A stretch of 64,000 bases of DNA from an uncultured Clostridium sp. Lineage in GTDB: Bacteria; Bacillota; Clostridia; TANB77; CAG-465. The translations under genes and the position numbers were made by a program. Within the stretch, counting starts at the first letter, position 1; every line of letters begins with the position of its first letter. Below, one piece after another: positions 1 through 64,000 of the stretch. The stretch lies in assembly GCA_900553785.1 (NCBI GenBank), contig USES01000002.1:15326-79325 (forward strand). Direction: 5' to 3'. The notes below the pieces were generated by a model, which worked only from the letters and a program-made list of their open reading frames with translations, did not search any database and had not been told where the DNA came from.

Positions 1-312
1 TTAGATAAAGGTAAAGTTAGACCTAAAATCGGAAGATATGGAAAAATGAGATTGAAATTTTTAAAGGAAGAAATGAAAGCAGTTTATACAAAAATGTTAA
101 TGGAAGATACACTAACAGATTATCTTTTAGAGGTAGATGCTCGAGCAACAGATATGGAAAATATGTTGATAAATGATATGAAAAAGAGAGCAAATATTGA
201 TGAAAAATTAAAAGAAACTGACCAAATGAAATGGGTAGGGATGATGAATAATATAGCTCATTCTGCAAGAGAAATTGCCTTTGAAAAATGTATAAATACT
301 TATAATATTTAA
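1..312 (+). CDS. TnpV-like transposon accessory protein (5' end lies outside the window)
   Basis: The frame is open from nt 1. The sequence ...GRYGKMRLKFLKEE...LKETDQMKWVGMMNNIAHSAREIA... follows the conserved GxYGRMRxxFLKE / DQMxWVxxMNNI pattern of Tn4451-type TnpV proteins. Confidence 0.6.
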   Translation, partial: LDKGKVRPKIGRYGKMRLKFLKEEMKAVYTKMLMEDTLTDYLLEVDARATDMENMLINDMKKRANIDEKLKETDQMKWVGMMNNIAHSAREIAFEKCINTYNI

Positions 313-424
313 TAAAAAGTGCTTGGATTTTATAAAAAAATCTGAGCGCTTTTTAACATTATTTTTATAAAAAATAATTAAAAAATAAGTTGGAGAAATA
401 TGTAATGGGAGTATAATTTTTGTG

Positions 425-476
425 GTGCCAGCACTGAATTTGTACTCCCGTACAAATTCTACATGGGAATTCCCAT
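425..476. promoter_or_regulatory. Three consecutive palindromes upstream of the methyltransferase gene
   Basis: gtgc-ca-gcac (425-434), gaatttgtac-tccc-gtacaaattc (436-459) and atgggaa/ttcccat (463-476). The patch is locally G+C-richer than its A+T-rich flanks. Confidence 0.25.
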
Positions 477-566
477 ACCCTTTTGAAGAAAAAACAATTA
501 ATTTGCTAATAAGCCTTCTCAAAATAAAAAAGGTATGATATAATTCAAGTCGGAGGTTATATTAAT

Positions 567-3086
567 ATGACAAAAAATGACAAACTAACATATATTAGTT
601 TATTTAGTAGTGCAGGTATAGGTTGTTATGGATTTAAAATGGAAGATTTTGAGTGTATAGCTACTAATGAATTGATAGAAAGAAGATTAAATATACAAAA
701 AGTAAACAAGAAATGTAGATATGAGTCTGGTTATATTTGTGGAGATATAACCTTGGATGAAACTAAAGATTTATTATTTAATGAAATAAATATGTGGAAA
801 AATAAGGAAAAGTTAGATAACGTAGATGTTGTTATAGCAACTCCACCATGTCAAGGTATGTCGGTAGCTAATTTGAAAAAGAATAATGAAATTAACAGAA
901 ATTCATTAGTTATTGAATCAATAAAACTTATAAAAGAAATAAAGCCAAAGATTTTTGTTTTCGAAAATGTAGCAGCATTCTTAAAAACAGCTTGTATAGA
1001 TATTGATGAAAATGTAAAATCTATTGATGATGCTATAAATAATAATTTAAGTAAAGACTATGTTATTATGAGTAGAATAATAAATTTTAAAGATTATGGT
1101 TCTAATTCTAGCAGAACAAGAACATTAGTAATAGGTGTGAAAAATGAATTTGAAGATGTAATATCACCTATTGATTTATTTCCTAAAAGGAAAAGGGAAA
1201 AAACTCTTGAAAAGGTTATAGGAAATTTAAGACCATTAAATAAATTCGGGGAAATTGATGAAGAAGATATATATCACTTTTTTAGAGTTTACCCAGAACA
1301 TATGAGAGAGTGGATACATGACTTGAAAGAGGGAGAGTCTGCATTTGATAATGAACAAGATGAAAAAAAACCTCATACTATTGTTGATGGAAAAATAAAA
1401 ATAAATGTACAAAAAACAGGAGATAAATATAAGAGACAATATTGGAATAAGGTTGCACCATGCATTCATACAAGAAATGATCAACTTGCCAGTCAAAATA
1501 CTATACATCCATCAGATGATAGAGTTTTTAGTATTAGAGAATTAATGAATATAATGACTATTCCAAAACAATTTAAGTGGGTTGAGCAAGATGAAAAATA
1601 TCTTAATAAAATGACAGAAATAGAGAAAAGAAAGTTTTTAAAGAAAGAAGAAATAAACATAAGACAATCTATTGGAGAAGCAGTACCTACAGAAATATTT
1701 AGGCAAATTGCATTTAATGTGAAAAACAGTTTAAATAGAAAAAACTATAAATTAAAAGATATTAATAAAATTATAACAGATTTAAATTTAACAGATAATG
1801 GGAACTTGAGTGAATATATAAAAGAAAATAGTACAACATTATCTTTCACAACATTATCTAAAATTGCAGAATTATCGAACGCTGAAAGAAATAACGAAGA
1901 AGCATTTTACACAAACAAATCATTGTTAAATTACATATATAAGGAGCTCCCTGATATCAATAAGAAAGAAATTAGAGTTTTAGAACCATCAGTAGGAGTG
2001 GGAAACTTTATTCCTTACATTATATCTAGATATAGTTATGCAGAAAAGTTAATAATAGATGTAGTAGATATAAATGACTATTCAATAGGAATATTAAAGC
2101 AATTATTGAAAATAGTGAATGTTCCTGAAAATGTAGAAATTAATTTTATTAATGATGACTTTTTATTACATGATTTTAGTAATAGATATGATTTGATTAC
2201 AGGAAATCCACCTTTTTCAAAAATTACTAACAATAAAGGTTTATTAAAAAAATATAGACAGGAATGTATAAATGATGAATCAAAGAATACAGCATCATAC
2301 TTTATAGAAAAATCGCTTAGAATAGCTGATAATGTTGTAATGATTATGCCAAAATTCTTATTAAATACTCCTGAATACAAAAAAACAAGAGAGTATTTAG
2401 AGAGCTTTTCTATAAATTCAATAGTAGACTTTGGAGAAAAAGGATTTGAAGGTGTACTTATTGAAACTATTTGTATTAATATTAGTACAAATAGTATGTC
2501 TAAAAATACAAAAGTAATTTCTGTACCATACAATATAAATATTATTCAAAAGCAATCTTATATAACTGATAAAAAATTACCATATTGGATAATATATAGA
2601 GATAAATATTTTGATAATATTTTTGATATTATGGAATTTGATATATTTACCGTATTTAGAGATAGACAAATAACTAATAGTAATACTACAAAAAAGCAAA
2701 AGGATATTTGGGTTATAAAATCTAGAAATATATCAGATAATGGAAAACAAATAGAACATATAGAAGACTATGACCAATATATAAGTAAAGGTAATTTAGA
2801 ATCTATGAGTGTTAATAAGTATCTGAACGATGAAACCGTTTATATGACACCTAATATGACATACAAACCTAGAGTGTGCAAGAAACCGATAGGAACAGTA
2901 GTTAATGGTTCGGTGGCTATATTAATTCCTAAAGACGAAAGAATTGTTTTAACACAAAAAGAAATGGAATTTTATTCAACAGACCAATATAGAAACTTTT
3001 ACAGAATAGCAAGAAACTATCAGACAAGGTCATTAAATGTAGATAATAATTCGGTATTTTTCTTTGGAAAAATGAAGGAGCAATAA
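567..3086 (+). CDS. Fused DNA methyltransferase: N-terminal C5-cytosine MTase plus C-terminal gamma-class N6-adenine MTase
   Basis: A ggagg RBS lies upstream. m5C motifs: I FSSAGIGCYGF, IV TPPCQGMS, VI FVFENV, VIII SRTRTLVIG, X GEAVPTEIF. m6A motifs: I VLEPSVGVGNF and IV GNPPF (Eco57I/TaqI-like). Confidence 0.85.
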   Translation: MTKNDKLTYISLFSSAGIGCYGFKMEDFECIATNELIERRLNIQKVNKKCRYESGYICGDITLDETKDLLFNEINMWKNKEKLDNVDVVIATPPCQGMSVANLKKNNEINRNSLVIESIKLIKEIKPKIFVFENVAAFLKTACIDIDENVKSIDDAINNNLSKDYVIMSRIINFKDYGSNSSRTRTLVIGVKNEFEDVISPIDLFPKRKREKTLEKVIGNLRPLNKFGEIDEEDIYHFFRVYPEHMREWIHDLKEGESAFDNEQDEKKPHTIVDGKIKINVQKTGDKYKRQYWNKVAPCIHTRNDQLASQNTIHPSDDRVFSIRELMNIMTIPKQFKWVEQDEKYLNKMTEIEKRKFLKKEEINIRQSIGEAVPTEIFRQIAFNVKNSLNRKNYKLKDINKIITDLNLTDNGNLSEYIKENSTTLSFTTLSKIAELSNAERNNEEAFYTNKSLLNYIYKELPDINKKEIRVLEPSVGVGNFIPYIISRYSYAEKLIIDVVDINDYSIGILKQLLKIVNVPENVEINFINDDFLLHDFSNRYDLITGNPPFSKITNNKGLLKKYRQECINDESKNTASYFIEKSLRIADNVVMIMPKFLLNTPEYKKTREYLESFSINSIVDFGEKGFEGVLIETICINISTNSMSKNTKVISVPYNINIIQKQSYITDKKLPYWIIYRDKYFDNIFDIMEFDIFTVFRDRQITNSNTTKKQKDIWVIKSRNISDNGKQIEHIEDYDQYISKGNLESMSVNKYLNDETVYMTPNMTYKPRVCKKPIGTVVNGSVAILIPKDERIVLTQKEMEFYSTDQYRNFYRIARNYQTRSLNVDNNSVFFFGKMKEQ

Positions 3087-3087
3087 T

Positions 3088-4359
3088 ATGGAAGAAAAAA
3101 TCAAACAATTTTTAAATAGTAATGATTATGATATTAGAAAAAATAATAATGCAAGATGGATAGATCAGAAATGTACTATGGACGTTCTTTCTGTTGTTGC
3201 GGATTGCATTATTGAGTTTGTAGGGGATGAAATAGAAAAAGAATTTACAACTAATGATATATGGTATAATGAATATACAGTTGAAAATGTTCAAAGTATA
3301 TTTAACAAACCAAATCCTGCTGATGAGGCAAGAAATGAGTATGACAAATGGTTTGGACAACCACTAAAATTATTGGGTAATGCAAAAGTTCTTATTGAAG
3401 AAAAAAGAGGTAATAGAAATTATTATAAAGTAAATAATATGGAAATCTTGAAATACATAGCGTCTAGGGATAGATTCGCACACAAATTTTTGGTTTTATA
3501 TATAACAAAAGTTTTACAAGATTCAGATATATATAGTTATTTTGATAATTTCTTTCAACAACAAAACAGGGAAAGTTATCAAAAATTGAAAGTAAAATAT
3601 CACAGTTTTATTCAAGAGAATACACGTATTAATGGAGATTTAGAATGTGGTAGAATATTTGCTAAGGTATTAAATCCATTGGCATTCGAATTAAAGAAAC
3701 GTGGAACTGAAAGAGGTTCAATATCATCAAATATAATAACACTAGATATGTTAATGTATAATAGGCCTAATTGGAGAGATATTTATAACAAGAAACCGAA
3801 GGAAATGACAAGAATTGATTTTGAAAGAATGTATGAAATTTCAAAAGATGATAAAATGTCAGCATATAAAATAAATAAAGCTAAAAGACAGTTAAAACAA
3901 TATAATATCAAATATAATGATGGAATATCAGAAATATTAAATGGCGTTGAGAATGGTGAAAAAGCAACTCATATGCATCATATATTTATGGCTTCAGAAT
4001 TCCCATTAATAGCATCATATGTTGAAAATTTAATAGCATTAACACCAACACAACATTTGAATCATGCTCATATAAATGGAAATACGAATTCAATTAATTA
4101 TGATTTTCAGAGATTGTGTTTAATTGCTAAGGTTGGAAAAATAAAAGAATGTCTAGAGGATGAAGAAAAAGAAAAAATATATAGTTTTGAAGATTTGTGT
4201 TATGTACTCAATGTTGGATTTAGCACAGATAAATTTGAGTATGTAGCAGTTTTTGATTTTACTACCATATTGGAATATATTGATTTTATGTATGTTACAG
4301 CAGGCGGAGAAAGTGATTGGCTTGTTGCAGAAGAACGTAAAGATGAGTATCATGTTTAA
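3088..4359 (+). CDS. Putative HNH-type restriction endonuclease partner of the fused MTase
   Basis: The ATG is 1 nt after the MTase stop, suggesting translational coupling. The HNH-like signature is THMHHIF...ENLIALTPTQHLNHAH. Confidence 0.55.
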   Translation: MEEKIKQFLNSNDYDIRKNNNARWIDQKCTMDVLSVVADCIIEFVGDEIEKEFTTNDIWYNEYTVENVQSIFNKPNPADEARNEYDKWFGQPLKLLGNAKVLIEEKRGNRNYYKVNNMEILKYIASRDRFAHKFLVLYITKVLQDSDIYSYFDNFFQQQNRESYQKLKVKYHSFIQENTRINGDLECGRIFAKVLNPLAFELKKRGTERGSISSNIITLDMLMYNRPNWRDIYNKKPKEMTRIDFERMYEISKDDKMSAYKINKAKRQLKQYNIKYNDGISEILNGVENGEKATHMHHIFMASEFPLIASYVENLIALTPTQHLNHAHINGNTNSINYDFQRLCLIAKVGKIKECLEDEEKEKIYSFEDLCYVLNVGFSTDKFEYVAVFDFTTILEYIDFMYVTAGGESDWLVAEERKDEYHV

Positions 4360-4507
4360 AATATAATAATTTTTATATAAAACAAAATATTAATGCAAAT
4401 AGCATTGGTGTTTTGTTTTTTTTATAACTAAATGAGAAAATATGATAAATAGTTTAAGTTTACATTTGATACATAAAGTGGTAAAATATAGCAAAAGTGA
4501 GGTATAT

Positions 4508-4852
4508 ATGTTGAAAAAAGAAAAAAGTTTTTGGACTTATTTAATATTTATTATTGGTATAGGATTAATTTGTAGTTGGAATAAGTGTATAGAACTAGTA
4601 AGTATATCATTAGATTGGATGAAACTAATTGCAGAATTATTAAATGACATTGTAATAAAATTTACAGGAGATGGACTCATTACTACTGTGTTTATGCATT
4701 TAATTACATACGGTTTAGTTGGTATAATATTTTACTTTATTCCATTAAGGAAGAAAATAGGAAGTTTATTTGGTAAAGTTTGTTATTGGTTAACAAGTGG
4801 AATAGTAGGAACAATATTAAATTATATAAATGCTAAAATATTTAATTTATAG
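4508..4852 (+). CDS. Small multi-pass membrane protein, function unknown
   Basis: ATG at 4508 sits behind a gtgaggt RBS. I predict three hydrophobic helices (YLIFIIGIGLIC, TVFMHLITYGLVGIIFYFI, WLTSGIVGTIL). Confidence 0.4.
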   Translation: MLKKEKSFWTYLIFIIGIGLICSWNKCIELVSISLDWMKLIAELLNDIVIKFTGDGLITTVFMHLITYGLVGIIFYFIPLRKKIGSLFGKVCYWLTSGIVGTILNYINAKIFNL

Positions 4853-5078
4853 ATAAGAAAAAATGAATAATAAACAATATGAAAGTGAAAAAATTACAAA
4901 GAAAAATGCCACAAGAAAGTAATCAGGTTTTTAGAAAATTACAGGATTACAATCTAATAATGTAAAAGGAATAACAAATTGGCTAATAGATTCTATTAAA
5001 TTATTACATTCAATTTAGGTATAGTTCAAAAAATAAAAGGCTTATGAAAAAAACATTTTTATTTTTGGGGGGATTTAT

Positions 5079-6116
5079 ATGTTATTAGAAGTTCAAAATA
5101 TATTGCAAAATGATAATTTAGATTATAATAATATAGATAAGTATTTAAAAGATGGCCATGATGAAATATTAAATGAATTATTAAATAATATTAATAAATT
5201 TAATTTAGAATCAAAAAAAATATTACTTAATCAAATAATAATCAAAACTGCTAATAAAGATATAATTGAATCAGCTTGTATGCGTATTATATCTTATATT
5301 AAATATGAATATAGTTATTATAAAAATATTTTAAAAGTTATTGCTAATAAGCAAATTCATGGCACTTGGATTTCAGAAATCAAAAGACGTTTATTAGAAG
5401 ATAATCCTAAAACTATGTATGAAGTTTTTGAGGATTTTTCTTTTGAAAAAACCTTAGATATAAATTATGATTTAATGATAATAAATAAATTTTTAGAACA
5501 ATATGATGAAAAGAAATACTTAGAAAAAGTAATTGTTAGTAGTGAACAAGCTATAAGTATATGTAGAAAATTAAATTATATTTTAACTATAAACACAAAA
5601 AACATATTAAGATTTTATTGTTATATAATTAATACATATAATTTAACTGAAAATCAATTTAAACAATTTATGGATACTTTTTTCTTCAATTTCCCATATG
5701 TGTGTAAGGAATTTGTTTTGAATAATAATTTAGATGATAAATGCTTAATAAGAAAATATTTAGACAGTAAGATTAATGATTTTGATTCAGAAAATGAAGT
5801 TAAGTTTAATATGTCTATTTTTAAGCCTAATATTCAAAGAGTTAAAGAATATAGAAGATATCAAGCAAATCAAAGTAAAGAAATTAACAAACAAGCTCAG
5901 GAAATGTCTATATTAAGGAAACTTTGCAAAACTAATACCATTTTATATAGCAATAGATACGGAATGATTGTTAATGGTATAAATGGTGAACAACTTTCTG
6001 AAAGTAGTATGAATACAATATCATATGAATATCCATATCCACTAGAATATCTTCTTGATCCGCTTGAATATATGTATAATGTTCATAATGTATTAAAACC
6101 AGGTGAGGAGGAATAA
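5079..6116 (+). CDS. Hypothetical protein (first gene of an unknown two-gene operon)
   Basis: A 345-aa ORF behind a G-rich RBS (tggggggat). It looks all-helical and N/K/I-rich, and I recognise no motif. Confidence 0.5.
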   Translation: MLLEVQNILQNDNLDYNNIDKYLKDGHDEILNELLNNINKFNLESKKILLNQIIIKTANKDIIESACMRIISYIKYEYSYYKNILKVIANKQIHGTWISEIKRRLLEDNPKTMYEVFEDFSFEKTLDINYDLMIINKFLEQYDEKKYLEKVIVSSEQAISICRKLNYILTINTKNILRFYCYIINTYNLTENQFKQFMDTFFFNFPYVCKEFVLNNNLDDKCLIRKYLDSKINDFDSENEVKFNMSIFKPNIQRVKEYRRYQANQSKEINKQAQEMSILRKLCKTNTILYSNRYGMIVNGINGEQLSESSMNTISYEYPYPLEYLLDPLEYMYNVHNVLKPGEEE

Positions 6117-6117
6117 T

Positions 6118-7701
6118 ATGAGATTGATAGTAAAGGATTATATTTCTATGTTTAAAGAAGAACAGGAAATGGAATCTTTACTAGAAAAAATATTAATTAT
6201 GAATGATTACAGCAACATTGTAGTTCCTCAAAAGGGGGTAGGGCAGCTTGGTGTTGATTTTAGTGCTCAAAAAAATGGTGAAGTTTATTTGTTTGTTTTG
6301 AAACAGCAAGATATAGATAGAACTAATTGGGATGTTGGTATAAATGCTGTGAGACCTACCTTAAATGAAATCTTAGATTCGTATATACCACAAAGATTAA
6401 GTGATTGTAATAAAAAAATAAACATTGTATTATGTACTAATGGAAACATAAAGCAGAACGTAAAACCAAATTGGGACAACTATATTAAAAATAATAGCAA
6501 AGACAATATTAGTTATGATTTTTGGGGAATTGATGAACTGGTAAACTTAACAGAATTATTTCTTATAAATGAATATATATTTGATGAAGATATTAGGACT
6601 GAATTAAGAAAATCTTTGTATTTTTTTGAAGAAGATTTTGAACTAAAATATTTTGATAATTTATTAATAAAATTAATAGAAAAAATAGATATTAAAAATA
6701 GAAGAAGAAAAATATATAAAAAATCTATAATTGTTTATACTATTATTACTAAAATGTGCATAGCTTATTCAATAAAACAAAATTCTAAAATAGCCGTAAA
6801 TATGAGCGAAAAATCATTGATTAGATATTGGAATTTTATATCTAAAAACAATTTGTTTGAAAAAGATATAGAAATGGAGTATTTACATATATTATCAGGA
6901 TATTATACAGATAGCTGTAAAAAATATATTGAAGAAATAAAAAAAGTTTATAAATATAAGCCTAGTTTCCCAATATATAATAGTATTGAATATAGGATAT
7001 TGATATATGAGGCAATAGGAATAATTACAAATTATACATATTATTTATATTACTACAATGGATTAATTGATGAAGTTGAAGAAAATATAAACTTATTAAT
7101 AATGCTAATTAATAACAATGTATCTTTTTATTATCCTTTATATGATAGTAATGCAATAGAAATAAATGCTTTAGTTTATCTTTTGAAAGAAGTTGGCAAT
7201 GATCAGGGAAGTAATATTGTTTGGATACTTTTAAATAAAATTGTTTCGAGAATAGTTAAAAGCAAATCATATTATCCTGTGGAATATGAGGATTATCAAA
7301 AAGCATTAGATATGTTTTATGAAAAAGAAGTAGAAGAATGTAAAGCAACTTTGTTAATTACTAATTTGATAGAATGGTTATACATATACAAAAAAGATGA
7401 AGATATAAATGAGATAATGGATGTTATTTATAAAAAATATCCTAATATAACTTTAAATACTTTACAGATCATTCCTGATTTAGAAGAATTATATCTAGAG
7501 GGGAATTTTCATGGTTCGTCAATTACATATATTATAGATTATAAGAATAAAAAACAAGTGAATAATATTATAAAACAATTGAAAAAAGAATATAAGTTGT
7601 CTAAATACAAATTTTATAAATATTCTGCTATGCTGTATTTATTTATTGCTTCTAGAAATTATAGACTTCCATTACCATCTACGATAATTTATAAAGATTA
7701 A
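6118..7701 (+). CDS. Hypothetical protein with a possible restriction-endonuclease-like N-terminal domain and a helical C-terminal region
   Basis: ATG is 1 nt after the upstream stop and sits behind a gaggagg RBS. The N-terminus ...QLGVDFSAQKNGEVYLFVLKQQ... resembles the D...(E/Q)xK strand pattern of Mrr-like nucleases, but the match is not canonical. Confidence 0.45.
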   Translation: MRLIVKDYISMFKEEQEMESLLEKILIMNDYSNIVVPQKGVGQLGVDFSAQKNGEVYLFVLKQQDIDRTNWDVGINAVRPTLNEILDSYIPQRLSDCNKKINIVLCTNGNIKQNVKPNWDNYIKNNSKDNISYDFWGIDELVNLTELFLINEYIFDEDIRTELRKSLYFFEEDFELKYFDNLLIKLIEKIDIKNRRRKIYKKSIIVYTIITKMCIAYSIKQNSKIAVNMSEKSLIRYWNFISKNNLFEKDIEMEYLHILSGYYTDSCKKYIEEIKKVYKYKPSFPIYNSIEYRILIYEAIGIITNYTYYLYYYNGLIDEVEENINLLIMLINNNVSFYYPLYDSNAIEINALVYLLKEVGNDQGSNIVWILLNKIVSRIVKSKSYYPVEYEDYQKALDMFYEKEVEECKATLLITNLIEWLYIYKKDEDINEIMDVIYKKYPNITLNTLQIIPDLEELYLEGNFHGSSITYIIDYKNKKQVNNIIKQLKKEYKLSKYKFYKYSAMLYLFIASRNYRLPLPSTIIYKD

Positions 7702-7790
7702 ACCTAAAAATACGATATATTGTATAAATAAATTAAAAAAATATATATATTATTTTTAATATATATAAGATTTTAATAAAATATTATATA

Positions 7791-7828
7791 CAACTGTGCT
7801 ACAAAATAACAAATGTGTAGCACAGTTG
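7791..7828. terminator. Bidirectional intrinsic terminator between convergent genes
   Basis: A 13-bp perfect stem, caactgtgctaca / tgtagcacagttg, with a 12-nt loop. A/T runs flank it on both sides. Confidence 0.7.
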
Positions 7829-7836
7829 TAAAGTTT

Positions 7837-8130
7837 TTATTCATCAAAACATCCCATAACTAACTGAGAGCCATCAACAAATTCATTTCTATAATATTTC
7901 TCCTTCCAATAGGCAATGTAATCTAAAAAGTTATTATCAAGTTTATTTAATTGTTTTTCAACGTACTTTTTATTTTCTTTTGGAACATTCCTTAAAATAC
8001 TTTCACTAATCTCGTCAAAATAAATCCAATGTTTTCTATCCTCATCACATTTTAAAGAAGATAAATCTTCTTCTCTAAATAATAACCAAGCTTTTAAAAT
8101 ATCATCATTAACTTCTCTTAAATTTTTCAT
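7837..8130 (-). CDS. Small DUF6809-like protein typical of Firmicutes mobile elements
   Basis: ATG at 8130 lies 7 nt after a ggagga RBS. The C-terminal ...EKYYRNEFVDGSQLVMGC resembles the YxxGFxDGxxL tail seen in small conjugative-transposon proteins. Confidence 0.4.
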   Translation of the reverse strand: MKNLREVNDDILKAWLLFREEDLSSLKCDEDRKHWIYFDEISESILRNVPKENKKYVEKQLNKLDNNFLDYIAYWKEKYYRNEFVDGSQLVMGCFDE

Positions 8131-8324
8131 AACAAAATCCTCCAATATTAAATTTAAAATTATAGAAGATTACTTCCAAATTTATCCTAAAAAAGTTGGG
8201 AAAAAATTGGGAAGAATTTATTCAAAAAACACCAAAAAAATACACAAATGTTCACTAAATCAAATCTTCTATAAATATTGAAATACCAACGAAAACTGCT
8301 AATTACCATAATTCTCAAAAGTGC

Positions 8325-8360
8325 CTTTGCCGGCGCTCATAACCCGAAGGCTATAAGGTT
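8325..8360 (+). pseudogene. Decayed fragment of an initiator tRNA-Met gene (anticodon arm only)
   Basis: The 15-nt core CTCATAACCCGAAGG of the initiator-tRNA anticodon arm, as I recall the B. subtilis sequence (GTCGGGCTCATAACCCGAAGGTC..GGTT), is exact within GCCGGCGCTCATAACCCGAAGGCTATAAGGTT; the flanks are only approximate. There is no acceptor, D arm or T arm. Confidence 0.3.
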
Positions 8361-8710
8361 ATTTTTATTTACACAATCAAAGCATATATCACTAGAACTG
8401 TAATATTTTGTGGTTCCTCGACAACTAACAATTAGTAAAAATAATATTCCAATTCATACAAAGCCAGATAAATCTAAGGATTTACTGTAAAAAATATAAG
8501 TAATATGAAAAATTATAAAATGCTCTTTAATGTTAAACTTTTTAGTTAACATCCATAAAATTCATGTTATTGTCTAATATTTCATTGGCAAACAAAATCA
8601 TAGATATAAATTAACTTATACATATCAAAATTGTATGCACATATTCCGTACTTTGCTTGTATTTTTGATGTATATATTATATAATTTCAAATATATAAGG
8701 GGAATTGAAA

Positions 8711-10018
8711 ATGAGAGGAATAACAGTAGATTTTGATGGTATTAAAAATTTTGTAGATGATTATGAATATGAGACTGTTAAGGGTGACTTTACATTAGCT
8801 AGCAGCCAACTTGAGCTTAGAACAGGCTTAGGTAGTGATATGACTGGATGGTTAGATTTGCCTGAGAAAATAACAGATGAAGAAATTAGAAAAATACATG
8901 AGGCAGCAAAGAAGATAAGAAATCAAGCGGAAGTTTTAGTAGTTATTGGAATAGGTGGGTCTTATCTTGGTGCAAAGGCAGTTATAGATATGTTGTCAGA
9001 TCCAATATACAATATGCAACCAATGTCTAAACGTCGTGGGCCTCAGATAATATACGTTGGAAACAATTTAAGTGGAAAATATTTAAAAAGTGTTTTGGAA
9101 TATTTACAAGATAAAGATGTTGCGGTAAATGTAATTTCTAAATCTGGAAAAACATTGGAACCTGCTATCGCATTTAGAATATTTAAGTTATTTATGGAAG
9201 AAAAGTATGGTATTGGTGGAGCCGCTGAGCGTATATATGTCACTACTGATCCAGAAGATGGAGTGTTACGTTCTATTGCACTAAAAGAAGAGTACACAAT
9301 GTTTACAGTGCCAAAAAGTGTCGGCGGAAGATATTCGGTGCTTACAGCAGTAGGACTTTTACCTATGGCTGTTGCAGGACTAAAGTTTGAAGATGTACTA
9401 GATGGAGCACTTTTTGCAAGACAAATGTATAGCATAAAAAATATAGAAGATAATGATTGTTATAAATATGCTGTATTAAGAAATATATTATACAATAAAG
9501 GAAAAGATGTAGAAGTATTTGCATCATATGAACCAAGAATGCAATATTTTGGAGAATGGTTTAAACAATTATTTGGTGAAAGTGAAGGAAAAAATGGTAA
9601 AGGAATTTTCCCAGCATCTGTTACATTCACAACAGACCTACATTCGCTAGGTCAACTTATTCAAGATGGAAAACGTAATCTTTTTGAAACAGTTATACAT
9701 GTTGAACAAACAAGAGAAGAGTTTAGAGTACCACATGTTTCAAATATTGATGACGGACTTAATTATCTTGAAGGTATGGAATTGGAAGATATATGTGAGA
9801 AAGCATATTTAGGTACACTTAAAGCTCATATAGCAGGTGGCGTTCCAACAATTGTAATAAATGTAAAAGAATTAAATGAATACAATGTAGGTCAACTTAT
9901 ATTTTTCTTTGAAAAAGCTTGTGCAATAAGTGGGTATATGCTAGGCGTAAACCCATTCAATCAGCCAGGAGTGGAAACATACAAACAAAATATGATGGAA
10001 CTCTTAAAAGGTGAGTAG
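8711..10018 (+). CDS. pgi: Glucose-6-phosphate isomerase
   Basis: Carries the IGIGGSYLGAKA and GESEGK motifs and matches short Firmicute Pgi over its full length. The ATG is 7 nt after an aagggga RBS. Confidence 0.9.
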   Translation: MRGITVDFDGIKNFVDDYEYETVKGDFTLASSQLELRTGLGSDMTGWLDLPEKITDEEIRKIHEAAKKIRNQAEVLVVIGIGGSYLGAKAVIDMLSDPIYNMQPMSKRRGPQIIYVGNNLSGKYLKSVLEYLQDKDVAVNVISKSGKTLEPAIAFRIFKLFMEEKYGIGGAAERIYVTTDPEDGVLRSIALKEEYTMFTVPKSVGGRYSVLTAVGLLPMAVAGLKFEDVLDGALFARQMYSIKNIEDNDCYKYAVLRNILYNKGKDVEVFASYEPRMQYFGEWFKQLFGESEGKNGKGIFPASVTFTTDLHSLGQLIQDGKRNLFETVIHVEQTREEFRVPHVSNIDDGLNYLEGMELEDICEKAYLGTLKAHIAGGVPTIVINVKELNEYNVGQLIFFFEKACAISGYMLGVNPFNQPGVETYKQNMMELLKGE

Positions 10019-10019
10019 C

Positions 10020-11708
10020 ATGGGAAAAGTTTGGAATGTAAAAAAACAGGATTTAGAACAAGTTGAAGCCTTATCTAAGAAATTTAGAGTATCTATGCCT
10101 TTGGCTCAAATGTTAGTTGCAAAGGGGATAGATGAATCAGGAGTAGATGAATTTCTAAATCCGGATTTAGATAAACTGCACGATCCATATGATTTACCAG
10201 ATATGAAGCGCTTGGTAGATAGAGTGCTTAAGGCAAGAGAAAATAACGAGAAAATAGTAATTTATGGTGACTATGATGTAGATGGAATTACTAGTATAAC
10301 AGTGTTATATTCTTTTTTAAGAGATATAGGAATAACACCTTCATATTATTTGCCAGATAGATTAGAAGAAGGCTATGGCCTAAATAACGCAGCGCTAGAA
10401 TCAATAAAAGCCCAAGGTGCAGATTTGGTTATTACAGTAGATTGCGGAATATCTGCACATAAGGAGGCAGAATTTGCTAAAAGTTTAGGGCTAGATTTAA
10501 TTATTACCGACCACCATGAATGTACGGATGATTTGCCTTATGCCATAGCAGTGGTAAACCCTAAACGTCATGATTCAAACTATCCGTGCGAATTTTTAGC
10601 TGGAGTTGGAGTGACTTTTAAGGTTATAACTGCTTTAGCTCAAGCATTAAATATGGATAGCTCAAGCTACCTAAAATATATAGACATAGTATCTGTTGGA
10701 ACAATTGCAGACATAGTTCCACTTTTAGGTGAAAACAGAGTTATAACATATAATGGTTTAGCGACATTAAAAAAGACAACTAACAAAGGATTAAAGGCTT
10801 TGATTAAAGTAGCAGGAATAGAAAAGATAACTTCAGATAGCGTATCATTTGGTTTGGCACCAAGAATAAATGCATGTGGTAGAATGAATGATGCATCTGT
10901 TGCAGTTAAGCTTCTACTTGCTGAAAATGACGTTGAAGCATATAATTTAGCTGAAGCACTAGATAGCCAAAACAAAGAACGCCAAGAAGTAGAAAGAGCA
11001 ATTTTTGTAGATGCAGTTTCAATGATTACTGACGAAGGTTTGGATAAGAAAAAGACAATAGTACTTGCAAAAGAGGGATGGCATCAGGGAGTTATTGGAA
11101 TAGTAGCATCCAAATTGACAGAGATGTATTTAAAACCAGTAATTCTTCTTGCTATAAACGGTAACAGCGCTCACGGCAGTGCGAGAATTCCTCAAGGAGT
11201 TTCGCTATATATGGCTATCTCTAGATGTAGTGATTACTTGTTATCGTTCGGAGGACACGAATTAGCAGCGGGATTAAGTTTAGAAACGAAAAATATACAA
11301 GCTTTTAGCAATAAATTCGAACAGGTAATAACTGAAATTAAGCCTGAAGATTTTGTAAAAGTTGTGGATATAGATATGGAACTTGATACTAAAAAAATAG
11401 ATTTTAATCTAATACGAGACATTGCACGTCTAGCACCATTTGGCCAAAAAAATAAAATGCCAGTGTTTCTTTGCAAAGGACTTAAAGTAGCAAGTGTATG
11501 TACTTTAAAAGAAAATAAACACTTAAAAGTTACACTTCAGGACGCAAATGGAACAGTTCTAGAAGGTTTGAATTTCGGTGGAGGACAAAGACGCAGTGAG
11601 CTTGTTATAGGAGATAAAATAGATATAGCTTGTACACTTAGCATAAATGCATATATGGGAAATATTAAAATGCAGTATATGATATTAGATTTTAAAAAAA
11701 GTGTTTAA
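10020..11708 (+). CDS. recJ: Single-stranded-DNA-specific exonuclease RecJ
   Basis: DHH family motifs (IYGDYDVDG, VDCG, ITDHHE) and a GGH motif (FGGHELAAG). Confidence 0.9.
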   Translation: MGKVWNVKKQDLEQVEALSKKFRVSMPLAQMLVAKGIDESGVDEFLNPDLDKLHDPYDLPDMKRLVDRVLKARENNEKIVIYGDYDVDGITSITVLYSFLRDIGITPSYYLPDRLEEGYGLNNAALESIKAQGADLVITVDCGISAHKEAEFAKSLGLDLIITDHHECTDDLPYAIAVVNPKRHDSNYPCEFLAGVGVTFKVITALAQALNMDSSSYLKYIDIVSVGTIADIVPLLGENRVITYNGLATLKKTTNKGLKALIKVAGIEKITSDSVSFGLAPRINACGRMNDASVAVKLLLAENDVEAYNLAEALDSQNKERQEVERAIFVDAVSMITDEGLDKKKTIVLAKEGWHQGVIGIVASKLTEMYLKPVILLAINGNSAHGSARIPQGVSLYMAISRCSDYLLSFGGHELAAGLSLETKNIQAFSNKFEQVITEIKPEDFVKVVDIDMELDTKKIDFNLIRDIARLAPFGQKNKMPVFLCKGLKVASVCTLKENKHLKVTLQDANGTVLEGLNFGGGQRRSELVIGDKIDIACTLSINAYMGNIKMQYMILDFKKSV

Positions 11709-11730
11709 TACATTAAAGGAGTAGTAGAGT

Positions 11731-13896
11731 ATGGCAAAAGTTTTAAGTGAAAATGAACTATTATTTGGAGAATTGATGGGAGTATTAGATGAGCAAAAAA
11801 TTCAATTTGATCCAATACTTTTAAAGCGTATTTTTGATTATACTCAAGAAATATACAAAGATACTAAAAGATACAAAGGGGAGAGTACTTTTTCACATTG
11901 TGTTCATGTTGCAGAATTAGTTGCAAAACTAAAAATAGGAATAGATCCAGTTTATGCATCTATTCTTCACGAGGTACCAAAGTTTAAAGAATATAGTTAT
12001 AAAAAAATAGAACAGGATTTTGGACATGAAATAGCAGAACTAGTAAAAGATAGCAGTAATTTATACCTTTTAAATTATGATGGACAACAAGATGTTGAAG
12101 CAGAAAAATTAAGAAAAATGTTTATGGCCATTGCAAAGGACATTAGAGTTGTAATTATGAAACTTGCAGATAGGTTATATAACATGAGAAATATATATGA
12201 CGAACCTCTGGAGCTTCAACAGTTAAAAGCTACAGAAACTATGCATATATATGCTCCAATAGCGCATAGGCTTGGTATGTCAGAGGTAAAGTCTGAATTA
12301 GAGGATATATCTTTTAGCATACTAAACCCAGAAGAATATGAAAGAGTAAGAAAATCTGTAGAACTTGGAAAAGATGAAAGAAAAGAATATATTCATTATA
12401 GAATTGAACAAATAAAAGCATTACTTGAAAAAGAAAAAATACACGCAACTATCTATGGTAGACCAAAATATTATTACAGTATATACAAGAAAACCAAGAA
12501 GAATAATTGTAGAGTAGAAGATTTATATGATCTTTATGCAATAAGAGTAATAGTAGACAGTGTTAAAGATTGTTATAGTGTATTGGGAATTATACACCAA
12601 AACTTTAAGCCTATGCCAGGTAGATTTAAAGATTACATTGCTGTTCCTAAAACAAATATGTATCAATCACTTCATACAACATTGTTTGGTGATGGGAAAG
12701 CACCGTTTGAAGTACAAATTAGAACTTGGGATATGCACAATGTAGCTGAATACGGTATCGCTGCACACTTTTTGTATAAAGAGGGCGGCAAAAAAATGAC
12801 TGAAAGCGATGAAATGCTAAATTGGATTAGAAAAACTCTAGAAATGGAGCAACAAGTAGGCGATACGTCGTTTGAAGATATAAAAGTAGAGTTGTTTGGG
12901 GACGAGGTGTTTGTATTTACTCCAAAAGGAGAAATAAAATCCTTCCCAAAAGGTGCTACAACGATAGATTTCGCATATAACATACATCAGCATGTGGCAG
13001 AAAGTATGGTTGGAGCAAAAATAAATGGTAAAATTGTCCCTATAACTACAAAACTTAAAAACACAGATGTTGTTGAAATTATAACTTCTAAAACAGCTAG
13101 TGGTCCGAAATTAGACTGGATAAAATCTGTAAAAACAAACAGTGCTAAAAATAAAATCGTATCATACTTAAAGAAGCAGTCTAAAGAATCTAATATACAA
13201 AAAGGTATGGAAAGCTTTGAAAAAGAAGCTAGTAAATTTGGAATACCTATGGATGAATTAATGGCAGAAAAGTACTTAAAGCCAATGCTTGCCGCAAATA
13301 ATTTTAATACAGTGGAAGAAATGTATGAAAATATTGGATTTGGTGTATTATCTGTTAAAAAAGCAGCAAATAGAATTTACGAAGAATATAAGGCTCAAAA
13401 CAAAATAGAAGAAGAAAAGTCAGAGACAAATATTCAGAAGTCTAGAAAAGCCAATTTTGAAGGTGTAGAAGTAGAAGGAATAGATAATTGTCTAGTAAAG
13501 TTTGCTAAATGTTGCAACCCAATTCCAGGTGATGACATTATAGGGTATATATCTTATGGTAAAGGAGTTTCTATTCACAGAGTAGATTGCCCTAATCTTG
13601 TGGGATTAGATATAGAGCAGAGAAGAATAGGTGTTAAGTGGAAAACAAAAGATAATGCAGAATATGAAACAAAGATTATAATTCTTGCAAATGATAGACC
13701 AAATTTAGGACTAGATATTTTAAAACTACTTCAAGAGATGAAAATAAGAATAACTGGTTTTACTGCTAGAACAACTAAAAATAATCAATGCGCAATAGAT
13801 GTTTCTGTTGAAACATCGTCTGTTGATGAACTTCAAAGAATTATTAAAGGCGTAAGAAAAATAGATAGTGTGTTTGAAGTAAAGAGGGCAAAATAG
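11731..13896 (+). CDS. relA: Bifunctional (p)ppGpp synthetase/hydrolase, RelA/SpoT family
   Basis: HD hydrolase region, synthetase core (YKSLHT-like QSLHTTLFG), TGS region (VFVFTPKGE) and a C-terminal ACT-like region. Confidence 0.9.
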   Translation: MAKVLSENELLFGELMGVLDEQKIQFDPILLKRIFDYTQEIYKDTKRYKGESTFSHCVHVAELVAKLKIGIDPVYASILHEVPKFKEYSYKKIEQDFGHEIAELVKDSSNLYLLNYDGQQDVEAEKLRKMFMAIAKDIRVVIMKLADRLYNMRNIYDEPLELQQLKATETMHIYAPIAHRLGMSEVKSELEDISFSILNPEEYERVRKSVELGKDERKEYIHYRIEQIKALLEKEKIHATIYGRPKYYYSIYKKTKKNNCRVEDLYDLYAIRVIVDSVKDCYSVLGIIHQNFKPMPGRFKDYIAVPKTNMYQSLHTTLFGDGKAPFEVQIRTWDMHNVAEYGIAAHFLYKEGGKKMTESDEMLNWIRKTLEMEQQVGDTSFEDIKVELFGDEVFVFTPKGEIKSFPKGATTIDFAYNIHQHVAESMVGAKINGKIVPITTKLKNTDVVEIITSKTASGPKLDWIKSVKTNSAKNKIVSYLKKQSKESNIQKGMESFEKEASKFGIPMDELMAEKYLKPMLAANNFNTVEEMYENIGFGVLSVKKAANRIYEEYKAQNKIEEEKSETNIQKSRKANFEGVEVEGIDNCLVKFAKCCNPIPGDDIIGYISYGKGVSIHRVDCPNLVGLDIEQRRIGVKWKTKDNAEYETKIIILANDRPNLGLDILKLLQEMKIRITGFTARTTKNNQCAIDVSVETSSVDELQRIIKGVRKIDSVFEVKRAK

Positions 13897-13899
13897 TTT

Positions 13900-14565
13900 A
13901 TGGAAGATAAAATATATGTTGAAAAGTTTGAAATAGATGTAGGAGATACAGGACATATAACTAATTGTTATTTTGTTAAAAATAGTGCAAATTCACTTTG
14001 CATAATTGATCCTGCAGATAAGGCAAACGAAATTATTTCCAAAATAGAAAAAGAAAATTTAAAACTAAAAGCAATCATTATAACACATTGTCATAGTGAT
14101 CATATATGTGCATTAGCTAATCTTATTAAAAAGTATAAAGACATTAAAGTGTTTGTAAGTAAAGTTGATATACCAGGTTTGAATGACACCGAAACAAATT
14201 GTGCAAAAGCAGTTGGAGTAGAAGTGCCAAGAATAGATGAAAATAGGATTATTGGAGTAAAAGATGGAGACATATTACAAATAGAAGATATGTCATTTAG
14301 AGTAATTACTACACCAGGTCATACGAATGGCAGTATAACCCTTTACGAGAAAAATTTGAATGTATTATTTACAGGAGATACTGTGTTTTCAAATACATAC
14401 GGAAGGACAGATTTAAAAACGGGAAGTCATGATGATATGCGCCATTCATTAGATAAATTGTTTGTTTCTTTTGATGATGTCAAATGTTTTCCAGGACATG
14501 GAGAAGATTTTATACTTTCTGAAGTTAAAAGAAAAATAAATCTATTGTTCGCATATAAGGGGTGA
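13900..14565 (+). CDS. MBL-fold metallo-hydrolase (hydroxyacylglutathione hydrolase-like)
   Basis: THCHSDH motif plus TPGHTNGS. The gene starts 3 nt after the relA stop. Confidence 0.8.
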   Translation: MEDKIYVEKFEIDVGDTGHITNCYFVKNSANSLCIIDPADKANEIISKIEKENLKLKAIIITHCHSDHICALANLIKKYKDIKVFVSKVDIPGLNDTETNCAKAVGVEVPRIDENRIIGVKDGDILQIEDMSFRVITTPGHTNGSITLYEKNLNVLFTGDTVFSNTYGRTDLKTGSHDDMRHSLDKLFVSFDDVKCFPGHGEDFILSEVKRKINLLFAYKG

Positions 14566-14571
14566 AGTGCA

Positions 14572-14841
14572 TTGAAATTTGGTAAAAATTTAAAATTAAT
14601 ATTAAGTTTACTTTTTATGATTATGTTAGTATTAAATATTGTTATGTATTTTTATATAGTAGATAGCGTTGAAATTTATGGAAAGAGCATAAATGTTATA
14701 TATGTACAGTTAGCTTTTTTGTTGCTGGAATTGTTTATGCTATCTGGAATATATGGCAAAAAACAAGGACTTACGATTTGTCTTATATATGTTTTGCTAG
14801 TAGCAGGTAACCTTTGGTTTATACTTGCAAATCTTGTGTAA
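14572..14841 (+). CDS. Small membrane protein, unknown function
   Basis: TTG start after an aggggtga RBS. I predict three hydrophobic segments. Confidence 0.35.
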   Translation: MKFGKNLKLILSLLFMIMLVLNIVMYFYIVDSVEIYGKSINVIYVQLAFLLLELFMLSGIYGKKQGLTICLIYVLLVAGNLWFILANLV

Positions 14842-14854
14842 TATAGGTGAGTGT

Positions 14855-15700
14855 ATGGGAAATATTTATAGGCAAATAAAAACTTATGGGATTTTTGCAA
14901 ATACATTAAAAATTATAGCTCTGGTTGCTATGTTAGTTGACCATATCGCGGTATACTTTTATTGGTATATTCCGGAAACTGTACAGGACGTAATGAGGGG
15001 ATTTGGAAGAATAGCCATGCCTTTGTTTGTATTTTTACTTGTACAAGGATTTTTCAAAACTAAAAACTTTAAGAAATACGTTATAAGAGTAGGAATATGT
15101 GCAGTTATAACTCAAGTACTTATTAGTATACTTGGATATGTAAATGTTAAATTTTATCCGGATTATGCGATTCAAGTTTATACATTTGGTAATATTTTGT
15201 TTTCTTTCGTATTAGCGTTATTATTACTAAAAATAGTACATGAACCAATAATTTTAAGTAAATATACCAAAAAACAGAATATTATAATTAGGATCATATT
15301 AGGTATAGCAATAATGTCTGTATATGTATTTGTAAATATAGACTATGGAGTTACAGTGCCAATTTTGGCTATGCTTTTGTATGCCGTAGAGAGATTTAGA
15401 ATAACGGTGCTTATTACAAAGAGTAAACCTAGCTTTTCTTTTAAGGGGATAGTTATAAATACGGTAGATGAATTAACCATAGATAGAATATATAAAGGGC
15501 TTATAGCACTTTGCATATTGATTGTAATTGTATTTTGTAATGTTAATATATGGGCACTAGCCTCCGTAATTCCAATACTGTTATATAACGGAGAAAAGAA
15601 AAGTCAGAGTAAAAAGCAAAAGATGTTCTATTATGTATTTTTCCCACTACATCACGCATTATTGTATCTATCAGCAATGTTAATTAAAAGTATTATTTAG
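14855..15700 (+). CDS. TraX family membrane protein
   Basis: The N-terminus LKIIALVAMLVDHIA and the polytopic profile are typical of the TraX family. Confidence 0.7.
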   Translation: MGNIYRQIKTYGIFANTLKIIALVAMLVDHIAVYFYWYIPETVQDVMRGFGRIAMPLFVFLLVQGFFKTKNFKKYVIRVGICAVITQVLISILGYVNVKFYPDYAIQVYTFGNILFSFVLALLLLKIVHEPIILSKYTKKQNIIIRIILGIAIMSVYVFVNIDYGVTVPILAMLLYAVERFRITVLITKSKPSFSFKGIVINTVDELTIDRIYKGLIALCILIVIVFCNVNIWALASVIPILLYNGEKKSQSKKQKMFYYVFFPLHHALLYLSAMLIKSII

Positions 15701-15707
15701 AAAATAA

Positions 15708-15749
15708 ATATAATTTAGGAAAGAGGAAGTACCTCTTTTCTTTTTGCAT
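15708..15749 (+). repeat. Direct repeat copy 1 (contains a terminator hairpin)
   Basis: atataatttaggaaagaggaagtacctcttttctttttgcat recurs at 17303-17346. The only difference is two extra T. Confidence 0.9.
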
Positions 15750-15828
15750 TAGTATTAAAAATTGGGAAAATACACTTGAAAAGTGAAAGATTTTGGTATA
15801 AAATGTATAAAAATAAAGGAGAAAACAA

Positions 15829-15885
15829 ATGAGACTAATGGAAAATAATGTAAATGGGGGGGGGGCAAAAAAGCCTTCTAAATAG
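15829..15885 (+). CDS. Candidate 18-codon leader peptide (uORF) containing the G10 tract
   Basis: An aaggag RBS lies 7 nt before the ATG. The peptide is MRLMENNVNGGGAKKPSK. It sits between a putative promoter and a strong terminator, upstream of the gene at 16015. Confidence 0.25.
   Translation: MRLMENNVNGGGAKKPSK
15856..15865 (+). repeat. G10 homopolymer tract
   Basis: Ten consecutive G in an A+T-rich genome, located inside the uORF. Confidence 0.95.
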
Positions 15886-15909
15886 TTATTTTCAAGGACA
15901 AGTTATATT

Positions 15910-15960
15910 GGCCTATGCTTTGCATACGTTAAAATGCGTGTGTAAATCATAGGCCTTTTT
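15910..15960 (+). terminator. Long intrinsic terminator / attenuator in the leader of the gene at 16015
   Basis: ggcctatg-c-tttgcatacg [ttaaaatg] cgtgtgtaaa-t-cataggcc followed by TTTTT. That is 18 paired positions, including two G-U pairs. Confidence 0.65.
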
Positions 15961-16014
15961 GCATGCATTTGTTTTGAAACCTTTATTTAAAAAGAAAGAG
16001 GAGAAATATGAAAA

Positions 16015-17241
16015 ATGAAAAAGAAAAATGCAATATCACTTATTGTACTTGTAATAACCATAATTGTTATGGCAATACTAGCTGCAACAGTAATAATAAC
16101 ATTGTCTAATACAAATATAATAAGCCAGGCAAATGATGCTGTAAAGAAAACAGAAGCACAGCAAGTAGAAGAGATGAAGGCTCTTATGTTAGCAGATGGA
16201 ATGCTAGGGAAAAATCCAGAGTCACAAACAATAGGAAGTACAACACTTGAATGGGATAGTGTAAAAAAAGAAGTAATAGAAAAAAGAAATGGGCAATTAG
16301 TAAAAGAAGGTGTAATCATTCCAACAGATTTTTATTATGTAGGCGGAACAAAAGATACAGGACTAGTAATATCTGATGATTCCACAGATGAAAATAAGGG
16401 TGTAGATTATACATGCGTTGGAAACCAATTTGTATGGATACCAGTAGATGATTTTTCTAAGTTTGTAAGAGGAGAAGCAGAAGAAACATCAACAGGTTCT
16501 GGTATATATAAAATGACAGGTGCGTTAGAGTCCAGATATGCAGAGCCATATACAGATGGATATGCAACAGAAGTGGAAGAGTATAATGCGATGATGCAAT
16601 CAGTACAAAAATATGGTGGCTTTTATATAGCGCGCTTTGAAGCAGGTGATGGTGATGCAACTGCTGCAAGAACAGCACCTACTGTCGCACATAAGGTGGT
16701 AAGTAAAAAGGAATCATATATATATAATTACGTGCCATGGGGAGCTGCTATGAATGATACGTCTGCTACAACTATAGATGGCGTAGCAAATGTATCAGGA
16801 GCGATAGAGCTATCTAAAAATATGTATAAAGGAAGTACATCAGTAGTATCTACATTGTGCTATGGAGTGCAGTGGGATGCAGCACTAAATTATGTATCTG
16901 ATAAGGACCACGATATAGTAAACTCAGGGCCTTGGGGAAACCATTTAATTACTGATGGCTCAGCAGATAGTGTACTTTATACAAGTGGAAAAAATGAGGC
17001 TTGGAAAGCTAAGAATATATATGACTTAGCAGGAAATGTACAAGAATGGACAATGGAAAAAACTGCTTGGGATGATGAAACACATATTCGTCGTATGACA
17101 AGAGGAGGCTCTTATGATATACCTTATTATGCAGAAAATCCTAGTGTAAGGTTTGGAAATACTGTATCAATACTGACAGATAATGGAGTACTTTGTGCAA
17201 TTAGTCAAATCGGTTTTCGTGTTGCGCTTTACATTAAATAA
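16015..17241 (+). CDS. Pilin-like N-terminal anchor fused to an FGE/SUMF1 (formylglycine-generating-enzyme-like) domain
   Basis: The N-terminus MKKKNAISLIVLVITIIVMAILAA resembles a degenerate prepilin leader and helix. The C-terminus has GNVQEWT, RGGSY and GFRVALY, which are typical of the FGE-sulfatase fold. Confidence 0.6.
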   Translation: MKKKNAISLIVLVITIIVMAILAATVIITLSNTNIISQANDAVKKTEAQQVEEMKALMLADGMLGKNPESQTIGSTTLEWDSVKKEVIEKRNGQLVKEGVIIPTDFYYVGGTKDTGLVISDDSTDENKGVDYTCVGNQFVWIPVDDFSKFVRGEAEETSTGSGIYKMTGALESRYAEPYTDGYATEVEEYNAMMQSVQKYGGFYIARFEAGDGDATAARTAPTVAHKVVSKKESYIYNYVPWGAAMNDTSATTIDGVANVSGAIELSKNMYKGSTSVVSTLCYGVQWDAALNYVSDKDHDIVNSGPWGNHLITDGSADSVLYTSGKNEAWKAKNIYDLAGNVQEWTMEKTAWDDETHIRRMTRGGSYDIPYYAENPSVRFGNTVSILTDNGVLCAISQIGFRVALYIK

Positions 17242-17302
17242 TGACAGATTAAAAACATAATCAGGTTGTTATATATTTGTTTAAATCTATTGTTTTAAAT
17301 TT

Positions 17303-17346
17303 ATATAATTTAGGAAAGAGGAAGTACCTCTTTTCTTTTTTTGCAT
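17303..17346 (+). repeat. Direct repeat copy 2 (contains a terminator hairpin)
   Basis: Same sequence as 15708-15749. The stem is aagaggaagtacctctt with a T-run. Confidence 0.9.
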
Positions 17347-17467
17347 AAAATGTATAGAGGGGGATTTTTATGGAAGAAGAAAATGTACAAGAATATGAAG
17401 CTGAAGAAGTAATGAAAAAATCTACAGAAGAGGTAGAGGAAATTTATGAGGAGGATGTATAGATTAT

Positions 17468-18193
17468 ATGAGTGAACAATGCAAAGTACTAAAATCTGGC
17501 AAATGCGAAGTATCTAATCCATACTATGTAAGTCATGGAGGAATAGATTTAGTTGGAGCAAATTATACTTTAGATTATATCGTGGCGCATAGTGATGGTG
17601 TGGTAGTAGGTGTAGAAAAAAACTGTAATGAAAATACATCAGGTGATAAAAAATATGGTAGTACAAGAAAAGCAAATATTTATGGTAATTACGTAAAAAT
17701 TAGGCATAATAATGGTATGTATACACTGTATGCTCATATACGTTATGGTTCAATACCAGTAAGTGTTGGACAAAGTGTAAAAAAAGGTCAAGTTATAGGG
17801 TATATGGGAAATACAGGCTACTCGTTTGGTGCACATCTTCATTTTGAGGTTAGAGATACAAATAATAATAAAATAAACCCTACTAATTATGTCGGACATG
17901 TTTTTTCTAATGCCAGAGAAGATTATTCTACAGGAAATTATATATGCATGTATGCAATGAAAGTAAGGGATGGAGCAGGCTTAAACTATAGAGTAAAAAA
18001 GGTTAGTGAATTAACTTCTGATGGTAAAAGAAATGCTACTGTAAGTAATCCTTACGCTTATGCTGTGTATAAGGAAAATACTGTATTTACTGCATATAGT
18101 ATTATACAAAACGGCAAAGATGTATGGGCAAAAACACCAAGTGGATATGTTTGCATAAAAGATAGCAGTATGGTTTATTGCAAGAAAATATAA
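17468..18193 (+). CDS. M23 (LytM) family metallopeptidase with a C-terminal SH3b-like domain
   Basis: HxxxD (SHGGID) and HxH (AHLHFEV) zinc motifs. The C-terminal YAMKVRDGAGLNYRV...VWAKTPSGYVCI looks SH3b-like. No signal peptide is visible. Confidence 0.75.
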   Translation: MSEQCKVLKSGKCEVSNPYYVSHGGIDLVGANYTLDYIVAHSDGVVVGVEKNCNENTSGDKKYGSTRKANIYGNYVKIRHNNGMYTLYAHIRYGSIPVSVGQSVKKGQVIGYMGNTGYSFGAHLHFEVRDTNNNKINPTNYVGHVFSNAREDYSTGNYICMYAMKVRDGAGLNYRVKKVSELTSDGKRNATVSNPYAYAVYKENTVFTAYSIIQNGKDVWAKTPSGYVCIKDSSMVYCKKI

Positions 18194-18366
18194 TTTGTTA
18201 AACATTAAAATATTAAATTTATAGGATATATCGTTATAGCGACAATCAAAATTGACATAAACACTTTACAATTTTATTATTTTATGTTATAATCAAAATT
18301 GCTAGGAATTATTTTATGGAACGAAACATAAGAATTATTAGAGCACATAAGGAGGAAATAATAAAC

Positions 18367-26523: not shown

Positions 26524-28965
26524 GTGAGAGACAATATTAGTATCATATTTGCAGCTATATTTGCAGTATTGCTTCTTATAGTATTTCCTTTGTTTAGTTT
26601 GTTAACTAGGCAAGATAGTATTTCATACAACAAAGTTTTAACACTTACTACAGAGTTTGTAGATAGTGTTAGAACTAAAGGATATTTTACTGAACAAGAA
26701 TATACAGATTATTTGACAGGTTTATCTAATACTAGAAACACATATAAAGTAGAATTGGAATGTCATAAAAAAATACTAATAAAAGATGTTAATAAATATA
26801 CTAAGGAAAACCCTGTTTGGGTTGAAGATACAGCTATATATTATAATAGTTTTGTTGAAAATGAGTTGAAAAATTCTAAAGTAGTAAGTCTTGAAGAAGG
26901 GGACGAGTTTTACATAAAGGTGTATAACACAAATATAACTACAGCAAGTCTTATGTATAACTTTTTCTTGAATTCAAGAATTCCAAGGAAAGTAATAAAT
27001 ATTGGATATGGCGGAAAGATTTTAAAAACTTCTGGAAATACGTTTGCTAAGACAGTGTTTAATTCATCATATACACCTTACATTACTTTTAGTGAGGTAA
27101 CAGATAGCACAGGAAAAGAGTTTAAGAGATGTTATGATCAAGAAGCTGGAACTTACCAAATGCAGTATTGTGTTAGAAATATAAATGTAGAAGAAGATAT
27201 CAACAATCCTATTAAAGTTAACTTTAAGATGCATAATTTTGCTAAAATAGGAGATATATTTATTGATTCAAGAGCATTTTCAGAAAACATTGAATATATA
27301 AGAGAAGAAATAAAGAAAAAGGTTAATTTGAGAGGAAATTATATTTATTCATATGAAGTTAGTGTTGATGACTTAAAGTTTGTTAATGACAATATAGAAG
27401 GAACTATAAAGATATCAAATATAAGAATCGGAAGTGGAGCTTGGAAAACGACAGCATATATAGTTATAGAGTCTAATTTAGGTACAGGAACTACTGGTGC
27501 AGCTTCATCAGAGGGAACAACTGAGGAGTTAACTTTTAAAAGAAGAGACTTGGCATCAAATATGGAAATTACAGGACCATATTTAAGTAAAGAAACCACA
27601 GAAGTTCTAACTACAGCACTAAAAAGCAAGGAAAAAGTATACTTTAAAATAACATTAAGAGATAGTGAAGAAATTAAAAAGTTAATACTAACTGAAAATG
27701 GTAAAAACATTGTAGACGATGTAAACATAAGAAGCAGTAAAGAGTATAAAACTGAAAACTTTGAGATTAAAATAGACAAAGCAACAAATGCTCCAAGTTT
27801 ACAAGAGTATTGGGTTGAAATTACTCCAACTGTAGAATTTGAAAATACTAGCATAATAGGCAAAAAAGAGTATGAATTACAATTGATAGCGTACGCTGAT
27901 ACGTATGTAGATTTAAATGAAACACTTGAAGTTAAGTCTGTATCTAGCGTAGTAGTGTGGAGACTAGTAGAGTCTGACATTAAGTGTATAAGTATTAAAG
28001 CAAGTCCTGAGAACAGTGCAAAAGAAGTAGTAGTAAATAATTTATTCACAATAAGATTTAATGCAGGAAGTTACAGAAAAATCAATAATTATGGAGTGTT
28101 AAAATTCTTTAATGACTTAAAAGATTTGGGATTGCTTTACATTTCTGTTGAAGGAAAAGATTCTTTAGTTGATTATGACATAAAAAATGTGGAAGTTACC
28201 TCAGGTAATAACCCTTCATATAAAGTAACAGTATCTTGTAAATTGGCGGGAAGACCTGAGAAAGCAACAGTTAATGTAAATTTTGCAAATACTGATGGCA
28301 GCATAAAAACTGCTAAATTTAGAAGTCACATAAATGTTCCAGAGCACAGTTGGTATGTTGAAAAAAATGATAAACCTGGATTTTGTTTTCGTAGAAATGA
28401 TGCATATGGATATGATGAAATATTTTTGTGGGAAGATGCCAGTGTTGAATATATAGATATGCAAGGTAACGAATATCCAAGCTATTATGATTCTGACGTT
28501 ACGAAAGAAAAAATTACAGAAAGCATAAGAAAATATGGTGGATTTTATTTTTCATCTGTTGTAAAAAGTGTGAACGTATCTAGAGCTTCGGCTGAGTCAA
28601 ACTTTTATAAAGTATGGAGTGATTCAAAAAGGACAGAAGTAGGTAGAAATGGCTTTTTAGGGAATATGTTCTTTTCTTCTGTTATGTATGATTGGCAACT
28701 AAGGCTGGTATTAAGAAATTCAAGGATGATGGTTACCAGAACATCTTCTGGGTATGTAGTTTTAGCTAATATACAAGGTGAAAACGTAGAAACTGCTATG
28801 AAAGTCAATTATTCGAGCACTTCGGATAAGTATAACTCTAATGGTGAAATGATTAGAATAAATGAAAATGAGAGTTATTATAAACCAACTATTAAGTTAC
28901 AGACAGTAATAAACTTGGCACGTAACAATTTAGCAATGTATACAAAAGTGCTATATATAAAATAA
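26524..28965 (+). CDS. Large TadE/TadG-like N-terminally anchored protein with a degenerate FGE-like C-terminal module
   Basis: GTG start behind an aggagg RBS. The N-terminus ISIIFAAIFAVLLLIVFPLFSLLTR follows the TadE-like hydrophobic-Pro-...-R pattern. The C-terminus ...ESIRKYGGFYFSS...YDWQLRL parallels ...SVQKYGGFYIARF...VQWDAAL in the protein at 16015. Confidence 0.5.
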   Translation: MRDNISIIFAAIFAVLLLIVFPLFSLLTRQDSISYNKVLTLTTEFVDSVRTKGYFTEQEYTDYLTGLSNTRNTYKVELECHKKILIKDVNKYTKENPVWVEDTAIYYNSFVENELKNSKVVSLEEGDEFYIKVYNTNITTASLMYNFFLNSRIPRKVINIGYGGKILKTSGNTFAKTVFNSSYTPYITFSEVTDSTGKEFKRCYDQEAGTYQMQYCVRNINVEEDINNPIKVNFKMHNFAKIGDIFIDSRAFSENIEYIREEIKKKVNLRGNYIYSYEVSVDDLKFVNDNIEGTIKISNIRIGSGAWKTTAYIVIESNLGTGTTGAASSEGTTEELTFKRRDLASNMEITGPYLSKETTEVLTTALKSKEKVYFKITLRDSEEIKKLILTENGKNIVDDVNIRSSKEYKTENFEIKIDKATNAPSLQEYWVEITPTVEFENTSIIGKKEYELQLIAYADTYVDLNETLEVKSVSSVVVWRLVESDIKCISIKASPENSAKEVVVNNLFTIRFNAGSYRKINNYGVLKFFNDLKDLGLLYISVEGKDSLVDYDIKNVEVTSGNNPSYKVTVSCKLAGRPEKATVNVNFANTDGSIKTAKFRSHINVPEHSWYVEKNDKPGFCFRRNDAYGYDEIFLWEDASVEYIDMQGNEYPSYYDSDVTKEKITESIRKYGGFYFSSVVKSVNVSRASAESNFYKVWSDSKRTEVGRNGFLGNMFFSSVMYDWQLRLVLRNSRMMVTRTSSGYVVLANIQGENVETAMKVNYSSTSDKYNSNGEMIRINENESYYKPTIKLQTVINLARNNLAMYTKVLYIK

Positions 28966-28981
28966 AGGAAGGAGGTAAAAA

Positions 28982-30232
28982 ATGAGATTAACAGATTTAG
29001 CGTTAATTTTTGCGGTAGTGTTACTACCAATAGTAATAATTGTATATGTAAATACTTCTTTTGTTGTGAGAGCAGAAAGAGAAGAGATGTATTACAAAAA
29101 TCTAATTACTTCAGCTGTAACAGATGCCACTGATGCAATGAAGAAAGTAGAAAACGATGATAGTAAAATAGATTATGGTTATTCTGGAATTGTAAACAAC
29201 AAAATAAGTATAAATGCTGATATTGCAGTTGATACATTTTTTACTTCTTTATACAATAATTTAGGAATAAAGGGAAATGCTGGCTCTGAATTGGCACTAA
29301 AATCATATATTCCAGCTTTAGCCGTAATAGATTATGATGGAATATATATATATTCTGCTGAAGAAGATTCAAGTGGAAATACGGCATATGTATTGAAACC
29401 TAAAAAGTATTTTACATATATGTATTACATAGAAAAAACTGCAGATGTATCAGGAAATTATAAATATGAGATGAAGGAATATACTAAGGATTCTGACATA
29501 TCAAAAGCAAATGCAAACTTAATATACCAAGTAACATTTACACAAGATGATTATGTGTATTTAAAGGTTTATGAAATAAAAAGCGGAAAACTTACAGATA
29601 TATCAACTAGTCAAAATATAGAGTATAAAAATTCATTTTACTTAACAGATTCTTTAAATAATGATTGGCTAGTTGGTGAGAGTAGATACTTGTATAGTTT
29701 ACGAGGAGGAATAATTTCTAGTAAATTATCTGAAGTTGTGAAAGAAGTCTCAGAAAAATTGCTTGAAATGCGTAAAGAAGTAATAGCTAAAATTTGTATG
29801 CAGGAACTATCTTATGCAGTTAATGCGCATAATTACTATGCAAGAAAAGCAGGAGTTAAATATAACTTTACGTTTGGAATAGAATCAGATGCAGACTGGT
29901 ACGAAACTGTAGATGGAGTTGGAATGGTTGCTGTGGTTCAAGGAATTTCTCTTGGAAATAGATATCTAAACTACAGTGCATATAGTGCTACAGATTTGAC
30001 TGTTGCAAAGAAATATTATTTGACAAATACTATGGGTAATATAGAAAGCGATGAATATGCAGCTATAGGTGAATATCACTATTATCACTCAAGAGAAGAT
30101 TGTCCGATTTATACTACGTATTTGGAATATGTTGAAAACAAAAAAATAGATAGAATAATTCCTAGTTTTTTTTATAACAAAGAAGAGGCTGCAGCAAATG
30201 GATACAAACCATGTTTTGTTTGTAAACCTTAA
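28982..30232 (+). CDS. TadE-like N-terminally anchored protein with a C-terminal Ada/sunset-type Cys motif
   Basis: aggaggt RBS. The N-terminus is DLALIFAVVLLPIVIIVYVNTSFVVR. The C-terminus is YHSREDCPIY...EEAAANGYKPCFVCKP. Confidence 0.5.
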   Translation: MRLTDLALIFAVVLLPIVIIVYVNTSFVVRAEREEMYYKNLITSAVTDATDAMKKVENDDSKIDYGYSGIVNNKISINADIAVDTFFTSLYNNLGIKGNAGSELALKSYIPALAVIDYDGIYIYSAEEDSSGNTAYVLKPKKYFTYMYYIEKTADVSGNYKYEMKEYTKDSDISKANANLIYQVTFTQDDYVYLKVYEIKSGKLTDISTSQNIEYKNSFYLTDSLNNDWLVGESRYLYSLRGGIISSKLSEVVKEVSEKLLEMRKEVIAKICMQELSYAVNAHNYYARKAGVKYNFTFGIESDADWYETVDGVGMVAVVQGISLGNRYLNYSAYSATDLTVAKKYYLTNTMGNIESDEYAAIGEYHYYHSREDCPIYTTYLEYVENKKIDRIIPSFFYNKEEAAANGYKPCFVCKP

Positions 30233-30244
30233 TTGTAAATTTTG

Positions 30245-30273
30245 TTGACACTAATTTTTGTTTACTATATAAT
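30245..30273 (+). promoter_or_regulatory. Canonical sigma-A-type promoter (TTGACA-17-TATAAT), near-identical to the one at 33976
   Basis: ttgaca ctaatttttgtttacta tataat. Confidence 0.65.
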
Positions 30274-30284
30274 AACTTAAGAAA

Positions 30285-31676
30285 ATGAGAGGTAATGTCA
30301 CATTGAATAAAAAAGAGATGAAACAGAAGGTAATAAAAAAGAATCCGGCTAAATCTTCTAAAAAAAGAGTAAGGACTATATCAAGAAAACTAAATAAAAG
30401 AGATTTAATAGCATTAGGTATTATTGCTGTAGCTATAATAGTTGGAATTATATTTTTAGTTAGAAATATAGTTATAACTAATATGTACTCATATTATACG
30501 GATAAGATGGTTTGGTATGGATACGATAAGTTGTATGATAATGAAGAAGCAAAATCTACCGAGGCAGTATTGTCAGATGAAATTGCAAAAATGGTATCTG
30601 GCGTGCTATATAATAAAACTAACAAAGATAGTGCAAAAAACAATATATTTACTGAAGATAAGGACAAATTGTCTGTTAATGAAGCTTGGATAGAATTTGC
30701 AAAGTCTATTCCAATATCTGAAGCTGGAAATATAACTTTAGGTAAAAAGGCTTCAAAATTACAAGTTGCTAAAATGATTATACAAGGGATAGAGAGAGTA
30801 TATTTGAAGCAAATTGAAATAACAGAACCTTTAAATGAAAAATATAGAAAAAACTTTAGCCAAGATGAATTAGATGTGATAGATAAGGCTATAAGTTTAG
30901 GAATATTGAAAAACAGTCTTAGTGATGTGAAAAAAGAGGGTATGATTAAAGGCGAGTTAAACAAGATGTTAATTATTGCTTCAGAGAAGTACTCAATGGT
31001 ATATTATAAAAATATAAATGTAAGTGATACAGTAGCATCTCTAGTAACTGCTAAAGATAAACTTCCTAAGAATTCAGATATATATCCTTATGTTATAGAT
31101 AGTATTCCGACTGAGATATATGAAATAGAAATGCCTGAAATGCAGTCAAGTATAAGTGTTAACCCTAAAGAAACGTATTATATATATCATGAAAAGTACG
31201 ATGATACAGAGAGAAATTTGGTTAATTATTTTAATACTATTTTAAATGTGGATTATAGAACAATAGATGTAGATACTCTTATTGAAAAGATAAATCCATA
31301 TGTTGCATATAATATAAATTCAAAGGTGGGAGATAATTATCAATATAAGGAAACAATAGAAAAATACGTTGAGTATGTAAAAGAAAACAGTATTGTTTTA
31401 TCCGGAAAAGTTACGCCACAGCTACCTATTGTATATTCAAATGGAATGATACATTACGTAAGATGCAAAATAGATTTTGAAGTTGTAGAATCAAAAACAA
31501 ATCAAAATTTGTTACTTTGGGATAAGGGAGTTACATATAATAAAAATAAGGTAAGTGTATACACAGATATTGCAGTGTCTCCTACGCAGTATTCTAAAGC
31601 GTTTAGATTGTTTAATGAAATAGGAACGATGCAGTGCATTGTAAAAGATTCAGAAAATGCAATAACAGTAAAGTAA
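30285..31676 (+). CDS. Type II membrane-anchored protein with SLH-like repeats and a conserved C-terminal domain shared with the gene at 31714-33798
   Basis: Basic N-terminus followed by the TM segment LIALGIIAVAIIVGIIFLV. The C-terminus is LPKNSDIYPYVIDS...ILNVDYRTIDV...KYVEYVKENSIVLSGK. The start codon is uncertain because the ATG at 30285 lies only 11 nt after the -10. Confidence 0.55.
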   Translation: MRGNVTLNKKEMKQKVIKKNPAKSSKKRVRTISRKLNKRDLIALGIIAVAIIVGIIFLVRNIVITNMYSYYTDKMVWYGYDKLYDNEEAKSTEAVLSDEIAKMVSGVLYNKTNKDSAKNNIFTEDKDKLSVNEAWIEFAKSIPISEAGNITLGKKASKLQVAKMIIQGIERVYLKQIEITEPLNEKYRKNFSQDELDVIDKAISLGILKNSLSDVKKEGMIKGELNKMLIIASEKYSMVYYKNINVSDTVASLVTAKDKLPKNSDIYPYVIDSIPTEIYEIEMPEMQSSISVNPKETYYIYHEKYDDTERNLVNYFNTILNVDYRTIDVDTLIEKINPYVAYNINSKVGDNYQYKETIEKYVEYVKENSIVLSGKVTPQLPIVYSNGMIHYVRCKIDFEVVESKTNQNLLLWDKGVTYNKNKVSVYTDIAVSPTQYSKAFRLFNEIGTMQCIVKDSENAITVK

Positions 31677-31712
31677 AAGTGCCCTAGAAATTTATTCTAG
31701 GACACTTTTTTT
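31675..31712. terminator. Bidirectional terminator between the convergent paralogs
   Basis: agtgccctagaa / ttctaggacact (11 of 12 bp) with A-run and T-run flanks. Confidence 0.7.
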
Positions 31713-31713
31713 G

Positions 31714-33798
31714 TTACATCAATGTGTTACAAATTCTCGTAATTTGGTCGTAGCCCATTGCCACGTAAACATCGCAATAGCGAACTGACGAGTTTTGAGT
31801 ACCCATTACATAGAATAAGTATCTTGAGAAAAACAATTTGGGACTTTCAACTTCAGAACTTATCACGTCTAGCTCTAATTTTGTACGAACTAGAAAAGGT
31901 TGTCTGCGGAATGCAAAAGGTAAAACCAAAGTAGCTTTTCCTTTCATTATTATTTTGTTCTCCTTCACATATTCAATGTACTTCTTCACAGTATCAAGAT
32001 ATAGATAGGTTTTCTCATGAGTTATTTCATCTGTGTTAGAAGACTTGAGATCATAATATACATACGGTCTAAGATCATACAAAAAATCTTCGAGGTTTAT
32101 TGTACGATAGTCTATATTTAAAATTACATCAAAGTATTTTTCTATATAGTACAATGAATTGTAAGTAAACCTATTCATCTTATACGTATATATAGGATCA
32201 ACAGCAGTCTCCTGGTCATCTGTGCCTTCTACATGTTTGGTGTAAGGAAGAGTCTCAAAACATTCGTATACTTCTTTTGGAGCAACATCCAAAATGTAAG
32301 GAAATACGTCTGCATTTTTAGGCAAAAGAGCAGGATCAGTTACTAAGTTTAATCTTTCACTTCCTTGTCTTCTGTTATTTGTAGGTACGAAAGTTGAAAA
32401 TTGCATTGCATATTTTATGAGCATTTTTTCGAATTCTGCTTGGGTAATCTGAGAAGAATTAAAATCTTCAGCATTATTTTCAATTAAGCCAAAATTGATG
32501 GCATAATTTAAATAATAAATATATTCGTCACTTAATCCTTTCGTAAGTTCAGTTTTAATAGCCGTTTTACATATTGGAGGTACTTTAAAGGAATGGATTG
32601 CTTCTGTTGCAAGAACAAGTGCTAAATTCTTTTTTGATGCGTCTTTCTCAAACTTTTCATAATTCCTTGAAAAGTAAGCATCACTATTAGTTTTTCTAGA
32701 AATGAATTTTTCATATTCTTTCAAGCATTCCTCAGAATTTGGATCCAGCAATTTTTTTTCTGGTTCTGCAAAAGCAGGAGCTTTAGCAACTGAAACTTGG
32801 TAAATTATGTACAACATCTCTTTAGCTGTCATGTATCTGTCAGCTGGATGCGGAACTAAATACAGATAGTCAAAGTTAACAAGTTCTCTTATTCGGGCAC
32901 TCCATTCAGGTGCAATTGTGTTGTACGTTTCAACCGTTGCGCCATTCTTTTCTAACTTTCTTTCATACTCGTCTTTGTTAATGTGTATACGTCTGTTAGG
33001 GAAACAAATTCTGGCAAGTACGGTTATGTATTCGTTAAGTGAAATTTCGCCATAAGGATTAAACATTCCATACTCATTACCAGCAAAAATCCCCAAATTA
33101 AACAGTTCAAGCACACCATCAAAGTTTATAGTGTCTGGTGCAGAATTGTCTACATCTACGATTCTACTTAGCGAGTTTATAGGTTCACCTACATTTACTA
33201 CTTTAAAAAGACGGGTAAGAATAATTTGAATTTGTTTGCGATACATGTATGGATTGATATTAATAAAAAAGTCTGCTGTGGATGCGCTTTCAGGTATTTT
33301 ATCATCATTCAAAAGAATATGTTCTTCTTTTGTGATAATGCCTTCTTTTTGCAAGTAGTTTAATTTTGATGACCAGCTGTCTGCTGAGTTATCTGGCTGG
33401 TTATTATACGTGATAAGAAATTTGTATGCAAAGTTAATGATGTCTTTATATTCTATTTTAGTATTATAGTATGCTGTACGTGTTATACTACCATCACTAT
33501 TGCTTTTGCCAATGTAATAAGGTGATTTAATTTCGCTAAAACCTATTTCATAAAGGTGAATGAAATCTTCTTTACACCAATCAGCAATGTTTAGTTTTTC
33601 AAAGATTTCATCATCTGGTGAAATAGTTGCTACCTTTTTGAAGTTTGAATTCAATGGGGTATACGGATCAATGTTTTCTTCTTGTACATTAACATTTGTG
33701 TTAGCTTCTTGTGATTGTTTTGCTTGCACTGCAAAAACATTTGGTACTGACGTTGCCATTATACAAGCAACGAGAAGTAAAGAAAGTAATTTTTTCAT
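31714..33798 (-). CDS. Secreted protein with SLH-like repeats and the same C-terminal domain as the gene at 30285-31676
   Basis: Signal peptide MKKLLSLLLVACIMATSVPNVFA. SLH-like LELFNLGIFAGNEYGMFNPYGEISLNEYITVLARI. The C-terminus is LPKNADVFPYILDV...ILNIDYRTINL...KYIEYVKENKIIMKGK. Confidence 0.55.
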   Translation of the reverse strand: MKKLLSLLLVACIMATSVPNVFAVQAKQSQEANTNVNVQEENIDPYTPLNSNFKKVATISPDDEIFEKLNIADWCKEDFIHLYEIGFSEIKSPYYIGKSNSDGSITRTAYYNTKIEYKDIINFAYKFLITYNNQPDNSADSWSSKLNYLQKEGIITKEEHILLNDDKIPESASTADFFININPYMYRKQIQIILTRLFKVVNVGEPINSLSRIVDVDNSAPDTINFDGVLELFNLGIFAGNEYGMFNPYGEISLNEYITVLARICFPNRRIHINKDEYERKLEKNGATVETYNTIAPEWSARIRELVNFDYLYLVPHPADRYMTAKEMLYIIYQVSVAKAPAFAEPEKKLLDPNSEECLKEYEKFISRKTNSDAYFSRNYEKFEKDASKKNLALVLATEAIHSFKVPPICKTAIKTELTKGLSDEYIYYLNYAINFGLIENNAEDFNSSQITQAEFEKMLIKYAMQFSTFVPTNNRRQGSERLNLVTDPALLPKNADVFPYILDVAPKEVYECFETLPYTKHVEGTDDQETAVDPIYTYKMNRFTYNSLYYIEKYFDVILNIDYRTINLEDFLYDLRPYVYYDLKSSNTDEITHEKTYLYLDTVKKYIEYVKENKIIMKGKATLVLPFAFRRQPFLVRTKLELDVISSEVESPKLFFSRYLFYVMGTQNSSVRYCDVYVAMGYDQITRICNTLM

Positions 33799-33975
33799 AA
33801 TAAAATCTCCTTTTAATTATAATTGAGATAAAATAAACTTCGCTAACATTCTATCACCAATACCAAATTATGTCAACAAACAAATTTAAATTTTAATTTT
33901 TTCGACAAAAGTCGACAAGAAAAATAGTGATAAAAAACAAATTAAAATAAATACTAAATATGTGATGAAATTGCG

Positions 33976-34004
33976 TTGACACTACTATTTGTTTGCTATA
34001 TAAT
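33976..34004 (+). promoter_or_regulatory. Canonical sigma-A-type promoter, near-identical to the one at 30245
   Basis: ttgaca ctactatttgtttgcta tataat. The block TTGACACTAnTnTTTGTTTnCTATATAATAA is shared between the two. Confidence 0.65.
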
Positions 34005-34088
34005 AAGGCAAGAAGTAGCTGTAAAAGAAGAAAAATTGATATGAACAAAACGTTAAATATTTAACGATAATTATACGGGGGTAAATGT

Positions 34089-37000
34089 ATGAAACTAAAA
34101 GGAAAGTTTTTAACATCGATTGCTATGTTTATGCTTTTTGTTTGCATGCTTAAAAGCGTACTGGCGGTGGGCTCTGTTTATCAGACAATAATAAAGTATG
34201 ACACAAATGAAAGTGCTCTTATATATAGAACTATAGCTAGACCGCACACAAGTACACTTAACATTTTTGACAAATATAATGATTGGAAAGCAAGCTTTGT
34301 TGATTCTGCCGAGCCAACTTGGCAAACATATAAGGCTAAGGATCTTATATTTACCAAAGGTGAAATAGGCGTATATGGAACTTCATCTAATTCCCCTTTT
34401 GGTTATGCTAGGTTTTTGCAATCTGATTCTAATGATTCAGAATCTCAGAACGCTTTTTTGAGCTCTGATCCAGCAGCTGTTAAAAAATGGGTTGATACAG
34501 GTTACGCTGAAGGAAGAATAACGCATGTAAAAAATGCAACTGTTGATGACAAAAAATATAGTGATTCAGATAGTCATGTACCAACACCAATGTTTTATGC
34601 ATATAGCAATAACTCAGGTACTCCTCGAGCAATTATGTCATATCTAAATAAGGAATCTTTTGATAATTATAATGCAAACACAATAAGTTCAGTTGGAGCT
34701 AGCAAAGTATTTCCATTACTTTTTAATTATATTGCTGACCCTGATAATAAGGGATACCTTTGGGTAAGACCTTTTAATAATTCTGTTGCACAGTTCTCAG
34801 TAAGTGGTGTTGTACCATTTAAAACTATAAGGGCAATGTTATATACGACAGACGCTAATTTAGCAAATAAAATGCCAAGTTCAAATGACAGTGTAACTAA
34901 TTCGTATTATATAGAAGATGTGTATTTAGAACCTACAGTTACACAACAATTATTAGATTATTATAATAATTGTCAAGATCAAGGTAATCAAAATTGTAAT
35001 GTGTATGTTAGTGCAATTCCAGCAACAAACGCTATATGGAGTGATAGTGCTAGCACGAAATTCTATATGTTAACACCTGCTTCGTTCTTGTATTCAAAGG
35101 TAAGAGATTTTTATGGTAATGGATGGTCTGCAGGAACGTTAGGAAGAGATAACGATGGTTTGGGTTCTGGATTAAACCTTTGGGATAATAAATTAGTTTT
35201 GCCAACTGATGTTAGACACAATAAGAAAATAGTAGTAAATCATATTGCTGTGGATAAAGACAGTAAAAAACACATAACATATAGGTTGCTAGAGTCAGAA
35301 GAAAGAGCGGTAGAAACTTTAACAGCAGGAAATAATAGTTCTAGTTTTTACGATATAAATAGTTTGTATTTAAATAGTGATAAAACCTTAACTGGAAGTG
35401 TAACAAAAAGTAAATTATTAGTTGATAAAACAACTATACAAGAAAACATGTTACAATATGAAATAATAGCACCAAATGCAAATACTAAGTATAAAGTAAA
35501 TAAATTGACTAATCTTGACTATGGATATAGTTATGTTGGATATATAGAAGATACACTTACAAAAATAGAAATATTAAATGGCAGTAGTACATATTTTGAA
35601 AATAAGTATAAGGCAAAAAAACAAGGGGATCCTATTTTTGATATTCCAGATGATACGGATGAAATCATAATTAACTTATTTTACGAAATGGATGTTAAAG
35701 ATGTAAACGTAATAAATAAAGTTTGTAAAGATAATGATGGAATATTACAAACAGGTGAGGGAAGTTGTGTTACTATTGAAGGAAATAAACAAATAGATTT
35801 AATACATCCAGAAAATCAAAATCATAGTGTGGTACAGTTCAATGGAAACACAAATGAAGAAAAATATACTGTAAATGCAGCTTATGATGTAGAAGCAGAA
35901 AATGTAAATACAGAAACATATGAATACGTAGGATATGAGCTTAAGTTAACAAAAAACGGTTCAGAAAGAATAATAAGAAATAGTAAAGAAGAAAGCTGTA
36001 TAGCTACTGCTAAAGAGACCGAAACAGATGAAGTAACTATTACATTTTACTATACACGAAAAGCTACAATAACTAAAAAGCCAGAGAGCAAGCCAAATCC
36101 TGATGTTCCGGGAACGCTAACAGTTTTAAGTACCAACCCTACAGACAGAACATGTGAAGGCAATTTATACTCTGTACCAACGAATGCAAGGGATAACACA
36201 AATGATATATATGTAGGAATAAAAAACACACCAACGTATGTCTTAGCAGGTATAAATGTAGAACAAAAAGACACAAAGAGTAGCAGTCACAAAGTAAAAA
36301 TAAATTTGACTATAAACTTTGGACCAAAGCCAAATGTAAAGACGTGGACAATAGAAGTTCCATATTCTTTATCGTATTACGCAATACAAGAGTTGTTGAT
36401 ATATAAGTATAAAGTGGCGGAAATATATAGTTCTGGAATGGCTAATACAAAAGGAGAACCACTATTTAATGAGAAGGTTTCTAGAATAACACCAGTTAAG
36501 ACTTCTGAGTTGACTCTTAATGCAAGTGCAAATTCTAAGATATCCTATACAGATACAAATAACTGGAAAAACTACTTAGTAACAAGCTTTAAAACAAATT
36601 ATATTATTCCAAATGTTAACCCAATAGATTTTTATGAAAATAAGTATGGAAGAACAATTTGGTATGATTTGTATGGAGGAAAGAAGGAGACAAAAACATA
36701 CACTCAAAAAGATCAATCTATAGACACGTATATAAAGACAGATTTAAGCAATGCGTATAGGAAAATAACGCTAGATGGTAGCGTAGATATATCAATCAGT
36801 CTCTTGGATAGTAAAATTTTTGGTTATATAGATACAGGAAATGATGTGTTAGAAGAACAAGATTTGATAGATAGAAAACAGTACACAAATAGATGTATAG
36901 AAAATTTGAATTCAGCAAGAGAGGATTATAGAAGAGCTGTAAGTGAATATAACGCTGCTGTTGAAAGGTACAATAAGGCAGAGGCTAGTAGGAAGAAGAC

Positions 37001-39350
37001 GGATATAGTATGTACTACTAATGAAGAAACTGGGGAAGAATCTTGTTCTATTATAACGTTATCTTGTTCAGATGATTCAAACTGTGCTGCAGCTTTAGCT
37101 GCTATGAACCGAGCAGAAAGTGCTATGGATACAGCAAAAGGCGTATATAATACAGCTTTAAGCAATTTAATAAAGGCGTATGATGCAGAGAAAAGAGCAA
37201 TTCAACACTTTGATGAAGCATATTACATTCAAGAAAATCTATGGAATAAGTATAAGAAATTAGATGTTGAAGGTGTTTCTAAACTTATAGGTTTAGATGT
37301 TAAATTTGATTATTCTAGTGGTAATGCTAAACTTGGCGATGTGGATTTAATGACAGTTGTATCTCACACATATGAGTTAAAAAGTGATAATACGATAGCT
37401 TTAAGTGGCAGATATGGTGAAATGATTGATCTTGTTGCTTCAAGACAGACTCTAACAAGTGGACAAAAGAATTATTATACAAATGGTATACCTGCTTCTT
37501 GGATTGAAAATTCAAAGAATGGTATAGGAAAAGATTATTATAGTAACAATACATATAAAATACCAATTACAAGGTTAAATGGAACAAGAATTTTAGCTGG
37601 TAGAACAGATTACAGTATTGATACTTCAAATAGAGTAGGAAAGAGTTCAACTGTATCAGACAATATGTATTATACAATTGAGGAAGATAAGGAAAACAAG
37701 GTTATAACAGAGCATATATTTGATGTTAACTCTAATTCAAAATTCTCAAAAAGCTATGGTGTAACACAAAAAAATAGTGAAGAATTTAATGTATATACTC
37801 CACTAAAAATTGAAACAACGGTTAACCAAGATATAGATATAATAGACCAGACTAAGAAAAACAATTATAGCAATACGGATGTTATACAGGCCAACTCTAC
37901 ATTTACAGTAAACTTTAATTTTCCAAAGGATAAGAGTTATACAAATCAACCAAGTAATTTTACTTCAAGGTATAAACATACTGTATATATTAAGTTTGAA
38001 TTTGCAGTAACTAATGCGAACTACATAGGTTCAGAAGGATATAGTAGGTCACATGGTTCATATGAAGCAAATGAATGGATAGGCCCAATATATGGAGACA
38101 GTATCACAGCTGTACCGTACCTAAATACAGTTCAGGGTGAAAGTGTAACAGATCAAACATATAATTACTATGTAATTGCCACTGCTGTAAATACTAATGA
38201 AAGCTGGACAAAGTTGCTATTGAAGTATATTAACACTAGTTTGAATGATTTAAAAAATTCGGATTTGAAGAATACACTTAATAACGCATGTGGAGATGAA
38301 GGCGGCGGAAAGCTTAGTTATTATGCGGATAATGTTGGTACTGATGGTAAAGGTGGAACACTTATAATTGTAAATAGAATATATGACTTTAGAGTAACAG
38401 ACTTAAAGGATATAGATTGGAAAGATGTATTTAGAAATAATTTGTCTAGTAGTTTTGTTAACCAACATTCTGGAATTGCATATTATGCTGGATTAAACAA
38501 ATGGAATACTAAAAATCCATTAAAATATAATCAGATTATTGGTAGAACTGAAGACGAAATTGGAACATCGCCTAGTAGAATATTGCCTTTAGGACCATAT
38601 AAAAATACTAACACATCATATATTTCAGCTCCTAAGATGGGATATAGATTTAGTTTTGATTTTAAAGTATCTGGTGCTGAAAATAGTAAAAAGTATGTTG
38701 AAATATATCCAAGCTTTTACTATGTATCTAAAGACGGTAAGAATTTCTATACAGAAGGAAAAGGCGGAATATATTTGTTCTACAAGAATAGCCAAGGGCA
38801 GTATGTAAAGGTCGGTTCAGGTAGTGATAACTATAAGATACAATTTACACCGAACGATGGTTATAGGTCTTTGGTACAAACGGATGTAAGAAACTTAAAT
38901 TCTAAAGTTGTAACGTTAGGTTCACTTACAGATTTGAAGTTAACTTACTCACAAACAACAACTGTATCTATAAACGATGCTGCAATCACATATTATGGAG
39001 AATATAAACTTCCAAATTCTACTATAGCTGTAAAAGTAGATAATAACGGTAACTACGACATAAATAAACCTTTAACAGATGGTTATATTGGTGTAGTATT
39101 TGATATTCAAGCACATGAACCAACAGGTGTGGATTTAGTGTACGGTAAAAATTCATATAATAACAAAACTAATACAAGTCAGTGGGATTATGAAGGATAC
39201 CTCGGAATGTCAAAACCAGGAAGCAGTTATTCTACAACCTTGAAACTTGAAAAAGGTACATGGAAAATAGACAACACAACATATAACAAGATAAAAGGAA
39301 CAGTAATTTTGTACGATACAGACAGTAGAGCATCAAATGATTTTAACTAG
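34089..39350 (+). CDS. Giant (1753-aa) secreted protein, probable surface adhesin or fibre component
   Basis: Signal peptide MKLKGKFLTSIAMFMLFVCMLKSVLA. There are two MucBP-like units (...YGYSYVGYIED... and ...YEYVGYELKL...VTITFYYTRK) and a coiled-coil/Cys cluster. I see no LPXTG, SLH or C-terminal TM segment. Confidence 0.6.
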   Translation: MKLKGKFLTSIAMFMLFVCMLKSVLAVGSVYQTIIKYDTNESALIYRTIARPHTSTLNIFDKYNDWKASFVDSAEPTWQTYKAKDLIFTKGEIGVYGTSSNSPFGYARFLQSDSNDSESQNAFLSSDPAAVKKWVDTGYAEGRITHVKNATVDDKKYSDSDSHVPTPMFYAYSNNSGTPRAIMSYLNKESFDNYNANTISSVGASKVFPLLFNYIADPDNKGYLWVRPFNNSVAQFSVSGVVPFKTIRAMLYTTDANLANKMPSSNDSVTNSYYIEDVYLEPTVTQQLLDYYNNCQDQGNQNCNVYVSAIPATNAIWSDSASTKFYMLTPASFLYSKVRDFYGNGWSAGTLGRDNDGLGSGLNLWDNKLVLPTDVRHNKKIVVNHIAVDKDSKKHITYRLLESEERAVETLTAGNNSSSFYDINSLYLNSDKTLTGSVTKSKLLVDKTTIQENMLQYEIIAPNANTKYKVNKLTNLDYGYSYVGYIEDTLTKIEILNGSSTYFENKYKAKKQGDPIFDIPDDTDEIIINLFYEMDVKDVNVINKVCKDNDGILQTGEGSCVTIEGNKQIDLIHPENQNHSVVQFNGNTNEEKYTVNAAYDVEAENVNTETYEYVGYELKLTKNGSERIIRNSKEESCIATAKETETDEVTITFYYTRKATITKKPESKPNPDVPGTLTVLSTNPTDRTCEGNLYSVPTNARDNTNDIYVGIKNTPTYVLAGINVEQKDTKSSSHKVKINLTINFGPKPNVKTWTIEVPYSLSYYAIQELLIYKYKVAEIYSSGMANTKGEPLFNEKVSRITPVKTSELTLNASANSKISYTDTNNWKNYLVTSFKTNYIIPNVNPIDFYENKYGRTIWYDLYGGKKETKTYTQKDQSIDTYIKTDLSNAYRKITLDGSVDISISLLDSKIFGYIDTGNDVLEEQDLIDRKQYTNRCIENLNSAREDYRRAVSEYNAAVERYNKAEASRKKTDIVCTTNEETGEESCSIITLSCSDDSNCAAALAAMNRAESAMDTAKGVYNTALSNLIKAYDAEKRAIQHFDEAYYIQENLWNKYKKLDVEGVSKLIGLDVKFDYSSGNAKLGDVDLMTVVSHTYELKSDNTIALSGRYGEMIDLVASRQTLTSGQKNYYTNGIPASWIENSKNGIGKDYYSNNTYKIPITRLNGTRILAGRTDYSIDTSNRVGKSSTVSDNMYYTIEEDKENKVITEHIFDVNSNSKFSKSYGVTQKNSEEFNVYTPLKIETTVNQDIDIIDQTKKNNYSNTDVIQANSTFTVNFNFPKDKSYTNQPSNFTSRYKHTVYIKFEFAVTNANYIGSEGYSRSHGSYEANEWIGPIYGDSITAVPYLNTVQGESVTDQTYNYYVIATAVNTNESWTKLLLKYINTSLNDLKNSDLKNTLNNACGDEGGGKLSYYADNVGTDGKGGTLIIVNRIYDFRVTDLKDIDWKDVFRNNLSSSFVNQHSGIAYYAGLNKWNTKNPLKYNQIIGRTEDEIGTSPSRILPLGPYKNTNTSYISAPKMGYRFSFDFKVSGAENSKKYVEIYPSFYYVSKDGKNFYTEGKGGIYLFYKNSQGQYVKVGSGSDNYKIQFTPNDGYRSLVQTDVRNLNSKVVTLGSLTDLKLTYSQTTTVSINDAAITYYGEYKLPNSTIAVKVDNNGNYDINKPLTDGYIGVVFDIQAHEPTGVDLVYGKNSYNNKTNTSQWDYEGYLGMSKPGSSYSTTLKLEKGTWKIDNTTYNKIKGTVILYDTDSRASNDFN

Positions 39351-39459
39351 ATAATGACTAATTTAAGAAGAAATGGTATATAATGCCATTTCTTCTTATT
39401 GTATAGTTGACATAGAGTTTGGTAAAATATATAATCTAATAAGAATTAAGAGGTAACAT

Positions 39460-40374
39460 ATGAAAAATTGGATTAAGTTTTTAATAGTGTTAATAATATG
39501 TATAGTAGTTGTAGGCGCAGTATATGTTTGGAAGTTTGGTTTGCCAGCTTTCTTAAGCAAAGATGAAAGGTATATCAAAGAATTATATTCAAGTATTGTT
39601 TTTGAAGATGAAAATATACAAAAAACTCTTGAAGGTAAAAAAATAACATTTACAAAAAAAGTTGAGCCATCTGAAAATGAAGAATCAGCTGGAGAAAATG
39701 TAGAAACTATAGAATTTCATTTGGAAAATGGAATATTATCTACTGTTATACAAGAAGGTAGTGTATCGCCAACCTTTATTAGTGAAGCAATAAAAGCTGT
39801 ATTTTTACAAGCAGCAAGGTTAAATGCTCAAAGTGAGGAAAATGCAATATATTCCCTTATTCCAGATATTATAGCGGACAAAAAACTGCAAGAAGATGGA
39901 TATCAACTAATAAGTCAAAATGGTGTTACAAGGTTTAGTATGAAAACCAACAAAAAGTTTAACTTAGCTAACGGTGAAGATGTATATATTAAAATCTCAG
40001 ATATAGAAAGCGTTGCGGATGTATTAAAGTACAAATTGCAGAGCAAAATAATAGAAAAACCAGGTATTGTTTTAGAAAAAACAGTTAGCTATTCAGGCGA
40101 TTTAGTATATATAATCTATGAAAAGGAAAAGCTTACAGATAGAACATATAATTCATTTGTATCTTTAATTACTGGCTTGTTAAAAAGCAAAGAAAGGGTA
40201 GAATATGTAAAGGCTAATTATCCTGTTATAACAAGAAGTGGAACTTTAACATTAAAAGGAGTTACTATTTCACTTAACGAAAAAATAAATGAAAATAACA
40301 TCCATGTGTATGAAGTTCCTGATGAATATGAGTATATGGTAGTAAGGATAGATATTAACGAAGTAGAAAGGTAG
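39460..40374 (+). CDS. N-terminally anchored hypothetical protein
   Basis: RBS is present, the TM segment is FLIVLIICIVVVGAVYVW, and I recognise no motif. Confidence 0.4.
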   Translation: MKNWIKFLIVLIICIVVVGAVYVWKFGLPAFLSKDERYIKELYSSIVFEDENIQKTLEGKKITFTKKVEPSENEESAGENVETIEFHLENGILSTVIQEGSVSPTFISEAIKAVFLQAARLNAQSEENAIYSLIPDIIADKKLQEDGYQLISQNGVTRFSMKTNKKFNLANGEDVYIKISDIESVADVLKYKLQSKIIEKPGIVLEKTVSYSGDLVYIIYEKEKLTDRTYNSFVSLITGLLKSKERVEYVKANYPVITRSGTLTLKGVTISLNEKINENNIHVYEVPDEYEYMVVRIDINEVER

Positions 40375-40381
40375 GATTAAC

Positions 40382-41482
40382 GTGGTAGATTACAAAAAAA
40401 CAGCGATTAATGTAATTGGTTTATTACTTATTTGTGCGACTGTTTTAGGAGCAATATTTTTGAGTGTGTATTTTTGGCCGTTTTTAGTAGCTATAATATT
40501 TGCAATTGTCCTAGAAAGAAGTATAAATTTTATAGTAAAGAAAACAAAAGCTCCAAGGAAAGCCGTAGCTACAGCTTTGGTTGTTTTAGTTTATTTAATA
40601 ATTGCAATTTTAGCTTACTTAATTGTATCTAGTTTAATAAGAGAAGCAATATCTTTAAGTACCAAACTTCCTAGTGTATACGATCAATTAAAGGAAAATT
40701 ACACAGGAATGTATAAAGATTTGACAAAGATGATTTCAGATTTGCCAGAAACAGTTTCTAATAGTATATATAAAACTGGTCTTGAATTATTAGATAATGT
40801 TACAAAAGTTGCAGGAAATATATTAAAAGGTGTGGTAGATTTTGTATTAGCACTGCCAGATATTATGATATATGTAGTAGTTACTTTTTTAGCAACATTG
40901 TTTTTAGTAACAGACAGAAGAACCATATCTAGGTATGCAGAAGAGCTTTTGCCTAATAAAACATATAAAAAGATTTCTAATGTTATGATGGGATGTTTCA
41001 AAACTTTAGGAAAATATTTGAAATCTCAGTGTATATTGATATGTATAACTTTTATTGAGTTGTTCATTTCGTTTATTATATTAAAACAGCCATATCCATT
41101 AACATTAGCAGTTGTTGTTGCTATAGTTGACGCTCTTCCTATACTTGGAACAGGAACAGTTTTAATACCATGGGCAATATATGCGGCAGTTACGGGAGAT
41201 ATTGGGCTAGGTGTTGGACTTATGGTAGCATATATTATAATTACAATAGTAAGGCAGCTTATAGAACCTAAAATTGTTAGTGATAATTTAGGGATACACC
41301 CATTTGTTACATTGATTGCTATGTATGTTGGTTTTAAAATATTTGGATTACTTGGCTTAATAATTGGGCCAGTAGTAATGGTAATATATAAAAATGTATT
41401 TTCTATTATGTTTGAAACTGGATATTTAAAAAGGATTTTCGTGTACAAAAAAGAAAAAATTGTTAAACAAGATGCTAAATAA
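40382..41482 (+). CDS. AI-2E family transporter (YtvI-like sporulation integral membrane protein)
   Basis: Polytopic profile, with the conserved ...DALPILGTGTVLIPW... and ...HPFVTLIAMYVG... regions typical of the AI-2E/PerM family. Confidence 0.7.
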   Translation: MVDYKKTAINVIGLLLICATVLGAIFLSVYFWPFLVAIIFAIVLERSINFIVKKTKAPRKAVATALVVLVYLIIAILAYLIVSSLIREAISLSTKLPSVYDQLKENYTGMYKDLTKMISDLPETVSNSIYKTGLELLDNVTKVAGNILKGVVDFVLALPDIMIYVVVTFLATLFLVTDRRTISRYAEELLPNKTYKKISNVMMGCFKTLGKYLKSQCILICITFIELFISFIILKQPYPLTLAVVVAIVDALPILGTGTVLIPWAIYAAVTGDIGLGVGLMVAYIIITIVRQLIEPKIVSDNLGIHPFVTLIAMYVGFKIFGLLGLIIGPVVMVIYKNVFSIMFETGYLKRIFVYKKEKIVKQDAK

Positions 41483-41600
41483 TTAGAATTACTAAGGACT
41501 TGAATTAAAAAATAAGTCTTTGGTAATTTTTATATTATTTTACTTTTGCTTTCTGTATATTTAATAGTCACAAAGTTTGTTTAAATATTACGTATTTTAG

Positions 41601-41630
41601 TTGACATTAAACATATTTATATAATATAAT
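41601..41630 (+). promoter_or_regulatory. Sigma-A-type promoter for the acyl-CoA synthetase gene
   Basis: ttgaca, an 18-nt spacer, then tataat. Confidence 0.5.
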
Positions 41631-41664
41631 TAGCACCAAGTAACAATTATATGGAGGATATTGT

Positions 41665-43389
41665 ATGGAAAAGTGTAAAATGCCACAAAATTATACTACT
41701 ATAAAAGAATTGTTTTTGGGTAGTATAGATAAATATGCAAATGAAGTAGGTTTTTTAGAAAAAAGGCCAGGACATAAAGAGTTTAGAAATATAACATATA
41801 AAGAATTTGGAGAAGATGTAATAGCTTTAGGTACAGCTTTGGTTGAAAAATTAGGACTTGAAGGGGAAAGAATAGCTGTAATAGGAGAAAACAGCTACGA
41901 GTGGGCTGTATCATATTTTTCAGTAGCGTGTGGAGCAGGCATTGTTGTTCCAATAGATAAAGAATTGCCTAGCAATGAAATTGAAAACTTGGTTAGACGT
42001 TCTGAAGCTAAAGCTATCTTTTATTCACCAAGAAAAAGAGAAGTAATAGAAGAAGTAAAAAAAGCAGATACAAACCTAAAATATTTCATAGAATTGTATC
42101 CAACAGAGGATAAGACACCTGTAAATATAGACGAAGAAAACCACACTATAGATGAATTAATAGAATGTGGAAAAGGTATGGATAGTAAAAGATATTTAGA
42201 TATAAAAATAGATCCAGAAGAGTTCAGAATTCTTTTATTTACATCTGGTACTACACAAGAGGCTAAGGGTGTAATGCTTACTAATAGAAATATTATGAGT
42301 AATTTACATGCGGCTATAAAGATAGTACATTTGTACGATGGTGATAGATTTTTCTCTGTTTTACCACTTCATCACTCTTATGAATCAAGTATAGGTATGA
42401 TGATACCAATATATAACGGATTATCTATTGCTTACGCAGGTGGCCTAAAATCTATTGCAAATGATTTGAAAGAAACTAAACCTACAGTTATGCTTGTTGT
42501 TCCAGCTTTAATAGAAAATTTAGTAAAGAAAATAAATAGAGAGATAGATAAAAAAGGAAAAACAAAATTAGTTGATTACGTTATTAAAGCTACAAATATG
42601 TTGGGTTCTCTTGGATGGAAAATGAAGAAAGAATTACTAAAAGATGTCCATGCAGCATTAGGTGGAAGAGTGAGGCTTATTGTTTCTGCAGCAGCTCCAA
42701 TAGATCCTGCTATAGGTAAAAGAATAGAAGACTTTGGAATACTTTTTGTACAAGGTTATGGCTTGACAGAAACGTCTCCTTTGGCTGCCCTTGTTCCTTT
42801 TGATAATAGAAAAGTAGCTTCAGTTGGAATTGCAGCTTCTTGTTGTGAGATAAAAATAAATGAGCCAAACGAAGAGGGAATAGGTGAAGTATTTATTAAA
42901 GGAGAAAATGTAACACAAGGTTATTACAAAAATAAAGAAGAAACGGAAAAAGCTATCACTGATGGTTGGTTCCATTCAGGTGACCTTGGTTATTTTGATA
43001 AAGATGGCTTTTTATATTTAACAGGTCGCTCTAAAAACCTAATAATAACAGGGAATGGAAAGAATGTATATCCTGAAGAAATAGAAACTTTAATAAACAA
43101 AATAGGTTATGTAAATGAATCAATGGTTTATGCAAAGCCTGACCCTAAAGATAAAAATGAACAAATAATAGCAGTTAAAGTAACATTAGATGAAGCTTAT
43201 TTGGAAGAAAAATTTGGCGATAATATTCCAAGTGATGATGAGCTTCATGAGCTTATTTGGCAAGAAATAAAAGAAATAAACCATACACTTGTACCATATA
43301 AGTGGGTAAAAGAGCTTGAAATAAAGAAAGAAGACTTTGTAAAAACAACAACTATGAAGATAAAAAGATATGAAGAAATGAAAAAATAA
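41665..43389 (+). CDS. AMP-dependent long-chain acyl-CoA synthetase
   Basis: AMP-binding signature LFTSGTTQEAKGV, plus GYGLTETSP and GDLGYFDKDGFLYLTGR. Confidence 0.8.
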   Translation: MEKCKMPQNYTTIKELFLGSIDKYANEVGFLEKRPGHKEFRNITYKEFGEDVIALGTALVEKLGLEGERIAVIGENSYEWAVSYFSVACGAGIVVPIDKELPSNEIENLVRRSEAKAIFYSPRKREVIEEVKKADTNLKYFIELYPTEDKTPVNIDEENHTIDELIECGKGMDSKRYLDIKIDPEEFRILLFTSGTTQEAKGVMLTNRNIMSNLHAAIKIVHLYDGDRFFSVLPLHHSYESSIGMMIPIYNGLSIAYAGGLKSIANDLKETKPTVMLVVPALIENLVKKINREIDKKGKTKLVDYVIKATNMLGSLGWKMKKELLKDVHAALGGRVRLIVSAAAPIDPAIGKRIEDFGILFVQGYGLTETSPLAALVPFDNRKVASVGIAASCCEIKINEPNEEGIGEVFIKGENVTQGYYKNKEETEKAITDGWFHSGDLGYFDKDGFLYLTGRSKNLIITGNGKNVYPEEIETLINKIGYVNESMVYAKPDPKDKNEQIIAVKVTLDEAYLEEKFGDNIPSDDELHELIWQEIKEINHTLVPYKWVKELEIKKEDFVKTTTMKIKRYEEMKK

Positions 43390-43518
43390 TAATTTAAAAG
43401 GCATCTAGTAAGGATGCCTTTCAAAGTTTTATATCATAAAAAATAATAACAAGTGATTTTGGTTGTTTTTTCTATTTTTTATGATATAATATCTACGTAT
43501 AAGTTTGGAGGAACGGTT

Positions 43519-44067
43519 ATGAAGAAGTTTTTAAGGGTAATGATAATAATATTTTCTTTATTAGTAGTTGCAGTATCAGCAGTGGTATTACTTTCTATAA
43601 CAAATATATTGGATGCAAGCTGCGTTGTAAAGGGCTTAGCTTTCTTAGGAGCAACTAAAGTAAGAGTTATAATCTCTTTTGCAGTATTTATATTATTAGG
43701 ATTACTAGGAATATTTAGTATTATTGTAAGTGATTGTTTAACTCAAGATGTAAAAGGTGGAGTAGTACTTCCGCTTGCAGTTGGAAGTGTTCATATTTCT
43801 AATCAAACATTTGAAAATATAGTTTTAAATGTATCAAAAAAATATGGTTCACTTAGAACAAATAGAGTTTCTGTTAAGATGACTGAAGCTGGTATTGATG
43901 TAGAAGTATTTGCTTATGTATTGCAAGATACTGTGATTTCAGATATAACAGATAAATTACAAAAAGACATAAAAGAAACAGTTTTAAAACAAACGACTGT
44001 TGAAGTACATAATGTAAATGTAAAAATAAAAGGAATATACGAATTAGCACAGGCAAAGGAGCAATAA
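43519..44067 (+). CDS. Asp23/Gls24 family envelope stress protein with an N-terminal membrane anchor
   Basis: ATG lies behind a ggagga RBS. The C-terminal ...ISNQTFENIVLNV...VEVHNVNVKIKGI follows the Asp23 pattern. The neighbourhood (DUF2273, nusB) is the usual one. Confidence 0.65.
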   Translation: MKKFLRVMIIIFSLLVVAVSAVVLLSITNILDASCVVKGLAFLGATKVRVIISFAVFILLGLLGIFSIIVSDCLTQDVKGGVVLPLAVGSVHISNQTFENIVLNVSKKYGSLRTNRVSVKMTEAGIDVEVFAYVLQDTVISDITDKLQKDIKETVLKQTTVEVHNVNVKIKGIYELAQAKEQ

Positions 44068-44086
44068 AAGCTAGGAGTGATAGGAT

Positions 44087-44338
44087 TTGAAAAAAACTAG
44101 TTTTTTAGATTTTCTAATTAAAAATAGGTATTCTATAATAGGCGTAGCAGTGGTATTAGTAGTGACTTATCTAGGTTGGATTCCAAAGCTAATAGAAATT
44201 GTAGTTGTGCTAGGCTTAGTATGGCTTGCAATTTACGTAGGAAAAAGAATACAAGAAGATGAATCATACATAAGTAGAAAAATAGATGAAAATTTAGATA
44301 AATATAATAAGGAAAATGAGGATAAAGAAGATGAGTAG
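44087..44338 (+). CDS. DUF2273-like small membrane protein
   Basis: Two TM helices. It sits immediately after the asp23-family gene, as is usual in Firmicutes. Confidence 0.5.
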
Positions 44339-44744
44339 AAGAAAAGTAAGAGACATGGCTTTTAAATACGTTTATGCAATGTCTTACGGAAAAGAAGATA
44401 CCAATAACGTAATAGATAGTATTCTTGACTCTTATGAAGAGGAATTAACTACATTAGAAGGCGAAGATAAAGTTTTTTTTGAAGCGTTAACATCTGGTGT
44501 AGAAGAAAATTTGGATAAAATAGATGAACAAATATTGTCTAAATTAAAAAATTGGACAATAGCAAGAATATTTAAGATAGATTTAGCTATCTTAAGACTT
44601 GCAATATATGAAATAATTTACACAGACACTCCATATAAAGTTGCTATAAACGAAGCTGTGGAGTTAGCTAAAAAATACGGCAATGACGAATCATATACTT
44701 TCGTAAATGGAGTATTAAGAGAAATTGCAAAGGAGAAAAACTAG
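44331..44744 (+). CDS. nusB: Transcription antitermination factor NusB
   Basis: The sequence runs [16 protein letters not shown]...ILRLAIYEI...[11 protein letters not shown]. Confidence 0.85.
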
Positions 44745-45934
44745 TGGAAGACAAGATATATTCTGTATCCAATATAAATAAATATATTAAGATGGTCTTT
44801 GATAAAGATACATTTTTATCTAATATAACTGTCCAAGGAGAAATAACTAACTTTAAGGCTCATTCTTCTGGACATTTATATTTTACATTAAAAGACGAGG
44901 CTTCAACTATTAAATGTATAATGTTTAGAAGTGCGGCCATGTCTTTAAAGTTTAGACCAAAAGATGGCGATAGTGTAATTATTAAAGGAGCAGTAAGCGT
45001 ATACGAAGTCGGTGGTACTTACCAATTGTATGTAAGGAATATGACTCAAGCTGGAATAGGTGCCCTATATGAAAAATACGAGGAATTAAAACAAAAATTA
45101 GAGCGTGAAGGCTTGTTTGACACAGCTCATAAAAAGCAGATTCCGTTTTTACCAAAAAGAGTGGGAGTTATTACTTCTCCAACGGGTGCAGTAATAAGAG
45201 ATATTATAAATGTAAGTACACGTAGATTTAGTCACGTTAATCTTTTAGTATATCCTGCAGCTGTGCAAGGAGAAAATGTAGCTAGCACTGTAATAAATGG
45301 AATTAGGACTCTTAATAAAAGAGATGATATAGACTGTATAATAATTGCACGTGGAGGAGGCTCATTTGAGGACTTATTTGGTTTCAACGATGAAAATTTA
45401 GCACGTGAGATATACATGTCAAGGATACCTATAGTATCTGCAGTAGGTCATGAGACAGACTTTACCATTTGTGATTTTGTGTCAGATTTGCGTGCGCCAA
45501 CGCCATCTGCAGCTGCTGAACTTGTGTATCCGTCTGAATTTGAGTTAAAACAAAAGCTTAATTCATATAGTTTAAGATTAAATACAGCTATAGGAAACTT
45601 TATTGCAAGAAGAAGACAATATTTAGAACAAACTAAATCATCAAGACTTGAGAAGACACCAAGAAATATAATAGCTAGAGATAGAATTATTGTAGATAAT
45701 TTTGGACGTAGAATAGAAACAAAAGTTAGTCACATGATGAAAGAGTACAGACTAAATTTAGAAAAGCAAGTTTCTTTGCTTGATTCATATAGCCCGCTAA
45801 AGACAATGGTAAGAGGGTATTCTGTAGTTGTTAATGTGGATAACAAGTGTGTAAAAAGCATAAATGATGTGGCATCTGGGGATAAGTTAAGAATAAAGGT
45901 TACAGATGGAGAGATTAAGGCTATAGCCGAATAG
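44744..45934 (+). CDS. xseA: Exodeoxyribonuclease VII large subunit
   Basis: GTG overlaps the nusB stop. The sequence shows an OB-fold N-terminus (GEITNFKAHSSGHLYFTLKD), then RGGGS and HETD. Confidence 0.9.
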   Translation: MEDKIYSVSNINKYIKMVFDKDTFLSNITVQGEITNFKAHSSGHLYFTLKDEASTIKCIMFRSAAMSLKFRPKDGDSVIIKGAVSVYEVGGTYQLYVRNMTQAGIGALYEKYEELKQKLEREGLFDTAHKKQIPFLPKRVGVITSPTGAVIRDIINVSTRRFSHVNLLVYPAAVQGENVASTVINGIRTLNKRDDIDCIIIARGGGSFEDLFGFNDENLAREIYMSRIPIVSAVGHETDFTICDFVSDLRAPTPSAAAELVYPSEFELKQKLNSYSLRLNTAIGNFIARRRQYLEQTKSSRLEKTPRNIIARDRIIVDNFGRRIETKVSHMMKEYRLNLEKQVSLLDSYSPLKTMVRGYSVVVNVDNKCVKSINDVASGDKLRIKVTDGEIKAIAE

Positions 45935-45951
45935 AAAAAGGAGAAAAAACT

Positions 45952-46167
45952 ATGAAAAGTTTTGAAGAAAATGTAAAAGAATTAGAAAAAGCAGTACAAT
46001 CTTTAGAAAAAGGTGAATTAAGTCTAGAAGATTCAATAAAAGTTTTTGAACAAGGAATAGCTTTATCTAAAGAATGTAATGATATATTAGATAATGCTGA
46101 AAAAAGAATAAATATATTAGTTGGAGAAAACATGGCAGACGAACAAAATTTCATACCAGAAGAGTAA
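45952..46167 (+). CDS. xseB: Exodeoxyribonuclease VII small subunit
   Basis: FEENVKELEKAVQSLEKGELSLEDSIKVFEQGIALSKEC matches the XseB pattern. Confidence 0.85.
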   Translation: MKSFEENVKELEKAVQSLEKGELSLEDSIKVFEQGIALSKECNDILDNAEKRINILVGENMADEQNFIPEE

Positions 46168-46218
46168 ATTTTGTATTTGTTTTAACATGTGATTCATAAT
46201 ATATCTAGGTGATATTTT

Positions 46219-46389
46219 GTGAATAAAAGAAATAAACATGTAAAGAAGTTAAAAGAAAATGTTGTAAAATCTAATGACAAAAGTGTGCTACAAGGCGATA
46301 ATTATGGTTATGATTTTGTTGCAGAACTTAGTAATTTTACCAACATAGATGAACAAAGGAAAAATGCAAAAAAATTAGAAAAGTTATAA
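46219..46389 (+). CDS. Possible 56-aa basic protein (not in the ORF track)
   Basis: GTG lies 6 nt after an aggtga RBS. The ORF fills the xseB-glyQS gap. I recognise no family. Confidence 0.25.
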   Translation: MNKRNKHVKKLKENVVKSNDKSVLQGDNYGYDFVAELSNFTNIDEQRKNAKKLEKL

Positions 46390-46411
46390 TATGAATTAGG
46401 GGAGATGTTTT

Positions 46412-64000: not shown

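Follow-up and report, generated by a model that had tools for sequence, protein, structure and literature searches.

Olokun was named in 2022 by Millman et al. (as cited in PMC10121019). Its Pseudomonas homologue, PfOlokun, has been purified as a 2:2 OloA-OloB nuclease complex of ~278 kDa, formed by an adaptin-like OloA and a PD-(D/E)xK nuclease, OloB (bioRxiv 10.1101/2025.07.10.664194). PfOlokun degrades the DNA of T7, SECphi17 and SPO1, merely nicks plasmid DNA and spares E. coli DNA (bioRxiv 10.1101/2025.07.10.664194). Canonical Olokun expressed alone protects against phages (bioRxiv 10.1101/2025.07.10.664194; PMC10121019). Here, we analysed a stretch of 64,000 nucleotides from an uncultured Clostridium sp., hereafter the window, and found an operon that we hold with good confidence to be a divergent two-gene anti-phage system of the Olokun family, carried as island cargo and encoding an OloB nuclease together with a short OloA partner (Table 1).

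Table 1. Coordinates of the operon, its parts and its neighbours in the window
Feature	Position	Strand	Basis and remarks
Type II R-M system	567..4359	+	Pfam and PADLOC; not part of Olokun
Fused C5 and Eco57I-like methyltransferase	567-3086	+	Pfam, PADLOC
Type II REase	3088-4359	+	Pfam, PADLOC
oloA, short form	5079..6116	+	ATG start, 345 aa, intact ORF
oloA part homologous to the C-terminal part of canonical long OloA (aa 105-337)	5391..6089	+	hhalign
GAGGAGG ribosome-binding site of oloB	6105..6111	+	Sequence; within the 3' end of oloA
oloB, nuclease effector (predicted)	6118..7701	+	527 aa from ATG 6118, intact ORF
OloB Mrr-like PD-(D/E)xK nuclease domain (predicted), aa 1-155	6118..6582	+	Domain model pLDDT 88.8, Foldseek, alignment
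OloB C-terminal alpha-solenoid-like domain, aa 157-527	6586..7698	+	DSSP on model, 70% helix
Perfect 15-bp inverted repeat, 12-nt loop	7789..7830	.	Repeat search; T-rich sequence after; between convergent oloB and orf97
orf97, conserved small gene convergent to oloB	7837..8130	-	tblastn
26-nt direct repeat, right-hand copy (22/26)	8332..8357	+	Repeat search and alignment; derived from the 3' half of tRNA-fMet

A preliminary description of this DNA had recognised no family for either protein and had proposed the pair as a candidate novel anti-phage system. PADLOC models for Olokun match both proteins, so that the prediction of a two-gene defence operon stands while the claim of novelty does not. 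OloB matches the PADLOC OloB profile (PDLC03926) over its full length, with aa 1-524 on profile positions 1-550 of 556 (E 2.3e-79), and OloA matches the OloA profile (PDLC03925) through its C-terminal part only, with aa 132-334 on positions 397-585 of 596 (E 2e-12). The homologues of OloB are 52-68% identical at first and then pass into canonical OloB at 28-31%, and the protein aligns end to end with the canonical OloB of Paenibacillus, Aequorivita, Treponema and Owenweeksia. That both proteins might instead lie outside all described families, as a truly novel and unclassified defence system, would fit the silence of Pfam, NCBIfam and PHROGs scans, which returned no family for OloB or OloA, and of PDB sequence-profile searches with OloB, its N-terminal domain and OloA, which returned no meaningful match. 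Yet the PADLOC matches, the end-to-end alignment with canonical OloB, the invariant residues held in common with it, and the profile-profile link of OloA to canonical OloA described below make such a system extremely improbable.

With the full-length AlphaFold model of OloB (pLDDT 88.7), Foldseek found nothing better than weak similarity to VPS35, TPR and importin repeats (E >= 0.09). Because these solenoid matches masked the nuclease domain, aa 1-155 were modelled separately. The N-terminal domain has an alpha-beta-beta-beta-alpha-beta order in the AlphaFold model, with a helix at 15-28, strands at 32-35, 48-52 and 55-62, a helix at 78-93 and a strand at 100-107. Against BFVD, Foldseek aligned aa 1-155 with phage ‘restriction endonuclease’ proteins (E 2.9e-7 to 2e-4, TM 0.53-0.64, ~147 columns) and with a ‘type IV Mrr domain’ protein, and the best match reached E 2.9e-7 and TM 0.64 over 149 columns. 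Structural matches in the PDB included AF1548, SfsA, Nt.BspD6I, Hjc, FokI and HamA (best E 1.6e-3, 1y88), with PD-(D/E)xK nucleases dominating the list. As modelled, then, OloB carries a restriction-endonuclease-like PD-(D/E)xK fold. The preliminary description had read an Mrr/PD-(D/E)xK-like core with a non-canonical third motif at the start of the larger protein and ~370 aa of helical, repeat-like sequence after it, and our structural and family-wide comparisons agree with it on each of these points.

Family alignments place invariant columns of the nuclease domain at E14, E17, K39, Q43, D47, K62, R79, E84 and D87, and among these E14, E17, D47 and K62 are unchanged from Clostridia to Flavobacteria, Treponema and Paenibacillus. 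In all OloB members, V or A takes the place of the acid usual in the (D/E)xK motif. Because the canonical members share this substitution, we regard it as a trait of the family rather than a defect of this copy, and catalysis would accordingly be predicted to depend on other residues.

The two genes of the operon are closely joined. Although the longest reading of oloB in the ORF listing begins at GTG 6103, we take ATG 6118 as the real start because all homologues begin at the same MRLI... methionine. The oloA stop codon (TAA, 6114-6116) is then separated by 1 nt from the oloB start (ATG, 6118-6120), and the coordinates, spacing and ribosome-binding site on which translational coupling of the 345-aa and 527-aa ORFs had been proposed are all borne out in the sequence. 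The same arrangement of stop, 1 nt and ATG with an internal ribosome-binding site was found in 9 other distinct loci, and a GGAGG or GAAGAGG equivalent lies at the matching position in homologous loci. Among the at least 11 distinct short-OloA loci examined, 9 have a 1-nt spacer, L024/L025 one of 4 nt and L026-L028 one of 24 nt, and in each of them OloA immediately precedes OloB. In canonical systems, oloA and oloB overlap by 4 nt or are separated by small gaps. Both proteins have full-length homologues, which together with the recurrent junction and the dN/dS values below speaks against chance ORFs. The preliminary description had asked whether homologous pairs co-occur near R-M and other defence genes, and the pair is indeed conserved and found alongside other defence genes. 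PADLOC Olokun models match both members of the pair in L003 and L015, the two related loci scanned for both, and the OloA partner in five further loci. Estimates of dN/dS (0.26-0.40 for oloA, 0.07-0.17 for oloB) indicate that both genes are under purifying selection, with OloA diverging 2-3 times faster than OloB. Searches of phage collections found no match to the system; in plasmid collections, the matches were limited to distant canonical OloB from plasmids of proteobacteria and cyanobacteria.

New here is the half-size OloA of this clade. Aligning short-OloA with long-OloA alignments in hhalign joined short positions 105-337 to long positions 371-606 of 616 over 232 columns (probability 99.6%, E 8e-25), and five genome-derived long OloAs show the same C-terminal correspondence. 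The two forms have the motifs NFP/NYP, EINK, TILYG/LKYG and YE..P..Y..DP in common, and an exhaustive HMM search with the short-OloA profile recovered OloA-length proteins of 563-646 aa via their C-terminal halves. The short form has nothing that corresponds to the N-terminal ~270-370 residues of canonical long OloA. A sequence check found no Walker A motif in OloA, and relaxed Pfam scans of long and short OloA gave no adaptin or HEAT family above noise. OloA would be the non-catalytic partner of the nuclease.

That only the last third to half of the canonical profile is matched would also be expected of a decaying Olokun remnant, with OloA a 5'-truncated pseudogene fragment in a non-functional operon, and broken copies of the system do occur elsewhere (L013, L020 and L031, the last with W420*). 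However, OloA in this gut Clostridia/Bacilli clade is always 335-347 aa long across 24 homologue clusters of 38-80% identity (~17 clusters at the 50% level), all short OloAs have the same start, and conservation extends over their first 100 residues. The junction to oloB has been kept as well, and the dN/dS of oloA argues against decay. An OloA N-terminal fragment was sought upstream and none was found: the 114/136-aa ORF there has no OloA match, and the upstream genes vary between loci. Given the conserved length, the selection and the lack of an upstream fragment, we rejected a split or truncated oloA, and we consider a remnant highly unlikely.

The operon is carried by an integrative island of ~15.7 kb with an integrase, an AAA_21 ATPase (HEC-01A/AriA/AbiLi-like), R-M genes, low GC and flanking repeats, in keeping with the mobile-element and defence-island setting first suggested for it, and it lies directly downstream of the R-M methyltransferase and REase genes, as had also been stated. 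The window's R-M system is absent from other short-Olokun loci. The direct repeat, at which GC climbs from 20-27% to 30-35%, is a candidate att site for the right end of the island; no intact tRNA was found at the island ends, only fragments derived from tRNA-fMet. In related loci, the neighbours include type I R-M, CRISPR I-B, HTH-Fic (PDC-S04/SoFic-like), PDC-S50, NERD, nSTAND3, integrases and TnpV, and such defence-island company gives a role in phage protection contextual support. The 114/136-aa ORF upstream of oloA was rejected as a component of the system, as it is confined to this island. Judged by eye, its translation seems membrane-like.

Downstream of oloB, the inverted repeat is likely a bidirectional terminator, to go by its sequence, and behind it lies orf97, for which family-library searches gave no match. 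A required third component, either orf97 or an HTH-Fic protein encoded elsewhere, could in principle compensate for the missing half of OloA: homologues of orf97 stand immediately after oloB in many short-Olokun loci (tblastn matches at the same position in L010-L012, L003-L007, L014 and L026-L028), and in the L003 and L026 groups an HTH-Fic gene precedes oloA by 18 nt. Nevertheless, orf97 is missing from the closest relatives (L030 and L024) and from L008, lies here on the opposite strand behind the terminator hairpin, and elsewhere travels beside TnpV or an integrase, while the window has no HTH-Fic gene, and HTH-Fic by itself matches a different candidate system (PDC-S04/SoFic). A three-gene system is therefore very unlikely. 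We rejected orf97 as an Olokun component because it tracks the element backbone, to which it probably belongs.

The same surroundings bear on whether the pair serves its mobile element rather than its host, as an addiction or exclusion module directed at competing plasmids or elements, which it would cut, or as an island stabiliser, with phage defence incidental. Several loci that retain their downstream flank have the operon at the cargo end of integrase/TnpV elements, beside orf97, canonical relatives occur on plasmids, and PfOlokun nicks plasmid DNA in vitro (bioRxiv 10.1101/2025.07.10.664194). Set against this are the protection from phages that canonical Olokun gives when expressed alone, the overwhelmingly anti-phage character of the neighbours, and the lack of any evident toxicity or antitoxin-like small partner. 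We give this reading a small chance, and a role for the element would be compatible with phage defence, the two not being mutually exclusive.

Taking the locus as a two-gene Olokun operon, we propose that OloB is the effector, an N-terminal Mrr-like PD-(D/E)xK endonuclease domain fused to a C-terminal alpha-solenoid. Its active site would comprise D47 and K62, with E14/E17 and/or E84/D87 standing in for the missing third-motif acid. Translational coupling would cause OloA to be made in fixed proportion to OloB, and OloA would bind OloB in a hetero-oligomer, by analogy with the 2:2 complex of the studied Pseudomonas system. In such a complex, the nuclease would be kept harmless to host DNA and would cut phage DNA on infection. 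We infer that the short-OloA version works like canonical Olokun, that OloA, as the faster-diverging protein, may be the sensing or regulatory subunit, and that OloA needs its C-terminal ~235-300 residues to partner OloB. Since short OloA lacks ~270-370 N-terminal residues, stoichiometry, regulation or trigger could differ from those of canonical Olokun.

At the level of annotation, the locus should be labelled Olokun and not ‘hypothetical’ or ‘novel system’. The mechanism of Olokun is still poorly understood, and a half-size OloA that is conserved and under selection marks the indispensable part of the protein and gives structural and mechanistic studies a smaller, simpler complex to work on. 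For a family without the classical middle acid, its canonical members included, the residues of interest are E14, E17, D47, K62, E84 and D87. For the gut microbiome, the locus adds a defence system borne by integrase/TnpV elements, a family that recurs in low-GC Clostridia. A further suggestion, which we put at slightly short of an even chance, is that the gut-Firmicute clade forms a distinct functional ‘minimal’ Olokun subtype whose OloA has lost the whole adaptin-like N-terminal half. If so, the C-terminal ~235-300 residues of OloA would be the core that binds and controls OloB, the extra half of canonical OloA would be an accessory that serves, for example, sensing or oligomerisation, and phage sensing would fall to the fast-evolving short OloA. 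Such a subtype may be under-called by current defence finders, since it matches no more than a third of the OloA profile.

Among better-known nucleases, OloB resembles Mrr_cat (PF04471)/AF1548-type proteins in its alpha-beta-beta-beta-alpha-beta core, with an Asp that starts beta2, a Lys that ends beta3 and a conserved Glu in helix 1. It differs from them in having no significant sequence match to Mrr_cat; the Pfam model does not match the window's OloB and matches 1 of 18 OloB family members (E 0.016, below the gathering score). In addition, the residue two before the Lys is V or A rather than Q, E or D, the domain continues into a 370-aa solenoid and presumably relies on a partner protein, and OloB shows no sign of modification-dependent recognition. 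Hachiman HamA and Lamassu LmuA offer a looser parallel, as PD-(D/E)xK effectors in a hetero-complex with a larger or regulatory partner, an organisation that OloB may share, and both are among its weak structural matches (HamA, 8zue; LmuA, 9nxx; E >= 0.1). In contrast to those systems, OloA has no helicase, SMC or NTPase motif, and there is no sequence relationship.

The closest comparison is with Olokun itself. The OloA of the window's clade is 335-347 aa long, whereas canonical OloA is ~500-680 aa, the difference lying in the N-terminal residues of the adaptin-like protein. The window's OloB, for its part, shares ~28-31% identity with canonical OloB and falls short of it by ~25 aa; a 6-aa insert is missing from its beta2-beta3 hairpin and two more inserts from its solenoid. 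The hosts here are low-GC gut Clostridia/Bacilli, as opposed to Proteobacteria or Bacteroidota. The PfOlokun preprint places the contact of OloA on an OloB ‘N-terminal helical domain’, whereas our model has the nuclease at the N-terminus and the helical domain at the C-terminus. In common with Olokun, the locus has two co-oriented and tightly coupled genes, oloA and then oloB, an OloB colinear with the whole PADLOC profile and bearing the same invariant nuclease residues, the C-terminal module of OloA, and a defence-island and mobile-element setting.

The two genes had been put forward in a preliminary description as a candidate novel anti-phage system, with no family recognized for either product. 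Searches of Pfam, NCBIfam and PHROGs returned no match for ORF1 or ORF2; in the PADLOC library, ORF2 matched the OloB model over its full length (E = 2.3e-79, residues 1-524 against profile positions 1-550 of 556) and ORF1 matched the OloA model (E = 2e-12) through residues 132-334 only, against profile positions 397-585 of 596. Both earlier claims are thereby overturned: the pair is a known two-gene system, Olokun, which PMC10121019 credits to Millman et al. 2022 as one of several systems described there. Its half-size OloA defines a conserved variant of Olokun, of which we found no description in the literature searched.

Features of the operon and its surroundings (window coordinates unless a locus is named; L029 is upstream DNA of the same scaffold, L003 and L026 are comparison loci)
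Feature	Location	Strand	Evidence or detail
Left repeat copy, adjoining integrase	L029 2074-2099, ~7.4 kb left of window start		
AAA_21 ATPase (422 aa) + 207-aa partner	L029 3662-5564, left of window	-	PADLOC HEC-01A, AriA, AbiLi-like, best E 4e-31
Type II R-M system	567-4359	+	Pfam, PADLOC
Terminator-like hairpin after R-M	4379-4419		
ORF between R-M and oloA, 114-136 aa	4442/4508-4852	+	
oloA, short (ORF1), 345 aa	5079-6116	+	ORF listing, sequence
GAGGAGG ahead of oloB ATG	6105-6111		sequence
oloB (ORF2), 527 aa	6118-7701 (ATG 6118-6120)		
Perfect 15-bp hairpin 3′ of oloB	7789-7830		repeat search
orf97, 97 aa	7837-8130	-	
Right repeat copy	8332-8357		
HTH_3-Fic gene	L003 6014-6949; L026 229-1158		PADLOC PDC-S04 E 4e-106, SoFic-like

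The ORF listing and sequence confirmed the coupling originally reported, with the oloA stop (TAA, 6114-6116) meeting the oloB ATG behind GAGGAGG; a GGGGGG run (5067-5072) lies ahead of the ORF1 start. The 527-aa reading of ORF2 is correct because all of its homologues begin MRLI..., aligned at this ATG. The pairing is likewise conserved, as short OloA lies directly upstream wherever a close OloB homologue occurs (L003-L007, L008, L009, L010, L011, L012, L013, L014, L024/25, L026-28, L030, L031), with the stop/1 nt/ATG junction and internal RBS in nine distinct loci and a gap of 4 or 24 nt in the remainder. Against three relatives, dN/dS was 0.26-0.40 for oloA and 0.07-0.17 for oloB, and OloA diverged faster than OloB in matched genome pairs (80% versus 90% and 51% versus 68% amino acid identity). 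Gut metagenomes supplied most of the source organisms of short Olokun, which are ‘Bacterium c-19’ and MAGs of Clostridia/Bacilli; the phage search gave no matches, and the plasmid search gave distant canonical OloB only, on proteobacterial and cyanobacterial plasmids. Broken Olokun copies occur in L013 (both genes), L020 (Brachyspira intermedia, oloB in two pieces) and L031 (1411-2670, oloB W420 to stop, on a low-coverage contig).

The proposed setting, a defence island on a mobile element, is supported by the integrase, TnpV, R-M genes, ATPase pair, direct repeat and low GC (20-27% inside, 30-35% outside), and by defence genes around other short-Olokun loci. On the 126-kb metagenome scaffold, L029 carries a tyrosine integrase and the adjoining AAA_21 ATPase pair, followed by DUF6076, HTH_17, a replisome-organiser fragment, TnpV, the R-M pair, the 114-aa ORF, oloAB and convergent orf97, beyond which lie pgi, recJ and relA. 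The ATPase and its 207-aa partner, which belongs to no known family, are a candidate second defence pair of the same island. The R-M methyltransferase (839 aa), a C5-cytosine methylase fused to an Eco57I-like N6 methylase domain, matches PADLOC MTase_II PDLC03277 over its full length (E = 2e-279), and its stop is overlapped by the 423-aa REase (3086/3088). The 114-136-aa ORF had no family match, was present among all fetched loci in this island only, and by eye its translation looks like a small membrane protein. Elsewhere, short Olokun neighbours type I R-M, CRISPR I-B, HTH-Fic (PDC-S04/SoFic-like), PDC-S50, NERD, nSTAND3, integrases and TnpV. In two separate groups of loci, short oloA is preceded at a distance of 18 nt by the HTH_3-Fic gene, which is absent from the window and could be either an independent neighbour or a gene with an optional accessory role.

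A 26-nt direct repeat (22/26 matching) derived from the tRNA-fMet 3′ half brackets 15.7 kb, and its left copy runs on as the complete tRNA-fMet 3′ half (…GGGCTCATAACCCGAAGGTCG…CCCCCGCAACCA). ARAGORN found no intact tRNA at either island end, and the repeats are candidate att sites of an integrase-bearing island. A tmRNA gene (49822-50178, minus strand, tag peptide ADNRLAMAA) was the sole tRNA-like gene found in the 64 kb. In the Logan assembly of SRR1761699 (L002, L023), made independently from a related sample, the break falls exactly between orf97 and pgi: orf97 is followed by the end of one contig, and the other begins 394 nt before pgi, which is consistent with either an island boundary or strain heterogeneity. 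orf97 had no family match. Many short-Olokun loci keep it (35-78% identity) in the same convergent position directly after oloB, where it adjoins TnpV or an integrase 47% identical to that of the window's island; it probably belongs to the backbone of a recurring family of integrative elements carrying Olokun as end cargo.

Structure prediction and fold searches on OloB bore out the Mrr/PD-(D/E)xK-like N-terminal segment, non-canonical third motif and helical repeat-like region that had been read from the sequence. The AlphaFold2 model (22 homologues as input, pLDDT 88.7) places helices at 2-10, 15-28, 78-93, 116-126 and 138-149 and strands at 32-35, 48-52, 55-62, 100-107 and 131-136 within residues 1-155, and residues 157-527 are 70% helix; at full length it found weak solenoid matches only (VPS35, TPR, importin; E ≥ 0.09). 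Modelled on its own (pLDDT 88.8), the N-terminal domain retrieved almost wholly PD-(D/E)xK nucleases from the PDB, headed by AF1548 (1y88, E = 1.6e-3) and followed by SfsA, Nt.BspD6I, Hjc, FokI, HamA, Cdn1, MUS81, R2 and Avs3. BFVD gave ten matches with E ≤ 1e-3, topped by phage “restriction endonuclease” proteins (E = 2.9e-7, TM 0.64, 149 columns), with a “type IV Mrr domain” protein just past that cut-off (E = 3.7e-3). E14, E17, P37, G40, Q43, G45, D47, A50, K62, R79, T81, E84 and D87 are invariant across the short clade and canonical OloB. At position 60, the place expected for the acid of (D/E)xK, all members have V or A, and the OloB family therefore uses a displaced acid, for which E14/E17 (helix 1) or E84/D87 (helix 2) may be candidates.

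All 24 clusters of ORF1 homologues (38-80% identity) measure 335-347 aa. In loci with canonical OloB, which is 27-31% identical to the window's OloB, the upstream gene encodes 499-683 aa and matches nearly the entire OloA profile. Profile-profile comparison aligned short OloA 105-337 with long OloA 371-606 of 616 (probability 99.6%, E = 8e-25), and a smaller set gave the same picture. When 1.84 billion representatives were searched exhaustively with an HMM, 102 matches resulted, including ~17 full-length short OloA clusters (326-374 aa) and many 563-646-aa proteins aligned through their C-terminal half only; in several long proteins the alignment extends further towards the N-terminus, pairing short-OloA residue 10-34 with long residue ~270-290. 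The short protein is therefore colinear with about the C-terminal half of its canonical counterpart. Neither a PADLOC scan nor upstream comparison found the missing half encoded elsewhere in the locus, and OloA and OloB lack a Walker A motif.

The best-supported explanation is coupled expression of a hetero-oligomer in which OloB cleaves phage DNA. Translational coupling would supply OloA and OloB in matched amounts, the two would assemble, and the Mrr-like domain of OloB, restrained and/or targeted by OloA, would cut phage DNA. In the PfOlokun homologue, an “adaptin-like” OloA and the PD-(D/E)xK nuclease OloB form a 2:2 complex of ~278 kDa that degraded DNA of T7, SECphi17 and SPO1, nicked plasmid and spared E. 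coli DNA, with activity seen only at 1 uM, and complex formation was lost in OloB active-site mutants (2025 preprint, 10.1101/2025.07.10.664194). Other papers still term Olokun uncharacterised. That the complex forms, cleaves DNA and defends the cell is established for canonical homologues only; for the window's operon the analysis established homology, fold, conserved residues, pair conservation and selection, and by analogy the short-OloA form would work in the same way. It differs from canonical Olokun in the size of OloA (335-347 rather than 499-683 aa), and whereas the preprint places the OloA contact in an “N-terminal helical domain” of OloB, our model has the nuclease at the N-terminus and the helical domain at the C-terminus.

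Follow-up and report, generated by a model that had tools for sequence, protein, structure and literature searches.

The locus described here raises one question: does a run of ten G residues, lying inside a short leader ORF ahead of a hairpin that resembles an intrinsic terminator, govern expression of the gene that follows? The run stands out by composition. It is the sole G/C run of at least 7 nt in the window (the whole 64-kb stretch of DNA that was analysed, 30% GC), for which shuffling gives an expectation of 0.6 overlapping 7-mers. A preliminary description of the locus had suggested that slipped-strand changes in the length of this tract could switch read-through into a 'pilin-like' gene at 16015 on and off.

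Leader anatomy in the window

The leader and the gene behind it comprise the following features, with coordinates in the window and strand.

15702..15745 (+): terminator of the upstream TraX gene; copy 1 of a 44-nt direct repeat
15776..15804 (+): putative sigma-70-like promoter of the leader, TTGAAA-17-TAAAAT (promoter scan)
15797–15804 (+): TATAAAAT box within this promoter-like site; only one of the eight TATA(A/G)AAT columns varies (n = 13 leaders)
15818..15821 (+): GGAG ribosome-binding site (RBS), 7 nt 5′ of the leader ATG; GGAG columns invariant (n = 13 leaders)
15829..15885 (+): leader ORF in its 'short' form, 18 codons, MRLMENNVNGGGAKKPSK (read from the sequence)
15841..15893 (+): predicted 5′ hairpin P1, outer stem GAAAATAAT / GTTATTTTC, which encloses the G-tract (folding)
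15856..15865 (+): G10 tract, codons GGG GGG GGG G(CA); a length-polymorphic position in relatives
15876..15885 (+): TTCTAAATAG, in which each of the two non-long frames has a stop (TAA 15879–81, TAG 15883–85)
15910..15960 (+): intrinsic-terminator-like hairpin, 19 pairs, −27.8 kcal/mol, with T5 (folding, pairing conservation)
15950..15952 (+): TAG in the hairpin 3′ arm that would end a leader ORF of 40/41 codons if the tract were G9 or G12 (simulation)
15965..15989 (+): post-terminator segment complementary to the leader 5′ end (15810–15832, including RBS and ATG; RNAduplex)
16015..17241 (+): downstream gene, 408 aa, with an N-terminal TM helix, a long helix and an FGE-sulfatase/C-type-lectin-fold domain
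17297..17340 (+): copy 2 of the 44-nt repeat, likewise with a terminator, 3′ of the 408-aa gene

The leader ORF opens at ATG 15829–15831 behind its GGAG and, as sequenced, closes at TAG 15883–15885, 25 nt before the hairpin. The 46 nt of the hairpin (15910–15955) read GGCCTATG.C.TTTGCATACGT / GCGTGTGTAAA.T.CATAGGCC and are followed by T5 at 15956–15960; hairpin and T5 are 55 nt from the gene at 16015. Direct reading and folding bear out the preliminary description on each of these elements, namely the 18-codon ORF with a good RBS, the ten G residues inside it and the hairpin with T5 beyond its stop. The frame logic that had been proposed is likewise reproduced by simulated changes in tract length. 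With G7, G10 or G13 the ORF stops at TAG 15883–85, and with G8 or G11 it stops at TAA 15879–81, the position that had been named for G11. With G9 or G12 it stays open for 40 or 41 codons and ends at TAG 15950–52, in the 3′ arm of the hairpin, again where it had been expected to end. In this long frame, TTCTAAATAG is read as L-L-N-S.

The leader RNA as a whole folds at −58.2 kcal/mol (z = −5.9 versus shuffles). Its 5′ end and the post-terminator segment form a duplex of −18.2 kcal/mol (z = −7 versus shuffles), and this pairing is weaker, though still present, in most other leaders. A simple terminator scan does not detect the leader hairpin because of its internal mismatch. The promoter scan found no promoter-like site between the hairpin and 16015, and the window gene thus depends on the leader promoter. 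A candidate internal promoter inside the hairpin (TTGGCC-16-TAAAAT) was rejected, since its −10 element is not conserved in relatives, which carry TAAAAA or ATAAAG there. Rfam 15 gave nothing beyond chance-level matches at 15600–16200, even at E ≤ 10, and a tmRNA was its only match in the whole window at the gathering threshold. The two copies of the 44-nt direct repeat (15702–15745 and 17297–17340) bracket the whole cassette of leader and gene. No inverted repeats flanking the leader were found.

A conserved leader module of a gene family

The unit of promoter, upstream ORF and hairpin is a conserved leader of ~170 nt. Leaders were collected from the DNA upstream of seven other family genes and by scanning a metagenome collection with the hairpin sequence, and the leader lies directly upstream of all eight family genes examined (the window gene and the seven others). 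Its parts are, in order, a TATA(A/G)AAT box, GGAG, a short ORF with a G-rich tract, TCTAAATA, the hairpin and a T-run. An nhmmer profile built from 13 leaders and run on 47 fetched loci returned exactly one leader per locus, in each case immediately 5′ of a family gene with the same orientation; the window likewise has one copy. The hosts are uncultured low-GC gut Firmicutes, represented in human and pig gut metagenomes.

Leader loci occur in at least eight chromosomal contexts, with 5′ neighbours that include TraX, YceG, DNA ligase, YmdB, an S1-domain gene, UDP-glucose pyrophosphorylase, a transglutaminase-like gene and others. This diversity of neighbourhoods implies that the module travels with its gene. 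Many contigs terminate within the leader, as expected of a dispersed repeat. Searches of viral-contig and phage collections returned no matches to leader loci, which argues that the locus is not phage-borne, and a 19-mer of the hairpin gave two chance matches only among genome contigs, both in 54%-GC genomes. A 126-kb scaffold from a human gut sample (L001; SAMN03283272) contains the window without any difference in sequence, and also two further paralogs, P0041 and P0051, which are both preceded by a leader of this type. The leader is not always needed, as the P0109 gene is also found without it (L047, L050–52), with the end of another gene and a hybrid hairpin in its place. Individual loci also differ in detail. 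The hairpin of L046 is followed by a poor T-run (TTCTGTGATT), which counts against the mechanism proposed below, and at some loci a spacer of ~200 nt lies between hairpin and gene. By eye, these long spacers may possibly contain a proximal promoter (TTGCAT-17-TATACT), which falls under the scan threshold.

The 126-kb source contig encodes at least three paralogs, the 408-aa protein of the window among them. This protein has more than 4,400 database relatives, nearly all of them unannotated and gut-metagenomic, with several per contig. Its AlphaFold model (pLDDT 85, pTM 0.83) consists of a TM helix, a long second helix and a globular domain. The best PDB match of the globular domain is the variable protein 1 of Treponema denticola (2y3c; Foldseek E 4.6e-5, probability 1.00), with low TM-scores (0.33/0.45) and 14% identity; the next matches are other FGE-type folds, and a weak Pfam FGE-sulfatase match covers residues 334–404. 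The earlier label 'pilin-like' has to be given up. The N-terminus, MKKKNAISLIVLV, lacks the prepilin motif, with N-A instead of G-F and V instead of E at +5, the N_methyl Pfam domain has no match at E ≤ 0.01, and the fold is of the FGE/C-type-lectin kind; a type IV pilin or pseudopilin was therefore rejected. Membrane-anchored, multi-copy and matched by a variable surface protein of Treponema, the modelled protein is a plausible contingency target.

Two other sources of variation were considered for the family. Because of the fold match, the gene was considered as a possible target of a diversity-generating retroelement; a template-repeat search found no second copy of any part of 16015–17241 in the 64-kb window and so gave no sign of one. 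A frameshift in the L007 paralog was rejected as a second repeat switch, being an 11-nt deletion.

Tract length and the two forms of the leader ORF

The leader ORF takes two forms, and in all leaders the class is set by the length of the tract region. The long form has 37–40 codons and stops within the 3′ arm of the hairpin, either 33 nt into the hairpin (TAA in GTGTAAATC) or at TAG in CATAGG. The short form, to which the window copy belongs, has 16–20 codons and stops in an invariant TCTAAATAR, 25–31 nt before the hairpin; this motif contains a stop in both non-long frames. The tract configurations are as follows.

Long form, L003 and L007–16: G4TG5
Long form, L004: TG6
Long form, L020–25: G5AG3
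Long form, L034–42: GGTGGG
Long form, L026: G10
Long form, L046 and L049: G9
Short form, window: G10
Short form, L018: G10
Short form, L044 = L017: G9, then an A-run shorter by 2 nt
Short form, L019: G11
Short form, L048: G8
Short form, L027–32: GAG6

The most direct comparison comes from one orthologous locus in different pig samples. L046/L049 and L048 are 99.7% identical over 3477 nt, and differ by ten mismatches and two gaps, of which one falls in the tract and the other in an upstream A-run. In L046 and L049 the tract is G9 and the ORF is the long MRTMENNVNGGGQKSLLNSYFQDQTKLAYALHTKKHVCRP; in L048 it is G8 and the ORF is the short MRTMENNVNGGGRKAF. Both products (L046 and L048) are those simulated for the window with G9 and G8, respectively. 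Assembly breaks at or close to the tract in two more samples of this locus (L045 and L053, described below) point the same way. The G9 form that the preliminary description had predicted is thus found in relatives, with 40 codons and its stop in the hairpin 3′ arm, in the same arrangement as TAG 15950–15952, and the form with the early stop at TAA is seen as well (L048). A second pair of leaders, L026 (G10, long) and L019 (G11, short), has identical sequence from tract to hairpin, and a single G separates their frames. One extra G in the GAG6 leader of P0042 would restore the long frame.

Comparison with relatives had been proposed earlier as a check on the tract, and in relatives its length is not invariant. 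Lengths of 8, 9, 10 and 11 occur among related leaders, and the frame of the leader ORF changes with the tract. From the sequences compared, the tract polymorphism in relatives and its effect on the leader ORF are well supported, and so is tract-driven switching of the ORF. A regulatory consequence of the polymorphism may be right or wrong with about equal probability. In 237 kb of fetched DNA (31% GC), all nine G/C runs of at least 7 nt, about the length from which such a homopolymer can slip, lie at the leader tract position, and the leader G-tract would seem to behave like a classical contingency repeat.

Interrupted and uninterrupted tracts differ in their distribution between the two forms. 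Among the frame-blind leaders, uninterrupted tracts of at least 8 nt are short in the window (W), L018, L044, L019 and L048 and long in L046, whereas interrupted tracts are long in L003, L004 and L034 and short in L027. Such a split would be expected if the tract were hypermutable and its interrupted alleles were 'locked'. What fits the switch less well is that several loci keep one tract across many samples: L044 and L017, which are independent assemblies, are both G9, the YceG or ligase loci are G4TG5 on at least ten contigs, and the six contigs of P0042 are all GAG6. Tract-region indels among the long forms are multiples of three (lengths of 21, 18, 21, 21, 15 and 21 nt). All four leaders of the organism of the window and its near relatives (W, L018, L044 and L019) are in the same +1 short frame, ending in [P/L]SK*, which looks like a stable state more than a random phase. 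The genes behind these four leaders are nevertheless intact, which weighs against a simple on/off reading.

Translation versus RNA structure

The question then is whether the leader acts through translation of its ORF or as a structured RNA. In the terminator hairpin, 97.7% of cells are paired across 14 leaders. Nine pairs vary one-sidedly, and eight of these are never unpaired, while at the apical position pairing is often lost. P1 is predicted separately in 12 of the 14 leaders, and in its inner stem, where the G-run pairs with GCCUUCU (GCUCUCU in others), 91.5% of cells are paired. No double-sided (compensatory) changes were found in the terminator or the G-run stem among the 14 leaders, and a shuffle control was no different, so that these structures are supported by conservation and energy, not by covariation. 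One apparent compensatory pair in the outer stem of P1 was seen by eye only.

Such conservation would be expected if the leader acted as RNA only, through P1, where the G-run would be no more than a stem strand, and a terminator that is constitutive or controlled by a factor, or as a small RNA of ~150 nt. The ORF and its frame would then not matter, and the tract differences would be tolerated noise at a slippery run. Among the alternatives this one survives best, and we consider it unlikely but deserving of real weight. It accommodates the pairing of the G-run in most leaders, the apparent compensatory pair in P1 and the pairing of the leader 5′ end with the post-terminator segment. Nucleotides are also conserved even where frames differ. 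Lineages are set apart by 1-nt indels 3′ of the tract, and the hairpin is read as GLCFAY...KTRV in one and as LAYALHT... in the window lineage. Short frames, moreover, are common before intact genes (the P0042 gene, which follows a GAG6 short leader, has the same sequence on 22 contigs), and the long frame accounts for four of the ten tract configurations among frame-blind samples, which does not clearly exceed the chance expectation of 1/3.

Against a purely structural role stand several marks of translation. A strong GGAG is invariant and followed by ATG at 7–13 nt in every leader, indels between ATG and tract (12 nt and 6 nt) are multiples of three, like the tract-region indels among the long forms, and several changes are synonymous in the long frame, such as CAA GGA to CAG GGG in L004 and GGT to GGC in L039. 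TCTAAATA does not vary in any leader and provides a stop in each off-frame. An RNA-only leader also receives no help from Rfam, where it has no match, and a lone hairpin would make a poor ligand sensor. Because the hairpin nucleotides are conserved but the frames differ, the constraint appears to act on the RNA hairpin and on an ORF that enters it, not on the C-terminus of the peptide. The conserved property would accordingly be the RNA hairpin together with a ribosome that, once past TCTAAATAR, runs into it.

A translated leader could still be a decaying one. If the long ORF or its peptide were functional, the G10 of the window and the other short forms might be fixed inactivating slips in a degenerating leader. 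The window lineage indeed has further 1-nt and 3-nt indels 3′ of the tract compared with the consensus leader, so even G9 would not restore the consensus peptide there. The same short state is present in independent assemblies (L044 = L017), and the GAG6 short state is common to several loci. One-way decay nevertheless seems improbable to us, since uninterrupted tracts of G9–G11 persist only here in a 31%-GC genome, where quick interruption would be expected without selection. It also fits poorly with the coexistence of G8 and G9 alleles at one locus in one host population and with the window-type G9 long form that is realised in L046.

It is less probable still that the switched product is the peptide itself, a phase-variable small protein of ~39 aa with the hairpin as its terminator and the 408-aa gene expressed independently. 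Gene callers have deposited 12 clusters of predicted proteins of 38–50 aa that share M..K.L.NYVNGGG.KSSLNNFQGPNKIGLCFAY.KTRV, and the ~200-nt spacer between hairpin and gene at some loci would suit independent expression. The N-terminus of the leader peptide, however, varies freely, and in the window-type lineage the C-terminal third comes from another frame (LAYALHT...), so that the family has no conserved peptide in common. The module is also always attached to a family gene in the same orientation, and in the window only 55 nt, with no promoter-like site, precede the gene.

Least credible is a sequencing or assembly artefact, in which the true window tract is G9 and the extra G a homopolymer error: long G runs are error-prone, and scaffolds or contigs break at or near the tract (L045, a fourth sample of the L046 locus, has a scaffold gap of ten N exactly on it, and L053, a fifth sample, begins a few bases downstream), but the window is identical to a public-collection contig (L001), L018 independently has G10 and the same short ORF, and several tract lengths recur in independent samples (G9 both in L046 and L049 and in the independent assemblies L044 and L017).

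Proposed mechanism

The reading that we prefer makes the G-run a slippage-prone repeat in a conserved leader ORF that gates a terminator before lectin-fold family genes. In this specific form, it has an even chance of being correct on the sequence comparisons above. Stated more generally, the leader G-run is probably a slippage-driven on/off switch for a surface-protein gene family.

Gain or loss of one G would shift the leader ORF between its long and short frames. In the long frame (37–41 codons), ribosomes would enter the terminator hairpin and finish inside its 3′ arm, and a ribosome following behind RNA polymerase would block folding of the hairpin and allow read-through into the gene (ON). 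In the short frames, the ribosome would be released 25–31 nt upstream, the hairpin would form, and most transcripts would end at the T-run (OFF or low). The G10 of the window would correspond to a predicted low state, from which G9 or G12 would restore the long frame. P1, located ~17 nt before the terminator, could pause the polymerase so that the ribosome catches up. We infer from these features a working terminator, translational override and frequent reversible switching. Tight coupling of transcription and translation is not known to be the rule in Firmicutes, which counts against the mechanism.

Also against the mechanism, no alternative antiterminator helix was found in the leader folds. 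The leader ORF has no regulatory codon run besides GGG GGG GGG. An arrest peptide, for which a QGP resembling the RAGP of SecM had been considered, was dropped, as the motif is absent in the window-type lineage.

Relation to known systems

Switching by homopolymeric G-tracts is known from several bacteria. An upstream G(n) tract alters transcription of uspA1 in Moraxella catarrhalis (PMC7302503), poly-G tracts mediate phase variation in Campylobacter (PMC8355987), and pilus genes of Bifidobacterium breve are switched by a G-tract (PMC9187656). The present leader resembles such systems in having an uninterrupted G run of 8–11 nt that varies between strains and paralogs, in the position of the tract 5′ of genes for surface-exposed, multi-copy proteins, and in the occurrence of interrupted 'locked' alleles. 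It differs from them in that the tract lies in a separate leader ORF, neither in the structural gene nor in a promoter spacer, that the proposed output is transcription read-through, and that the host is an uncultured low-GC gut Firmicute.

The second comparison is with ribosome-mediated attenuators, of the trp/his type and above all with pyrBI of Escherichia coli, the nearest case, whose leader ORF runs through the attenuator hairpin. The features in common are a promoter-proximal short ORF, a strong RBS and a terminator before the structural gene. As in pyrBI, the long-form leader ORF overlaps the hairpin, so that a translating ribosome would block its folding, and the upstream hairpin P1 could serve as a pause site. 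In the present leader, however, the signal would be a heritable change of frame and not a ribosome speed that depends on amino acids, nucleotides or antibiotics. It also differs from attenuators in its lack of regulatory codon runs and of a detectable antiterminator helix. Ribosome-mediated attenuation has been reported in Firmicutes for the msrD and hflXr leaders (PMC10314930, PMC6310831).

Two further systems invite comparison. The 408-aa protein resembles the T. denticola variable protein 1 in its FGE-type C-type-lectin fold and its paralogous family, and differs from it by an N-terminal membrane anchor and a long helix. In Clostridioides difficile, the leader of cwpV contains a phase-variable terminator that is made by site-specific DNA inversion with a recombinase. 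The leader proposed here would be similar to cwpV in making the phase of a Firmicute surface protein depend on whether or not transcription ends early in the 5′ leader, but it has no inverted repeats around it, and its variable element is a homopolymer.

Literature searches retrieved no case of a repeat inside a leader ORF gating a terminator, nor any description of switching by such repeats in uncultured low-GC gut Firmicutes. The leader would combine repeat slippage with ribosome-mediated antitermination, two principles that are each known but whose combination was not found described.

Significance

Most known phase variation in gut commensals involves invertible promoters, and most known repeat-driven switching comes from Gram-negative pathogens. 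If the proposed mechanism is true, stochastic gene control would here be wired in a new way, by a homopolymer whose leader ORF gates a terminator. The system has been invisible in standard annotation because the leader ORFs are too short or too variable for gene callers, and the leaders break metagenome assemblies, in which contigs and scaffolds end in or at them. It is conceivable, at somewhat less than an even chance, that each paralog has its translation-dependent read-through gated independently by its own G-tract leader, which would give rise to combinatorial, heritable and reversible surface variation. The leader would also, if true, offer a first way into a surface-protein family of uncultured Firmicutes of the human and pig gut that is large, multi-copy and unannotated.

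Start region and possible pairing downstream of the leader

The segment directly 3' of the leader terminator (15965-15989) is complementary to the 5' end of the leader (15810-15832; -18.2 kcal/mol, z = -7), a stretch that takes in both the ribosome binding site (RBS) and the ATG of the leader ORF, and most relatives have the sequence CCTTTATTT again 3' of the hairpin. Where transcription reads through, base pairing between the two segments could fold the leader shut and mask the RBS of its ORF.

Further downstream, the RBS of the 408-aa gene is followed at 16008-16017 by a pair of ATG codons lying 7 nt apart in different frames (ATGAAAAATGAAAAAG), the upstream one starting an out-of-frame ORF of 33 codons; relatives carry a comparable pair with a spacing of 8 nt. 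At some of the fetched metagenome loci (L003, L044 and L046), hairpin and gene are set apart by an additional 110 to 150 nt or so of spacer. The motif TTGCAT-17-TATACT, which was noticed by eye in these spacers and lies below the threshold of the promoter scan, is a possible second promoter.

Assembly breaks at the G-tract

In one pig sample, locus L045 (about 990-1000) has a ten-N scaffold gap in place of the G-tract and its immediate flanks, and in a different sample (L053) the contig begins a few bases 3' of the tract. These breaks point either to heterogeneity at the read level or to poly-G trimming of the reads.

Surroundings of the cassette

Features of the window outside the cassette are as follows.

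15702-15745: 44-nt direct repeat, copy 1
17297-17340: 44-nt direct repeat, copy 2 (95% identity, spacing 1595 nt)
17370-17462: very acidic 30-codon ORF (MEEENVQEYEAEEVMKKSTEEVEEIYEEDV), a gene call in the public assembly
49822-50178, (-): tmRNA gene (Rfam, gathering score)

The repeat copies, inside which identical terminator hairpins are found, flank the entire cassette of leader and 408-aa gene. One possible origin of this unit is insertion at the TraX terminator; duplication together with that terminator is another. The acidic ORF is placed between the cassette terminator and an M23 peptidase gene. The tmRNA is the sole Rfam family that reaches the gathering score within the window.

Paralogs and leader-less loci

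The 126-kb source scaffold carries three paralogs of the family, namely the window copy, L043 and L044, and ends in the leader of the third. About 180 nt 3' of the stop codon is conserved between the two non-window paralogs (GAAAGACTGTGAACTGAATTTCCC...) and is absent from the window copy. At another locus (L007, about 2010-2030), one paralog is broken into ORFs of 114 and 293 aa; a repeat slip was ruled out, the cause being an 11-nt deletion relative to L009. This paralog is a plain pseudogene.

Four loci (L047 and L050-L052, about 1020-1100) have the family gene P0109 and its spacer without the leader, in whose place lies the end of another gene, called at 577 aa in L047 only, as locus or contig ends cut it in the other three. 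After this gene's end stands a hybrid hairpin (GGTCTATGA...TCATAGGCC). Its 3' arm is that of the leader hairpin, which suggests recombination inside the hairpin.
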